From Bugula neritina (lineage: Eukaryota > Animalia > Bryozoa): a DNA stretch of 64,000 nt. The notes under the pieces were generated by a model. The model made no database searches. It was given only the letters and a program-made list of their open reading frames with translations, and had not been told where the DNA came from. Positions 1 through 64,000 of this stretch are shown here, piece by piece. Each line of letters opens with the position of its first letter. Within the stretch, counting starts at the first letter, position 1. The DNA lies in contig OZ037765.1 of NCBI GenBank assembly GCA_964035545.1, forward strand, positions 30,565,504 through 30,629,503, in the 5' to 3' direction. The position numbers were made by a program, and so were the translations under genes.

Positions 1-50
1 AATTTTTGTCTGTTTAAACTCATCTGTTTTTTTTTTGTTTTTCTTGTCAG

Positions 51-3000
51 GCCTAAGAAAAAAGCAACAGACGATCTTTTGACAAGTAAAACAGGTGGAG
101 CGTATATACCGCCTGCTAGACTCCGCATGATGCAAGCTGCCATAACAGATAAAAACAGGTATGCAATACAAGATAAATAAAAACATGTACATGTCTTGTA
201 ATATAATCCTATAACTTTGCTATAAAGGTGGAACAGTGTTGTCTCAAGTTTTACTGTTCCTCTTTAGTGCCGAATATCAGCGAATGGCTTGGGAAGCTTT
301 GAAAAAGTCTATCAATGGTCTGGTGAACAAAGTGAATGTGGGAAATATTAAAGAGATCATGTACGAACTGCTGGCTGAGAACGTCATTCGAGGGAGGTGA
401 GAGGGCAGGTTTCATTCAGACTAATTTGCTCAGCTGCTTTTATTTCAATAAATTACTGAGACATCGTTGTAACTTTTGTAGAGGTCTGTTGTGCCGATCA
501 ATAATTCAGGCACAGAGCGCATCTCCAACCTTCACGAATGTATATGCGGCGGTAGTTGCCATAGTCAACTCAAAGTTTCCACAGATTGGCGAGTTGCTGT
601 TGAAACGTCTGATCTTACAGTTCAGAAGAGGTTATCGTCGTAGTGACAAAAGCATATGCTTATCAGCTAGCCAGTTCATAGCACATCTTGTTAACCAACA
701 AGTAGTAAGTCTATATTCTGAGATTACATGCTTATGATTGACTGTTCATTGTATTTCTGAAGTTTTCTTGAAGCTGAATGTGCGTCTAAAATTCTTTTCC
801 ACCTACAGTTCATTCCTTGAGCATATTTTGAATGTTTGTTTACATTTGTGTAAGCTTCTTTAGATTATATACAGTTACTCTGTCAACAATTAACTAATAT
901 ATTACTTTTGCCCTTTCTTACCTCGGCATCTCGACTCTATTTCGCATTGAAAGTTTTCTGATGACGATGCCAAAAAGTTGTTATTGATTCACTTATGTTA
1001 CAAAAGTTGCAGCTAATCTGAGACAAGCTATTAGTTGTGTATTCTCCAAGCTTCTTACTCTACCCTACTCTAGGCCCACGAGGTGCTAGCTCTTGAGGTT
1101 TTAACTCTACTCCTGGAGAAAGCTACGGACGACTCCGTGGAGTTGGCTGTTGGCTTCCTCAAGGAATGTGGCAAGAAGTTACAAGAAGTCAGTCCAAAGG
1201 GAATAAATGCAATATGTGAAAGATTAAGATCAATTCTACACGAGAGTGAAGTGAACATTCGGGTGCAATACATGATAGAGGTAAGTTACAGGATACCTAA
1301 CAATAATAAATTGTTCAGTATGTAATCGACTAGTATAATGGGACTAGGGTTGGTTGAACTAATTTTCACTCTTTTGATTGATTGATTGATTTATTACATA
1401 TCACAAACATGACAGCACGTTGCATGGAGTTGTTCTTTATAAATTACTTGAATAGATGCAAGTATGTTATACAATAAACACCACCTGCTTTAGTAAAACA
1501 TTCTTCAACTACAATAAAGCTAAGCATACTTGTTTGAGATACACAGAAGGTGTTGTACTGTTACTCTGGCCTTGTGAGGACTGCTGTTGAGTCAAGCTTA
1601 GTAGGTGCAGTGCTTAGACCATAATCTCCCACTCCTCTATGTTTCTAGGTGATGTTTCAAGTTAGAAAGGATAAATTTAAAGACCATGAAGCAGTAGTGG
1701 ATGGTCTTATGCTAGTAGAGGAAGATGATCAATTCACTCACCTACTCTCCCTGGATGAAGTCACTGATGGAGAGGACCTACTGAGTGAGTAGACAGCGTC
1801 ATGTAATAGCCTACAGGCAGCTAAGACAGCCTTTTTGGTTTTAGTGAAAAGTAGTTAAATAAGACTTGGCTGTTTTCCATATGCATATCACTATTCTTAA
1901 TCTGACCATTTCTACTGCACAATTGAGTTTCATCAAAGCACTGGTTATATAATATTTTAAACTGGGGTTGCTTAGATGCATTTTTTGCTTCAGAAGTTAG
2001 TTTATAATAGAAGTGAACGTAGAAACCTGTGTTAAACATAACACCATTGTTTGTGAGTTGCACTTGGCTTCCAAACTCTGTGTAGATGTGTTCAAGATTG
2101 ACACGGAGTATCAAGAAAATGAGGAGAAGTATAAAGAAATAAAGAACGAGCTGATCGGGGAAGTAGACAGTGATGGCAGCAAATCAAGCGGCAGCGGGTC
2201 TGATGATGCCAGTGATTCTAGTGAAGGTAGGAGTCTTCCAATAACATTAGTCTTTACTTGTTGTTCTTTTTTTCCTGTATAAACCTTCGACAGTTATTTA
2301 GCAGGAAGTTTGAAGGTTTAGAATGATTTCCAATGTCAAGAGTCTGTATATTTCACTGTACTTGAGATCCTCTGTGTAATGCTGCTGTTGTGTAATCTTG
2401 TTGTAGAAGACCAAGAAGAAGAAGAGGCCAAGCAGACCATCATTGACCAGACAGAGACGAACCTGGTTGGTCTGAGACGGACTATTTACCTGACTCTGCA
2501 GTCCAGTCTCGACTACGAGGAAGCGGCACACAAACTCTTGAAACTGAACCTCAAACCTGGTCAAGAAGTTGAGCTCTGTAACATGATCCTAGATTGCAGT
2601 GCGCAGCAGAGAACTTATGAAAAGTTTTATGGCCTTTTAGCTCAGGTTTGTTATTTGTGAGTTTTCTTATGTTTGATGTTTTGGCTATTTGAATAATATA
2701 TCATCAGTTGCCAAGTTTTTTGTAGCTAAATGGGACCAGAAATTTGCGATCTTGGTTGATTGGAGCTCAAACTTTTGACAACACAATTTGAAGTCAAAAG
2801 TATTGGTCTCTGGTTGCATTTTCAAGTAACGGCCATCTTAGCATACTAGTAAACACTGCTGTACAATAACTAACTCTTCAAATAACTTCTATGTTGTAAT
2901 TTTAATATGCAATTTCATAGCTATATTGTTTTAATGTTTTACATGCAAGTTCATGTGCAAGTACTTTCTGTTTTTCCTACAACTTATATAAATATTTTTA

Positions 3001-4365
3001 GAGGTTTTGTATGCTAAACAAGGTATACGTAGAGAAGTTTGAGGAGATGTTTATGACTCAGTACGAAACTTGTCACAGACTAGACGCAACCAAACTGAGG
3101 AATGTGTCCAAGTTCTTCGCTCATTTGCTGCATACAGATGCTATATCATGGGGCGTCCTGCAGGTGTGTTGTACTGTGGTGTGTTGTACTGTGTCGTGTT
3201 GTACTGTAGTGTGTTGTACTGTTTAGCCGGTCAACAGTGTTTCCTTACAATCTCAATTCTATACGTTACCCTTAACTCCATAATTTATCTTCAAAAACAT
3301 GTTTAATCAATGAAACATTTTACATATAATATATTATGCTGTTTGTACTTCCATTCATGGTATGTACATGTAAGCTTTGGTGTTGGTATTTACAGTTGAT
3401 GTTGAGATACTATGCAGTCATTATTTCATTTTCTTAAGCTATATTGCCAAGGTTTAAGGTGGAGTTGTTACTGCTTATAGGTGATCAAAATGAATGAAGA
3501 CGACACAACCTCGTCCAGTAGGATTTTTGTAAAACAGCTGTTCCTTGAGATTGCAGAGTACAAGGGACTTCCCAAATTTAATGAAAGACTCAAAGATGAG
3601 TAAGTAATAGCAGTAGGGTTGATAGGTCAGACAATTCCCACAATCATGTAAGATTTCACGACATTCAATACTTGTGGTAGTTTTATGGAGCTTATTTTAA
3701 TATAATTATTATTAGTTGTCAATGCAGTATGCCTACTTCAAAGCTTCTGTTATAATTTGTAGAACCCTCCAGGGCTACTTTGAAGGTATAATGCCCAAGG
3801 ATCATCCCAAGAAGACCAGATTTGCCATTAACTTCTTCACATCTATTGGACTGGGTGGTCTCACGTAAGTCATCACTGGTGCTGGTAGCTTGAAGTGTAT
3901 TTGATTTCAATAACTGTTGCAGTTCAAGAGGTCAATCTTCAGACTTTTATAAATAGAGAGTTTTGAGCACATATTTTGTTGTTTGAAAATTTAAAAATTA
4001 AAACTGAAAATCATTTGCATATTATTGAAATCAGAAGACAGTTTATGCACATTATTTGTTGTAGAGAAATTTGAAAAATGCAATTCCTATTTTTTGCAAC
4101 TTATTTAATTTTGCATTTTGTTGAAATAACGAAGGCTCTCGTTTAGAAATATTAATGTTATATGAATTGCTACTCTTTTTCTATAATTAGTAATTAGGCA
4201 TAACGGTCTAACTTTTGTAGAGATGGACTAAGGGAACACTTGAAAAATATGCCCAAACCATCTGCTGCTATCCACCCTGAGTCTAGCAGCAGTTCTTCCA
4301 GTGGCAGCAGTAGCTCTGACAGCGACAGCGGTACAGACAGTGACAGCAGTAGTGATTCTGAGTAG
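51..4365 (+). CDS. CWC22: Pre-mRNA splicing factor CWC22 (MIF4G + MA3 domains), 5' end outside window
   Basis: Exons 51-158, 268-396, 482-704, 1074-1280, 1649-1784, 2086-2226, 2407-2645, 3002-3163, 3481-3599, 3763-3864, 4221-4365, all GT-AG and phase-consistent. Diagnostic peptides: [101 protein letters not shown]. Confidence 0.97.
3164..3223. repeat. 15-bp tandem repeat (GTGTGTTGTACTGTG) x4 starting at a CWC22 splice donor
   Basis: Four near-identical units; the first begins at the GT of the intron after exon 3002-3163. Confidence 0.9.
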
Positions 4366-4541
4366 ATGCTAAAATTAACAGTTTATGTATTTATTTTACT
4401 GTTGCTTTTCTATGTAAACATAACAATGACTAGTTATCATGGTACAAATGCATTTATTCCCACTTGAGATTCTATGGGACATGTACATAGATTTATAAAG
4501 TTTTTTATCAGCAAATGTACAAAGTGTACAATAAACTTTTT

Positions 4542-4698
4542 GAAACCTACAAAGAAAGAGATCTGAAGTAACACATCAAGCACATTAATACTTACATGGA
4601 TACAGCAACTGCAACACTGAGAGCAAATTATCTCAAGATGCAATCAAAGTTGTAACATCTTCATATATACAATGCTTTCTAGTCAATCCTCTCCTAGG

Positions 4699-4702
<4 letters not shown>
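4542..4702. repeat. ~160-bp dispersed direct repeat, copy A (copy B at 9823-9997, the last-intron acceptor region of GTF3C2)
   Basis: gaaacctacaaagaaagagatctgaagtaacacatcaa...ctgcaacactgagagcaaattatctcaagatgcaatcaaagt...aatgctttctag..aatcctct..aggatta occurs at both sites, with substitutions and one indel. Confidence 0.92.

Positions 4703-4746
<44 letters not shown>
4701..4746. repeat. (TA)n microsatellite
   Basis: Pure TA run of ~23 units. Confidence 0.97.
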
Positions 4747-4749
<3 letters not shown>

Positions 4750-5356
4750 ATGCTTTCTAACCAATCCTGTTTCAATATTATAAGTATACAATGGACTTTT
4801 AAACCCTGAATATGATTATACTATATGTTGTCATGTTGATTTCATCTTTCTTCTTTCACAAGTCTTATGCTATTTTGAGCTAAAATCATCTTGCTCTTCA
4901 ACCATCGAGCTAGAGACAATTCTGAGAAGCTTTTATATTATACATATCTACTTGTTGTTCTTTGGTGTCTTCTATACTTTGTTAGAAGTTCCGTGTTGTT
5001 ACAAACTAGTCAACATGTGGAAGCTTTTTAGTTTCAACTCATACCTAGAATCAAAATGATGGTTATTTCGATTTTATATGCTCACAAAACATGTAAAAGT
5101 ATCATCCACTATCCAGGTTGCTCTTGCTACTATGTTTAGCCATTTTAAACTGTTTTGTAAACCAATAGCTATATTATCTTCAAGGTATTTGCTGTGTCAT
5201 CATTATTATAGCGATGTGGGAGGCAGCTATGCTGGTAAAAGGCTAGCAATTCACTGTAATGCAGTGCTGCTAGCAAGAATACTACAGTTACTTGCAGCTG
5301 TTTACTGTTATTAGTTATTACAGTACAAGGCTTTACCTGACAAGATTATTCTAACT

Positions 5357-5693
5357 CAGGGCTGTCCATTAAGCGGCTCCAGGGCTGGATGTAGGCTTCA
5401 GCCTACATTTATGTGGCCCTCAAAGCCATAACAAATAAAACATATGAATTAGAATGTAAAAACCACTTTTTAAATGTCGTATTTATATACATGCTACAAA
5501 ACATGCAGCCTGCAGTAATTATTGGGACTTGGTTCTTTAATGATTCATAAGAAGTGGGAATAAAGTAACATGAAAAATACTGATGCTGTGACCTCCCACC
5601 TCCTCAGCTCAATTTAAACTTTGGAATGTGGCCCTTGTCACCAAAAATGTTTCATTTCAGTGGCTCTCGCTTTGAAAATGTTGGAAACCCCTG
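5357..5693. mobile_element. Non-autonomous hAT/Charlie-like DNA transposon (MITE), degenerate
   Basis: Terminal inverted repeats CAGGGCTGTCCA (5357-5368) and TGGAAACCCCTG (5682-5693) match 10/12. The 8-bp flanks TTCTAACT and TCCTGATT match 5/8 as an eroded TSD. CAGGG...CCCCTG termini are typical of Charlie-type hATs. Confidence 0.6.
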
Positions 5694-6257
5694 TCCTGAT
5701 TCATTCTGCATATTGAAGTAATGATTATGTCGCCTGGTGAGTAATGTTGCGCAAGCTTACTATGATAATAGTGTACGCATGTACAGGCTCGTTAGTTATA
5801 ATGTTGATCGGGGTGATATACATACATTCTCTTTGTAATATCGATTACGCAAGGCCATTGAAATCCTAGTTAGAGGCGATATTCACAAGTATAATAAGTA
5901 TGAGGGTGGGGCGTACTCCCCACCACTTATTATCTCAGGCTTTATTGAACTAGTGAATTCGAGCTAGACTTTCACAACCTTGCATCAGCATAAGACATTA
6001 TCAAAGATATATAAAGGGTTTATCATTATCCCCAAAGCTCACAATACATGTTTTCACCATGAAATAGTACGGAGAAGTGTTATTAGACTTGTAACATGGG
6101 CATTAGAAGAGCAAGGTAGCTCTCAGATACTAGCTAAGCATACGATGACATAGTAAAAGCTGAAAATACTTGAGAATATGAATACTGAAAGAGCGTTGGC
6201 TTTGATTGAAGCTATTAATTTGAAGTTCTTGAGCTGTTACCAGAGAAAGACTAAGCA

Positions 6258-8483
6258 ATGCTTACTAGGTGAGTTGTTATAATCATACAGAAAGTTTTCT
6301 GTCAGCCGAAGCACATGTAAACCTGTCTTTTTCAACAACTCTATAATATTTTAAAGGCACGGCAACTGCCAAAAAGCCAAATATATTTTGCTACAGTCAT
6401 CACCCACAATTACTAGAGTTGTCAGCAAAAGAATTCACTTGCATAGTTTTAGTTTTCAAGTTTCTCGTAGTTTTCTAATCATAAGATTAAAATTCGGGCT
6501 TTAGAGCATGAAAAGTCTTTTAAGAAACTGATAGAAGCTGTGTATAGATTCCTAAAACTCCAAATATTAACAAATTGCCTTTTCATTTTAAAACTTAAGT
6601 TTTGACATCAGAAACCTGCACACTACTATATTGCTAATGATCAAAGATTGAAAACAATTCCTATAATATTTGGTATTTTATTCCATAGCAAACACAAGAA
6701 CACAGACTTGAAGAGAGTCCACAAGGACTTCAAGAGTCTGGTGGACGGTCTAGACAAGACATTTGATGGACAGGTGATCCTAGCAGACGATGCCTTCAAC
6801 TTTGAGGAGTTGACTCTTTCCTTTACACTGAGGCCAAATGAAGGTGCAACACTAGTCTGTTTATTTGGAGTGTTTGCTTCTTGTAGAAGTTTTACTAAAT
6901 GATTAGTTATAGTAAATAATAGGGTAGAAGTTTTATCTTTTAAAAGACTAAAAATTTGATCTCCATTTTTATAATAGACAAATTTCACACAACATTTTAT
7001 GACAAAAATTATTTTTACTAAAATTGATGTTACAGTTATATAGAGATTTTGGATATATAATTTCAAATAGCTAAATACATAAAAGCAAAGTATGTTTTGA
7101 TTTGTATTTATATTTGGGTTGATCATGAGCCTATCTAAGCAGTTATGGATACAACAAAACAAAATGATTAATTATCACAAGTTTACAACATATACTGGTG
7201 ATGTGAAATATTGCCTAAAAAGCAAACGTTTTGGTTTTAAACAGGCATTTACAAAGACTGTGAAATAGAGTTTTTGGCCGAGTTGACAAACTATCCTGAT
7301 GTAGTGCCCAATGTAAAAATTATGACTGATATCCTTCACCCAAACATAAATGCTGGAAACTTCCGTGCCGGTTTTGATGATGTCTGTTTGAATATATTTG
7401 ATGAGTGGGAATCCGACTTTGAAGGTGAGCTTACAAGCTGACATAAGCATTAGGAAAGCCCATAGAAATGCATATATATTATTTTTATAGCATTATTATG
7501 ATCTACTCCTTTGGTGTTATTTTGATATAATTTAAATTAATTAACAGGAATATAATCATGTATTTTGTATTGAATGTGTATATAGTTTGTTTATGCTGAG
7601 TTTTCTCAAACATTAGTATGAAAAAACATTATAATATTATAAGACTTAACTATAAAACTATTACGCCCTTCCCGAGACCTCCATGAGCCCATATCGTATG
7701 AGACCTCCAGCTTGCAATCGGGGGCTAATGGGTAAATTCAATGCACTACAACAACTAAAACAACAATTTATTATTATTTATCTATATGTTTTATGCGACA
7801 CATATTTGTAGATTCCTACAAAAGTTTGGAGATACTTGTACAAGGTCTTCTGTTCCTCTTCTATGAACCTAATATTGAAGACAGCCTCTCACCATATACT
7901 ATGTTTGCCTCTCTTGAAGAACTTGCTGAAGCGGTAGATTTGACCAAATATGGAACAGAAGCAAAGACTGGTGATCTGGAATGTGAACCCTGGGAAACTA
8001 TCCAGTTTTCAAACATTTACAGAGGCCCAGAAACTAAACTGGTTAGTCTTTATTTCTTGCATCTGCTCATTTAAATATAATTTACTATGCTATAACAATT
8101 TTATGTTATTTTTGAAGCAAAGTTACCAAAAAGCACGACAATATTATTCGTTGTTAGGTCTATAAGAAAGTGGAATGGATGTTACATATAATTTATTATA
8201 GTGTGAGCTGTACAACCAGTACACAGACGAATTGCTATATTATAATTATAGTAGTTTTGAAATTGAATAATCATGAGACCAATAAAAATTTTAGAATGAA
8301 GTCATGGAAAATCTTGCCAACCTGTCACTTGCTGAACAAAGTGAAAAACTCGAGGATGAAACTGATCATTTGAAATCTGTGGAGAATACTGCCTGCACTG
8401 TAACTGAGAATAAGACAACTCCCATATCAGATAAATACAGCTTTTCAACTGAACAATTGTCACTATTGATTCCTTGTTCATAA
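6258..8483 (+). CDS. Divergent ubiquitin/UBL-conjugating enzyme E2, UBE2M/Ubc12-like, paralog 1 (~254 aa, catalytic Cys intact)
   Basis: Exons 6258-6268, 6689-6843, 7245-7424, 7812-8041, 8295-8483 (765 nt, phases consistent). Protein: MLTSKHKNTDLKRVHKDF...FTLRPNEGIYKDCEIEF...NYPDVVPNVKIMTDILHPNINAGNFRAGFDDVCLNIFDEW...LEILVQGLLFLFYEPNIEDSL. This matches the UBE2M pattern PDEGFY...YP..PPKV...HPNI...VCLNIL..W...GLQYLFLEPN.EDPL. Cys codon at 7385-7387. Confidence 0.85.
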
Positions 8484-9740
8484 GTCAGCATGCACTAGTC
8501 ATAGCCATGTAGCAGGGTGCAGCTGTACATTATAACTTCTAAGCTTTCCATAAGACATATCATATGAATTGCGTAGACAATACTTTAATAACCTGGGCAT
8601 ATTGCATGTACTCTATTTAATACATACATATTACAGACAATAAACACACTACAGTGAACTAGGCTTTGAGTTGAGCATTAACTCTTCACTGATGTCCTTT
8701 AATATTTTTTATTATACTTCTATTGACATCCTATTGACATCATCAAGACTACAATTATTGCAATTCAAACTTACATGATCAGGATAAACATAAATAAACA
8801 ATATGAAAGCAAAAACAGTTGTAATCCACAAAAAAAGAAACAATATAATTAATGTAAATAACTTACTTATTTTGCTCTCTTAAAATTACACTAGTCCACT
8901 AGCACTAACTATTGCCAAGTGCCAGAGGTCTTTTAGTTAGCACTGGCTGTGCTGTAGAAAGCTTTTCTTAGTACGTTTTTATTATAGCTAAAATAGCTGA
9001 GCAAACTAGCGCTAATTTCACTACTCTTAAATTAAAACAAAGAGCAACTTTAGCAGGTCGAACGAATCTACTGAATTTAAAATTAGTTCTCATATTAAAA
9101 CATTGAAGTTATCCCAGTTTGCTCCAAACTACTGCAGATTATACAGAGCATAGAAGTGTATAAATCTGTGGAAAAAACCTGTTCCATGAAATTTTAAAGA
9201 GGACGTAATTTTCATTTATTAAGCTCAAGTTTCTAATATTGAGAAATTTGATTTGCCACAATTCAAGTTCATTCACATAAATATGTGATTTAAAATTAAT
9301 ACCAGAATTACAATTATTGAATGCATATTTTAAGAGAGTCCAAAAGCATACAAGAGTCTTATTTTACACCAGTGAACCCTATTCAACCCTGCTTTTTAAT
9401 AATAAAACTGGTAGAAAGTTGATAAATAATCCCTTTATTAGTAATAGGGGTTTCCATAGTAACCACGTGAGACAGTACACTGTTGAATAACTCTACAGTA
9501 CCAAGTACCTGTACAAGCACAACATTTCAGAGTAATGCTTACTAATTTTGAAAAATATTACAAAATAAAACCATATACATAATTATTATGCACACAAAAA
9601 TATATTTACATTACTGTAATACTTGCAACATGCATACCAAATAATTTCTTAATCCTATGAGGTATAAGTGAGTAATATATACATAAACATATGCATGTAG
9701 TAAAACACTCCTGTACTATTTGTTATATATACAAGGTGTA

Positions 9741-12700
9741 CTAAGTGACTTTAATGAAATGCAGTAACCCATGAGTACCCCCACACAGCAGCCAACCATG
9801 GCTTCTTTTATTCGGGTTCAAAGAAACCTACAAAGAAAGAGATCTGAAGTAACACATCAATCACAGCATTACTTACATAGATACAACACCTAAATTAACT
9901 GCTCTGCAACACTGAGAGCAAATTATCTCAAGATGCAATCAAAGTACTAACATCTCCATCTATATAATGCTTTCTAGCCAATCCTCTTCCAGGATTAAAA
10001 CATATCAGCAAATCAAACAACATTCCACAAAGTACTGAAAAAGGACAAGGGAATAAAATTCCCTCTATTACATTATAATGGAAATATACATCTATTTTCA
10101 TTGCCAACTGTTGAAGGATACAATTACTCCATCGATATTATATAAAAAGTAAATACAATAAACTAGTGCTATATTCAAGAAATGGCACACAAGGTACGTA
10201 CAGTATTGATAGCAGCTTCTTGATTATTAGTCATGAGGAGTTTCATGCTCTCTGAGGTAATGCCTGCTTTAGCATCAGATTGTCGAATGTGCTGTAATAC
10301 ATAGTAATATATACTACACAGTATTATATACACTATATAGTATTATATATACTACAAAGTATTATATACTACATAGTATTATATATACTACACAGTATTA
10401 TATACTACACAGTATTATATACTACACAGTATTATATACTACATAGTATTATATACTACACAGTATTATATACTACATAGTATTATATACTACATAGTAT
10501 TATATACTACATAGTATTATATATACTACACAGTATTATATACACTACACAGTATTATATACACTTCATAGTATTATATATACTATACATGGTATTACAT
10601 ACACTACATAGTATTATATACATTTCATAGTATTATATACTACATAGTATTATATACTACATAGTATTATACACTACATAGTATTATATACTACATAGTA
10701 TTATATACATTACATAGTATTATATACTACACAGTATTATATACTACATAGTATTATACACTACATAGTATTATATACTACATAGTATTATATACATTAC
10801 ATAGTATCATATACACTATATAGTATTATATACACTTCATAGTATTATATATACTATACATGGTATTACATACACTACATAGTATTATATACATTTCATA
10901 GTATTATATACACTACATAGTATTATAGACTGAGAGACAACTTACAGTTTTACTCATATACTGAAAATCCCACAGCTTTCCAGAATCATCTAAAGTTGAT
11001 ATTTTAGAACTGAGAGCCAACTGCAAGCAAAACATTCAGGTTTGCAGCAAACTAAACTCTGTGGTATATAGCCATGAATATGTACAGTAAATATATCATG
11101 TAGAATATACAATACAAAATACGAAACACTGAATGCCAAAAGTTGAATTAAAATTCCTTACAAGCAGAAAGAACTTATCAGGCAAGGTGACAGCTGTTTG
11201 ATGAATGCTGACAGGATGTACAGAAGGTTAGAAGGTCAAATATATGAGAATGTTAGGATATGGATATTAATAATATATGATGTATATAGCAGTGTATACT
11301 ATTTAAACTTTAAAGTTTGTATTTTTTCCAAGTGGCGGAAGCAGATTTATTTCCTTCACCTTGAATTTTTAGACATACAAGTACATATTAGCCTACATTA
11401 AACAGAAATAATATGTATCTTATTCATTTTGATCTAATTTATGTTTTACTAAATTTTTCTGTCAAATCTAATCAATTATAAATAGATTAAAACAATTTTT
11501 ATCTATGATAATTAACCTGTGTACAAAATTGAATCCTCACACCAACCCACAATTCATAAATACTATATAACAGGCTGATAACCTTATTATTAATTAAGAT
11601 GCAATCATAAATAAATTTAATTTATGAATGTTGCTTCAATGAGCTAAGAGATAATAAGAGAGAAACGGAAACAGCTATGTAGAGAGTAGAGGTAGTAGTA
11701 ATATTAGTCTGCTTACGTGATTGGTCAGTTCTCTGTCTGCCTTCTTGATGAACTTTGGTAAGATAGGATTGTGCATTCCGACTGTCCCACTAGAGTCACA
11801 GACTACCAGCGTGTTGGAGCAGTCACACAGATCCACATCCTGTTGAAGAGAATACCAGAATAGAAAGTGGCAAATGGCAAATAGAAAGTGGCAAATGGCA
11901 AGTGACAAATGGCAAGTAGCAAATTTAAAATTAGAAATTATATCTACACAAAATTAAATGTATAGTATGTATAATATATACTACAATATATGCATAATAT
12001 ATGTGAATAATATACAATATATGCATGATATATTATATAACATATATAAAGTATAGTACGATATTTGTATAATATAACATAGTGCAATAAGTAATAAGTA
12101 TATGTATATGTATAAAATTATGAAATGTATGTAAAACATATGCATACTATTTAATATGTACGTGTATGTAAAAATATTTAGTGAAACAGGTGTATAATAA
12201 TAATTTCTTGCTTGTTGACGAGTTGAGGCAAGCAGTGAGATTTTAAGCTAATCAAGTATAAACTCTGACGGTTTCAGGCCACGAGCATCATTTACAAACA
12301 GAAATTATTCCAACACATAATTTCTGCACTCATTACATAACTAGAGCTGTAAGTATAAACCCAGCACAACTTACCAATGAGTAAACAAGACACAACTTAC
12401 CAATGAGTACACAATACACAACTTACCAATGAGTAAAGAAGACAACTTACCACTGAGTAAACAAGACACAACTTACCAATGAGTAAACAAGACAACTTAC
12501 CAATGAGTACACAAGACATAACTTACCAATGAGTAAACAAGACCCATTATGGGAGCCTTCTGATTGGCTTGGATTAGCTCATAACCAAGGGGCGACAGAG
12601 TGAGTGGGGGAGAACTGTAATGAACCAAGGAGTGCAGGCTACAGGTTTTCATCCAATAGTTGATTAGTCAACTTTACATATGAAAAATAGACGCTAACCT

Positions 12701-15700
12701 TAAAACTTAAAGCACCGGTGATCAATAAAACCCTTGTTTCAGCCGCTAATCAAAGTTCTTGAGCTATGACTGATTACACTTTTCTCAATAACTGAGAACT
12801 ATTATTTTAAAAACTTCTGACCCACCTAGAATCGAGTCTCAGACTTATAACTTACAAGTGAGCTAACCATTACACTGTAGGGGCTACTGGGGATTCACAA
12901 CACCACAATTATCCAGACTTTCAGAAGAACACTCGGAACTGTCACTGAACAGTTACCCTGAGTTATATAACTATACTGAAACCATAACCTGGTGGCTATG
13001 AACTACTTACCCAAAGCTAGAATCTGTGCAGGAGATAACCACGTGGTATAAGCTCGGCCACACAGCTTTAGTGTGCAGGTCTATAGAGCAGTCAACAGTT
13101 TTGGGGGTGAAGTATGGGGAACTCAAGTCTTTGATATCCCACACGTACCTAGTAACGAGGATCATAAGGCTAATAACAAGTATAAGTATTAGAAACCTTA
13201 ACGTTGGTTACAAACCAACATGAAATAGACCTAATAGTTATGGCTTTATGTTCAGATTTCTAGAATACAACTACGCAGCAGTATATGACTACACTGTTAT
13301 TACAATGTGTATATATTTAAAGGAGCTGCAAGAATTTTACTGTAAGCTAAATATTAATAGCATTGGCGTCTGCTGAGTAAATGCCTGCCAACGAAAGTAT
13401 AACAAAATACAGTTTCATATAATAAAGTAGAGCAGTACACACTATATAATACAGTATCATGTGACACTTACCAGCCATGGCAGAAGGTGGAGAATAGGTC
13501 CGGGAGGAAGGGACACCATCTAACAGCAGTGACAATAGAATCGGGAGTTTTAAATACTTTGATAGGTTGAAGGGTGTAGGAGCTGACCTCCCCTCCAATA
13601 TACCAAACAGCCACAGAACCTAAGCGGGTAAAAAAGAGCAGTTATTACAAATACTGGTTCAGTTTAAATCATGGAAACAGAAGCTTAAAGGAGTGAATTG
13701 CATTGCAAGAGAAGTAACTCCCGTTAACACTATTTTCCGTTTATCATGCACAGCTAATCCAGTTTCTCTGCTTACAAATCTGTAGAAAATTAAGTTACTT
13801 TGGTTTTGTTTATTACTGTTTGATGTGGATTACATGAGTTAAAATATTGACGACTATGATGCTTTACAGTATTTGAAGCATTATTATAGAGGAGATAGGA
13901 CAATCCCAAATATTGTACCTGTAGCCTAACAACAAGTAAGTTGTTTTTTATTTAATAAATTTGTAGAATTTTCCTGAGTGGTACAAAGAGAATAATTTTA
14001 AACAATAAATTTCCGCACACTAGCTACTAACATAGTGGACATGGATATATGCTTGACAGAAACAAGTGGTGAGTTTTTAATTGTCGAAAAGTCATAGGTA
14101 GTAAAGGTCATATGTAGTAAAGGTCATAGGTAGTAAAGGTCATATGTAGTAAAGGTCATAGGTAGTAAAGGTTATAGGTGGTAAAGGTCATAGGTAGTAA
14201 AGGTCATAGGTAGTAAAGGTCATATGTAGTAAAGGTCATAGGTAGTAAAGGTCATAGGTAGTAAAGGTCATATGTAGTAAAGGTCATAGGTAGTAAAGGT
14301 CATAGGTAGTAAAGGTCATATGTAGTAAAGGTCATATGTAGTAAAGGTCATATGTAGTAAAGGTCATAGGTAGTAATGGTCATACAGGCTGGCAAGATTT
14401 ACAATTGATTCGCTAAATAAAGACATAAACACGGGCTTTCCATGTACCGATCTCAGATCGATCTTACTGAAATCGATCTGAGAAATGTGCTCAGATCGAT
14501 CGTTTTTCCATGAGAGTGTCAGATCGATCTCGCGAAGTTGCCTCCTCTTAAGTGAAGGATATTTTAAAAGTATATTTTGTTTACCTATTTGAGTGATTAA
14601 AGCTACTACTGTTGAAAACAAGATGGTCCTAGTCTAAAATTTAATCCCAGCTATAAACTATACGCAGCAAAGCTTTCAGTGTATGGTAATTTGGCCAATT
14701 TAAAATAATTAATTTTAATTTTTTAGCTTGACGGCTTATATAAAATTAATGGCTGTCTTGCAGATTATTAATAAACTTACAGGACTGTTAGGCTTAAAAT
14801 TACAAAGAAAATAGCTAATGAAACCAAGTTTTAATAGTCATTTAAATTCAATTTAAATTCTCCCATTTTTTTACCTTCTACTGCATATAATTGAGTTTTC
14901 TTAATGATTGTATTGAAAGTCAAAGTTTTGGCATCTGAAAAGGTGGCTATCATAATTATTAAATACTTTGCTTAGCAATTATCAATAAGTTATCATATTT
15001 ATTAGCAGACAACACTGTAGCGAGCAGTCTTTTTCTACTTCTCAGATCGATCTAGCGTCTTTCCATGGTCTTATTGACATGAGATGGATCTGAGTTCGAG
15101 CTCCACAGACCGACCAGCTCAGATCGATGGAGATCGATCTTTAGCGTCTTTCCATGGATCGATCTCGCTGAGATCGGTACATGGAAAGGCGGTGAAATAA
15201 AATTATAAATGAATCACACCCACACAACAGCTACCTATACACAATAGGAACCACTGTGCTATATAATTACGTAAACTTTACCGGGGACCAATCAGAATGC
15301 TAACAGAACCGAGTAGTGAGTGAACAGGTCTTACCATCAGCAAAGCCAGCCACAACCATCTTAGTATCTTGTCTCTGCCAGTCCACTGATGTGCACTCAT
15401 CCGTGTTACCTGAAACAATACCAACACACCTGGTGAGTGATTCAGTACACTCCTATATAACCAGGTACTAGTACTGATACTATTATTTGTACAAGTACTA
15501 GTATTATTAATATCATCAGTACTAATACTATTAATATCATTGGTACCAGTACTAATACCAGTACCAGTACTAGTACTAGTACTAGTAATAGTACTAGTAC
15601 TGATACTAATACTAGTACCGGTGATACTAATAGTACTAGTACTAATGATATTGCCAATACTTAATCTAGATACCAAACTAATAAAATTTCAGCTTTTTGC

Positions 15701-18700
15701 TGCTTCACACTACTCTTGTATAGCTACTAGCATGTGGTGGGACTGAAGAGGTAAACAACAAAGTATAATGTTTATTTTAATGGCAACAATTATGCTTGAC
15801 TGCTTAATTAACTAGTTAGTTTTGACTGAACGGGCCAAGAAAACAGTCTCAGTAAGAGTATCATAGCACTAGACGTTAAAATAATACTGCTGACTACTCA
15901 ATACTTAGAAATACTATGCAATGTACTAAAAGGTACAGTATATATTAGTTCTTCATAGGAGTTGTCTGCCTTTACATAATAAACATATGGAGCAGAGCTT
16001 TAGATTATCTACTAAAAAAAAATCCAACAGTGTTGTCTCACCATTGACAGAAAGGTTGAGAGATTCAACTAGGCTGTAATCAGCAACTCCAGCTGAAAGC
16101 TTATTTGGGGCCATGAAAGGTACACTGCAACAAATACAGAAACAGTGAAGAAAACGAAAATAGTAGGGGAAAACAGACACATTACATTCTTATAATAACA
16201 ATGTATCATAGTTTAGTCAAAGTGGATTGTTTAATAGTGTTTATGGTTGCTATTCCACTAGAATTAATACTTTATATATAGCTTGACTTCGAAACCAATT
16301 TCTTGAAGTGAAACAGATGTTTAGAAAACTTCATGACAAGTAAAGATGATTCTGAAATAAATCATACCAATCAAGTAAAAGAATACGAAGAATACCTGGC
16401 GATATGTACAGAACCATCTGAGCAAGCCAACGCAAGCAGCCCAAGTCGGTCCATGTGACCCTGCAGTGAGAGATGACAGACCAATTATAACCGCTGACAC
16501 ATGCATTACTTACACTATTTATACTTATTTCCTAAGCAGTTGATAAGAAGCAGCCGTGGTCTAGAGGTTAGAGCGTTTGCCTATTAAACACGAAGTCATG
16601 GATTCGAAACCCGACATAGGTCATTGGTGATGTTAGGAAGAGCATCCAGTCATAATTGCGCCTGTGCCCCATATGAATAAGTCCTTAGCTCAATTTAACA
16701 AAAACCCTTTCCACCAGGGTTTCTCACAGGGATGATGATTAGAAATTTGCGTGAGGTTTTTTATAGGTAACTCAGTTTTAGTGTCAGAATAGGTATAAAA
16801 GGTGAGCAATTTCACACAGTATACAGAATATTCTCATCATATGAAAATATACCTGGAGAGAAGGTATAAATCCGCCATCGTAAGCCCATCTCATCTGATT
16901 AATGCGGCCATAACTGTGTACCAAGTTCATAGAAAGGTCCACTTTAATTTGTTTTTTACTTCTAAGATATATAAACATATAGCTGATACCTTGGCAGCAA
17001 TGATAGTGAGTTATCACAGTGCAGGCTTCAAACTTAGTAATACTATATCACACTCCTGTTTAAACAGTAAACCCACTAGTGAAATTAATACAACAGTACT
17101 CAATGCATTAGATAAGGTCTGTTGCGTTAAAATTCAAAATGTTTATTTTACTTAACATTATTCCCTCATTTCTTTTGCTAGTTATAAAACTTATAAAAGT
17201 TTCAATTTGGAAATTTTCTAACAAATCATGTTTAAAGGCCTGGCCTCACGCTCGTGGCAATCACACGAAACTAATGTGACGATTTTCGTGAGTTATCCTC
17301 TCGTTATGACCAGCCACACACTAGTCGGACGAAATACATAATAAATAGTCCGTTAATGAGTCTTGCACGAGATACAAACAGTAGAACATAGCCAAACAGA
17401 GAAACGTGGTAGAAATGAAATAATTACTGTTGCTAAAATTCTATTGACCAATCAAATGGTGCTTATCATTGATTGTAATTTTTCGTCCATCGTCTTCGTT
17501 GTGTACACCTAACGAAAACGACTTCATTTGAATTCCTTCAAATTTTCTCGTACGACTGTGTTTTCGTGTCAAATAGACGATTTCGTGTGATTCTCACGAG
17601 TGTGTAGCCAGGCCTTTAGTTTTTTATCCCACCTCAGAAACATATTTCAAAAATATAATAAACAAAAGTCTTTTAGTGACATGAACAAAAAAGTGCAACA
17701 TTTGAAAGTAGAAAATATTAGCTTACTCATTAAGATTCTGTACTTTCCAAATAGAAAGTGAGGAAGGGGGACAACTACTGGGTTGTGTTGAGTTAGCCTC
17801 AGCTCCTTCACTGTTCAGTACGACAGCAAAGAATTCGCCATCACAGAGATCTTTAGACGAAGAGGGAAGGGGGCACCAACTGATCATCTTTACAGGTTTT
17901 CCAATATATGAGAGAAATCCATCTACAGTAGCAAAAGATATACTACATACATGTAAGTATACACTGCATAAGTATACACTACATCAGTATACACTACATC
18001 AGTATACACTATACAGTATACACTACATCAGTATACACTATACAGTATACACTGTATCAGTATACACTGTATCAGTATAAGTATACATACTTTTAGAAAA
18101 TAAGCACACTGTTGCAAGTTTAATTTTTTCAGATTTCCAATATACACAGTTTTCAATCATACATTCATTCAAGTAAATGATATTTGGTAGATGACTTACT
18201 AATTGACTAGGATAAATATGAATCGCCTCAAAGCAATATAAATCACTAACTACTGCCCAAATTATTCACTCCAAACTCAGCAGTAAAAATGTGCTATACT
18301 GTGTACAAGACAGATGAAAAATGTGCTATACTGTGTACAAGACAGATGAAAAATGTGCTATACTGTGTACAAGACAGATAACAAATGTGCTATACTGTGT
18401 ACAAGACAGATAACAAATGTGCTATACTGTGTACAAGACAGATAACAAATATGCTACACTGTGTACAAGACAGATAACAAATGTGCTACACTGTGTACAA
18501 GACAGACAACAAATGTGCTACACTGTGTACAAGACAGATAACAAATGTGCTACACTGTGTACAAGACAGATAACAAATGTGCTACACTGTGTACAAGACA
18601 GATAACAAATGTGCTACACTGTGTACAAGACAGATAACAAATGTGCTACACTGTGTACAAGACAGATAACAAATGTGCTACACTGTGTAGAAGACAGATA

Positions 18701-21700
18701 ACAAATGTGCTACACTGTGTACAAGACAGATAACAAACCCGAGTGAGAAGTTACTTCACAAAACTTCAAGCTTTGGACTTCTGCTGAAGAATTTAGAGTA
18801 AAACTTGGACTAGTGCTGGTTGTTTCCTGGGCTTCAACTCTACAACAATTGAACTCCATAGTCACACTGTCACCAGGTAGTACCATACACTGATACAAAC
18901 ATCACAAGATATTATATACATAGGCTGGAGGACACCTTTATAATAATATTATATTCATTAATTGTTATTTAGTTTATCAATTGTTATTTATTTTATTAAT
19001 TTTTATATATTATATTAATTGTTATCTATTTTATTAATTTTTATATATTACATTAGTTATTATTAATTATATTAATTGTTATTCCTTTTATTAATTCTTA
19101 TATATTATATTAATTGAAATTTATTTTATTAATTGCCATTCAATCTATTTTAGTTAAGAATATAGCTTAACAGAAGGAAATTTTCCAAAATCAAGCTACT
19201 ATTCAAATATTTTATTCACGTTTGAGGAATCTCGGTTACATTATATTTGACAATACAAGTTACTAACTTCTTGTAAGACAAACACTCTTTAGTAGGTAGA
19301 AGTTTGGGCAGAATAAGCTTCTCAGATATATGCCGGGATTTACAGACGTTATATCTGGGAAAGGTATAAGGGAAGTCATAACTGAGATATGGATTGCCTT
19401 TGCACTCTCTGCCACTGTGTTTTCTTCTACCACTTGTATCTAAAGAACACCAAGTTAGCAGAATGTTAGCTCTGCTAACCTAATATAAATGAGAGTATGT
19501 AGACCAGTATATCAGAGGGATTTGCACTTCATGGCAACTATTGGGATTAAGTTAGTTTCACTTTCAGTACAATAATTCATCACAAATAAAAATGTGCCCA
19601 TGTGATTTTCCATAATTTTAGCTATTAACAAAAAAATTATTCATTGTAAATAGTGCTGGCGTACATAATGTAAGGAAACAAACAAAATTTTAAAATTATG
19701 TTGGCTTTTGCCATATATCATAGTTTTTTTTTAAAAACATCGTACTTCAACGTATACTATCTCACGCCAAAACATTAAACATATTAATTTAGTTTCAAAG
19801 AGTTGAAAGCAAGCCTGAGTACCTTCTTCTTCGTCCGTCTCACTCACGGAACCGCTCTCGTCCTCAGTAGGATCTCCGCTACTTATGTCGTCATCTGACT
19901 CCACCTGACCGTCAGATCTGTATTCTTCGTCTTCATTTCTCCGCCGCCTTTTTTTCTGAGCAACAGAAAGAGTTTATGCAACTAAATGTGAGTGGTTGGT
20001 AACATTACTACTGCCAGGTAACTTTGAAGGTCAGTACTTCACACTTGATACAACTAATTAGTTTCAAAAGCAACAGATGAACAGTTTGAATAGCTGAAAC
20101 TGTAAAAGAGAGGGGGAAGATCAGACTAAAACAAAAGTAATATTCTACGAAATGCCAACAGTTTGAGAGAGTTAGAAATCAAAATGTATGCATGTCAAAG
20201 TACACAAAATTAATATTGTTAGCTATACGTTATATGATAAAAAATACTATGGGATAATAAGGGGCTTACACATTTGAAGCATCAAGCCATGAGGTAGGGT
20301 TTATGAGGGTTCACTGCCAAGCAGATTGGTGCAGCTAGGGTTCAAACCCCACCAATTTTATATTATTTTATTTACCACAAAAATATCCAAATCACAAGCT
20401 AAAAATATTAAAAACAGAGAGTTTACGAAATGCAATCATCTGTCAATTTGCCAAAATATTTCAGTTCAAATTTGGTAATTTTATAAAATAATAATGCACA
20501 ATATTCCGGTGTAATATTCATACCCCTTTGTGAGACTTGACGTGACTCAGAGCTTCATTCTCACAGCTAAACTTCTCTGGACACCGTTTACAGTTCCACG
20601 TGTGGCTGTTCAGCCCATTGTGTGTACAAGTCCAGTAGTGCTGAGTAATCTCTGTGATATCTTTTAGGTGAACGTCGCAGCCCTAGAAATTAATAGGGAA
20701 GATATATGCTTTGTAAACAACTAGGACTTGTATATTATATTACTATGGTGAGTCAACTGGTATATTATATTACTATGACGAGTCAACTGGTATATTATAT
20801 TACTATGGTGAGTTGATTTGTATATTATATTACTATGATGAGTCAATTTAAACAAGATAAAAGACATTTCGAAAAAAGACTTTGACACAACTGAAATGTA
20901 TGCAACTAAACTCAACAGAAGGGGTAGCTGTTCCTCAACTAATTAGAGCTAGTTGAGCACAAGAAAAAGAAGTTGTTTAGATGTTCTAGACTCTAGTATA
21001 ACTACAACTATGACTCCAAGTCTATCATATCACCTCATGTTTACAATGGAGCACTTCTCCCTTTTCTGAAGCACGTTTCCATTGCTCAACAACCTCTTCA
21101 GGTGGTACGGTCATCTGAGGGGTCGAGTACAAGTCTTTCCAATTGACCTCTTCTTTCTCATCAGTCAAATCCTTAATCACTCTCCTGGCTCTACAGATTA
21201 AATAAGTTTCCGTTTAACCAGTGCCTGTACAACTATTCTCAAATAGTTTAAAATTTCAAAAATATTAAGCTATAATAAACATGTTTGGTGCAAAAAAGTA
21301 CTGTGGATAATAATAGATGCTGCGAGGTACATGCACCAGAGTGACCTTGTTATCCTACTTCCTGTCACTCCAGTTACTATGGTTACTGAGGGTTATATAT
21401 ATTATATAGAGGACTGCCTAATCAAAACCAGAATCCATAATTTTTCAGTAACAGAGTGTCTGCTACTGAATTTATCTTGATACTCACTTAAAAATAATAA
21501 GTCGGAAATTAAAGGTTCAATTCTTAGTAACATATAATAAAGATAATATAATAAAATAATATACAAACATAAGAAACATAAAATTTCTCAATTTCTTTTC
21601 ATATTTGAAGAACATATCAGAAATTGGAAGAATTTGTGAAAACTATATTTACAAGCCGCACACAAAGTGATTCCTGGCTGCCAGAGAGGGAGAAAAGCAG

Positions 21701-24700
21701 CTACTTACTTGGCTGCTGCTTTTCGTTTTTTAGACATCGAGGAGGAAGATTTCTGTTCCTTTGGTTTCTCTTTTTCCTCTGTCTGCTGAGCCTCCAACAT
21801 CTCCTGCCTCTTCCTGCACGAGACGTCATGGAGATGCTTCCAGAATGCTGACACATTTTTTAGGCAGAGTTCACACCGCACCTTCGCGTCCTACAGCACA
21901 TTTCATAACTATATAAATGGTTCATAACTATTAATGACTATATGAATGATTTAGCATCTCTCAGTACTGCAAGAGCCTAACATTGGCTTTATTTAAAGCT
22001 ACGAGAAGCATCATATATATTAATAGTATAGTAAAAGGTACAATGTGCTATATATACACATATTGTAAATCTTATGATAAAAAAGAAGTCAATAATCTAA
22101 AATGGCCATTTGGACCAAAAGTTTTTTTATTAAAAACATAATGCATTGCTGATTAAGATATACACAAAAGCCATCTGAAATTGATAGTAAATTTAACTAA
22201 CAATTTAATATGTCTCTTTCACTACAAATGACCAATTAAATAATTTTTCAAGATTCTAAAGTTTTTATCATAGTCTACATTGTATAGAACTGATGTACCA
22301 TACATAACTAAGCTTCATGACAATTTTAATATATTCTGTTATACATTATACATATATACCTTATTCTAAGTTATTAGCTAATTGTACAACTACATTACAT
22401 TACAAATAATGCTGAGTTAATATAGTTGCAACTTAGAAGTTAAAAGTTATTTAAAGAAGACAACTTCCAATGATCTATGTGTTTAGCAGACTATAAAATT
22501 AGACGAGTTTTATATCAAAACATCATTTAGCAAAGTGTAGAACAGCTTTGTACTCACTCTGTCAGATTTACAAAGCTGAACATGTTGTTTATAATAAGCA
22601 GGAGTTCTGATGGCCTTATTACAGTTTGAGCAGGTCAGTTTACCACCCAGTAAAGTGGAGACTTTCTTGAGAGACTTTAGGTCATCAGTTCCTTCGGGGG
22701 TTGACTTTGAGTACTGAAAGATATGGGCAGACGTGTTGGTTATGATATACACTTTGCGGTAAGAAAAGATTTATCATTTGAAATTATATAATTTATAATT
22801 AATTTGGAATTTCAGCCAGGTGTGAAATAATGAGGAGCATAACATGCTACCAGTAGGATTTTCAACACCAACCTCTAGAAAAAGAAGGGTGAATAAAGAG
22901 CGTTTTAAAAGCACCACACTAAAGTATAGCATGAATTATACAACTATGAGTAAAAATGCTACCACAGCAGGTTAGTTTAGCAGAGGTAGCTTGTGGAATG
23001 CAAGCTCAGCAAAAATCACTTTTCTAATCATAGTTTGTAGAGTGTAGAGTGAGTTATTCTTTTTTAAAGTTACTAAATTGGACTAATAGTAGATAAATGC
23101 TCACTTTACACTGCTAACTGGCATCTAAATTTCTTTACCTTATAAATAATATCAAGTTTCTAAATAAAGTTGTACAGAAGGAAAATTGGAATTGTCTTCA
23201 ATCGCAAATGGTAAATTTTGTCAAAATCTAAACAGGATAAAATGTAACTGAAAAATGATACATTACTAGCAGTATGTGGGCGCTGGCATAGTGGAACTTC
23301 ATCTTTGCAAAGTTTTCTTCAGTAAAGTCACAATGCTGGCACTGTAATATCTACAAAGATAAACTTAGACTATAATACTTAAAAAACCTATAGACGAGTG
23401 ACAATAAGTTATGATTCGAAACAGACAAATCAGTCGGCAGCAAGCAGCATTTTTCAGATACTTTCTACAACAAACCTTGTTTTCTTCTTTCCCATCTTTT
23501 TCGTCTTTGGATGTTATATATTTCTTCTTTCCGGCTTTTCTTTTACCTTTTGATACCTGATACAAACAGACTCAAGTTACAGCAAAAAAGAGCAAGCAAT
23601 CACAGCATTTTTTCTATATGATTTATGAAACAGTAATAATCTAATTTGTTGTTAAAAGTAGTTCATAGCTTATAGAAACAATCACAAAGTTCTGTAAAAA
23701 ATTGAGTAGTGATATGAATGCAGTAGTATTACTAACATTATTAGACTTGTCTGGTTCTTCTTCTTCAGATTCTGACTTCACTCGAAGTGATTTTCTTCCT
23801 CGTTTCTTTGATGGTTTGTCTTCTAATTTCTACGAATATTATAAATTCAGGAAAATATTTCATATATCATTAAAAACAAATTAGATAGGATGTGGAAAAT
23901 ATTATGCATGAGAGACAAGATTTTTAGGAATTGCTCAGATTTAGAGAGAACAAAAGCAGTAAGCTAATGCCATCTAGCATTTTTCATATACTTAGATAGT
24001 TCATGAAAGTTTACTGAAGATAAAAAGTAAAAAAGATAACAAAAACAAAACTCATGATGCAGAGTGAGAATAGCTGTCCCATTAATCCATTATGCAAAGT
24101 TGTGTATTAACTCAACACCAATAAAACATGACTTGGCCATATTTGGTCTTTTACATTGTACAAAATATTTATAAAATAAGCAAAACAAATGTTGGTCAGA
24201 CTTAATAAATTCAGAGCTCCATAATGAAATAGCAAAAACGCTAGAAGATTGAGTGACATTACTAGAACACCTAAGGCTAAATTTTCTAGAATGATCTTGA
24301 GTCACTATAGAATGTGATAAACTAATAGCCTTATGAAAAATAAATAAACTGAATCTATTTCTCAAAACAACTTGATAAAAAGTTAACAACAATCAAAAAC
24401 AGAGAATGAAAGAAACACAGAGAATACATTGGAAGGTGGCTGAGAGAAAATGAATTGATATTTATATTAGCAGTAGAACACTTCCATGGTGGACAGATAA
24501 AAAGGGGCATATTAGTAACAATGTCTTCTACTAGAGCAAAAAATAATTAAAGAAAATATACTAGAACACTGTTAAATTATTTCTAAATGTGATTATACCC
24601 AAACAAAGTGGATATTATATACTTTATGTTGTAAAATCTGAAAATCAATAAAAAAAATCACCTAAATGAATACAAACATAGTAAAACTATACTTACATGC

Positions 24701-25998
24701 AACTTTTCCTTTTTAGTGTTCGACTTAGTTGATTTTTCCTTTGTTCCATTAGGTGACTCCTATGTAATAGATAATATCAGATACACAGAAACAATAGCAT
24801 AATAGACAATATCCTACCAAGTACTTTATACAAAACAGTAGAATGAAATTAATTAATGCCAATTAATAACTAATGTAGCATGCTCTTTAACTTCGTAACA
24901 AAAAAAAGACAAATGCAATTTGTAATGAGAAAAAAAACATTCGTTTAAAGCACTATCAGGGCATTCTTAAAGCAGAGCATTGAGTGAAGTTATTAGGTAA
25001 GATTTAGAGTATACAATTGTTTCCTAATGTCAAGAGAAATTATTGCACATACTTCTGTTGGACAAGTATCATCTACGCCACTGTTACGTAGAGGTCTTCG
25101 CCCTCGCTGTTTCTTATTAGTAGCTGAGGAAGTAACCTAAATAATATCAAAATCTCACTATTTATAACATGTCTAATAATGAGGCAACTCCAAAAAGAGA
25201 TCAACATGCATATATCAATTTAGATATTTTACTTTGACACTACATATTGTAAAATTGTGCAGTTTTATTGAATTGGATTTAATATTTTCTACTGCGGCAT
25301 TCTTAATTAAATATTTTACTTAAAATAAGTCTAACATAAAAGATAAAAGAAATTGGATAAAAGAATAATTGCTTTAACAACTCTAAGGTTGTGTAAAAAT
25401 GCTGATGGAATAAAATATAATTATAATTACAAGACTGGAATCAGTGCTTTTCAAAACTTCATCTTCTGAAGCTTTGCTACGCCTACTTGTTCGATCTTTG
25501 CTTTTGGCTTTACTAGATTCATCCTAAACACAGAAATAAAACATACTTTTCACATAACAACTGCCTTCCATTATTTACCATAATGCTTTTTATGCTGCAT
25601 AAATATTTTGGACAATCATTATGAAAATTTTGTTGAAAGTAAAGTTAATACAAAGCAAAAATAACATGGTATGAGTCAGATTTAATTGCAATAGCTGAAA
25701 GATACTATACTTTAGGTGGGAGATCGTTGGCATCATCAACTGGGAATGACTTATTACTCTTTTTGTTGGATCGTCTTGATTGCACTTCACTTGAAAGCGG
25801 TTTTTCAGTATTTGTTTGAATACATTGAGACAAAGGTTTGTCATCATCTGTAGACACATCATATGTATCTTTGTTTACTGTCTTAGATCTTTTAGGTTTC
25901 TTGGGTATATGGAATGAAGACAACGTCCCAGCAGGTTCCTTTAAATTTTGACTGTCTGAAACCTGTTTGGATTTACTTTGTTTTCTCTTGAGTGGCAT
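9741..25998 (-). CDS. GTF3C2: General transcription factor IIIC subunit 2 (TFIIIC110, WD40) with N-terminal ZNF512-like zinc fingers, ~1040 aa
   Basis: 26 minus-strand exons: 25711-25998, 25431-25523, 25053-25136, 24697-24759, 23737-23829, 23476-23556, 23267-23350, 22558-22713, 21709-21890, 21034-21190, 20524-20682, 19823-19955, 19268-19439, 18739-18839, 17727-17922, 16853-16961, 16396-16460, 16042-16124, 15335-15409, 13472-13619, 13011-13148, 12527-12614, 11717-11839, 10946-11020, 10202-10291, 9741-9827 (3123 nt, one open frame). GTF3C2 hallmarks: YIGKPVKMISWCP, RLGLLALACSDGSVHI, ECTSVDW...VAGFADGSVAVW, AINTVSLNPN...GWLLCGGTHGLL. The start codon (MPLKRK at 25998) is the least certain point. 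Confidence 0.88.
9823..9997. repeat. ~170-bp dispersed direct repeat, copy B
   Basis: Matches 4542-4702 and includes the AG acceptor (9828-9829, minus strand) of the last GTF3C2 exon. Confidence 0.92.
10297..10928. repeat. 17-20-bp quasi-palindromic minisatellite (TATACTACATAGTATTA) filling a GTF3C2 intron
   Basis: More than 30 degenerate units; the core ATACTA-CA-TAGTAT is self-complementary. Confidence 0.95.
11859..11923. repeat. Short 7/21-bp tandem repeat (AATAGAAAGTGGCAAATGGCA) next to an acceptor
   Basis: Two 21-bp units plus degenerate 7-mers AA(A/G)TGGC. Confidence 0.75.
12365..12542. repeat. 24/26-bp tandem repeat x7 spanning an exon/intron junction (duplicated splice donor)
   Basis: Unit CACAACTTACCAATGAGTAAACAAGA; on the minus strand each copy reads ...TACTCA(T/G)TG|GTAAGTT. 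Confidence 0.95.
12820..12885 (-). mobile_element. Possible degenerate tRNA-derived SINE head
   Basis: Minus strand reads GCCCCTACAGTGTAATGGTTAGC...ACTCGATTCTAGGTGGG, with A-box-like and eroded B-box-like motifs and no cloverleaf. Confidence 0.35.
14091..14384. repeat. 16-bp minisatellite (GTCATA[G/T]GTAGTAAAG) ~18 copies
   Basis: Highly regular array with two interspersed variants. Confidence 0.96.
14430..15194. mobile_element. MITE / non-autonomous DNA transposon with 27-bp TIRs and subterminal GATCGATC motifs
   Basis: Left end CACGGGCTTTCCATGTACCGATCTCAG; right end reverse-complements to CACCGCCTTTCCATGTACCGATCTCAG. AAA flanks both sides. Many AGATCGATCT motifs lie within ~150 bp of each end, and there is no transposase ORF. 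Confidence 0.85.
15466..15660. repeat. Degenerate hexamer repeat (ACTAGT/ACTAAT/ACCAGT)
   Basis: 6-bp periodicity; it produces spurious VL/TS-rich ORFs on both strands. Confidence 0.85.
16549..16660 (+). mobile_element. tRNA-derived SINE (family copy 1; may extend to ~16740)
   Basis: AGCAGCCGTGGTCTAGAGG (A box) and GGATTCGAAACCC (B-box-like), followed by the body CATTGGTGATGTTAGGAAGAGCATCCAGTCATAAT shared with the copy at 48491-48598. No acceptor stem. Confidence 0.8.
17235..17616. mobile_element. MITE, PIF/Harbinger-like termini
   Basis: Left end AAGGCCTGGCCTCACGCTCGTGGCAATCACACGAAA; right end reverse-complements to AAGGCCTGGCTACACACTCGTGAGAATCACACGAAA. TA/TWA flanks, and CACGA/TCGTG motifs internally. 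Confidence 0.85.
17952..18090. repeat. 13-15-bp tandem repeat (CAGTATACACTACAT variants)
   Basis: About 9 units containing AGTATACACT, close to the acceptor at 17923. Confidence 0.88.
18287..18737. repeat. 32-bp minisatellite ~14 copies (AAATGTGCTACACTGTGTACAAGACAGATAAC)
   Basis: Period 32 (units at 18289, 18321, ...); the array abuts the donor of exon 18739-18839. Confidence 0.97.
20731..20848. repeat. 30-bp tandem repeat x4 (TATATTATATTACTATGGTGAGTCAACTGG)
   Basis: Four aligned units at 20731, 20761, 20791 and 20821. Confidence 0.9.
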
Positions 25999-26013
25999 AA
26001 TCACAACTTCCTT

Positions 26014-28949
26014 CTAAAAACACATTGTTGACAAACAAAAGCGTTACAACTGCTTAACATTTACATCTTATGAAAAAAATTTTAAGTGGAAGATATACAA
26101 TAATTTTGAACTTTGAACTAACATTTTCATATGTTTAATAATAAATCTAATTGAAACATTGATCTAAAAAAGTGGCATAAAACAAAAATTGACTTATGAA
26201 ATTACAACAAATGAAATAGTGTAACTATATTATCAACACTTTTATTGAATGTATAAGGTTTTCAAAGCATGTCTGCTGCTACAGATAAAGTAAAGATCGA
26301 TATTCTGAAGTTACAAAGAACATAAAGTCGGTTAAAGTTATTGATTCGATTTATGCTTGATGATTCAATACCTATCTACACAACTGCACTGCTTTTTTAA
26401 AAAGTTAAATAGCATCCCAACCTGTAATAAATGATATATTTATAAAGAAATATCCCTCACTAAGTCCATCAGCAAGAAGTAAAAAACCGATAGGAGATCA
26501 AATTAGAAGCATCTTAGACTAATTATATGATCAAAGTAAATGATTTACATTGATCAGTGTTGCTGAGTTAATAGTTCAGTCATCATCAAAAATAACTGAT
26601 GTTGAAGTTGTCCATGCTGATATTCACATTAAATTACTATTACTATCACTATTAGTATTACTATTAGTATTAGTGATACTCAAATTGAGATTCAGTTTCA
26701 CATTGCCCTTGGAGTTGGTAAACCTTGAAGTGGACAATGACTATTACTATTAGTAGGAGCTTCACTATTACAGTTTGAGTTACTTTTACTATTACTATCA
26801 GTATCACATTTACTATTAATATTAGGCTGGAGTATTACACTATTACTATTAGTGTTGCTAATAGTAATTACTTAGAGTTAGTAGCAGTTAGAGTTAGTGT
26901 TACACATAGTGATAGTAATAGCGATGGTGTCTAGTAGATATTTCAACTTCAAGTTATATTTAAAGTTATTCGTAAACTATTCGTGAAGTTATACTTATTC
27001 TTATACTTATAGATTATAACAGTATAACTATAAGTATAACTTATTAACTATAGTATTGACTATTAGAAATAAAAGTAACTCTATTAAGTTTAACAGTTAA
27101 TGTTATGTTAACTTGGTTGCGCTAGTTATTATCATTATGATTATGCAAATGCTATTGACTATCAGTATCAGAATCACTATGACTATAACTATAAGCATCA
27201 TAATGATAACTTTTAATCTATTATATAAATCATTATGATTACACTTTACTGTTAAGTGTTTACAGTCAGAGTCAGCTTCTAATTCTAAGTAATTGTAATT
27301 CATATTGTACAAACAAAGTACGTATAAAATAAATATTTAAAAAAGCAAATATCGATACTCATACTCTTCCAATAATAAACATGTTATTAGTCTACAATTA
27401 TTAGTGGAGCATTAAATTTCAATCATGTATACATTAAATATGTAATGTGCATGCAGTTATGGCATGCACATTACAAAATATTGTCATTATGAAATGGAAG
27501 AACAATAAGATTAAGTGATAACTTTAACTATAAGATTAGCTTCGCATTGAAAATGACATTGGCATAGTCGATAGTAAAACCACTGAAATATAACCCAAGT
27601 CCAAGTTTAATGAAAGTTATTTGATTCAGCACAGATTTAGGGTTACTGAGTCTTGAGTTTGCGAGTTTACAATAATGTAAGTACGAATACTACACTTAAT
27701 GGCTCTAAACTTCGCGCTTCATTTAGCGATCCTGAAGTTCAATAGATTTCGCTGTAAGAACGTAGGCTTAGTTTAGGCGCGTAGCACCTATAAGTGTGAC
27801 CCTTTGGCCTTTGGTACCAATGAACTGGAAAATACTTCAGAAATATATTATTTTCTAGTTCAGTGCATACATAGCACAATAAAGTTGCGAGCATGGCCCA
27901 GTCAAAGAGTTAAATAAAATTCAGTATTTTAAATTTGAGTTTTTGAAGATACCCATTCAGGGTGTTAAAAGACAGCACATTGGAATTTTTATGCATATGA
28001 TGTGGTGAAATACAGTGAAGATGTTTCAATAACAGTATTAAATATTCTTTTTATATTTAGCTTCTGTGCCACCATTAATCTGTTTGCAATAAGTATTTTA
28101 GATGCAAAGGATTTGACTGAAATACAGTTTTTACTTATGATATTAAAATTGCATGTATAATACTTAGCCTGTGCAATCATTTGCATTGTCATTTATTCAG
28201 AACTCGATAATTTAGGTTTATTGTACTTTTTTATTTTGTGCTGCTTTTGTGACAAAACGTATAGTTATATGATTTCTTCACAGATTCAAAAAACATTTAA
28301 AATAATAAACAAATTGTTCTGATGTGAATCCAACTCAGGAAGTTTGCAAGAAAAAAGTAAACCTAGGACTTTTATATCTCACTAAATTCAAACTTTTGCA
28401 TATAAATTTTACACCAATTTTATTTCTTGTATTATATTAGAAAAAATAAAACATTTCTATAATATACTAAAATAAATGTCATCACAAATAGGCCTATCTG
28501 TCATTACAACAAACCATTTTACTATGTTACTGTGTTACTAAAAATGATAAAAGCATAACTATGAATCTGCTACTAAAGCTAACAAACAATTTTCTAGGAT
28601 TTAAATTCTAGCTACCAGAATGAACTATTATAATGACACTGGAATACCTCACAAAGAAAACCCTAAATTTGAATTCCTACTAAAAGAAACTACCAATTTA
28701 ATAAGAATTAAAGTTCCAGGGAGCTGGTCATAGTGTTGAAAAGGTGAAATTATTCCTATAAGCTATAATTACAGTTTTACGTGTACCTTTGTTTATTGCT
28801 TATTTGAAGTTTTATACTGGAACAATTTCAACACTTTGTGGACATTTGGTGCCACCCTAACTCTTTACTGGTGTATCGTATGTAAGCAGTTTGAGTTATT
28901 AGCGCCGTTCATTCACAAATGTCAGAAGAATATTACTGAATTTTTCAAG
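26014..28949. promoter_or_regulatory. Divergent promoter/5'UTR region between GTF3C2 (-) and E2 paralog 2 (+)
   Basis: Head-to-head gene orientation and a local CpG-richer patch at ~27650-27900. TSSs cannot be determined from sequence. Confidence 0.45.
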
Positions 28950-30616
28950 ATGTGCAATAAAAACAAGTAAGTTTAGTTTATTAGCTCAAGTATAAATAAG
29001 TAAGTTTTAATCTAGTAGCTTATATAGCTGTTAAGTTTAGAGTTTAGTGCATGCAATTGATTCCACTTGGCTAAAGTTATGGAAACTAAAGAGGTTTTTA
29101 TAGCCTGTTTATTTGCAGCTTATCTGTGTTGCTGCTAAAAATCTTGATATAAATGTTGTAATATTTTAAAAAAGTCCCGGTAAAAATGTTGTAATATTTC
29201 AATGAGATACATTTCTGGAGACTGAATTAGTTAATCATATTTTCGATTTTTAAATTTTAATCTACAATTAAGCATTAAATATTATGATAAAAAATATGTA
29301 GCATTTTCAACTTCTCAATTATGTTTGACAATTTACAAAAAAATTATCATCATGATCTGACTTCTATATATATTAACTATTTAGTTTTATTTCATTTATC
29401 TTGCAGAGAAGTTACTGATATCCACCGGATTTATTCAGATTATAGCAGTTTGGTGAAGAACCAGCACCAAATGTTTAATGGGCAACTGTTGTTAAAAGAT
29501 AAAGGGCTGTATGCTGATATAGATGATAATGTGGTTTGTGATTTCACATTAGTACCAAGTGAAGGTGAGGAATAAAAGCCAGCTTGAGTGTTTGTTGTTA
29601 CAATATAATGTGAGAGTTCTTTTATGATTCTTAACCTATTACTCAATTGAACTGCTTGGTATAATACAGCTGAGAGAATACTTTTAGCAAATTTTCCTGC
29701 ATTCTTAAAAACTAGACTTTTTTTAACGAATTTAAATCATTTTTCAACATAAGTCAAAGTCAGTTGCATTTTTCTCCTTTTTAGGCATTATACAGCTGTT
29801 AGCAGTTTATAATTACTAAGAAAATTGAACTCATCTGTAATAGAATGATAAGTGAAGCTATAAATAGGCCTCCAAAAAGTGTTAAATAAAGTAGAATTTC
29901 AAAAAATCTCTTTCATTAAAAAGTCTACTTTGAGTAAGGATTTGCAATAAAAAGATGCTTATCACCATATTGTGGGACTAACAACTGCTGTTGTTTTAAG
30001 CAGGTATTTACAAAGATTGTGAAATTCAGTTCAGGGCATGTCTGGATGGATACCCTAAAAAGCTTCCAAATGTGATAATTTTATCTTCAATTCTTCACCC
30101 CAACATAAAGGCAGGCCACCACCGTACTGGTCATGGCGATGTCTACTTGGACATCTTTGATGAGTGGGAAACATATGAAGGTGTGTTTTTCTACTTTCTC
30201 TGCTTGCCAATGAAATTTAATAAAAAATTATTTCTTTCAACATACAGAGAATCTTTTATAGTTAAATGTTGTTTATCTTGACTTACAATACATTATTGTT
30301 AAGATTTGATCTATTACTATTATCTACTGTAAAATATGGTCATGCATTTCATTTTGTGACTCTACATTTATGTACTCTAATATTTCTAGACAAATACAAA
30401 AGCTTGGAGTTAATAGTTCAGGGTTTACTCTTCCTTTTTCATCAACCCAACCTGCATGATAGAATTTTACCATACGCTGCCTTCAATAGTCATCAAGAGC
30501 TGGCAGATGCTGTCAACCTCACCAAATATGGAAGTAAAGCCAGAGTTGATGATGCTGCTAGAGAATCTCCTTGGAAACTCATAGAATTTTCAGACATTTA
30601 CAGTTTTCTAAATTAA
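28950..30616 (+). CDS. UBE2M/Ubc12-like E2 paralog 2, predicted catalytically inactive (Cys->Tyr), 192 aa
   Basis: Exons 28950-28966, 29407-29564, 30004-30180, 30390-30616 (579 nt), with the same first three intron positions and phases as paralog 1. Protein: MCNKNKEVTDIHRIYSDY...FTLVPSEGIYKDCEIQF...GYPKKLPNVIILSSILHPNIKAGHHRTGHGDVYLDIFDEW...LELIVQGLLFLFHQPNLHD. TAC (Tyr) at 30144-30146 occupies the Cys position. Confidence 0.82.
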
Positions 30617-32052
30617 GTTGTGGTTCGACAGTATTTCTCCATGAACTGGGCTGTAGATAGCTGTCTACATAATGAAACTATAAAATGTATGCTTACATTA
30701 CATTTCACGTATTATAACACATGTCTACATATCTATTTCAACTAAAGTATTATTGTCTAGCTCATTGTTATAAAACAATGATGCTCTAACATGATTTTTT
30801 TTATGATAATATTTAGATTCTCCAAACTTGGGAAGAATGCCAACTCCTAAAAATGATTTACCAGTTATTATACCATATTATATAAGAGACTATATAATGA
30901 TAAATAAAACTTTCAATTGATTTTTTACCTCAATTAAATAACTATTTCATCTAATAAATTTGTTTAATACTTTATGAAATACAAATTGCAAAATGTCAAC
31001 ACCTGCAACAATGTGCCATGCTGCAGCAAAATATCAACTGCCAGCTTGCCATGCATGGCCGACATTCTCGTATATAAAAGAATGTGAAATGCATGGTTAG
31101 GCCATGTGCAACAAATGTAAAATGACCGGCTATTAAGTTGAAAAAAAAAGGAGGAGGGAGCCCTAGACTTAGATTCAAAAGAAAGAAATATAAAAAATAA
31201 CGATTAGGGTTGTTTAAATAGATACAAACATAGTAAAACTGCGCTTGCATGCAATTTTTCATGTTCAGTAGTTGACTTGGTTGGTGCTATGACTTCTATA
31301 TAACAGATAATATCAGATAAACAAATGGAATATCACAGTAGACAATATGACACCAGGTATAGCTATATAAAACATTAGATTAAAATTAAATGCCAATCAT
31401 TAACAAATATAATATAACCTTTGAACGGTTTCATCCCAGATATACGCTTCCCAGTTAAACGTACTTGGTAATTGGTACCATATATAGTAATATACTTTTA
31501 TATATACCTATATAACCGTTGTATTGATTGTTGATTAGCTAATATGCTAATAGCTATAATAGCTAATATAAAGTATCTGGAATAATATTCTAATTTTCAC
31601 AGATTTGTGTGGAAGAAAAAACAGTAACACATTAATGGACATTATCTTTAATGAATAATTTTTACCAAAATATCTTTTCAAACAACAAGAAGTATAAAAA
31701 ATGAAAAATTAATAAGTTAATGCAAATCAAAGAAATTTATTTTTGTGCTAAATAACAAGCAATTGATACAAGTTTATTTAAATATAAATATATTTCAATA
31801 ATATTCAAATAAATTGTACATAAAATATATATTGTACTAAAATTAATATAAATAGCGTCTAACTTGGATCACACCATTTGGATATATTAATATATTATAC
31901 TTTATGCTAAATATCAATTATGTAAAAGTTTAAAAATCTAAATATAAAAAGAGTACTTACATGGTACATATATAAGAAATTATTAATGAGCAATATTAAC
32001 TATAAAGATAAGATTTAACTAAATTTTAGATGTTACTTACACAAATCATATT

Positions 32053-32190
32053 GCTGTTGTTTCAATCAGGTAGTTGAAAAAATCGTATATCTGAATGGCT
32101 ACCCTAAAAAACTTTCTAATGTGAAAATTCTACCTTCCATTCTTCACTCCAACATAGAGGCAGGTCATGGAGATGTTTGCTTAAGCTTTC
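32053..32190 (+). pseudogene. Relic copy of the E2 active-site exon
   Basis: Intron end GCTGTTGTTTCAATCAG resembles GCTGTTGTTTTAAGCAG before exon 30004. One frame encodes LNGYPKKLSNVKILPSILHSNIEAGHGDVCLSF, but the acceptor frame hits TGA at once, the 5' part is deleted, and no DEW motif, donor or other exons are seen. Confidence 0.75.
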
Positions 32191-35100
32191 CCCTGCTGGC
32201 CAGCTATAACGCCAAGCATTAATTTCTAAAAAGCCTATCAAATGATGAAGGCTTTGTACGAGTTAGTCTGCAATGTTATTGTAAGTGGTTTGAGCTATTT
32301 GCAGCACTGCTCTTTGATACATTTATATCTGCCATTTGTTCAGCTGTTTCTCAGCAATTCATTTATAGAGCTATTGTGTTATTTTTAATTTAAGCTCTAT
32401 AAAAATGAGAACTCCTAAAACAAAATCCTAGCCAGTTATGTAAAAATAATATTTTCGTATAACGGTACATGGGCATGCATTGAATTGAATTTTTTTACGC
32501 TATATAATTATTGTTAAACTATTTTAAGATATGTTTGTTATCTGTTTCAGTTGATTATACCCAAAATAATTTATAGCTTGTTATCCTTTAGAACAAAACT
32601 TTATTCCACCAAAAATTATTTTGATAAGGATAGTCATTATGTAAAAAGCAATGCCATTATATTCTCAGCATAATAATGCTCTCTAAAAACATGGTTTTCT
32701 TTAATATTAGTTGGTGTCTACATTAGATGAAATGAGTTTATTAGAAAGAGGCTTGAAATCACACACCACTCATAACTATTGTAATAAGCATTAAAAATTA
32801 TCAATGCAATAGAACACATAGTAATCTATAACAACATATTTTTTATTTTACTAAGAACTCTCTAAGTATTGTTGAAATTTGCTAATATTTATTTTATGGC
32901 TTTATTCATTTTTAAGAGTTGTCATTCCACCTGCTACAGCTCACAACTAACATGTTAGGAGTTGTTTCAACAATATTTAAGGCTTTGTAAAACCTGAAAG
33001 TCCAGAGAGTAGGAAAAAATAGTTTGAAGTACTCAGTAAAAATAATTTAGAAAGTTATAGAAATTCAGACAGCAGATAAATACATGCACACTTATGAAGT
33101 TGTCTGCCCAGCTATTTGCTAGATGTGCTGCTAATCTAGATTGTGGCAGCTAACACAATATATTGAGTTGGTAGCAGTTTAGAGATCATATAAATGATAC
33201 TAACCTTATAATATATTATAATATAAGTGGCAAATTGACTATGTATGTATTTTTGTTATTATATCTGTTATCTTTTTCTATGTGTGAATATATCTTATGC
33301 AACTTTTACACCATATCATATTTTTAGCTTAAATGAATAGTTCAGGTTTTGCTGTAAGTAGGCCATATGCAATGCCCAACTTACATTCACAGAGTTAAGT
33401 TTGGCAAATGCAAGTATAGTGAATGTTCGGCCAGTTGAAATATTTGACTCACATCTGCTGTTCCCACGAGAAGCATCTGATAAGTGTGACGGCACAGCGC
33501 TGGCTTGTGTCTCAAGTCAGTGTGACCTGGCAGAGACAGCCTTATATGCAGCCATATCTTACTGATAAACACTGATACTAGTATAGAAGGTATATTAATA
33601 TATATTACTGCTGTGAGTAACCCATAAGATACAAGGAAGATGTCTTCTAGTGATGAAAAGCTATCAACACAGGATGTCCTCTGGAATTAGAAATGTAAAT
33701 GATGTCATTTTCTATAACATGTAGCTGAGTAATGCAGTCAACCAGTGGTTATGAGTGAGTGTGTGTAATGTGGTGTAAATGCGATTGTTTATATGCTAAT
33801 ATCTTATTACACAACACCCAGAGTAACTTAACATATAAGTCGTTTCTTGGAGTTTAGTTATTTGCAACAGCCTAAATATATAGGTGGTTGTATTTCCGAT
33901 CTTAATCGCTGCAAAAGAGTTGAATGGCTAAAAATATGATATTGAAGTATTAAGTTACAAAATATGTAAATATAAATTTGTATGATTCATGCAAATTAAT
34001 ATTTGTTACGAATTAGAAAAAACATAAGTTTAAGAAATAGTTAAAACAACTTTGAAATGAAAAAAATATCTATATATAATAAATGCTTTATCAACTCATC
34101 TTCTATGCAAACTATTTGCAGAGAAAGGTTACGTAACACTTTATATGAAGCCTAACATATCAAAGCCACCACATTATCTATCGTAAAGACATTATGAAAT
34201 GTTTTAAAGGGTTATCTTCTCTTTAAAACTTTAACTTTTGTCATAAGCACACGCATTTGAAAATAATATACTAAATGCATTGATGATTTGTTGCGTTAAA
34301 TTATTCAAATAGTATATATAACTTGAATGCTGCTATTTTACTCTCAAGCCTATAGAAGTGATTATACTAGATTACGAGTATATAATCCTCAAGAAGTGAA
34401 AGATATTATTATCAAAATTTTCCACCTGTGGTAATTTTTAAAAAAATGTACAATGGAAAAAGATCTTTTATGCGTTTTTTACTATAAATTCTGAGTGCAA
34501 GGTTTGCTAGGGGCATTATATGGTAGCTTGTGATTAAAAAGTGGTGAACAATACTTGAGTTTATTCAAAGCAGTTAGTTGTGGTGAGAAATTTGTCTACT
34601 AAGGAGATTATGTAATAATCATAAGCTAAACTTTTGGGAACCCACAACACCAAACAGTGGCCATTGATAGGTGTAAAGGCAAAGACTGTCACCATGTGAA
34701 CAAGTTGAACACCACAAAGGAAGTCATATTAAACATATTAACATGTTTCTTGGCTAGCTCATTTTGATTTTTAATTTTTCAAAAATAATTCTGGCAACTT
34801 TGTGGTAGTTTTTGTAATTAACTTTTAAAGTTGGCTCTGCCTAATTTTTTAAAAAGTTTTGAAAATAAATTCAAAGTTTAAAATAGCTGTCTGGTGTTAT
34901 TTATCAATTTCAAAAGTCATTTTATTATAGAAGTAGGAAGAAAGCTATTAACTGGTGCAGCTGAAGTCACTTCTGGTTTGTTTTTTTGATTAATTGATGA
35001 TCATTTAATTTTCTGCAAATGAAAGTTATTATTTTGTTTATTAACAAGCTAAAAATTAATATATTCTGCAACGACATAATAACATAACTGGCCTTTGTCA

Positions 35101-38100
35101 TGCTCTAGACAAACTAGAAATATACGGAAACCACCAACTAATCTAATTCTTGCGTCATTCCATTGTCTGGCGGGTTAACATTCAGATCTTTTCAAAATGG
35201 TAAAATATGATACATCCATGTATAATACAATATATTATTAATTCTTTATCACTAGACTTGACTTTATGCCCGCTGCTCAATCACACCATCTTACTCGCTT
35301 GTCATTTGAGGTTAGTATAAAGTATTAAATTGCTTCATTTTTCAATAACTAATGGCTTGTGTAATAAATGAGGCTATGACAGTAATATAGCATACAAAGT
35401 CAACTAATTTCTTATCTTTCATTTTGTGCTCACCGCAAAAATCTGGCAAACATAATTATGACTGGTTTACAAGAACACCATTAAATTGTGAAAAATAAGC
35501 ATTATGATAGGACGGTAGGCAGCCATGTTGAATTGTCGCAGACTAATTAAACATAGTTGGATGACAGTATCAAGTGTCGCTAGAATTACTAACTGTATAA
35601 TTATCTCTTAATAGACTTCCCAGAATCACCTTTCATCTCAATTTTGAAATTAATAGGTGAACAATTTTTCGCTATAATTTCAAAATTGCTTTTTATCTTT
35701 CAGTTCAATTAATTTTGGAAAATTGTCAATTCTGCTAAATCTAATTAAAATGATACCCATAATATTAATATTAGCAAATGTGCTTTTAACACTCATTTCT
35801 ATTTAATACACACCCTATAGTGTGATGTTTTACAAGCATTTACAAAATGAAAGTGATATTTCATAGATAGCAATCTAGCTTTTTTAATTAATCTTTATAC
35901 AAATTGGGCACATTTTTATTGCAAATCTTTCAGCAGAAGCCACTCAAAAGCTATTTTGACTAAACCAAAAGGAATTGAAATTGTGCTATAGTTATTACTT
36001 ATGGGAATACATAATAAAACAAGCTTACAAAAATAAATAAGTTTTGCAGCACATATACATAACATTCTTTCCAACTGCACATGACATAAAAATCAGTAAT
36101 ATTGTATATACTCTTACACCTTGCTTTTTATTTGTCAGCTCTTTTGATGGTGTTGGTTATTGTATGCACAACTTTTAGTAACTGTTTTATATAATGTACT
36201 TATTTATATTAGAAACAAAACATATTTTGCTGTAATAGATATTTTTATTTGAAATTGAAGTAAAATATACACAATATGGCTTAGCTAATATAAGTTTGCT
36301 GCTAATGAATGCATACCAGTGCTAGGCTAGCAGCTGATTTATATTAAACAAAAATAAATGGAGCGTTTAAAATCATAAATAAAATTATTTTTTGTCTAAA
36401 AGTAAAAATACACACAGTTACTAGACACAGTCACAATGTCTCCAGTACCTTTGCTAGGCTTCATTACCATTTTCATTAAGTGAAATTAAAATCAGAAAGA
36501 CAAGTATTTGGCAGCAGTGCTGCTGACCTTTTTCTTATCTCTTTACTGATTAGCTGATCTAAAATTTCCCTACTAATAGCAATCAGTGATACAGCATACA
36601 AGGATGGACTTACTGACTCTCCAAAATTTTATGATGCGGATATAGCAACAGAACTTCACTAGGAAAAGCTGCAGTTTGCTATAATAATACAGCTTAGCTA
36701 ATTAATACATAAGTGTAAAATTAAACTTTATATGTGAGCAAATCAAGGTTTTCCTGGGCATTATAGCACTTTTTACAAGATCCTCACAAGATTGTCATTA
36801 GAGTGCATACTTCAAGATTGCCCACGACTGAAATAAACGTTGACATAATGATAGTCAATATCAGGTTGCAGCAGAAATCAAACACTAGCTGTGTGTGTCA
36901 ACAGACTTAGGGGATGATTTAGGCTACTGATGTTCATGTGACACTTAATCCATAGTGATCTGTCACCAAGATTATGGCAGCAGGTGATTGTAATGAATAC
37001 CATCACAATTGTGTTATATATCATGAAACAGCTAGGTAAAAGTAGTACGCAGTAAAGTATGTGTCGTATGACTGAGAATTTTGTCGTGTAAGGGGAGTTG
37101 GAGATGAGTGTTGTCAAGTAGCTTGTAGTGAGTAGTATTTACTTTTGTGACGCTGTTCAAGAGCTTGCGACAGGATTAATACTGTCTGCAGATAGTTATA
37201 AGCATGCTGGCCTCTCTATGCTTCTACATCTTATACTGTCAATGTGTCAATACTGTTGCTCTCAGTTACAAGCCTATAAACTTGTAAGGTTTTGTCACAC
37301 AAAATATTTCAGGACACATCGATATTATTGATTTCAAATGCTCAGTGCAGACAGATTTATAGCTAGTATAGGTTGTCTTTATAATAATTGTAATTAATGT
37401 TCTTGTATTTTATGTTAATCAAGGCCTTGCATTGAAACTGTATGTTGTATCCCATTACGAAGTGAGACAAAAAGTGACAATCACGCATTCTTGATTCAAT
37501 ATTTGCTAATTATGTAAAAAGACAAAAGATTGTCATATATTGTATATGTTGGAATCAACATCTTCCAATATACATTGTGTCCACATTTTTGGTATACCAA
37601 TTTTTTATTCGGTGCTTACGAATATTTCTAGCTGTTAGCTTTTAAAAGCAGCAACAAAATTAGATTGGTTTTAGGCTGGTTTGGGTTTGAGATTTTGGTT
37701 TGGTAATGATTAGTTTTTTTAAAAAAGTATATAAAAGACAGTTGTAAACGGTGCAGGTGCATTGAAGTGTTTGTTGTAAACCATGCAGAGAGGGGAGATT
37801 ATATTCACAATATAATATTATATAATAGCTCTGCTAACACTTATTTATTACACACATTGATGATTGTATATTGTATGTCTATGAATACCAGGAGAGACAA
37901 CAATTACACTGCTGAAGTGAATCCTGTCTCTAAACCCATTCTTATTGTCACTCAATCAACACAACACAAGCTGTGTCATGTAATAATAGATACATATACA
38001 CCTGACAAGGATGACATTGTCACAGTTTATGACACTGGAAGAAAAACCTTAATACATGTAGTATATAAATAAATGTCTTACCAGTACATATAGGTCATGA

Positions 38101-41100
38101 TTAAGTGCTCATTAAAAATTTGCTCATCACCACCAGAAAGCTGATATTATTTAAATTTGTAACATTATCTTGTCTAGTTGACAAAGTTTCCAGCATATTT
38201 ATCATATTAATGACAGACTAGAGGCATTGTAAATGTATAAAGGTGTCATAATATGCCGATTATATATCCAATTTGTGTGACCATCGCAATACCCAGCACC
38301 TGCGTGTATGAGTGGCGCCTACAGCTACATCTAAATAATGTCTTTTCTTGTCATTCTCACTAATATATGAAGACGTATCATTTTGCACTGCTACTTTTAA
38401 TTATCTCTGAAAATGTCCCTCAGCCATCCACTCCCTTTCTACTCAAAAACTCTTCTCAGGAAGCTCAAAATCGGTAATTAATACAACAACAATTACATTT
38501 TCTTAATTCCAACTGTTTTTGAGGTTTTCTTATTCAACAGGCTTAATAAGTTTTTACATAATTTTCTTTCAGCAGTCCACCTGGGGCTCTCCAAGGACAA
38601 AGTGTAGCTTAAAAATGCAGACTAATAATAACAAGACCACAGATTTTATTTCTCAATTCCATGTTAATAACAAGCTCATCTGGGTTCACCAAAGTGTTAA
38701 ATGGTTACCAAATTAATCAGAATTATGAAGTTAGAATCAGTGCAGAGGGTGTAGAATTTTACAATGAGTAGCTGTAAGGAGCTTATAGTGAGAGCACTTG
38801 AGACCACATGCAGGTTCCCATTTCTATTGCAAGTGTGCTGAAACTATAAACTATCGCTGAGCTGTCTTTGAACCTCAACAGTCTTACAACAACAGAGAAA
38901 GGTGACATTTTAAAAGTGTTAATGCGATCCAATTACAAGAGGTATAAAGCCACCTCCTTTGTGGTCTTACTGTTCACTGCTTGTTTGCCCCTGTGACAAA
39001 TGTCACTAAAATGATTACCCTAATGAGCAAAGAGACCAAAATTCATTAAAGGCAACTGTTTTTACCCTGTCAACAAGGAGAGGAAACAAAGACCCCAGTC
39101 ACTAGGTTTGTGGCATTTTGGCTAATTAAAGCCATATTTCGGCACTGGTTGACTGTAAACTTAGAGTAAAATATTGTCCAACAGCAGTTGATTGTCATGA
39201 ATGACAACATTATATTCTATCCGAATCAAATCAGTAGGCCTGCGCACTGTGACTGATGAGTTCAAATCATTGTCAATCTAACAACATCACAATGTATTTA
39301 TAAATGCTTGTCAAAGGGGTCTCTTTATATTGCAACATAGGTTTGTGCGACTAGTCTGTGTAATAAAGACAAATCATGACTGAACACTCTAAACTCTAAA
39401 CAGTCAAGACCTGTATTCACGGAGTGTCTATAGTCACCAGCTTTGTGAGAAATCAAAGCACTTTTCGAATAGCAGCGAAGCTTTTTTTATTAAAATTATG
39501 ACCTGGCTTTAAGCCTTTTAAAGCCATGCAAAATTGATTTTCACTGCATTTTGGTTTTGACATTATGGTGACCTTAATAAGCTATAATGTACTAACTGTG
39601 CCTAGTCAGGTAGGGGCTTCTACCTACTGGTCCAATACCGGACTTAACCTCAACAATTAAACCCAGTCTAAAATATTACTTTGATAGCAACTTACTGAAA
39701 AAGATAACACCATACAACAAAGAGTTTTTTTGCTAACCATTAACGCCCACATCTCCATAAGGTGGACACTCATTATAGCTGCATCTACCTGCTCATTCTT
39801 AGATCTATTTATAACCATCATCAACATGCTACTAGAGGATAACTCATGAAATGTACAAACTAATTACTTGAAGAAATAATTAACTAATATTCATAGCTGA
39901 CTGGAACTGTTGTCAAAAGGTGAACAGCACCGGTGAACATTTGGCAGCGGTTTAAGTAGATCATTCAGTATATTTCTGGCAGCAAAAATGTCAAGCAAAT
40001 ACTCTGTCAATCTCCAGTTAGGCTTGCATTGTTTAGATTTTAAAGGTTATCAATGAGCATTACCTCCTAGAGCAGCTGCTGGTTGTAAAACAGTCAGCTA
40101 GCATAATTACTGGGCTGCAAAATGCAGCTCTTCATTAAAATTTGGTAAAATTTTGTCACTATAAATTCAGTTTTATTGTAGACACTTGGAATAGGCTATG
40201 TATGCTTACAGCTTTCAAATGAGCAGCATGAGTTTATGAAAATAAAGTGATGTGGAATTTTTAATAAATTTGGATTTATTCAAATACAAATCAACTGTCG
40301 CCAAGCTATAGATTATATAACTGTACAAAAATTGCCAGCACAATATGACAAGTAGGCAAGTAGAAAAATTTATAATTAGGAAAAATTTCTGAGTTACTAA
40401 TGTCATGTAAAGCATAAGATCTAATTATTGTGCATCTTTTGCAATAATAATAAAATGTATTATGTAGAAAACGCATTTTCCACAGGTTAGATTATTGCAG
40501 GCTGGGATTAATGTAATAAGTAAGTCATTTTTTGCCTCACCTCTTTATCTAAAAGTCAATTTAAAAATAGGAAAACAAAGAAGCACAAAAATTTCAAATG
40601 CGTTTTAAAATGTTGCTTTTCTATCTATAATAGTTAATTGAAGTAAATTAAAATAGTTCAACTAATTTGAATTTCAAAATTTTCAAACGGGGAGGGGGAA
40701 ATAGTGTATTAGCTTGCTTAAAAATTGATACCAATTCACTTTAATGAAGCATGGTAGTGATAGCTATGGTATATTTCATTGGATATCATTTACCGAAATA
40801 ACTACAAATAGTTTAAAACATAGACTTGGAACCCTTGAAGTTGCTAAGCATGTTTTCAAGTATTCTTGTGTAAAAGAAATGGAAGACTAAGATGATTCCT
40901 CATGGACTAACTGGTTATATACTCAATGTTCTGTCTACAATATTAGCATCAAACACATAGCCTAGGTCTTTTTAATTACCTACAGGTTAGTATCTTACCT
41001 AAGTCATACAGGCGTATTTTCCTACTTAGAAAGATAATATAGATAATATGTAAACTTGGTAAAAATTGAAATCTTTATAATCTGCTTTCTATACTACTAA

Positions 41101-42328
41101 TTTTTTTTGAAACTGTTATACAGATCAAAAACTAGAAATAGAGCCATTTTAACAAAACCAGTTGTTGGATTAATTAGTTCATGTTTTATTCTTTTTTTGC
41201 CAAACTAATTTTTTATAACACCACAAAATAGAGGTAAAAATTGAAGATTATAACATACGTTAGAAAATAAAATGCATGAATGGTTAAATATTGATAGGGA
41301 CTGTAGTCTGTAAGCAAGTTGTGTAAAGTAAATACAGCTCAGTATTTTGAAAGTGGTGAAAAGTTACTGGGCCTAAAATTTAAAAGCCAAACATTAGAAT
41401 AGCAAGCTATATGCAATAGCTGAAATTTGTCCTTGTTAAAAGCAACACAATATGAATGCCGATCTTTTGCAGACCAAGCTGCCGTTGCCCATGTTCCACG
41501 TTTAGCCCACAGTGTGGGTTTGTGAAATGAAGATGTTGACCAGCTATATTGATTTCCTGTGTCACATGTTTGTCAAGAGGGTTTTTTATAAAAGTGACGC
41601 AGTGAGAGCAGCTTTCTAGTCCTAAGATTATAATAAGCATATAAATGAGCACATGGACATTGAGCAAAAGTTCTCATACATAGTCATAACATTGATCGAA
41701 TTTTGCTAGCTTATAATTGGTCAAACTTGTCATTAGCACAAGAAATAGCTTTGGGTTCAGGTATGCTTTAAATAGGAATGGATAGGTTTAACTGGATAAA
41801 GGCTCATTTTTGTTGCATATTTACTCAGGATATGAGCACTGTGACGAGTAGACCAAGACAGAAGCTGGCATGACACTAGATGTATGGATATAACTGCAGG
41901 ATAAAGACACTACCGCAATTATAAACGCATTGAGTGTAAGGACTACTGCTGACTATTGCAGATATTCACTGGCTGGACCAAATTATCTTTGTCACACTTC
42001 ACATCTACATCTGTGTTCTTATTGTTTTATTGAAGCCTGCTGCTTGCCTTGTGCACAAAGACATCTGAAATAGACAACCGGAAATTAATTAGTTAAGTTT
42101 GTTTGTGTGATCATCCCTTTGTGCCCCTCACTAATCACCAGCAGCAGTGCCATGTGATTGGCCGAGACAGTCAGCAGCTATCAGGTATAATTTAACGGTC
42201 TCTCAGCTGCGAAGTAGCCTGCACTTTGTTTATTTTACTCTACAACTAGTCACTGGAGTCAACAGAGTTGTAACAATCACTACTGTACGCATGACAAAGA
42301 GTCATTCTTGGACATTATCGTGACAGTC

Positions 42329-45300
42329 ATGGCTCTGGGCCTCACACACATTTCACAGGTAATTGTTGAATTTAGTTATGCTATTTTCTCTTCTGCATTG
42401 CTGTACACTGCAAAAATTGCTCGGAAATAGTGACACGCATTTAGCTGCGAATGTCAACATTTTTGTTGGCGAGGTCGATAATCTCACTTGCTAAAAATGT
42501 TGTGCAAATGGCCCGAAGGATGTATGTTATTAGATGCGACAGCTATCATTTGTCTATGGTTTTTCTATTTTGACTTTGAATTAGTCGCAGCTAAATTGTA
42601 TCTATCCTAATCTTGTGCTGTGCCTAAGGGATTGGTTTTCCTCCAAAACATATTGACTGGAATTTCTGTATTGCACTGTATAGTGAAAAGCACAAGTGCC
42701 ATTTCTGTCTTCAGAAAATCACTAACTGAATAATGAAAACTTAGCATCTATATCTAGTGATACAGGACTTGAGTGCCAGTTCTATGTCACAAATTAACTT
42801 TGGTGGCGTGTAATGAAGTTTGAGAGTTTGGAATCACTACTCAATTTTGTGATACAATTAAGCAATAAAATTATTATCTTTGCTAATTATTTTCCTTATG
42901 TTTCCTAGTAAGAAAATTATCCTAATCCATATTCATAAGAAATTTTGACTATATCATATTTTTATTTCATTAGCAGCTCCAATTTTGGTAAGCGATTAAA
43001 TTATTGCACAGAACCTCAAGGGAGAGTGTTTGCAGGACACATGTTGGTGAAGCATACACTTCGTTTCTGTCCACATTTAGATTTCAAATAAACTAGTTTC
43101 AATAGGTTGTTAGTTTATCCATAGACGTAACTAAACGTCTGACTATAACTGCATCTTATGGCTGGAATTATTAGTTGCATAATGAATCAATTGCCCCTTC
43201 AATCTACAATTTATGACAAGGTATCCAGCCGAACTGGTATATTTTTGCTTAGTTTTATGATGTTCTGCTAATCTAACGAGGAGGCAGCATTTACATTCGC
43301 TAATGTTAGTCAAAGTTAATGAGCAACAGGCTCTGGCTACATCAATTAGTACTTAAGCTCATCAAAGAACCTGACATTCACTAAAGCCAAAAGTTATGCC
43401 TGCTACCAATCTTATCCAACGTATTGTCCAATATTTTGGTATGAATTATGTGTGTCTATATACCTAATATGACCTCTCACAGCACAATCATCATAAGTAG
43501 CTATGATCTTACACAGCAGCATGATGATAATTAATCTAATTATGAAAAGATAGGAGCGATGCTACATCATTGTATATGCGATTCCGCGTGTGGCACTAGC
43601 ACACCGCCACCAGTGTGATACAATAGACTACTGAGAGAGAATTAGTTTTATATTTTTGAATATATTTTTTTACTATTTCATTTAAATGTCTCACAATCAG
43701 CAGCAGCAGAGGATTAATAATATTATGAACGGAGTAATGCGGAACCTCTGGAGAGCCCCTCCCCAACAGAGATTTGTGGTATGCCTTTAAAATTAGGGCT
43801 ATTTCTTTCTTTCACAATTGTAGTCTACAAGTTTGTTTTTATATTTTTATCAAGTACTTTTTATTTTTAGGCAATTAGATGTACTTTTCCCAAATGTTCG
43901 TGTGAATGCTTCTCCTCAACAAAGAGTCAAATACGCACGTGCCATAACTGTAAACATGGATGGGTTGCTCACGGTTAGTTCATTTTTCCTTTTTTATGTA
44001 CACTTAGCTGAGACAGTAATTCATTTTTAAAAGTAGACTCGAAATCTTTGCATTTATTGGGCTTTTCGAAAGCGGTAAATTTTTTTATATTTGGCCAATT
44101 CAATAGAAGGACAAAAATGCGGGGTCATTAATTATAAAATGATAAAGTTTCACAGAAAGTTGTCATTTTAACCACAGAAAAGACAGAAAGTGACAGTAAA
44201 GGTACTTAGGGTTACATAATATAATTTTAATATTTATCCATCATGTCTAGCTCTCAGATCTGGTGAATTATTTAGCATATTCTAGGGATGAATAGCCCAA
44301 AATGTAATTATACAGCAAGTTCTACCTTTTTAAATCATCATTTAAAACTAAAAAAAACATAAATTCTAAAGTAAGTTCCATGGGCATATATTCAAAATGG
44401 TTGGGGGGGAGGGGGTTGTGCCGGCACCACTACCCATACTTCTGATTATTTTCAAATCAACTTGCTATCAGGCCACCAGACCAACCTTCAAAGATGTCAA
44501 CACATTGTGTAGGAGAATTATGGTGAAATAATCACATTATTGTCATTGTTATCATACGGCAGTCTGCTAGAGATACTTGCCACCTCAACTGTCAAATATT
44601 ATGTAGTTTTACATAAAATGTGATGACAAGGTGTATCAGATATGAATGCTGGTGTCAAAGTAAGAAATGTGTTGCTGTCACTCCATATACATGTGTTTGC
44701 ACTTGCGCAATACCAACAAAACCTCGCCTCATGTACTTGAAATTTCAATTTTATAGCGGCAGACAAATGCACCTTCATCTTGACCTGTCCTTGCACACCT
44801 CTTTTGTGCAAGGTGAATCCTTAATTTTAAAAGGGTGGAGAGTTTAAAAAATGAAGTGATTTTTAGCAGATTATCAATGACAGATTGAGGTATTTTGGTT
44901 ATTTAAGCACTTTTTTGCAAGTTATTAGCAAAATAAAGTGCTACCATTTACATCAACAAGGCAATTAAAATAATTGCTATTATAAATTGTAGAAATAGCT
45001 TTACAGTTATACACCTGTTTAAATGCTAGGAGGTTCTAAGTTTTGTAATTCATTAATGATAAGTGCTCGAATTTAATTAAAATAATCACAATGATGCTTT
45101 GTCCACTCATATCAACTTGAGCAGTTTATATTTGTTATCTCTTTCTAATAATGCTCTCATATAATGTCTCAAAAAATGTTTGGTCATTTGATTATTTTCT
45201 ATTAATCACACCTCTGGGTGCTACAATTAAATGACAAACAATTTTTAACACACAACATTTCCTTATGCTTGGTAACATCAAGTATTTCAATACAAGATGA

Positions 45301-48300
45301 TAATTTTATCATACATGCAGTCTGAAAGCTCAAGATTATTATAGAGCATTGAAGTGAACATGTTCTGGTCATTTGATACTGAGTTCAGTTTAGGCCCGAG
45401 GCTCAATGCTAGACCAACAGTAGCAATTTGCTCCCTAGGGCTCAATAATTATGACAATAACTAAAAAAACTCATGTATGTTGGGGTAAGATGAAGCTTTA
45501 GGGATGTCTGAAAGTGTTCGTACGATGTTTAAATTTATAATTTCATTTTATGTGCTATATTTAAATACTTGCTGTTGAAAAAATTACCGGTACAGCTAAC
45601 TACACATTTACCTTGCCATTGCGCAACATAGTAGAATAAGTTTGCTGCTAGAAGTAACTGATTCAACTCTTCACTGGGAAAAGGTGCAACAAAAATTGTC
45701 AATGAGGAATGCAAGTTATTTTGTAATGTCTTGCAAACCTATCTAAAATAAGATTAGTGCTTCAACAACCTCACCCCTTACACTTCATGCTATTGACCAA
45801 GATCCAAGGCTACATGTTGAAATTGATAAAGGCATGTCACATAATATGATATGATGACAGAAAGCTTTGTCAATGTAGATGGTAATCACGTATGATATTG
45901 GATTGTGAAATATCACGTTACTTTCTCACTGTCTACAGTATTTTAGTAATTTGTCATCTACATCAAAACATACGTTACTAGGATTTGTGACATTTTAATT
46001 TTAATTTCACCACAATGTTAAATTGATATGGTTTCTCATTTTCTATCTAGATGACATAGGTAGAGCAAATGAAATAACTCACACTATTATGTTGAGCCGT
46101 ATTAGATTCACTAATGAATGTGAAATGTGAAACATAATTCTATTCTCATGCACAATAATTTATGGTAGCTCTTATGTAGTTAAAGGTTGTATTCCCAGCA
46201 AGGCTAGGAGGCTCATGGCGGGCTGTCTATTATCATAGCTCTACCTGCGCTTTGTCTTAAGGAAATGACTGCTGCTAATGAATAGTCTTTATATAATTAG
46301 GCACTCAAACATCAGTGAAAAGGTCATTAAGCCTATGCATACATAGCCCTGTCCAACTGGCACAACCTCATGCTTACCTGCATGTTTATCAACAGTAATG
46401 GCTTTTATTTTTAGCAGCTGTTTTTGCAATTGTGCTGCTTTATTTTTGGCTAATTTTTAGTTTTAGCCACTGTATCTCCTATATAACAATAATTATTATA
46501 TATGGTAGTTGGTTAAGATGACAGGTACGATCAGTTATAAATAATATGGCTGCTGCTTAGTGTAAAGTAATATTGCAGGAAGATTGCTGCAGTGGACTGG
46601 AACACTTATATCAATTAGCGATGATATTCACAAGCCTATCTGGCTAACTACGCTCTATTATTACTGCTGTTAACAGTCATATGCATATAGGACATGCCGC
46701 TGCCATCATTCCTACAATAAAATCCAAACTTACCTCACCTGATCTGCCCGTAACTACAGCCATTTTGGAAATAAGAAAGATAACTCCAAACCAATCAATA
46801 ATATAATTATTTTTAATAGCCTTTAAATTGTCTAGTGCTTGAGATAGATGTATCCAATTTAGATCACGTGACCTAACACGTTGTCTGCTATTCATGCGCA
46901 GTTGTTGTATAATCAAAGGACATTTACTGAGGGCACTTGACTACACTTGGCAGCTTAATCACTGCCTGAGACAGCTTGTCACAAATTGTCTTTATATATC
47001 GGTATTGACATTTTATTACATCCTGCGTTCAGTGCGTCAAGTAAAGTGATTAAGATGAAATTTTTATGCAATTATGCTGTCCCAGAGTGGCACGGTGTGT
47101 GAAGTTGACACTCACTTTATAGAAGAGAGTAAATTGGTAGTCAGCGTTGGAGAGGCAGCAGAGGATAAGTGCGTCTGCTGACACTATTCTCGCTTAATAA
47201 CGTCAATAAAAAATCTGTTAATTCTGTGAAGAAATCAGTTATGTCAAATGTGCACTCAAATTAAATTTCTTAAACTACTAATTATTGAGTTGAGAAGGAA
47301 TTTAATACAACATGTCATATGCATGCTTGTAGAGCCAAGCAAACTACTACAAAATATTTTGTCATACATTATTGCTATGTGTTTAAGTTGCATAGATTGT
47401 TTTGGTGAAAAACCTGTTGGGTTTTTAATATATTGAAGTGTAGAATAAGTTTGAGATGTCTTTATGGGAAATTTGCCAAAGATTAAGTAATTGCAACATA
47501 TTTTTAAAAAACTGTTTAATATCCAGTTTACTGGTTTCAAAAGCATACCAAGAAAATTAATCAATATAAAGCACATTTGTATGATTATGGCCAACCTGTG
47601 CCTTATCAGCTGAAACATAATGGGTGTGAAAATCTCAACACTTTAATGCTAAGGCCCATCAGTGACAAGGAAACATATGTCTGTACTTTTTTTAGAACAA
47701 AAAAGTAGTCGAAGTCAATTTTGCAGCTTTATCAGCTGTAAAAAGACTGCCATATGCTTGCATTCTGTGATACATGCAATGCACAAAGTATGTGATAAAC
47801 ACAGCATGCAAATCTGTCCTGTTGGCTTCACTTGAAGATAAAAAATACCTCCCGTGGATTACATTGGACTGAGTTTTTAAAAATGAGTTCCCATTTATAG
47901 ATCTAAGTATTTGAAATATACTCTTTAATTAATTTAAATTTTTCTCTGTTCTATAAACAATATCCAAGCATAAGTATTTTCAGTTTCATGTTTTATTTTC
48001 ATTTTTGTTTAATAATTTTATGCAACTGTGTTTTAATTTTTTGCTATATTTATTTTAGCTGTGGATAAGTTAATTTCGACTTCAAGTCCATTTGGTGGCA
48101 TCAGAAACCAAATGGAACCAATCAGCCCAAGTATAGTGTTTGATATTGCCAGTTTGGTCTTATATGGCTGTCACGCTATACCAATCAGGTTAAAGATGTC
48201 ACTGGATAGACTGTTTTCAGCCCTTCAACATGACGAAGTTTTGCAAATTTTGCATGGGTTTGGTTGGTCATATGAAGACTATGCCAGGGGTTACATTCTA

Positions 48301-51300
48301 CAGGTAGGCAAGCATTTTTGGATAAAAATAGATTGTAATATTTTTCTAATAATTTTGACAGTATTTTCTTTAATTATTCTGCCAACTAACTTTATTTGAT
48401 TTTTAAAAAACCGTTCACTTGAGAGACTTTAATTGAAATATTTTTAATTTATAAGGATTTATTTTTTTTGTGGTAAGCTGTAAAGGAACAATTATGATTG
48501 AATGCTCTTCCTAACATCACCAATGGCCTTCACTGGGATTCGAACCACTAACATAGTGTTTACTAAGCCAGTACTTTAGGCACTAGACCACGGCTGCTAC
48601 CTTAATCTCTAATAATAGTTTCTTGTTATAAGTAGGATAATAAATATTCAACACTTTAACTGTCATTTAAATATTAAATGTGTAATACTAAAATAATGAA
48701 TCTCAAAGAAATGCAGTGATTATTCCAGTGAGTCACTGGTGACAAGAATTTGAATCCATGAAACAAGTTAATCACAGTTTACTAATTAGATATGTATCTT
48801 ACTCATATTATAATTTGTATAATATTAACGCCTCTATAATCTATACCACCATTACAGCCATACGCTTAAATGTGTCCATTTGTCATCTGTGACACACTAT
48901 TTAATAGAAATCGGTACTTAAATTTAATAAATACAACACCGAAGCTGGTTTATTATTATAGGATGGAAATGGTAGAGTGTTGGAGAAGTATGGTATCATC
49001 ACAAGAGAAGAAGAAAATGTAGTTCTTCAACAATTTGTCAGGTTCGCTGAAACTCGAAATCTCTCTCAAGAACTGCTAATTCAGGATACGAAATCTCTTC
49101 AGGTAGGTGTAGAGATCAATGTGTAGGGAGGACCACACATTCTTAAACCTACCCGCTCGGCAGAAATTAGAGATAGGTCGTACTCTATGCCGAAATGTTA
49201 ATGGCTCAGGAAATGAACACAATTTTTCCCTGTAAACATTAACACATGGAGTGACATTGCGCCAGTAATTAATTGCCTTGTTTTTCCAAATCAACATTAT
49301 TACACTCATCATCATAATACCTGTAAGACATTTATGGAGGATGTTACCTTTTAGTGATTATATTATGTGCATAAATATTCATATGCTTGAAGAATGAACT
49401 GTGTCTTGTGTGTACATAACAAAGTACTAACCTAATAGGGAACTTATTCAACCTTTTCTGTTGCTGCTTCTGGCACACTGATTGGAAAACATCATTAGTT
49501 CCTCACTTCATTTTTGTGCTTTTTATTTACAAAGTTTCCAATGTTTTTTTTTAAATGATTTTACTTATACAACTGCCAATTGCTTGTTATTTACAGGAAA
49601 ACAGTAATACACCCCAACTCAATCAGACTAAATCAGAATCAGACATTCGGAAGTTTATTGAAAGGAACAACATGGCGCTCATGCAGAATTATAACTTAGC
49701 ACTTCGACGAGCTTTCGACAACCCTCAATCTATTTTATCCGCCATGGGATCTAGTTTCCCACCCCACCTCAACCCCCTTGCTGCTGCCGCCACTGCTGCT
49801 CAGTTCAGCAGAGCCTTCCCTTCGACTAGTGGTATGATTCCAATGCCTACAGCAGGATATCCTCAAATCGCAGATCCGAAGGTTGAGCCCATAATAGCAT
49901 CAGAGCAATCACACAGGTAGAGTATAGTTACTAGAAAGTTCTAGAAGAATGTGTTACTTAATAGTCATTTACCAGCCCTACTACCCCAGCTCCAGTAATT
50001 AAATGCTAGTTACAGTATGCTGCCATACCATATCAATGAACAGCAATCCGCTGCGTCTGCACTGACCAACCTATTTATAACAACTCTAACCCCTCAAGAT
50101 GTAATAGTGGATAGCTTTGATTTATTACATAACCTGAACTTGTTAGTTACCAGAGTGACTGCATATAACTTTTTCCTTTATCTTCTTTCACAGGCGGACC
50201 TCAGCCGAACCGTATGATCTCACTAAGCGGAGTCCAGAATCTCATTCTAAATCATGTAGTCCATCTTCCTCAGTCTCAGCTGTCGGAGTGACAAACTCCA
50301 ACTCAACTAGTTTTCCTAAGCTCGCTGAATGGCATGGTGCTAAAGAGGAAATGAATGCTAACGGTGAGTTACCAGATAGAATTGAATAGCATGGCACTTT
50401 TGGGCTAGGAAGAGAACAGATTTATACACCAGCATTCTAACACGGCTTTTAAAGTGGATGCTGCTACTGCTACTGCTACTGCTACTGCTACTGCTACTGC
50501 TGCTACTGCTACTGCTACTGCTACTACTGCTTCTGCTACTGCTACTGCTACTACTGCTTCTGCTACTGCTACTGCTTCTGCTACTGCTACTGCTACTGCT
50601 ACTGCTACTGCTACTCCTATTGCTACTGCTACTGCTACTACTATTATATATGGTATATTTTATTTTCACTCCTATTAGTAGGGTAGAACAGCTATGAGTA
50701 ACGGTGAACTGCACTGACTGACCAAGTAGTACGTTGCATGCAAAACTTATGCTTGTTTGTGATCGCCAGCATGCAATTATCATATCAGATAAATAACAGC
50801 ATACATTTAATTTACTTCCATGGAAATTCTTATACATGATGAATAATTTGTTCTTATTTCGTATATATTTTTTTCAACCTCTTGCAATGGCTATTACAAC
50901 TCAGTTGTTTTGCAGATATTTCTGTGAGCAATATGATGAAATCAGGATCACCTCCCCCTGTTACAATGAGGCGGTCAGCTTCTCCGCCACCATCTAAACA
51001 AACATGGCCGTTTAACAATCCGGCATTTGGTCAAACTGTGTATGTAACAACAAGCGGAAAGAAAAGGGTGTTATGTACAGCTTGTAACAAAACCTTCTGT
51101 GACAAAGGAGCCCTGAAGATTCACTACAGCGCTGTTCATTTGAAGGTACTCTTCCCAAAAGGCATTTCGTATTTCACCTCTTACATATCATTTGCTTTTC
51201 CATATTTAAATTTTAGACAAAATGATAATTATCTGTGCAGTTTAAAAGCCAAAATATTTTAATTTATAAAACTTGCAGGAAATGCACAAGTGCACAATTC

Positions 51301-53398
51301 CCGGTTGCAACATGATGTTTAGTTCAAGACGAAGTCGTAACAGACACAGTGCTAATCCTAACCCCAAACTGCATACACCTCAGACAAGAAGACCGCGGGA
51401 GAGATATGACCCAGGTATTTTATACACATATAATCTCTTGGAAAACTAACGCTTTGGTACTTTGGTACTTGGAGAAGACTGCATACTTCTAACCTAATTA
51501 CAACTGTAAGTTTTGCAAGAATAGAGTTTGTATAACAATATTTTCTAAATGATTTAGCTCAAACTTGACGAGCAAATGAAATGTGTTTAGAACAAGATCG
51601 CATGCTGGCTATGATGGGAATGCGGCAAGGACCGAAGTTAGAGAATGATTGCGATAGTTTGGTGGGAGAAGGAGAGCTCATTGATATGTCTGCCCATGAA
51701 AAGACGCAGGATTCAATGCAGGCCTCTGATGAAGAACATCATGATGCTGGATTTGTGGAGAATGATGACAGTGAACTAGTGGAAGAACTGCCTACTCAGG
51801 TAAAGGTATGGGAAGGATTTATGTCTTTTATAGATGTGAACCTTCAACAAATCTTTTGCATGCAGCATGAAGGTTGTTTCACTTTACTTTTGTGTCGTCT
51901 TGATTTAATAATTACATTATTAATAACTATTTTCACAATGCGTAATTAATTTTCATTAGGTTGCTTGCTTTCAAAAATTGTGTATCTGTTTAACTTATTA
52001 AGTATATTTAATTTGACCATGACTCTATCTGTGGGAAGAAAAATTTCTTGTTTTTAGTTAGTGCTACCTACTTGTAGAGCTATTAAATTGCCCAGTTAAA
52101 CCAATATTAAATAAGGTTTTAAAACAACCTGGTTACAAATGAATTTTGGAAAACATGTAGTTTAGAACTAGATAATGGTAACATCATCAGCTTAAATATG
52201 GCTGATCATTACAGCTTATAATCATCTTAACATAATACTTATTACTAAAATTTACCTAATCCAATTTACGATAACCGAAACTCTGAACATTTCTTATGTA
52301 TTTTCTCATGATAAGACAAAAATGGAGCACCTGTTTTAAAGTGCAAGTAATTAAAAGTGTAATATATTATCATAATGTAGAAATTTTATACACCTCCATT
52401 TAAATTGTCAATGCCCATTAATTGACTTTTATCTACTGTATTAGGTGACTTTAATCAAATTTAGTCAATTATTTAGAGTATAATATTAATTTTTTGCATG
52501 TTTATTGCATTTATTATGAAACACGCTACGTCAAATGCCTGCGTTATGAAATATACTACTCTGAATTCTTTTATAGGTGAAACAAGATGGCTCACTTTAC
52601 AGAAATAATAAAAGAAAAAGATTGATGCCTACAAAAGTGCCTACATCTTCGTCTCAAGCATCAGTAGATGATGACATTGGATCAGTAAAAAAGCTAAAAG
52701 AAGAAAACGCAACCATTGAAAATGACACGGAAGCCGAAAAGCCGCCAAATGAAGTGAGCAGAGAACCGGGTGAAGTCCGTAGTTCAAGGTCACCAGTAGA
52801 GCCTGGTGAAGTTGTGCGACCAGAAAATGGAGAGGAAAATGCTGCCAAGTTCATGTCAAAATTTCCGATGACCAACACTGACAAGGTTTCAGTTATGCAG
52901 TCTTTACTGTCTTCATTTCTGCCTCCAACTGCTGACAATCAGAACAATGCATTCTGGTCAAGTTTTATCCAAAAGACGGCGGCTGCTGCTGCCGCCCAGA
53001 ATGCTACACTGAGTCAGGAGCTGAATGTGGAAGACAACTCCGACGATGAATCTACATGCTCAGAGAAAGTGGATGACAGCGATAAACAACAACAGCTATA
53101 TAAGTGTACAATAGATGGCTGTCAGTCGTCTTTCAGCACTGAAAAAAATAGAAATTTACACTCAATGAATTTAAAATTACATCGGGCAATGTTAGAAAGT
53201 AACGCTAGCATGATTGATTGTGACACTAGCAACCAATCTCAAAGAGACTGTATATTCTGTGATAAATCTTTTCCGTCAGGTGAAATATTAGCTAAGCATA
53301 TTCACGCAGTTCACCAAGGACAAGAACCAATGTATAATGATCAAAACTTTTCAACTCAAATTGATTCGCTCAAAAATAAGACTCCAGTTATTGCGTAA
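42329..53398 (+). CDS. BNC2: Basonuclin / disconnected (disco) family zinc-finger transcription factor, ~800 aa
   Basis: Exons 42329-42358 (or alternative first exon 43686-43778), 43871-43973, 48059-48303, 48962-49102, 49597-49916, 50194-50363, 50916-51145, 51279-51414, 51591-51799 (or 51805), 52577-53398. Hallmarks: [14 protein letters not shown]...[24 protein letters not shown]...LDRLFS...[15 protein letters not shown], and [61 protein letters not shown]. Likely a single invertebrate homolog of BNC1/BNC2. Confidence 0.93.
48491..48598 (-). mobile_element. tRNA-derived SINE (family copy 2)
   Basis: Minus strand AGCAGCCGTGGTCTAGTG...GGTTCGAATCCC (perfect B box)...CATTGGTGATGTTAGGAAGAGCATTCAATCATAAT, homologous to 16549-16660. 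Confidence 0.82.
50459..50645. repeat. (GCTACT)n hexamer microsatellite, intronic
   Basis: About 30 units inside the basonuclin intron 50364-50915; source of the poly-AT/L/S pseudo-ORFs. Confidence 0.96.
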
Positions 53399-56300
53399 GT
53401 GTGGAAAAGATGATTGAGAATGCTCAGCAAGATAGTATTAAGTTAACCTCTACAGCCTCTCCCTTGGGTGACAGGGGATTATGGTGTTGCAACATAGTAT
53501 AGACAATGAATATTACTCTCCGGATTAAAGTTAAGTACTTTGAAATAATAACCACTGCTATAATTATTATATAAAGCAGTTATTTATTTATAATAGTATT
53601 ACAGAGTTTGTCACCATTTGTTATAGCTAATTATATTATTGTAGTATTATTAACCATTAAGATATTGCAATTATATTTATATTTTTTTGTTTCAACTAGT
53701 ATTGTTAGCTCAGAATTTTCATGCCAAGATAAATTCAAATTCGTTGCTAAAAGATTATTATTTTTTGTTAGAAAAAACTATTTATTTTTGGTTTGTTGTA
53801 AAATAGGTCTAAATCTCTTTGATCATCAAATATTCTGGTACAGAGGCTAGGTTTTGTTACCAATGTCAAGGACAGAATTATACACTAACATGATATTTAC
53901 TAAATTTATTTGGTGCTTTGCTCGATTTTGAGCTGTAATTGTGTCTGGTCACAAGATGCCACATATGACTAACTTACCCACAAGATTGGCACACTGAAGC
54001 TATTAGCTCTTCATGTGATACATATTATACGGTATCATTTTGTTTTTTACTTTAGACATAACTTTCACATTACGACAATAAATTATGATATAAAATACAG
54101 GTTGACTTAAATCAATGTTTTGAAATACTTTAATAACTTTTCGTGACAGTAATGGTGAAGATGTAATAAAGCAGGGATTTTATATACTATATAATATGAT
54201 ATATCTTTTAATATTTTCTAATCTTAAAACAGCTGTTATATATACTAGGAAACCTGGATTAATATCTTAGCCAAAATATAGCAAAACAAGTCTCTAAATA
54301 CTTATTCGTATTTATACTTGCATTTAGGTGAACATAATGGAGCAAAACCTGTGTATTGGTTGTTGATGTTATTATATGTGAATTAAATATACTATATATA
54401 GGCCATTCATGCAGTAAGATAACTTTACATCCATCAAAATATTCCTAAATTTAAACAGATGACTGCAGTTTATAATAATAAAACAATAATCTGAATACAA
54501 AACATTCACTTTTAAACAAAATAATTATTATCTTTTAAAATGCACGCAGAAGTCATAACTAAAAAGTAATAATTATGCTAATTAATAATATTGCAATAGG
54601 TTGCATAAGCATAGAGGAATAAATTATAGTTATTGGGCAGGAGCTAGTGCAAATGACTTCTAAACTGTTAGGAAAATAGTAATATAGTTGTATTGGGCTA
54701 CTCAAATTCACTATAGAACAGTTGTTGGCCAATTATACAAACCAATATCTATTCATTACTTATACATATAAGATTTATTTTTTGATTAACAACTATTCCA
54801 ATAAAATAATTGTACTATAATTTTAAAAGTTTTTATGTTATTGTAGTAATAAAAGTTAATTATGCATGCTTGATTGGAAGAAGAATTATGTCATAATCCA
54901 TGCAGTAAATACACCATTCTATGATTGAGATCTCCACGCACTCACCACAAACATTTTATGAATTATATTGTATGCATAATTTAGAAGTTGCAGTTGTTTT
55001 GGTAAATATGTGCCAATTGTATGAAATGTAATTTCAGTTGAGCTATTGTTTAAAAATAGTGAATACTAGTAATGCCTTATTCAGAATTTAACTTCTTGTT
55101 TTTATAAAAGAACTACTAGTATAGTTTCTAATATTCCAAAGGTTATGTGTTAAATTTATTAACTTGTATTTTAAATGGTTATGAACAGCCAATGATTTTC
55201 AGTACACATGCAAGAAAAGAGTTTTATTTAACATAGAGAAGTTAGTAATGACTATGTATGTCTATCCTTTTTTTTCAGTTAAGCAATTGATTACTTGACC
55301 AATTTCCTTTTACTGTTTAGCTGCAGTAAAAGGTTTGAAAATTATAACATTAAAACCAAAATCTCAAGCCTAAAATAATGATATAAATCTAAAACTTTTA
55401 AGAACACATTAGCATGGGTTATGGAAGGTGAACCCTGTATTTACCCCAAATCACTAAAGCCCCCCCCCCTTGGTCTCTGCAATAACCTATTTTAGCTATA
55501 TTCACTTGTATGTTGCCAGCACAGCTAAAAGTCTATTAGATTATCTAGGCCCGCAGTTTCTTTGCATCTTGCAGAGTAAGCTCACGTCTATAGAGCTTTT
55601 CCTCTTTATGAGGTTGGTTTAATAGTGTAGCAGTTATGCATGTAAGCAAGTATTTGTTACATGGGTCTACTGTTCGCTTGATGAATACTATTTTATAGAT
55701 CTAATAAGAATAGTAGCTTGATAAATAGTAGTGGTAAATAGAGGTTGGTATTTATATTCATACTATTTAGAATTAGTAACATAATATTATATAATCTAAA
55801 CACAAACTTTCAAATATAGTGTAATACTACAATATACTGAAAGTTGCAGTCGTAATATATTTTTAATTTCAATTCAATCTCATTGAGTTGTACAAAATTC
55901 TATCAAGTAAGGATTGTATAGGCAAACTAGATATTATATATTATGGTGGCTACATAAACACATTTAGGAGCAGTAGTGGAGAAATTGAGATAGCCTAAGT
56001 TCTTTAAATTTCTTTATACATTTTGGTTTGGGGCGCAGGTTGAAATTATCCCAAGAACATAACTTCTTATACTACATTTCTAATCTAGAATACAGGCTTT
56101 TCTCAATTTCTCCATTACAGCACCTACCACCATAAACAAGCCTTTACTACGTTTGTAAGACAACATAATGCCTATTTATATATCTATTAATTTTGTGCAA
56201 AAACTGTCACATTATTTTCCAATTTTCCAAAGGGTGATTCTGCCATCATGTAATATTAAAAACAGCACCAGAAGAAAAATGGCAAATTTTTAGATCAAAG

Positions 56301-56985
56301 GTAACCCCAAATTACCAATTAAGTGAGAAACTGTTGGCATAATTTTATGCTTTTACTGCACACCCGCCATAGCCTTAAATTCTTGGCTTACTTAAATGTA
56401 CATTTATATTAGTTAATATAAACATTCTATAAATCATTCATAGGTGTGTATATTAGCTAATTTTGGCTATCTTTTATAATTTGATTTAGCATATCTAATG
56501 GGATAAAAGTCATATTAGAGAAACACTATTAGGATTTGCCAGTACATTGTGTGTAGAGAAAGACTTTTGATGATACTAATTTTTAACCCTGCTTAATCAA
56601 TGGATAGTCAACTAGTGTAAATAAATATTATACTCGTATTGTAAAATGCATTAAACCACACAATTCATTTAAACCTACCAGCCTATCAAATATATGGAGT
56701 TTTTTCTTTGCAGCAAGTAACTGAATAAACTAACTGCAATTAGAGTATTTCATTGTATATATTTGTGGGACAGAATACATGGATATGTATCATTATTATA
56801 TTACAAGTTATATACATTTCATTGTATGGAGGTAAAAACTTGTGGGTTACCAAACTATTGTTTATAAACATAAGCCAAGGATGACAACTCCACAATGTAA
56901 ACTAAAACAACTGCCAAATAAAGCAACTGCTGTCATGGAAACCGATGGTAAACAAATTGTAGCATATATACATTAATATATCACA

Positions 56986-58873
56986 CTAGTCATTGTCTGC
57001 CGGTATTTCCCAGAGATATACACAACCAAGACTAGCACTTAGCAACTTTTCTTCAGTTGGATGAAACGAAATAGAGTGGACAACTCTATAGTCATGCTGC
57101 AATTTACTAATAATTTTCCCAGTAATCAAGTCCCAGATATAGACAGCAGAATCCTCAGAGCCACTGTAGATATAGTTATCTTTACTGTTCATGCAGCATT
57201 CGAGTTTATATTCACTATTAGAATGGCCAGAGAATTCATTGAGTAACTTCCCAGTATCGTTGTCTATAAGCCTTATTGCATCACCTTGTAGACCGGCCAG
57301 AGTGCATTGTGAGTCTTTGGTGAATGTGGCACAGGATATTGGACCACCCAAATAATCGGAGTACATGAACCCCAGTCTAATGTCATACCTGCAAGAGCAC
57401 AATACTGAACTTCAGTATACAGAAGGATAACAGGATGGTCAGAGGGTTATGAGTTGGTGAAGGAGCAACAGGAGGGTAGTGAGAGGGTAGGTAGGACTTG
57501 TGAAAGGGTAGAGATAAAGTAATGAAGAAGTAGTAAAAAAGACGGTAAATGGGCAGTGAAGGGGTAATAAAAAGAGTATACTTTATATTTCTCTGTGTTA
57601 AATATAAACTAACATTGATTGAAATAGTATAAGAGTACTCATTAAATGCAATAGTTTAATACCTAAATTATCTATAAAGAACAGGAGCAAAAACACATGC
57701 AGCATGCTGTGATTGAATGCATACAGCAGATTCGAAAAGTGGTAGAACGAATCACACAAAATACTAAACATAGTTAAAAAAAGAATAAGATAAACTAAAT
57801 GTGAATGATAAAGTTTGAAATTTCATGAAAGTGCAACAAAATGACCTAGCAGTCACTTTTCATGCTTTTTGAAAATATTTAATAAGACACATTCATTTGG
57901 TAAAATTATTTCAAATTTTCAAACATGACAATACAGCAGCATACTTGAATATTAGCAGCAGATAAGAAATTTACTAGACTAACCGCCGTATGCACGCATC
58001 AGCTGATCCAGTCAGAATCTGAGAGTCAGTAACATACAGTGACGTCACGTTGTCTTTGGCCTCATTCATAGTCTGGATGGGTTCATATGATCTGCTGCGA
58101 AGGTCCCACACTTTACACGTTCCATCCACAGATGCAGAGAAGAGTAGAGTAGATTCTGCGTTGAACTTTACTGTGTTCACCTAAACAGGGGATATGAAAC
58201 GTGACTCAGAATATCGCATTATTGTGTGACATAACTTACCAAGGAAACCAATTCCGAGTAAGTTGATCACATGCCTAATTCCCAATCTAAATTTTTTTCA
58301 AGAAAAAATTGATTCAGCAATCCTGCAACAGGTTTTTGACAAGAAAACCCCATCAGCTAGATCTGTAACTTCGTTCTACACGCAGAAGAAAATTGAAATC
58401 AATACAATTAGTATTTAAACTACCGTTTAGTTTTATCAATAGGGCAGAATATTGTCATATACCTTGTCATCATGGGCTCTAATTTTTCTAATAACTTTTC
58501 CAGTTGAGACATCAGTAAGAAAAACTTTTCGATCTAAACCAGCCGTAGCAAACTTGCCATTGTCATGTGATGCAACAACATCTAATATCTCCGAGCCATG
58601 AATGCTAAAAACATAAAGTATGCAGCTCTTAAAATTTTGAAAAATGAAAAACAACACATTTCACAGAAAGTCACGGAAATGTACAAAACATCAAAACAAT
58701 AGATTTATAGGTGTTGCTTACTTTTTATAAGATTTGATTAAAAGCTGGCGAGTTGGGTTCCATAGTTTAAGTGTTTTGTCACTTCCACAAGTGAGCATAT
58801 AATTTCCATCATGATTAAATCGAACACTTCTTACTGCTCCATGATCCGTGTTAATAACTGCTGTTCGCTTCAT
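56986..58873 (-). CDS. WDR83: WD repeat protein 83 (MORG1), 297 aa
   Basis: Exons 58722-58873, 58463-58604, 57984-58180, 56986-57388 (894 nt). Peptides: GAVRSVRFNHDGNYMLTCGSDKTLKLWNP, VNTVKFNAESTLLFSASVDG..KVWDLRSRSYEPIQTMNEAKD, RYDIRLG...DTGKLLNEFSGHSNSEYKLECC. Confidence 0.95.
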
Positions 58874-60272
58874 TTTGTCAAGCCACTGCAAATAGCAATA
58901 AATATTTTACAAAATAAAAGAAATATTGGTCAAGACATATTGTCATTTGTTGGTTTGTTACAGTAAGTTCAAGATAACTTACATTATGCTGTTGAATAGA
59001 TGCTTGAAAAAAACCAAACTTAAATTGTGATATCAGATACTAAATAAAAAAGACTTGTCTACATCATAATCATTATTTAATAGGTTACACTGACATGCAC
59101 TTGAAAGTTTTCGACTTTGTTTGCTGAAATCACTGACTTACACAACTAATTGACTGAAAAACTTTGATTGACTTCAAAAAAGTGTTTTAAATTTTCGTAA
59201 ATCAAAGTCTAAAATGGAAATTTCTTAATTTAATTTTTAGTAACTCTACAAAGATAAATTTGCTGAATCATAATAATTTAAAAAAAGTAAATTTTTTTTC
59301 AGCCATAAATTATAACTTAATGCTGCTAGAAAAATTAATGACTGATGTAATTTAAATTTGATAGTATTACTATTAGTATTAAATTTATTTTTAATAAGTA
59401 TTACAATTATCATTATCATTATGACTATGGTAGTAGTCTAGTTAACCTACTCATAGTTCTAGTCAATGAATATGACAAAACATCAATTTGAAAAGGTAGA
59501 AGAAAGTTTTTATGCAACTTCTAATGCTAATGCTTGATCACATAAGCATACAGTAGACAGTAGTAGACGTAGTTGTGGACCGTTACACTTATTCTTAATC
59601 TTACTACCAGCATCACTATCAGTATGAGTATGGGTATCAATATCACTACCACTAATACTATGTCAATCTGCACAAACCACATAATGAATTATTCTACATT
59701 GAATATCATTATCAATATGTAAAAAAATATGAAAAACCACACAATCACATTGACTATTTTACTACAACTCTACCACTACCAGTACAATGCATGAAAAAAT
59801 ATATCATTACATACAGAATTAGAATAAAATCAACTTTTGCATTTGCTGTATTCAATTCTAACACTGCGAGAGCAAATAGATATTATATTATCTAATAACT
59901 TTAATATTATAATTTACTATAAGAATAACATCATTTACGCCGGAACTCTGAAATATGTAGCAATATTTGAGTGGCTACTACGAATTAGCAACTACTCTGA
60001 AAAAAATATACACCGCATTGGACAAATTGCGCTGTTAGCCTTTAAGATAGTTTTGGTTCAAGTAAATGCATTTTCAATTTTTTTGGAGGTATCAAAGTGA
60101 AAGTAATATATTTTATAATAACAAGTTTAATCACTTTAGTCCAACATGGTTTATGTTTGATATCATATGACAATTATGCCGTTAGATTTAAAGCTAACTC
60201 ACTGAATAAAATAATTTTTTGACGAAATGGCATAATAAAAACTACAATAATAAACTCAATATCAAATTCAAT
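58874..60272. promoter_or_regulatory. Bidirectional promoter region WDR83 (-) / PRKDC (+)
   Basis: Start codons are 1.4 kb apart in divergent orientation; a probable non-coding WDR83 exon donor lies at ~58982. Confidence 0.6.
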
Positions 60273-63200
60273 ATGACTCAAGCAGCCAAAGACTTGCCAA
60301 ACTTGTTTCAGAAACTCAGTGAATCGATTTTATTGTCTGATGATGTTATCTGTCCATTATTGGCAGATACTCTCAAGCTATGTCTGCAAGACGTAACTAC
60401 AGAAAGTGCTGGTGAGCTGTAATTAATATTGTAATACTTTTTTATCTAAAATTTTGCTTAGAACTTAAGGCTAATAATTATAATTAGTAATACTATGATT
60501 ATCAACATGATAATGGCTTTACTCCTAATCCTATCACTGTCATCGTATTGTTTGTGTTTTATTATTATGACTATCTCTGCAGCTATCACTATCAGCATAG
60601 GTACTAGTATCACTATGAGTATCAGTATGAATATAGAAACAGAGTATAGACATAGTTGTAGAATTGTGATCACTTCTTCTCATATTTTAATTTAGATTAG
60701 TTATCTTTTTAGGATAATCATTTAAACTTACATTTGCATGTTAAACTATTAGTATCAATATGAATTGTTTTTGTAATAACTATTTTTGCCCCAAATAAAT
60801 TATTGTATTTAATTTCATGGTATTATTAGTATGACTGCATTATTCAACTCAAACTTGCTAGTCACAAGTAGGACGTTTGTTATTTATGGTGTTATGTTTT
60901 AGACATTGTTATTTCCAATGCCTTTGATCAGAAGTTTGGTATTTTATCATTCCTACGTTCTATCTCCGCTAAGCAAGTTGTGAGTACGAGATATTACAAG
61001 TGCTTAAAATATTTATTCCAAATAAATTGATTGTTGTTTTCAGCAACTTCAATCTGTAAAAGACCCCGTGTTTTATTTATAGCTATAGTTGTAAGATGCT
61101 GTTTCCTTTTTTAGCTCACAATTTTAATAATTAATATTGTGTTTTAGTTGAGAAGATCTATTTCAGATTCTTTAGATTTTATACAAAGTCTGATAAAAAA
61201 GTATGGAACACAACTTAAAAGTTTTGTGAAAAACATTCAGGTAACTCATATTCTGCTTGCATACCCGATAAAGTATTTTTTTAGGTTTCAATTTAGTCCT
61301 GCTTTATTTTGTATATTTTCAGAATTCCTACAAGATGACAATGTATTATGACTTTATCTTCTAGAGAAACCTAAATTGAACTTGAAAAACTATATTTTTC
61401 AATTTTAATTGAATTTATTTTTTAAAAAGTGACAAACCTGTACATTAAATATTAGAATTAGCCATTTCTGTATCTATTTTTGTAGGAGGTTTGTCTTCAA
61501 GTGTATACAGTAGCAACAGTTGCAGAGTTGAAATGTAGAGCCTTATCAACTATTAGTGAGGTTAGCTGCTATTATATAGCAAACAATTTACATATTATAT
61601 CTTTTTAAATTAGTTTCACTATCTTTTGTAAGAAGCAAAAATAGCATCTAATTAGGCATTTCATCGGAAGAACTTTAATGTTTTGGTGTTTATTTCCACA
61701 TAGTTATTCAGCATTATCTTGATGTAATTACTGCCAAAATTGTTAAACTAAACCTTGTGGCATTAGAAAACTGTAGTTTTGCATCGAATTGCAAGTAAAA
61801 CTATGGAGTTTTATACAAAGGATAGAACTCTACTGTTTTGGTATTTGCATTTATATAGTAATTCAAAATTATATTGATTTAGTTGTTAAATTTTTTTAGC
61901 TAAATGTTGTGGTATTACAAAATTTAAATTCTACATGTTATGTCAGCGAATTGCATATGATACTACTGAGTTTTATACATATAATAGATGTTAAAGACTG
62001 AACTGGCAACATACTGCAATGACCTGCTACTGGTTGCCAAGAAACTCACTTCTGATTTTGCCAAGTCTGACACGCATGTCAAACCTACTGGTAATTCTCA
62101 CTTTGAGTTTACTTCTTGTATGTATAAGGTTTAGTTGATGACTCACGTTGTGCTGTTGCAAGCCTCTGTTGAAGTAATTTTATGTATCAACGGGTATGTT
62201 GTATTTGGATGTTAAATGTTTTTATGGAATTGCATTGTGATCTAAGGTTTAAACAACTAGCAAAGTGTAATATTTTGAAAAGAAAATTTGAAGAGGTTTA
62301 AACAGGTCCTCTCATTCTACAGTTTTAGAAAGTTTTAAAACTTTTTAAAAACAAACTTGAGATCTAAAGAATCTAAGAAATGTATGTAAATTAAAAAGAT
62401 GTTCATGTGTCATTAGTATCTACGCAATATCTTCATTAGACATATGTAATCCACTATGCCATAGATTCTAATTTTTCGTATTACTATAAAGCTTGAGATC
62501 AGAGACATATGCACTAGGCAACTAGTTTTCAAGTTATAAGATCAAAAAAGTATATTTTGTGTGAAATTAGGTGGTGTCTTTTTCTAAACGTTTTTTGTTT
62601 TCATACATTGTAGATTATGTTTTGTATAGTATAGCAAACATTATGTTGATTAAAATAAGTAATTTCGTACCTTCATTGAAAAAATTCTTTGTAGCATATT
62701 AGAGCTCTAGAAATGTGGATGATGAGGGAGTTTTAACTTTTAAAATTTGCTGTGTGAACTTGTAGAAGTTGAGCGAATGTTGTGTTAATTTCCCTATGTG
62801 TCATGCTTGCAGTGAAAAAGGAAATACTGGTGCTGCTAGGACAGTTCTGCTCATGTTCTCCCTCGTCTATGAGTGAAATCTCAGACAGCTTGGCTGAGAA
62901 GATTATCAGCACTCTTCAGTATCAGGTATGTGCTACTAGTTAGTCAGTGTACTACTAGACAGTCAGTGTACTACTAGACAGTCAGTGTACTACTAGTCAG
63001 TCAGTCAGTGTACTACTAGTCAGTCAGTCAGTATACTACTAGTCAGTCAGTGTACTACTAGTCAGTCAGTATACTACTAGTCAGTCAGTATACTACTAGA
63101 CAGTCAGTATACTACTAGACAGTCAGTATACTACTAGTCAGTCAGTATACTACTAGACAGTCAGTATACTACTAGATAGTCAACCAGTCAGTCAGATTAC

Positions 63201-63992
63201 GGCTTCAATTGGCGCTGTGATTGTAACTATGCAGACTGGGTTTGAGCATGTGCGTACTTGTAGATGAATAGAAGCAGAGCACCAGAGACTGCCATTATAT
63301 CCGGCTGTTTTCTCTCTCTTGGCTATTTACTCGGCCCTTTTGATAGATCCGGTTATCCTGAACAGGTATAGCAGACTATTTATGCAATGTTACTTATTAT
63401 TCTTATAAAAATTAGGCTTAGCTAAGTTGATTACAGTAAGATAGCTATTTATTTTCTGATATGTAATAGTTCAACTTGGAGTATCTTACTTTTTTATCTA
63501 AAGTTAATGAGTTTGATGCATTATTTTACTTAAAACGTCTTTGATTGTTTTTTTAAAGTTCATTATGGCTAATTAGTTCATGAATAGTGATTGTAAAGCG
63601 AATCAATCCAGCCCCAACTTGTTAGCACTTTCTGTTTAGTCTAAGTGTTTTTTTTAGAGTTGTCGAAAAAGTTCTTCTTTGTACATTGCAAAATATACAG
63701 TTATTAGTATTTAATCATGATATTTTGTTGATATTTGTTCAGTGCAGTTTTAAAGAATTGATCAAAAAGTTAAAGCTAAAAATGTGATTTGTTGCACTCT
63801 CAACCAATCAAATTATATTATAGATTTTCTATCTGGTAGTAAATATTTCAGGTCAACACCATTTTTACCTGCTTAGCCAAGGGAATAGACTCATCTATAA
63901 AAACCACACGGTATGATATTCCAAAGAGTGCTTTGGAGTTATTGGCTAAACATGGAGAACAGTTTAGAAAACATCTTTTACAGAATTACGAG
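60273..63992 (+). CDS. PRKDC: DNA-dependent protein kinase catalytic subunit (N-terminal HEAT region), continues beyond window
   Basis: Exons 60273-60411, 60903-60979, 61148-61240, 61486-61560, 61988-62090, 62813-62925, 63264-63365, 63852-63992(+). Peptides FDQKFGILSFLR, EVCLQVYT...KCRAL, MNRSRAPETAIISGC and IDSSIKTTRYDIPKSALELLAKHGEQFRKHLLQNY are colinear with the recalled human DNA-PKcs N-terminus (FSRDFGLLVFVR...NTCTSVYT...REPKLPVLAGC...[28 protein letters not shown]). Confidence 0.85.
62926..63195. repeat. 19/23-bp minisatellite (GTATACTACTAGTCAGTCA) starting at a PRKDC donor
   Basis: About 13 units; the array begins at the GT of the intron after exon 62813-62925. Confidence 0.94.
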
Positions 63993-64000
63993 GTGATTTA

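Follow-up and report, generated by a model that had tools for sequence, protein, structure and literature searches.

The RNA polymerase III factor TFIIIC contains a tauB module, whose WD40 subunit is GTF3C2/TFIIIC110, the counterpart of yeast tau91/Tfc6. Human and yeast work showed that TFIIIC110 forms tauB together with TFIIIC90 and TFIIIC220 and has a role in B-box promoter binding (PMC11811891). In the human TFIIIC structure, no fingers are assigned to TFIIIC110, and the zinc fingers of tauB sit in TFIIIC90 (PMC11811891). A second family to be considered here is ZNF512/ZNF512B. ZNF512B is built of pairs of an atypical C2HC finger followed by a typical C2H2 finger, without a TGEKP-type linker (PMC11602157), which confirms how a preliminary description of the present locus had characterized it. 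Both proteins were reported to bind pericentric satellites and to recruit SUV39H, and ZNF512B also NuRD (PMC13537249; PMC11602157). The linkage of human GTF3C2 and ZNF512, stated in the same description, is likewise confirmed: the two genes lie within one 417-kb interval, 10 genes apart (PMC2570409). For a zinc-finger array ahead of the GTF3C2 propeller, no description was found in the literature. We present a bugulid gene that is, very probably, a single-copy GTF3C2/TFIIIC110 ortholog in which the N-terminus, five fingers, a linker and the propeller belong to one product.

Gene structure

The gene was assembled as an exon chain on the minus strand of the window (the whole analysed stretch of 64,000 nucleotides). 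It comprises 26 exons, all with GT-AG borders, and begins with an ATG at 25998 and ends with a stop codon at 9743-9741. Frame arithmetic gives a joined coding sequence of 3123 nt (1040 aa) with no internal stops, so the claim that 26 canonical exons join in one frame was borne out. Since roughly 7% of random codons in such AT-rich sequence are stops, a 26-exon stop-free frame is far beyond chance. The joined 1040-aa model served to check the frame, to place the motifs and to compute dN/dS; the queries for searches and folding were single exons or the proteins of relatives. The exons are the following:

Exon 1, 25711..25998, minus strand: start codon at 25998, basic/Ser-rich N-terminus; 84% identity to KAF6019585.1 residues 9-112
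Exon 2, 25431..25523, minus strand: donor 25431 uncertain; 1-nt deletion within the exon in B. neritina contig L004
Exon 3, 25053..25136, minus strand: degenerate AT-hook-like motif QRGRRP
Exon 4, 24697..24759, minus strand: member of the exon chain
Exon 5, 23737..23829, minus strand: basic motif KKRGRKS, then an acidic run
Exon 6, 23476..23556, minus strand: Lys-rich
Exon 7, 23267..23350, minus strand: finger 1 (C2H2), model residues 238-259; collinear with scorpion finger 1
Exon 8, 22558..22713, minus strand: pre-finger helix and finger 2 (C2HC, C-x2-C-x12-H-x3-C); single-copy in the genome
Exon 9, 21709..21890, minus strand: finger 3, a C2HC finger whose scorpion counterpart is C2H2; Lys/Glu-rich spacer up to KRKAAAK
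Exon 10, 21034..21190, minus strand: spacer, second pre-finger helix, first half of finger 4
Exon 11, 20524..20682, minus strand: rest of finger 4 (C2HC) and all of finger 5 (C2H2); 98% identity to KAF6019585.1
Exon 12, 19823..19955, minus strand: basic KKRRRR, probably a nuclear localisation signal, followed by acidic Ser/Asp/Glu sequence
Exon 13, 19268..19439, minus strand: lineage-specific linker, no matches to scorpion or Tupaia
Exon 14, 18739..18839, minus strand: linker end; last residues align with mammalian GTF3C2 just ahead of the propeller
Exon 15, 17727..17922, minus strand: first WD40 blade, ISWCP motif; single copy
Exon 16, 16853..16961, minus strand: WD40
Exon 17, 16396..16460, minus strand: WD40, RLGLLALACSDG motif; 14/18 residues identical to Tupaia GTF3C2
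Exon 18, 16042..16124, minus strand: WD40
Exon 19, 15335..15409, minus strand: WD40
Exon 20, 13472..13619, minus strand: WD40
Exon 21, 13011..13148, minus strand: WD40
Exon 22, 12527..12614, minus strand: WD40
Exon 23, 11717..11839, minus strand: WD40; 1-nt deletion here in L004
Exon 24, 10946..11020, minus strand: WD40
Exon 25, 10202..10291, minus strand: 26/30 aa identical in L004
Exon 26, 9741..9827, minus strand: GTF3C2 signature of the C-terminus; stop at 9743-9741; matches Tupaia residues 916-943 and both scorpion C-termini

The four linker junctions singled out for checking (20524/19955, 19823/19439, 19268/18839 and 18739/17922) each carry GT...AG and a pyrimidine tract, and, with KAF6019585.1 and KAF6023938.1 as guides, they restore the B. 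neritina protein without indels. Between 10945 and 9828, exon 25 (10291-10202) is the only conserved in-phase AG..GT exon. The least certain boundary is the exon 2 donor (25431), where two B. neritina GenBank models conflict.

Identity of the WD40 half

The residues 600-1010 of KAF6019585.1, about 92% identical to the window exons, served as a stand-in query. Their best solved-structure match is human GTF3C2 (8cli_C; E=6.5e-8 over 328 residues, query 34-361 aligned to chain residues 390-741), and Tupaia GTF3C2 was recovered by search at E=4.8e-5. Single window exons, too short as queries, gave no matches. When Tupaia and scorpion proteins were aligned to the window by tblastn, the RLGLLALACSDG blade at 16454-16401 is identical in 14 of 18 residues and the C-terminal SPN...GWL..GG..GL signature at 9827-9750 in 13 of 28. 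The homology to GTF3C2 begins with the last residues of exon 14 and spans the 18739/17922 junction. The proposal that GTF3C2 WD40 motifs follow the acidic stretch stands, and the comparison of the C-terminal half with GTF3C2, made via the B. neritina ortholog, agrees with it. In the 216-Mb genome, WD40 exon 15 matches only its own locus, although with this one exon tested a very divergent paralog could escape; finger exon 8 is also single-copy.

Finger array and its kinship

The first ~237 residues of the product are basic and Ser/Thr-rich, with degenerate AT-hook-like motifs. The fingers then follow in the order C2H2, C2HC, C2HC, spacer, C2HC, C2H2, with a short helix before F2 and F4, and are succeeded by a linker of ~136 residues, which opens with KKRRRR and for the rest is acidic and rich in Ser/Thr. 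The five finger motifs given in the preliminary description were all located in stop-free minus-strand frames at the expected places, with the ligand patterns C-x2-4-C ... H-x3-5-[HC]. The AlphaFold model of the helix, F4 and F5, with a mean pLDDT of 78, contains one helix along with two beta-beta-alpha units. General Pfam finger models applied to single fingers all remained below cut-off; the finger-module profile matches many solved finger arrays, with E down to 1e-12. Judged from ligand patterns, profile and model, the array is composed of classical beta-beta-alpha (C2H2-type) zinc fingers.

The debatable issue is whether these fingers are of ZNF512 type. It is quite possible, if somewhat short of an even chance, that one fused gene acquired generic C2H2-type fingers independently in protostome GTF3C2, and that the likeness to ZNF512/512B is convergent or commonplace. 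The profile data point this way. For PF21276 (ZNF512_C2HC) and PF21367 (ZNF512_zf-C2H2), the Pfam cut-off is 27 bits. PF21276 is unlisted for KAF6019585.1 or the finger pieces even at E<=10, though very weak matches may be lost in the HMMER filters, and its six-frame genome-wide scan gave nothing at the locus and nothing above cut-off anywhere. PF21367 does not match the bryozoan fingers and reaches 17.9-18.6 bits (E=0.002-0.004) on scorpion F2, under the cut-off. The ZNF512/512B profiles gave no assignment of the N-terminal fingers. The finger-module profile ranks ZNF410, ZNF568, YY1 and others far above 2CTD, the solved ZNF512 fragment, which is in no case the best match; the single HMMER alignment to it is out of register, pairing C2HC with C2H2. 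Foldseek against the PDB returns generic DNA- or RNA-bound arrays as neighbours of the helix+F4+F5 model, with weak E-values, and no word-sharing relatives of the finger regions were found.

Against the generic origin stand the Atlas comparisons, which are leads rather than statistics. By features, ZNF512 accounts for four of the five best named clusters (ranks 2-5) for the scorpion fingers, and a ZNF512 cluster appears at rank 11 for the Bugula fingers. By shape, six of the ten rows for the Bugula helix+F4+F5 model are ZNF512/512B, among them the row with the best TM by query (0.57; 69/76 residues, helix included). The C2HC-then-C2H2 order without a TGEKP-type linker, which defines ZNF512B, occurs twice in scorpions, after a solitary C2H2 finger, and once cleanly in the window (F4-F5), where the finger after F2 is a C2HC variant. 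The human linkage of GTF3C2 and ZNF512 also speaks against a generic origin. The claim of ZNF512-type fingers is partly supported: ZNF512/512B clusters come nearest among the named families in the Atlas leads, but Pfam thresholds and 2CTD do not back it. The pairs look most like the C2HC+C2H2 pairs of vertebrate ZNF512/512B, yet a shared origin is not established.

One gene in bryozoans and scorpions

Two B. neritina proteins named GTF3C2, KAF6019585.1 (1010 aa) and KAF6023938.1 (797 aa), contain fingers, linker and WD40 and map to the window exon by exon with 80-98% identity. They are gene predictions, not cDNAs, and their models conflict near exons 2-3. KAF6019585.1 lacks the last two exons and KAF6023938.1 lacks more, whereas the window frame is complete with its 26 exons. 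The B. neritina contig L004, which lacks one base each in exons 2 and 23, is collinear with the window over all 26 exons, with nucleotide identities of 87-100% in exons and about 79-86% in introns. Substitutions between the two fall at codon positions 1/2/3 as 43/37/97. In the model frame, dN/dS is 0.21 for the fingers, 0.21 for WD40, 0.46 for the N-terminus and 0.31 for linker exons 12-14, the last from few changes (10 non-synonymous, 8 synonymous); shifted frames give 0.67-2.3. Read in the model frame, every segment shows purifying selection.

The scorpion set comprised XP_067122900.1 (Centruroides vittatus, 1552 aa), XP_023227171.1 (C. sculpturatus) and the Logan ORFs P0007-P0017. The two XP proteins are annotated 'uncharacterized protein'. 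Scorpion proteins have five fingers in the same order ahead of a GTF3C2-type WD40 region, and XP_067122900.1 aligns with KAF6019585.1 in both parts, at E=3e-7 for the five fingers and at E=1e-18 for the WD40 half. In Centruroides, the gene spans 25.4 kb and introns separate the finger and WD40 exons. About ten intron-free, transcript-like scorpion contigs of ~5.4 kb encode fingers plus WD40; P0007 is an uninterrupted ORF of 1519 aa on a 5399-nt Logan contig, and nine of the ten sibling ORFs in its cluster have the full 1519 aa. These contigs are probably RNA, to judge from the missing introns rather than from run records. Because scorpions share the layout, on intron-free contigs, it is old in protostomes and does not result from two merged genes. 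The comparison of layouts covered the bryozoan, the scorpions and one mammal. The statement that vertebrate GTF3C2 has no finger array holds for Tupaia (P0006), the sole mammalian sequence examined.

The exon chain, the selection on the linker and the scorpion layout support the proposed single gene joining a five-finger array to GTF3C2 WD40. It is rather improbable that the fused protein coexists with a finger-only or propeller-only isoform, arising from an internal promoter or alternative polyadenylation, with the modules then acting separately as well. Retention of intron 11 would end the frame after one codon, and one member of the P0007 cluster has only 823 aa; however, the latter may be a mere truncated contig. 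That two adjacent same-strand genes, one ZNF512-like and one GTF3C2, were merged by annotation, with fortuitous or non-coding linker exons, is very improbable: the same intron 11 stop, the mutually different predicted GenBank models, the separateness of the human genes (PMC2570409) and a search for RNA runs of this animal that returned none favour it, but linker exons 12-14 show ungapped conservation and a purifying selection confined to the model frame, the first in-frame Met of the WD40 half is residue 628, inside the first blade, GTF3C2 homology already crosses 18739/17922, and scorpions encode the layout in one uninterrupted ORF.

Possible role and comparison with known systems

For the single fused protein, orthology suggests assembly into tauB and a role at B-box promoters. 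The tethered fingers and AT-hook-like motifs may add direct nucleic-acid contacts, which would strengthen or extend promoter binding or, alternatively, direct TFIIIC to extra sites. Repeat recognition and heterochromatin targeting by the fingers, raised in the preliminary description, would be pure conjecture. The data would also fit an ancestral fusion with a later split in vertebrates. It is a tentative and rather unlikely extension that an ancestral bilaterian TFIIIC110 carried an AT-hook and ZNF512-type module, from which vertebrate ZNF512/ZNF512B descend by duplication and complementary domain loss. If this were true, the persisting linkage of ZNF512 to GTF3C2 at human 2p23.3 would be a relic of the ancestral gene, and protostome TFIIIC would keep the module, so that Pol III, ETC or insulator sites would be tied directly to DNA recognition of a sequence- or repeat-specific kind.

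Human GTF3C2 (chain C of 8CLI/8CLJ/8CLL) shares with the bryozoan protein the homologous C-terminal WD40 propeller and a long, charged, probably disordered N-terminus; in the bryozoan protein, AT-hook-like motifs and the five-finger array are added between these two parts. With ZNF512/512B, which come closest among named families in the Atlas leads, it shares a C2HC finger (H-x3-C) directly followed by a second finger and, in the F4-F5 model, a predicted helix ahead of the C2HC finger. It differs in an extra leading C2H2 finger and a C2HC F3, ZNF512 has no WD40, and no sequence-level significance to ZNF512 was obtained. The scorpion proteins have the same order of basic AT-hook region, five fingers, F3-F4 spacer, acidic linker and GTF3C2 WD40. 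They are about 500 aa longer and have three canonical AT-hooks (KRGRPRK), whereas those of the bryozoan are degenerate; their F3 is a true C2H2 finger in place of C2HC, and their F2 and F4 use C-x4-C.

Gene structure and continuity of the reading frame

The joined finger and WD40 gene, proposed in the preliminary description from 26 exons in one frame, is confirmed as real and ancient. In the AT-rich (28-39% G+C), intron-rich window, the assembled model likewise consists of 26 exons, all GT-AG, with a coding sequence of 3123 nt that specifies 1040 aa and contains no internal stops. All the finger motifs quoted earlier are present in stop-free minus-strand frames between 25998 and 9741, and each of the four linker junctions listed then has canonical GT..AG and a pyrimidine tract. 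The finger-coding features are as follows.

Finger-coding features of the window, each in a stop-free frame
23350-23267, minus strand: finger 1, C2H2
22713-22558, minus strand: C2HC finger, with LKKVSTLLGGKLTC ahead of the finger
21890-21709, minus strand: second C2HC, then a Lys/Glu spacer with a KRKAAAK end
21190-21034 and 20682-20524, minus strand: split C2HC finger
20682-20524, minus strand: terminal C2H2 finger

Splice junctions were anchored on two GenBank proteins of Bugula neritina, KAF6019585.1 (P0004) and KAF6023938.1 (P0001). With these junctions, the relative's protein is reproduced over every splice without indels. The last exon (9827-9741) carries the signature found at the C-termini of GTF3C2 from Tupaia and scorpions, and exon 10291-10202 is the sole conserved in-phase AG..GT exon within the remaining interval. 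Of all the boundaries, the exon 2 donor is the least secure, since the models of P0001 and P0004 differ there. The joined exons served only for frame arithmetic, motif positions and dN/dS; searches used single exons or the relatives' proteins.

dN/dS between the window and the orthologous locus of B. neritina (contig VXIV02002643.1, L004)
N-terminus, exons 1-6, model frame: 0.46
Fingers, exons 7-11, model frame: 0.21
Linker, exons 12-14, model frame: 0.31 (from small counts, 10 non-synonymous and 8 synonymous)
WD40, exons 15-26, model frame: 0.21
Any segment, either shifted frame: 0.67-2.3

Substitutions between the two loci at codon positions 1/2/3 number 43/37/97, and this pattern, together with dN/dS, indicates that the linker exons joining the halves are coding in the model frame. 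Homology to mammalian GTF3C2 starts in the final residues of exon 14 and crosses the 18739/17922 junction. The first in-frame Met past the fingers (residue 628) sits within the first blade, which leaves the WD40 half with no evident separate start. The genome (216 Mb, 321 contigs) contains one copy each of finger exon 8 and WD40 exon 15. No RNA run was found for the animal of the window, and the only matching sequencing run (X1) was DNA-like, with 0.83 of mostly intronic words. Retention of intron 11 would place a stop one codon past exon 11 (20521-20523; ...SHKGV, stop), and, judged from the sequence, a finger-only isoform of ~480 aa is structurally possible.

The locus in Bugula neritina

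When exon 15 alone (window:17726-17983:-) was used as a query against 1.8 billion representative proteins, one strong match was obtained, P0001, with 85% identity over the exon at residues 508-581. This protein (797 aa) and P0004 (1010 aa), a member of the same cluster, both bear the name GTF3C2 and each contain five fingers, the acidic linker and WD40 in a single chain; exon by exon, P0004 is 80-98% identical to the window. The L004 contig is collinear with the window throughout the locus (exons 87-100%, introns ~79-86% identical), which identifies the source of the window as a bugulid bryozoan that is near the sequenced B. neritina yet distinct from it (synonymous divergence ~0.14). Relative to the window, exons 2 and 23 each lack one base in L004. 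These deletions probably explain the odd N-terminus and early stop of KAF6023938.1 as well as a separate downstream gene call of 89 aa; they may stem from a haplotig error or from an allele that is degenerating.

The genes that come after the GTF3C2 ortholog in B. neritina encode an E2 ubiquitin-conjugating enzyme and an MA3-domain protein (L004 18629-24769). Intron 14 of the window contains a minisatellite (18297-18750; ~32-nt unit, ~14 copies), which appears as repeated 31-aa frames, and further short-period intronic arrays lie at 20726-20849, 14150-14432, 10300-10931 and about 12300-12520. Several of these arrays align with the B. neritina contig at more than one offset and are thus common to both species.

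Identity of the WD40 half

The assignment of the WD40 half to GTF3C2 is borne out by a search against solved structures, as the best solved-structure match of P0004 residues 600-1010 is human GTF3C2 (8CLI chain C, E=6.5e-8, 328 residues). Used as a database query, these residues retrieve Tupaia GTF3C2 and a scorpion protein, and around RLGLLALACSDG in exon 17, 14 of 18 residues are common to the window and Tupaia. Scanned singly against Pfam, the WD40 exons gave no match and the finger exons gave matches below threshold only; single-exon PDB searches missed GTF3C2 and, for the finger exons, returned nothing but generic fingers. The failure of these scans to name the WD40 half is due to the shortness of the exons.

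The same architecture in scorpions

A protein of the scorpion Centruroides vittatus (XP_067122900.1, P0005; 1552 aa), annotated as "uncharacterized protein", contains five finger patterns in the bryozoan order, namely one C2H2 on its own and then two C2HC+C2H2 pairs separated by a long spacer, with WD40 downstream. The sibling protein of C. sculpturatus has the same layout. In BLASTP, the bryozoan and scorpion finger regions are collinear over all five fingers (E=3e-7), and the WD40 halves align with E=1e-18. A Logan contig of 5399 nt holds an unbroken ORF of 1519 aa (P0007) with 75% identity to the scorpion protein, and an AATAAA lies 38 nt before the end of this contig. The P0007 cluster includes ten more ORFs; nine of these are full-length (1519 aa), on contigs that measure 4.7-5.5 kb. 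In Centruroides the gene extends over 25.4 kb and has introns between finger and WD40 exons, whereas these ORFs are intron-free, and the Logan contigs therefore appear to behave as spliced mRNA. An opposite-strand THAP-domain gene call spans the entire 45-kb locus holding the C. vittatus gene.

Ahead of the fingers, the scorpion orthologs have three canonical AT-hooks (KRGRPRK; residues 405-510 of P0005, 406-510 of P0007). The bryozoan versions, QRGRRP and KKRGRKS, are degenerate and lie in exons 3 and 5 (25053-25136, 23737-23829). KKRGRKS also occurs at residue 217 of Tupaia GTF3C2; the N-terminal homology to mammalian GTF3C2 hinted at by this common motif was not significant in BLASTP.

Affinity of the fingers

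The preliminary description took the fingers to be ZNF512-type and the gene to be possibly an ancestral fusion that split in vertebrates, an interpretation that the evidence supports in part. The fusion itself stands, given the scorpion collinearity and the selection on the linker, but the ZNF512 attribution was not upheld by profiles: the Pfam models PF21276 and PF21367 gave no match on the bryozoan fingers, directly or in a genome-wide scan, and scorpion finger 2, at 17.9-18.6 bits, stayed below the cut-off of 27. Fragment 2CTD, the solved part of ZNF512, was never the top match, and its one alignment was out of register. With the profile of the finger module, generic tandem fingers dominated the PDB matches, Foldseek against PDB was non-specific (generic DNA- or RNA-bound arrays, weak E-values), and homolog searches with the finger regions returned self or near relatives alone. 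On the other side, ZNF512B is defined by finger pairs in which an atypical C2HC comes first and a typical C2H2 second (PMC11602157); two such pairs occur in scorpions and one in the window. Among named Atlas clusters, language-model features rank ZNF512 at 2-5 for the scorpion fingers and 11 for Bugula, and a shape search with the AlphaFold model of the Bugula helix, F4 and F5 (mean pLDDT 78) gave ZNF512/512B clusters for six of the ten rows, among them the one with the highest TM by query (0.57, 69/76 residues), both rankings being leads and not statistics. The chances that the fingers are kin to ZNF512 are put at roughly even.

Two further statements about ZNF512 agree with the literature. 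Human GTF3C2 and ZNF512 do share a 417-kb interval, in which ten genes separate the two (PMC2570409), and binding of pericentric satellite repeats with SUV39H recruitment is cited for ZNF512 and ZNF512B in PMC13537249. The literature search tied GTF3C2 to ZNF512 only as GWAS-locus neighbours and found no other connecting paper.

Possible role and comparison with known TFIIIC

TFIIIC is known from yeast and human, where the winged-helix domains of the largest subunit read B-box DNA and TFIIIC110 is a propeller scaffold. By orthology, the bryozoan propeller would pair with that of TFIIIC90 and hold the TFIIIC220 winged-helix domains on the B-box. In the bryozoan and scorpion proteins, the five fingers and the AT-hook-like motifs are tethered to this propeller by a flexible acidic linker of ~136 residues with a KKRRRR run ahead, and, in the simplest reading, this module may act as an extra nucleic-acid-binding arm, which might stabilise binding on flanking DNA or bring TFIIIC to additional sites. 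If so, tauB in many animals would possess a second built-in nucleic-acid-binding device, which could alter the way in which Pol III genes or extra-TFIIIC sites are selected. A finger-bearing TFIIIC110 also offers a possible origin of the ZNF512/512B family, whose fingers are not known to have an invertebrate source. No paper describing fingers in invertebrate TFIIIC110 was found in the literature search. Public annotation includes proteins with this architecture, as "GTF3C2" for B. neritina and as "uncharacterized protein" for the scorpions, but makes no mention of it.

The statement that vertebrate GTF3C2 has no finger array holds for the mammalian sequence examined and for the human TFIIIC structure: in human TFIIIC110 the WD40 domain alone is described, and the zinc fingers of tauB are placed in TFIIIC90 (PMC11811891). 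Tupaia GTF3C2 has no finger pattern, unlike the bryozoan and scorpion proteins. Given the bryozoan-scorpion collinearity, the fused layout is common to a lophotrochozoan and an ecdysozoan and absent from the examined mammalian sequence.
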